Assembly: GCA_036478295.1 (NCBI GenBank)
Contig: JAZGDW010000267.1
Span: 1 to 6,812 of the forward strand
From: Candidatus Krumholzibacteriia bacterium
Lineage (GTDB): Bacteria; Krumholzibacteriota; Krumholzibacteriia; WVZY01
DNA: 6,812 nucleotides
Direction: 5' to 3'
Part shown: positions 1 to 6,812 of the stretch, in pieces
How positions within the stretch are numbered: position 1 is the first letter of the stretch
How the letters are laid out: every line of letters starts with the position of its first letter
Translations under genes and position numbers: made by a program
Notes under the pieces: model-generated
The model's input: only the letters and a program-made list of their open reading frames with translations
What the model was told of the DNA's origin: nothing
Database searches by the model: none

Positions 1-449
1 CCTGGGTAGCTCTTTAGACTTCCCCAGTCGATCCAGTGACGCAGGAGCCTGGTCCCGCGTTTCTTGGTGGGGGCGTCTGGGTCATTTATTATGAAGATCA
101 GCCGTGCGAGGTTGTCCAGCGTGCATCCGAAGTGGAAATAGATACCCTTGATGTGAGCAAAGTACTCTATCGAGTGCATTTCCTGAGCGGTGCGCTGCAG
201 AACCGCGGCGGCTGCGCCGATCGACGTAACCACCTCATAGTGCGACTTTGCAAGCTCCCTGTAGCTGTCTCTGACGGGCTCCGGGATCGTTTGGTTCGAG
301 CTGAGGTTGGAAGCGTTGTTGCCAACGTGGATTGCATATCGGAATTTTACCCAGTTCTCGACGTTGACTTTCAAAACGTCGCGGATATGCGTTTCGGCAA
401 CATCTAGGGTAACTTTCCGATAGTTGAATCCTTTCGGTAGTTTGATCAT
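1..449 (-). CDS. Hypothetical protein, N-terminal 149 aa (continues off the left edge); possible HEPN (Cthe_2314-like) domain
   Basis: Manual translation from ATG 449 shows no stop before base 1: MIKLPKGFNYRKVTLDVAETHIRDVLKVNVENWVKFRYAIHVGNNASNLSSNQTIPEPVRDSYRELAKSHYEVVTSIGAAAAVLQRTAQEMHSIEYFAHIKGIYFHFGCTLDNLARLIFIINDPDAPTKKRGTRLLRHWIDWGSLKSYP. It has an upstream Shine-Dalgarno sequence. Confidence refers to the CDS; the HEPN call is much weaker. Confidence 0.8.
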   Translation of the reverse strand, partial: MIKLPKGFNYRKVTLDVAETHIRDVLKVNVENWVKFRYAIHVGNNASNLSSNQTIPEPVRDSYRELAKSHYEVVTSIGAAAAVLQRTAQEMHSIEYFAHIKGIYFHFGCTLDNLARLIFIINDPDAPTKKRGTRLLRHWIDWGSLKSYP

Positions 450-453
450 AGCG

Positions 454-466
454 TCCTCGTCCTCCC
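454..466 (-). promoter_or_regulatory. Ribosome-binding site of the 449 ORF
   Basis: Minus strand reads GGGAGGACGAGGA-CGCT-ATG, giving two SD-like elements 11 and 4 nt from the ATG. Confidence 0.7.
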
Positions 467-483
467 GCACCTCGGCAAGGGGG

Positions 484-492
484 ATAATAGCA
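484..492 (-). promoter_or_regulatory. Candidate extended -10 promoter for the 449 ORF
   Basis: Minus strand reads TGCTATTAT (TGn + TATTAT), about 35 nt upstream of the ATG. The -35 region is poor. Confidence 0.45.
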
Positions 493-671
493 TTCGGACG
501 CGAACCGGGGGAAGAACGGTGTCTCAATTGGCCCAAAATTGGGGCTATTTACGCCCATGCTTCCCCGGCAGGCTCCCCTTTAACTGGAAGTCGGAGTGAG
601 TGTTATAGTTACGGAAAGTCGACTAGATCGGGAGGAACCGCACCCGCCCCGCCAGCTCCGACACCGAGAGC

Positions 672-3600
672 CTACGAATCCTGGGGTTTGTCCTCGCTCT
701 GTGCGCGGGAACTCTTGGCGATGAGTTTTTTGAGCTCGACCTGGTCGGGGGCGAGCAGTTCCTTGACGCGTTCCGTATTGACGCCGGCCACAATAATCTG
801 ACCGATCTCGGTTTTTACGTCGTCGAGAATACCCAGGTCCTTCATTCCCGCGGTTTGTTTTTGATTGTCATCAGTTGGACTCACGTAATGGATCGACACA
901 CTCTTGTAACGATGGATGAGAAAGAGGTGGATCAAGGTCATCAATCGTTTCTTGCGGAACCCCTCGTCGAATGTGTTCTGGTCGCGGATCGAGAGGATGT
1001 TGCGGTCGCGACGATCCTGGATCGTGGCGAAGATAACATCGGCGGTTCTGGTGCCGGCGCCATCGAGTACGTTCAACTCCAGGAGCTCGGCACCGGCCGT
1101 GTGCGGGCGCAGCTGGACCTCGAGGGTGCCGGGGATACCGTTGTGTTTGGTCCACAACTCGAGCCACGACTCCAGGAGTTTCGGCGGCACTTCGGTCTGG
1201 ACCAGGTGCTGGGCGTGCGTCGAACCTTTGCCCATCGCCTTGGTGGTCGCGGTGCGGCCCGTTACCGCCATGAGGGCGCCGTCGAGACGCGGCCCACCGA
1301 CGTAGCTCTGCGGCGTGCGGTATGGTGAGTCGAGCAGACGAAACTTGCGCTGCAACCTCGCCAGCGCCAGCATCCCATCCTGTTTCAACGCGGTGGCAAA
1401 CTCCTCGGCGGCGAGACCGTCGATCTGGTGACCACCGTAGGTAATGAAGTTGAAGACATACCCGCTCCTCCCCAGCTTCTCCGGGAAACCCCGCATGTCT
1501 TCGTCGCTCATACCGGTCGTGTCCCAGTTGAACGATGGCGACAGATTGTAGGCCAGCATCTTGTCGGGATATATGTCGTGGATTGCGTTTGCGAACTTGC
1601 GCGCGTCGGCCAGGTTCGCGGTCTTGGTCTCCATCCACAGGATGTCGGCAAAGGGAGCCACGGCCAGCGACCGGGCCACCGCATAATCGATACCGCCTTG
1701 TATCTGGTAGTAGCCTTCCGGTGTCTTTGATAATTCGCAATCCCACAGGACCTTGATATCCATCGCTTTTGCCTGCTCCCGCGCTTCCGGAAAGGACACC
1801 CGCCGCGAGAAATCGAGCCATTCTTCGACCGTCATGTCGAACGTCGCACCTTCGTCGATATGAAACTCCATCGCATCGGCCGCGGCCTGACCGAAGGTCT
1901 TGAGACCCGCCTGCATCTGCCAGGCGTCGATGAAGACGGTGGTCACCTCATCCAATGTCGCTTCGACGTCGGCCCCCTCGTCCATGGCCGCGAGACTTCC
2001 ATCCACACGCGACAGGATACCGGCTTGTTCCAACCAGGAGAGCGCCGACCGGTAGGCGGCCCTGGAGACCTTGTACAGCAGGTGCCCGTTTATCTCTTCA
2101 ACACCCGCCTCGTAGAAGCGTTTGAGAACTGCGAGATAGGCGGGCTTGAAGGCGGGTAGCGCGGTGTTGGTGGCGCCGAGTATAAAGGGATGGTCCCGCT
2201 CGTCACCGCGGCCGTCGAGGTAGGTCGCCGCTTCGGCGTCGGTGCGCGCCACGATGATGCCGGGGACCTTCATGATGTCCAGTTGCAGACGCGCCGCGTT
2301 CAGGCGTTTTATCTGCTCGTCGACGGGCACCAGCACCTTGCCGGCCTGGTGGCCGCATTTCTTGGCGCCCGGTTTCTGGTCCTCGATGTGGTAACCGGGA
2401 ACCCCCACTTCGACAAAGCGGCGGATGAGGTTCCTCACGTGCGCCCCGCCGCCGTGACCGGTGTCGGCGTCGGCTATGATAAACGGGCGGTAATCGATCC
2501 TTCTTGCAGCCGCCCGTTCCTTGTCCGTCATCCGCGAGCGTGCAAACTCCTGGTTCTTATCCGCGGCAAGGAGCGCGCATACCAGGGTCGCCGCCTCGTC
2601 CGGCACCTGGCTCAATGGATAGCTGGCCAGATCGGGTCCGGGGTCTTCGGTGACGGACCCCTTGGCTGAAGTTGCCCAGCCGCCGAGATAGATGCCTTCG
2701 ATGCCCATCCGTTTCAACGTCACCGCCTGCCCCGGTGAGTAGGGACCGAACGTGGTTATCTGACTTCGTTTGGAAAACAGCTCCTTCAGCCGTTCGTAGA
2801 ATCCCTCGGCCGCCTGGCGCGCGATGGAGTAGTCCTGCTGGATGGTGCCGCGCTGTGCCACCACCTGGCGGGCCGAGTAGAGACGGGTGATGTCACCGAA
2901 ACGCTCACTCGAAAACCACTTCTCGGTGTCTGCGGTTTCGGTCTCGAGCCAACCCCGTTCGGCGGGCGCTGCCGGTTGTGGCGTGGACGCTTCGGGTGCT
3001 GCCGGTTCGGCCGTGTCCGCTTCGGCCGTGTCCGCAAAATCGAGGTTCTCGGTAAGCCGGGTGCCGTCCCGTTTGAACGTCTCCATGTAGCGTTCGATCC
3101 GTTCCCTGGCGGTCACCAGGTTATGGTTATTCAGATTGAGGTTCAGGAGATCGATATACCATGGGGCTTTCACGTCATCGACGACATAGGTCTCGACGAT
3201 CTCCCGCGCAATGGGCAGGGTGGTCGTTTTGGAGTCATCGTGGACGTCCTTGTCCTTTGCCTCGAGGAGTTTCCGGTACTCTTCCTCCAGTAGTTTCTTG
3301 AAGACCTTGGCGGTGAATACGTCTCCCACCTTCAATCCCGTCTCACGATCGTCTTCGGTCAGCACCGCGCCCTTGTGGATCCACTCCCACAGGATGCTGA
3401 GACGGATCTCTCCGGTCGCCATGTCTTCCATGAGGTACAGGATGTTGTCGTCGTCGAAGAAGTCGGCCGGTTTGAGCGCCGCCGCCTGGAAACCCTGACT
3501 GAAGGCGTTGCCGTACTGGAGCGCGACACTGAGAAGATTGCGCGCCCCGCGGATGGTCCTCGGCGCGGGTTCCAGCAGGGTCAGACCGTCGGCGTCGGCC

Positions 3601-4955
3601 TGGGTGTAGGTCAGTGGCGGGAAGTCGCTCCCGAGTTGGTTGTCTTCCCCGACCCGCTCCCACACCGGTCGTACGATGTGCACCATTTTCCAGTGGGCGA
3701 CCCACTTGCCGCTAGCACCCCGCCGCTGCTCGCGCGCGCCACCGGCCACGGCTTTCTTCATACTGTTGGTGACGCCCTCTTTCGACCCCACGGGAATGTT
3801 GGGCTCCATCCCTCCCTGCCACAAAGCGAAGTTGCCTTTGAGGTCCGGTGTGTTCACCGCGCGTCGCACGCGGTCTTCGTAGTGTTTCATGTAGGCGTAG
3901 GTCATGGTGATGGCTTCGATATTGGGATTGATGAAACCTTTATCCCACGCCATCGCATCGGCCACGCTGTTTATGTAGTCCCAGCGGCCGGTGTTGAAGC
4001 CGACGAAGTGCCGGCCCAGGGCCGCGCGGATTTCCATGAGCTGAAACGTAGCCTCGAGCTGTTCCACCAGCACGTAGACCTTGATGGTGCCGTTGGGGAG
4101 GGCGACGTAGTCTTCGAGCACGGTCAGCATGTCGTTCCACAGCGCCGCCTCTTCCGCCGTCTGGATCTTGGGCAGGTAGAGGACGATGGACGAGCCAGCT
4201 TTGAGGAACTGCTGGTAGTTGTTTACGACGTACAGAACCGTGTCGACAATGGAGGCCGAAAACCCCTGGCCGTCGCGATCGCGGATGTGACGGTCGTCGA
4301 GGTGCAACCCGCGCGCGCGGAAAATCTTCGTGGTAAAGTCCAGCTGCCCGCGCAAGTCGTCGATGATCTCACGCGCCAGAAATCCCTTCGACCACTCGTT
4401 CATCTCCACGGCCACCTGCTCGGCCACCTTCATGAACGGCGGGTCTTTTTGAATGGCAAGTTTCAGGTTGCGCTGGTTGTCGAGCGACATGGTGGTTATC
4501 TGGCCCATGGCGTCTTCGCCGTCGAACATCCAGCCATCGGCGCCGGAGAGGAGTGCGTAGGCGACGTTGCGGATGCTTTTCTCGGTGGGGGAATTCGGTT
4601 TGGCGCCGGGCCCGGTGCCCTGAATCCACTGCCGCTTGAGGTCGGCCGGTATCTCCGAACCGATGAACTTGCCGTCGCGTGCGTCTTGCACCTTGATCCG
4701 GGTGCGCGGAATGTAGCTGTTCGGGTCGAGGAAGCTGATTCTCTGGTGGTTTCTGGCGCGCTCCGCCCGGCGGCGGATGCGACCGGCCATGACCTGTTTT
4801 TGATCCTCGTTGAACGGTGCCAGAAACGCGAGGGCGCCCATGACTTCCGGCGTGTAGACGTCCCCGTAGGCGCTCTCGAGACCGGTGCGGATCTCCAGTG
4901 CGTCGCTACCGGCGGCGGTGATGGACTGCTTGTTGTTCTGGTGGGTGGTACTCAT
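672..4955 (-). CDS. aceB-aceA: Bifunctional malate synthase / isocitrate lyase (ICL2-type) fusion protein, 1427 aa
   Basis: One uninterrupted ORF, ATG 4955 to TAG 672-674. The N-terminal half has malate synthase motifs: [51 protein letters not shown]. The C-terminal half has isocitrate lyase motifs: [27 protein letters not shown] (2349-2363), [25 protein letters not shown]. Confidence 0.97.
675..1208 (-). other. ICL2 C-terminal GNAT-like acyl-CoA-binding regulatory domain (aa ~1250-1427)
   Basis: [16 protein letters not shown]...[18 protein letters not shown]...[18 protein letters not shown]...HYVSPTDDN matches the recalled C-terminal domain of M. tuberculosis ICL2. Boundaries are approximate. 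Confidence 0.85.
1209..2957 (-). other. aceA: Isocitrate lyase catalytic region, long ICL2 type with internal helical insert (aa ~667-1249)
   Basis: KKCGH with Cys867. The segments [54 protein letters not shown] and [13 protein letters not shown] closely match my recollection of Mycobacterium ICL2. The Trp in LWMET and Thr in FITY point to ICL rather than 2-methylisocitrate lyase. Confidence 0.93.
3006..3035. repeat. Perfect 15-bp tandem duplication in the interdomain linker (ADTAE x2)
   Basis: TTCGGCCGTGTCCGC occurs at 3006-3020 and 3021-3035. A second near-repeat, GGG(C/T)GCTGCCGGTT at 2964-2977 and 2994-3007, encodes PAAP twice. Confidence 0.95.
3036..4955 (-). other. aceB: Malate synthase domain (aa ~1-640) of the fusion, divergent MS-A-like
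   Basis: Candidate catalytic Arg213 (FRARG, 4317-4319). Mg2+ ligands Glu298 (4062-4064) and Asp326 (GRWDY, 3978-3980) show the 28-residue spacing known from malate synthases. Catalytic base Asp511 lies in [10 protein letters not shown] (3423-3425). Confidence 0.93.
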
Positions 4956-4962
4956 GACCGAT

Positions 4963-4968
4963 CTTTCT
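4963..4968 (-). promoter_or_regulatory. Probable ribosome-binding site of the fusion gene
   Basis: AGAAAG on the minus strand, 7 nt upstream of ATG 4955. Confidence 0.5.
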
Positions 4969-5017
4969 ATTCGGAGAGGGCATACCGGTACACGGCCATG
5001 TCCTCATCCTCGTGTAG

Positions 5018-5032
5018 TTTCACATTGTAAAA
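5018..5032. promoter_or_regulatory. AT-rich imperfect palindrome, candidate operator
   Basis: TTTCACA-T-TGTAAAA with 6 of 7 arm pairs complementary, in the intergenic region upstream of the fusion gene. It overlaps a minus-strand TACAAT (5024-5029). Confidence 0.45.
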
Positions 5033-5080
5033 GAAGTTCAAAACGGCGACCACGACCAGATTCCGGAGAACCATGGGTCC

Positions 5081-5091
5081 AATATAGCACA
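5081..5091 (-). promoter_or_regulatory. Candidate extended -10 sigma70-type promoter for the fusion gene
   Basis: Minus strand reads TGTGCTATATT (TRTGn + TATATT). No good -35 hexamer at 17 nt. Confidence 0.5.
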
Positions 5092-5109
5092 AGTTTTCAT
5101 TCTCGGCGT

Positions 5110-6441
5110 TCATGACGTGGACGTCCGTGCGGCACCGGTTCCCGATCCCTCAGTCTGCCCCACCCGAAGAGACAAAAGAAACACCCCGAAGATAACCACC
5201 GCAGACAAGACGAACACCCGAACATTCAGCAGCGTAAATAGCATCCCACCGAGCACGAGCCCCAGGATGCTCGCCACCGCACCGCAGCTGGCCGCCACTC
5301 CCTGCACGGCGCCCTGGTACTTGTCCCCCGCCGTCTTCGAGAGGATGGACACCACCGACGGCCACATAAGCCCGTTCCCCAGCGCCAGCAGCACGACCCC
5401 CGTGTAGAGCCGCACCATGTTTGGCGAGCAAAAGAAGGGAAAGCTCGCGGCAAGAATGAGGCTCCCCACGACGGCCAGCGTCGACTCCGGCCACCTCCTG
5501 GACGCACGGCTTAGGACCGGTCCCTGTACGAGGGCCATCATGAGACTCAAGACCACAAAGAAAATCCCCATCTCCTGAACGCTCCAGCCTAGGTCCCTGG
5601 ACGCATGCACCGGAAAGGCGATGTAGAAGAAGTTGAATCCCAGCATGACGAGAAAATAAATCCCCAGCAAAAGCGACACGTCCGGTAGCCGCAGCACCCC
5701 CCGGAACGAGAGCTTCTCGGCGGCCTTCATTTCAAAGCACGGCTTGTGGTCCTGTCCGAGTACCTTGTGCACGCCGACCTGTTCGGGGTCCTCGCTCAGG
5801 ACGCACGGCCTGGACTCCGGCAGCTTGAAGAGAATCATGAGACTGGCGACGACAGAGATCGCAAACGCGGCGAGCACCGGCAGCAGTTCCCCCAACGAGG
5901 TGCCACCCAACACGCCGGCGAGTGCCGGCCCGAGGATGAACCCGAGGTTTGCCGATACCGCCATCTTGCCGAAGTTCGCAACGCGGTTCTCCTGGCTCGA
6001 TATATCGGCGAGGTAGGCGTTTGCCACCGAGATGTTGCCGCCGGTAGCGCCGTCGAACGCCCGCGCCAGAAAGAGCACGAGTAGCGGCAGTGTCAGCGCG
6101 AACTGTCCCAGCGCCTGGGAATCCACACTGACGAGCGGCCGCGTGGGTAGGGTGAAGGCAACGAGAAAGATACCCCAGGAGAAGAGCGTCCCGAGCTGGC
6201 TTAGCAGAAGGATCTTCCTCCGGCCGTAGACATCGCTCCACCGCCCGAGGATCGGGGCGCCGATCAGCTGGAACACCGAGTACGTCGCCCCCATAACACC
6301 GTAGATGAGCGCATTCCCGCCCCATCGTGTGACAAGAAAGACGAGAAAGGGCAGAACGATACTGAACCCGAGCGTGCCAACGAAGTTGACACCCAGAATG
6401 GGGTAGATCGAGACTTGTGGCAGGCCGTCACGTTCTCGCAT
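5110..6441 (-). CDS. Major facilitator superfamily transporter, TetA/DHA1-like, 443 aa
   Basis: About 12 hydrophobic segments in two halves. Motif A GRWSDVYGRR (6217-6246), motif B-like LARAFDGATGG, and antiporter motif C GFILGPALAGVLG are present. Confidence 0.93.
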   Translation of the reverse strand: MRERDGLPQVSIYPILGVNFVGTLGFSIVLPFLVFLVTRWGGNALIYGVMGATYSVFQLIGAPILGRWSDVYGRRKILLLSQLGTLFSWGIFLVAFTLPTRPLVSVDSQALGQFALTLPLLVLFLARAFDGATGGNISVANAYLADISSQENRVANFGKMAVSANLGFILGPALAGVLGGTSLGELLPVLAAFAISVVASLMILFKLPESRPCVLSEDPEQVGVHKVLGQDHKPCFEMKAAEKLSFRGVLRLPDVSLLLGIYFLVMLGFNFFYIAFPVHASRDLGWSVQEMGIFFVVLSLMMALVQGPVLSRASRRWPESTLAVVGSLILAASFPFFCSPNMVRLYTGVVLLALGNGLMWPSVVSILSKTAGDKYQGAVQGVAASCGAVASILGLVLGGMLFTLLNVRVFVLSAVVIFGVFLLSLRVGQTEGSGTGAARTSTS

Positions 6442-6446
6442 GTTTT

Positions 6447-6812
6447 TTAGTACAGAAAAGCCACCGTTGCGCCCACCCGGTTTGTGGCGACGGTACCCGG
6501 TTTGAACCTCGCATAGTCAAGCCGCGCCTCGAACCGCTCGTACGGCAGGTTCAGACCCACACCCAACGTGATCTCGGCAGGCGAGTTGCCGAAACCACTC
6601 GGCGTCAAAACATCCATGACACCAGCTCTCAAGAAAACGAGGCTCAGGACACCCACTTCCAGGCCCCCGCGGAAAATCTCGATCGCGCTTCCCTTCGGGA
6701 ATTCGATCTCGGCGTTGAACGCGAACGAAAAGGCAGGCACGGTGGTGCCGAGTGCCCGGCTGAGCCCGGGGTGCGGCTGGCCGATCGTCCGTAACCCGAT
6801 GCCGATCCGGGC
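6447..6812 (-). CDS. C-terminal part (5' end outside the window) of a probable outer-membrane beta-barrel protein, PorV/PorQ-like
   Basis: The frame stays open beyond the track's start at 6740 up to the edge (ARIGIGLRTIG...). It has alternating amphipathic strands (GGLEVGV, VFLRAGV, ITLGVGLNL, ARLDYA, NRVGATVAFLY) and ends in an aromatic residue, like a BAM beta-signal. The family call is by pattern only. Confidence 0.7.
   Translation of the reverse strand, partial: ARIGIGLRTIGQPHPGLSRALGTTVPAFSFAFNAEIEFPKGSAIEIFRGGLEVGVLSLVFLRAGVMDVLTPSGFGNSPAEITLGVGLNLPYERFEARLDYARFKPGTVATNRVGATVAFLY

Follow-up and report, generated by a model that had tools for sequence, protein, structure and literature searches.

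The studied stretch of bacterial DNA (6,812 nt in total, hereafter the window) contains a fused gene encoding malate synthase and isocitrate lyase (ICL) in one polypeptide, and this observation is confirmed. The gene occupies positions 672..4955 of the minus strand, starts with ATG, comprises 1427 codons plus a stop codon, and has full-length homologues with 67-77% identity. Both the ORF list and the translation yield one uninterrupted reading frame, as claimed in the first-pass annotation of this DNA, which names no strand, and the order of Pfam domains (MS_TIM-barrel at residues 211-441, MS_C at 505-570, ICL from 673) places malate synthase first and ICL second, also in line with that annotation; a profile search for both enzyme families, proposed there as a check, finds domains of both above the Pfam cut-offs. 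The domain and homologue matches are far beyond chance. We consider it probable that the product is a bifunctional glyoxylate-shunt enzyme, in which a long malate synthase is tethered to an acetyl-CoA-gated ICL2 tetramer.

Domain Composition of the Fused Protein

The domains of the gene are given by their positions on the minus strand. The malate synthase half, belonging to a divergent “long” MSA-like clade, spans 3036..4898 (approximately residues 20-640), as delimited by Pfam, PDB sequence and fold matches. It is followed by a Pro/Ala/Glu/Thr-rich linker at 2955..3035 (residues 641-667; pLDDT <50 at 642-666), the ICL2 catalytic domain at 1206..2954 (residues 668-1250; Pfam ICL and TIGR01346), and a C-terminal GNAT-like domain at 711..1193 (residues 1255-1415; 8g8k match), predicted to bind acetyl-CoA. 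The upstream neighbour, a 443-aa MFS transporter (5110..6441, minus strand; Pfam MFS_1, E 1e-42), lies outside this system. A promoter scan of the 400-5300 region yields three promoter-like sites vs. 0.9 expected, none of them upstream of the gene on the same strand, and a terminator scan of the same region, five terminator-like sites vs. 4.2 expected.

Malate Synthase Half

PF01274 (MS_TIM-barrel) matches residues 211-441 with E 1.9e-47 and 161.8 bits (cut-off 26.4), and PF20659 (MS_C), residues 505-570 with 32.6 bits (cut-off 23.1). The MSA equivalog model TIGR01344 scores 242.1 bits, that is, below its cut-off of 594.5, so this half is not classed as an MSA equivalog, and, since the score is far below this curated cut-off, the substrate range assigned here is a presumed one. 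As the MSA model fails and public sources label the fused protein only “isocitrate lyase/phosphoenolpyruvate mutase family,” automated pathway reconstructions may call the shunt incomplete in these lineages. PF20656 (MS_N) is undetected in the fused protein and, among the matches listed, is present in only three of those 119 clusters; the AlphaFold2 model folds residues 21-135 with confidence. The PDB sequence search matched 3cux and 3cuz (E ~1e-45), and the fold match to 3cuz has TM 0.85 on target.

The four malate synthase catalytic residues, located by alignment to E. coli MSA (3cuz), lie within 3423..4319 of the minus strand: R213 (4317-4319), E298 (4062-4064), D326 (3978-3980), and D511 (3423-3425) align with R166, E250, D278, and D447, respectively. 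We take R166 to be the catalytic arginine of E. coli MSA, and E250 and D278, its Mg-binding acidic residues. Asp447 is the active-site base position (PMC3112382). All four are invariant in 77 out of 77 family members, and on these grounds we reject the idea that this half is a pseudo-enzyme.

Isocitrate Lyase Half

PF00463 (ICL) matches from residue 673 with E 3e-128 and 429.1 bits (cut-off 26), and TIGR01346, with 438.9 bits, is above its cut-off of 275.9. The earlier label “ICL2” holds, as residues 663-1415 align with full-length Mycobacterium tuberculosis ICL2 (6edw/9obo, ~1100 bits); moreover, 8g8k, the C-terminal domain of the latter, matches residues 1255-1415 with E 2.1e-51. The KKCGH loop, named as the catalytic motif of isocitrate lyase (PMC6788997), is at 2349..2363 (minus strand, residues 865-869) and is kept in all 34 malate synthase–ICL2 cassettes, in one of them as KRCGH. 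With this loop and the four malate synthase residues in place, the intact catalytic motifs claimed for both enzymes are indeed there, and both halves look catalytically competent by sequence.

The helical insert found in isocitrate lyases of Groups II and III, as defined in PMC6788997, is located at 1725..2168 (minus strand, approximately residues 930-1077, corresponding to M. tuberculosis 278-427). The 9obo alignment is unbroken across this region, and residues 936-1064 are all-helical in the AlphaFold2 model. R1315 corresponds to a residue in contact with the acetyl group, M. tuberculosis R665 (PMC13102942), and is kept in 32 of the 34 cassettes, while E1290, the counterpart of E640, is retained as E in 23 and replaced by D in seven of them. 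Judging by these alignments, the second half of the fused protein is a complete Group III isocitrate lyase with both the helical insert and the C-terminal domain. Such enzymes have been stated to have “so far only been observed in mycobacteria” (PMC13102942), a claim contradicted by public sequence data, as Group III isocitrate lyases are found in many other phyla.

Proposed Mechanism

M. tuberculosis ICL2 is a homotetramer whose lyase activity is switched on by acetyl-CoA or propionyl-CoA (PMC6788997). By analogy, the ICL2 half would form a tetrameric core, and its C-terminal domains would bind acetyl-CoA, turning the lyase on, so that glyoxylate would be made only when acetyl-CoA, the co-substrate of malate synthase, is at hand. 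[quoted passage not shown] The data directly establish the ORF, its domain make-up, its conserved residues, its distribution, and the switching of the cassette between fused and split forms; for the fused protein, we infer both activities, the tetramer, the acetyl-CoA activation, and any kinetic benefit. If this mechanism is true, one gene provides the whole glyoxylate shunt together with a built-in acetyl-CoA switch, and would be a compact building block in engineered acetate assimilation. The family would then also be a natural test bed for comparing a fusion with a coupled operon, as closely related fused and split versions exist.

Fused and Split Forms of the Cassette

The search for full-length homologues spanning the junction, another check proposed in the first-pass annotation, returned among the best 120 rows 119 further protein clusters (1258-1428 aa) with the above identity of 67-77%, and all 119 are full-length fusions with both Pfam domains. 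Out of the best 80 related species loci, the two genes are fused in 16, which carry six phylum labels, and split but tightly coupled in 19; a further 42 contain malate synthase alone. Hence the architecture is not rare, contrary to what had been supposed: the fused layout occurs widely among uncultured bacteria, and the studied gene adds another member to an already known family. A search of the ESM Atlas returned only fusion, ICL2 and nematode clusters, as expected.

The fusion represents one form of a mobile cassette of two genes, in which malate synthase precedes ICL2. Split relatives carry an ATG 1-93 nt past the malate synthase stop codon, together with a GGAG-type ribosome-binding site, or an ATGA overlap; in one split locus the ATG is 211 nt past the stop. 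In six split loci (L007, L012, L015, L024, L058, L078) both genes are in one frame with a stop codon between them. The malate synthase tree requires seven changes between the fused and split states, and the ICL2 tree, four, with at least three in each forced by well-supported branches, and a single fused clade is rejected by the AU test (p 0.000378). On the trees, the fused and split forms are intermingled, and the fused state is no fixed innovation. The fusion probably originated when a translationally coupled pair of malate synthase and ICL2 genes lost the stop codon between them, an event that occurred or was reverted several times.

The same data bear on the benefit of being fused. The single ORF could be a by-product of stop-codon loss between coupled genes, with no gain over the split pair, and we regard this as a serious alternative, although with a less than even chance. 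It agrees with the forced switches and the rejection of one fused clade, with the six loci where a stop codon separates the same-frame genes, with the fused form accounting for a minority, 4 of 18, of the carriers in the window's phylum, and with the poor conservation of the linker sequence among fused proteins; the frequent switching argues that the covalent linkage brings little advantage. It is less easily reconciled with the persistence of the fused state through whole deep clades (seven Dadabacteria/Thermodesulfobacteriota rows and five Holophagae/Planctomycetota rows), and with the acidic character kept by the linkers (Glu 20%, Asp 9% of residues). This alternative touches only the benefit of fusion; the enzyme function is the same as in the preferred reading, that of a bifunctional, acetyl-CoA-gated shunt enzyme.

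A broader extension of the preferred reading is possible but rather doubtful. The long malate synthase and ICL2 might constitute, fused or split, a dedicated acetyl-CoA-gated two-enzyme machine, in which the ICL2 C-terminal domain would sense the acetyl-CoA pool used by malate synthase. This feed-forward control would prevent glyoxylate build-up and replace AceK, and mycobacterial ICL2, at present seen as peculiar to mycobacteria, would be a remnant of this widespread cassette after loss of its malate synthase partner.

We do not see conserved neighbours of the cassette: no recurrent partner was found in 111 ORFs flanking 34 fused or split loci (the 35th, L019, which hardly differs from L018, was omitted). 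Scattered neighbours of the cassettes include AceK, a RamB-like regulator, an acyl-CoA ligase, and IS110 transposases.

Linker

The linker contains two in-frame tandem repeat units (2963..3035; Tandem Repeats Finder), a 30-nt unit in 2.1 copies at 2963-3025 and a 15-nt unit in 2.3 copies at 3002-3035. Taken as the distance between ENLDF and the conserved Trp, the linker length in 61 fused proteins ranges between 19 and 50 residues, with 39 in the window and a median of 26, about half of this median span being ICL2's own N-terminal helix. Residues 625 to 697 contain no in-frame start codon, which precludes separate initiation of ICL2 at its usual N-terminus. As the linker is disordered (pLDDT <50) and pTM is 0.56 in the AlphaFold2 model of the fused protein, no fixed inter-enzyme interface is predicted.

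Channelling, the idea put forward in the first-pass annotation, is already in print as a rationale for the malate synthase-ICL fusion, with glyoxylate given as a reactive intermediate (Henry 2016, PMC4921024, Table 3). In its strict form, malate synthase would be docked at a fixed place on the ICL2 tetramer, and glyoxylate would bypass bulk solvent. The short tether of most fused homologues (the above median of 26 residues) and the retention of the fused state by whole clades speak for such an arrangement; still, we consider it unlikely, as the model predicts no confident interface, the linker length varies and in the window is increased by the tandem repeats, the fused and split states interchange on the trees, and, according to Henry 2016 (PMC4921024), fusion as such failed to promote channelling in an earlier study.

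Genomic Context

The fused gene is the sole ICL-family and the sole malate synthase match in the window's genome (90.9% complete), which also encodes acetyl-CoA synthetase (977 bits, cut-off 725) and citrate synthase; AceK was not found in this genome at that completeness. In genomes with stand-alone members of the malate synthase clade (Bacteroidota, Balneolota), these adjoin glycolate/lactate-oxidase-like and lactate-permease-family genes, and isocitrate lyase is present in none of the five genomes. This gene context supports a glyoxylate-consuming role for the clade.

These observations are relevant to the possibility of a different chemistry, with no glyoxylate shunt at all, where the ICL2 half would be mainly a methylisocitrate lyase or the malate synthase half would act on another acyl-CoA or 2-oxoacid. 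Indeed, M. tuberculosis ICL2 acts as a methylisocitrate lyase as well as an isocitrate lyase (PMC6788997), and the malate synthase half is below the MSA equivalog cut-off. We find this very improbable, however, given the invariance of all four malate synthase catalytic residues, the glycolate-oxidase-like genes adjoining the stand-alone clade members, which point to a second glyoxylate source, and the window's genome having no other isocitrate lyase or malate synthase match; methylisocitrate cleavage yields no glyoxylate, so the linked malate synthase would be left without a substrate.

The gene is absent from a genome of the same genus (92% complete) and present in two of 12 other genomes of the family, and thus is accessory. 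The GC content of the contig is 0.602, compared to 0.598 in the genome, and its tetranucleotide distance is at the 48th percentile of 95 similar-sized contigs. On composition, we reject the possibility that the contig was misbinned or recently transferred, although the patchy distribution marks the cassette as accessory.

In the read check across the junction, suggested in the first-pass annotation, a 474-nt contig from a public run, ~88% alike, spans the junction with 33 letters replacing 72, the difference of 39 keeping the frame, and its junction, read by hand, has no stop codon; thus only a relative's contig bridges the junction, in frame. The window's own junction is not confirmed by independent reads: no public run with half or more of the sampled junction words is listed (the best shares being 0.24 and 0.21), and no RNA runs holding junction words are listed. 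A chimeric contig, an assembly error merging two genes, or wrong binning can be practically dismissed, despite the contig being just 6812 bp long and its junction words lacking from public runs at that level, as the same single ORF is seen in independent assemblies (16 species loci, 119 listed protein clusters), the relative's contig reads through in frame, and the composition fits the genome.

Comparison With Known Systems

Bacterial malate synthase-ICL fusions were noted in print in 2006 (Kondrashov, PMC1630690) and again in 2016 (Henry, PMC4921024), so the Anaeromyxobacter precedent named in the first-pass annotation is a genuine one; a literature search turned up no biochemical work on such a bacterial fusion, again as stated there. 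As in the Anaeromyxobacter fusion (PMC1630690; PMC4921024), both glyoxylate-shunt enzymes here reside on a single bacterial polypeptide. The Euglena gracilis and Acanthamoeba proteins have the same domain order and both reactions on one chain (PMC1630690; PMC8219788; PMC13632647), but these fusions are eukaryotic and mitochondrial, whereas that of the window is bacterial. The nematode (C. elegans) protein combines the same two enzymes in the reversed order, isocitrate lyase first (PMC1630690). The representative search also yielded a 986-aa type, malate synthase then ICL, with canonical MSA domains (P0291), and a 967-aa representative with the ICL-then-malate synthase order (P0279).

Compared to malate synthase A (E. 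coli AceB, 3CUZ; Bacillus anthracis, 3CUX), the malate synthase half has a common fold (TM 0.85-0.86 on target) and the same four catalytic residues, but identity of only 26%, and it is longer, ~640 residues vs. ~530 (PMC3112382). It forms a clade of its own, in which the other members share 70-82% identity with the window's half. The closest known counterpart of the other half is M. tuberculosis ICL2, with 64-67% identity to its chains over 534-536 columns; the differences are the 640-residue malate synthase joined here to the N-terminus, and the host, which is an uncultured non-actinobacterial lineage.

Domain Organization of the Fused Protein

The fused gene is one ORF on the minus strand of the window (672..4955, ATG start, 1427 codons, by ORF listing and translation), and its product matches in Pfam the malate synthase TIM barrel (residues 211–441, E 1.9e-47), the malate synthase C-terminal domain (residues 505–570) and, from residue 673, the isocitrate lyase family (E 3e-128). 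The protein scores 438.9 bits with the NCBIfam isocitrate lyase equivalog (cut-off 275.9) and 242.1 bits with the malate synthase A (MSA) equivalog TIGR01344 (cut-off 594.5). These domains bear out the first-pass annotation of a single ORF encoding both enzymes, malate synthase first; judged by sequence, the malate synthase part of the product is divergent and the isocitrate lyase part after it orthodox.

The malate synthase half matches the B. anthracis and E. coli MSA both in sequence (3cux, 3cuz, E about 1e-45) and in fold (TM 0.85–0.86 on target, 26% identity). Residues R213, E298, D326 and D511 align to R166, E250, D278 and D447 of E. coli MSA and are invariant in all 77 family members, so that the catalytic motifs of this half are intact, as had been claimed; R213, E298 and D326 presumably have the catalytic roles of their E. 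coli counterparts. D447 is the position of the active-site base in E. coli MSA (PMC3112382).

Residues 663–1415 and M. tuberculosis ICL2 (6edw, 9obo) can be aligned over the full length at about 1100 bits, the C-terminal domain (residues 1255–1415) matches the separately solved 8g8k (E 2.1e-51), and a fold search of the model retrieves ICL2 chains at 64–67% identity over 534–536 columns. The end-to-end alignment, together with the KKCGH catalytic loop (residues 865–869, from the family alignment), confirms the proposed ICL2 type and intact lyase motif. The helical insert defining Group II and Group III isocitrate lyases, M. tuberculosis residues 278–427 (PMC6788997), has its counterpart by alignment at about residues 930–1077, which are all-helical in the model. 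Among 34 cassettes (malate synthase followed by ICL2, fused or split), R1315, counterpart of the acetyl-contacting arginine R665 of M. tuberculosis (PMC13102942), is retained in 32, and the position of E1290, counterpart of E640, is occupied by E in 23 and by D in seven.

The AlphaFold2 model covers residues 1–1200, the final 227 residues including the C-terminal domain lying outside it, and was built from a 61-sequence alignment (mean pLDDT 79.8, pTM 0.56). Both enzymes are predicted as confidently folded, their mutual position not being fixed by the prediction, and residues 642–666 fall below pLDDT 50. In 61 fused proteins the linker stretch, taken to run from ENLDF up to the first Trp conserved in ICL2, has 19–50 residues (median 26) and an acidic composition (Glu 20%, Asp 9%). 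In the window it has 39 residues, the second longest of the 61, the extra length being due to in-frame tandem DNA repeats (15-nt unit, 2.3 copies; 30-nt unit, 2.1 copies).

Integrity of the Junction

There is no in-frame ATG, GTG or TTG between residues 625 and 697, hence a separate ICL2 start at the usual N-terminus is impossible. No independent reads over the window's exact junction were found among public runs, the best of which contains 0.24 of sampled words. A 474-nt contig of the public sequencing run X1, about 88% alike, spans the junction with 33 letters against the 72 of the window (2955–3026); the 39-letter difference is in-frame, and the replacement, read by hand, has no stop. We observe no sign of wrong binning, as GC content is 0.602 in the contig and 0.598 in the genome, and the tetranucleotide distance of the contig is at the 48th percentile of 95 contigs of 4–12 kb. 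The same uninterrupted ORF is present in 16 species-representative genomes, and in one of them (locus L006) it was verified directly.

Distribution of Fused and Split Forms

In the protein search 8000 candidates were scored and 593 proteins fell within E 0.001; 119 other clusters listed (1258–1428 aa, 67–77% identity) all contain both Pfam families. A species scan, one genome each, yielded at least 648 stretches encoding a relative. The best 80 of them, a set biased towards the query, were sorted by their open frames into 16 fused loci, 19 split loci with the malate synthase gene directly before the ICL2 gene, 42 loci in which the fetched flank shows the malate synthase and no ICL2, and three truncated by the contig end. 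Six NCBI phylum labels are represented among the fused loci (Thermodesulfobacteriota including Dadabacteria, Acidobacteriota, Planctomycetota, Nitrospirota, Krumholzibacteriota, and Spirochaetota), and the split loci extend the range to Calditrichota, Verrucomicrobiota, Gemmatimonadota, and Pseudomonadota, all being labels of public MAG records that may be wrong. With these numbers of clusters, loci and phylum labels, the architecture can no longer be called rare, as it initially was.

Stand-alone ICL2-type proteins (at least 120 listed, 739–975 aa, 69–77% identity to the ICL2 half) have source names including Dadabacteria, Gammaproteobacteria, Caldithrix, and Acidobacteria, which runs counter to PMC13102942, where Group III isocitrate lyases are said to have “so far only been observed in mycobacteria”.

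In the phylum of the window the cassette was found in 18 out of 208 species genomes (E ≤ 1e-150): it is fused in four (G000, G007, G043, and G004), present as separate adjacent matches in ten, represented by the ICL2 half only in three, and unclassed in one. An internal stop in the G004 fusion was discarded, the flagged TGA being the terminal stop. Since a same-genus genome (92% complete) has no cassette match, and only two of 12 other genomes of the family carry it, the cassette is accessory and patchy; one further family genome has canonical aceB/aceA-type genes only (32–36% identical).

In source databases the fused proteins are named “isocitrate lyase/phosphoenolpyruvate mutase family protein” or “isocitrate lyase”; given such names and the low TIGR01344 score, the malate synthase may be missed by automatic pathway calls. 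Positions 5995–10257 of L006 contain one 1420-aa fused ORF, against a 794-aa “isocitrate lyase” (P0138) listed for a contig of identical length (154,083 bases), possibly a truncated public annotation of the fused gene.

Fusion and Fission

Seven changes of the fused state are needed on the malate synthase tree (77 halves), at least three of them forced by branches with SH-aLRT ≥ 95; the ICL2 tree (34 halves, without L005 and L064, both cut) needs four, at least three forced. Loci L054 and L075 (too short), L034 and L068 were left out of the former tree, the last two because their stand-alone malate synthase is matched in two frames (6001–7864 and 6200–7874, respectively), indicating a frameshift or sequencing error. 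When both halves of the 34 cassettes are concatenated, a single clade of the 16 fused rows is rejected by the AU test (p 0.000378, log-likelihood difference 263), a p-value weakened by the fused group having been named only after tree inspection.

The ease of switching is explained by the junction layout. In split loci malate synthase stops a few residues past the conserved ENLDF, and ICL2 starts 1–93 nt downstream (211 nt in L011), preceded by a GGAG-type site; the genes overlap by ATGA in L044 and L049, and in six loci (L007, L012, L015, L024, L058, and L078) both are in one frame with a stop codon between them.

Genomic Context

The genome of the window (3.5 Mb, 316 contigs, 90.9% complete, 5% contamination) has the fused gene as its sole match to the isocitrate lyase and malate synthase families. 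Acetyl-CoA synthetase (977 bits, cut-off 725) and citrate synthase are present, and AceK was not found in this 90.9% complete assembly.

We see no conservation of cassette neighbors across relatives (scattered examples are L008 781–2325, L009 1474–3009, L072 3695–5479, L006 10439–11867, and L059 10884–11984). Some cassettes adjoin an HTH and Peptidase_M78 regulator, which we take to be RamB-like, others AceK (a Udaeobacter-labelled MAG), and transposase genes lie beside cassettes in L006 (IS110-type and DDE-type) and L059 (IS110-type). Immediately upstream of the fused gene, on the same strand, the window encodes a 443-aa MFS transporter (5110–6441, minus), whose likeness to tetracycline-efflux-type MFS families scores well below their cut-offs (144.9 bits against 475). 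The ORF at 3–536 (minus) leaves the contig end and has a probable Met start at 449; no Pfam or NCBIfam family was assigned to it, apart from a weak DUF7367 match (E 0.007), and the Atlas search led only to clusters of hypothetical proteins (0.90) and to a lead for Imm15 (0.87).

Malate Synthases Without ICL2 and Multi-Enzyme Proteins

The divergent “long” malate synthase clade also includes stand-alone loci from Bacteroidota or Balneolota (L030, L053, L083, L057, L046, L035, L045, and L070). Five of five such genomes lack an isocitrate lyase family match, the control search being positive in eight of 14 reference genomes. Neighboring genes encode proteins with a LUD domain, fused FAD-oxidase proteins (about 960–990 aa) and lactate-permease-family proteins; this setting looks like the glycolate-utilization type, comparable to the E. 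coli glc operon. Two of five further malate-synthase-only genomes have an unlinked ICL2-sized isocitrate lyase. The pairing of one malate synthase clade with two different glyoxylate sources supports the assigned chemistry.

We also observed giant proteins whose malate synthase and isocitrate lyase modules share about 40% identity with those of the window: P0300 (4875 aa, with AceK and aldo/keto reductase), P0251 (3052 aa, with a PEP carboxykinase module), P0254 (2140 aa), and further representatives of 1950–4828 aa.

Possible Mechanism and Comparison With Known Systems

In M. tuberculosis, ICL2 forms a tetramer whose C-terminal domains bind acetyl-CoA or propionyl-CoA; binding causes a rearrangement of the enzyme and higher lyase activity (PMC6788997; PMC13102942). 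By analogy, the fused protein may assemble via its ICL2 core and would make glyoxylate only with acetyl-CoA bound, and the tethered malate synthase would then turn it into malate, using acetyl-CoA. Being fused, the two enzymes are necessarily made in equal amounts and stay close together. The fusion might also channel glyoxylate; a fixed tunnel is made less likely by the disordered linker, the moderate pTM and the frequency of fused/split switches.

The terms malate synthase, fused and fusion are absent from the two M. tuberculosis ICL2 papers, and no biochemical study of a bacterial fusion was found in the literature searched, where subscription journals are mostly missing. An Anaeromyxobacter fusion had been noted by Kondrashov et al. 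(2006; PMC1630690). Table 3 of Henry et al. (2016; PMC4921024) gives the isocitrate lyase/malate synthase fusion of Anaeromyxobacter sp. Fw109-5 among fusions around unstable metabolites. Bacterial fusions of this kind were thus known but uncharacterized; the present analysis adds the series of fused, split, unlinked and stand-alone forms, the AU-test rejection of one origin for the fused state, the lengthening of the linker by repeats, and the glycolate-type setting of the stand-alone malate synthase clade. The similarity to M. tuberculosis ICL2 extends over its whole length, including the helical insert and the C-terminal domain, while the similarity to E. coli and B. anthracis MSA comprises the fold and the four catalytic residues, the difference being the low identity and a score under the TIGR01344 cut-off.
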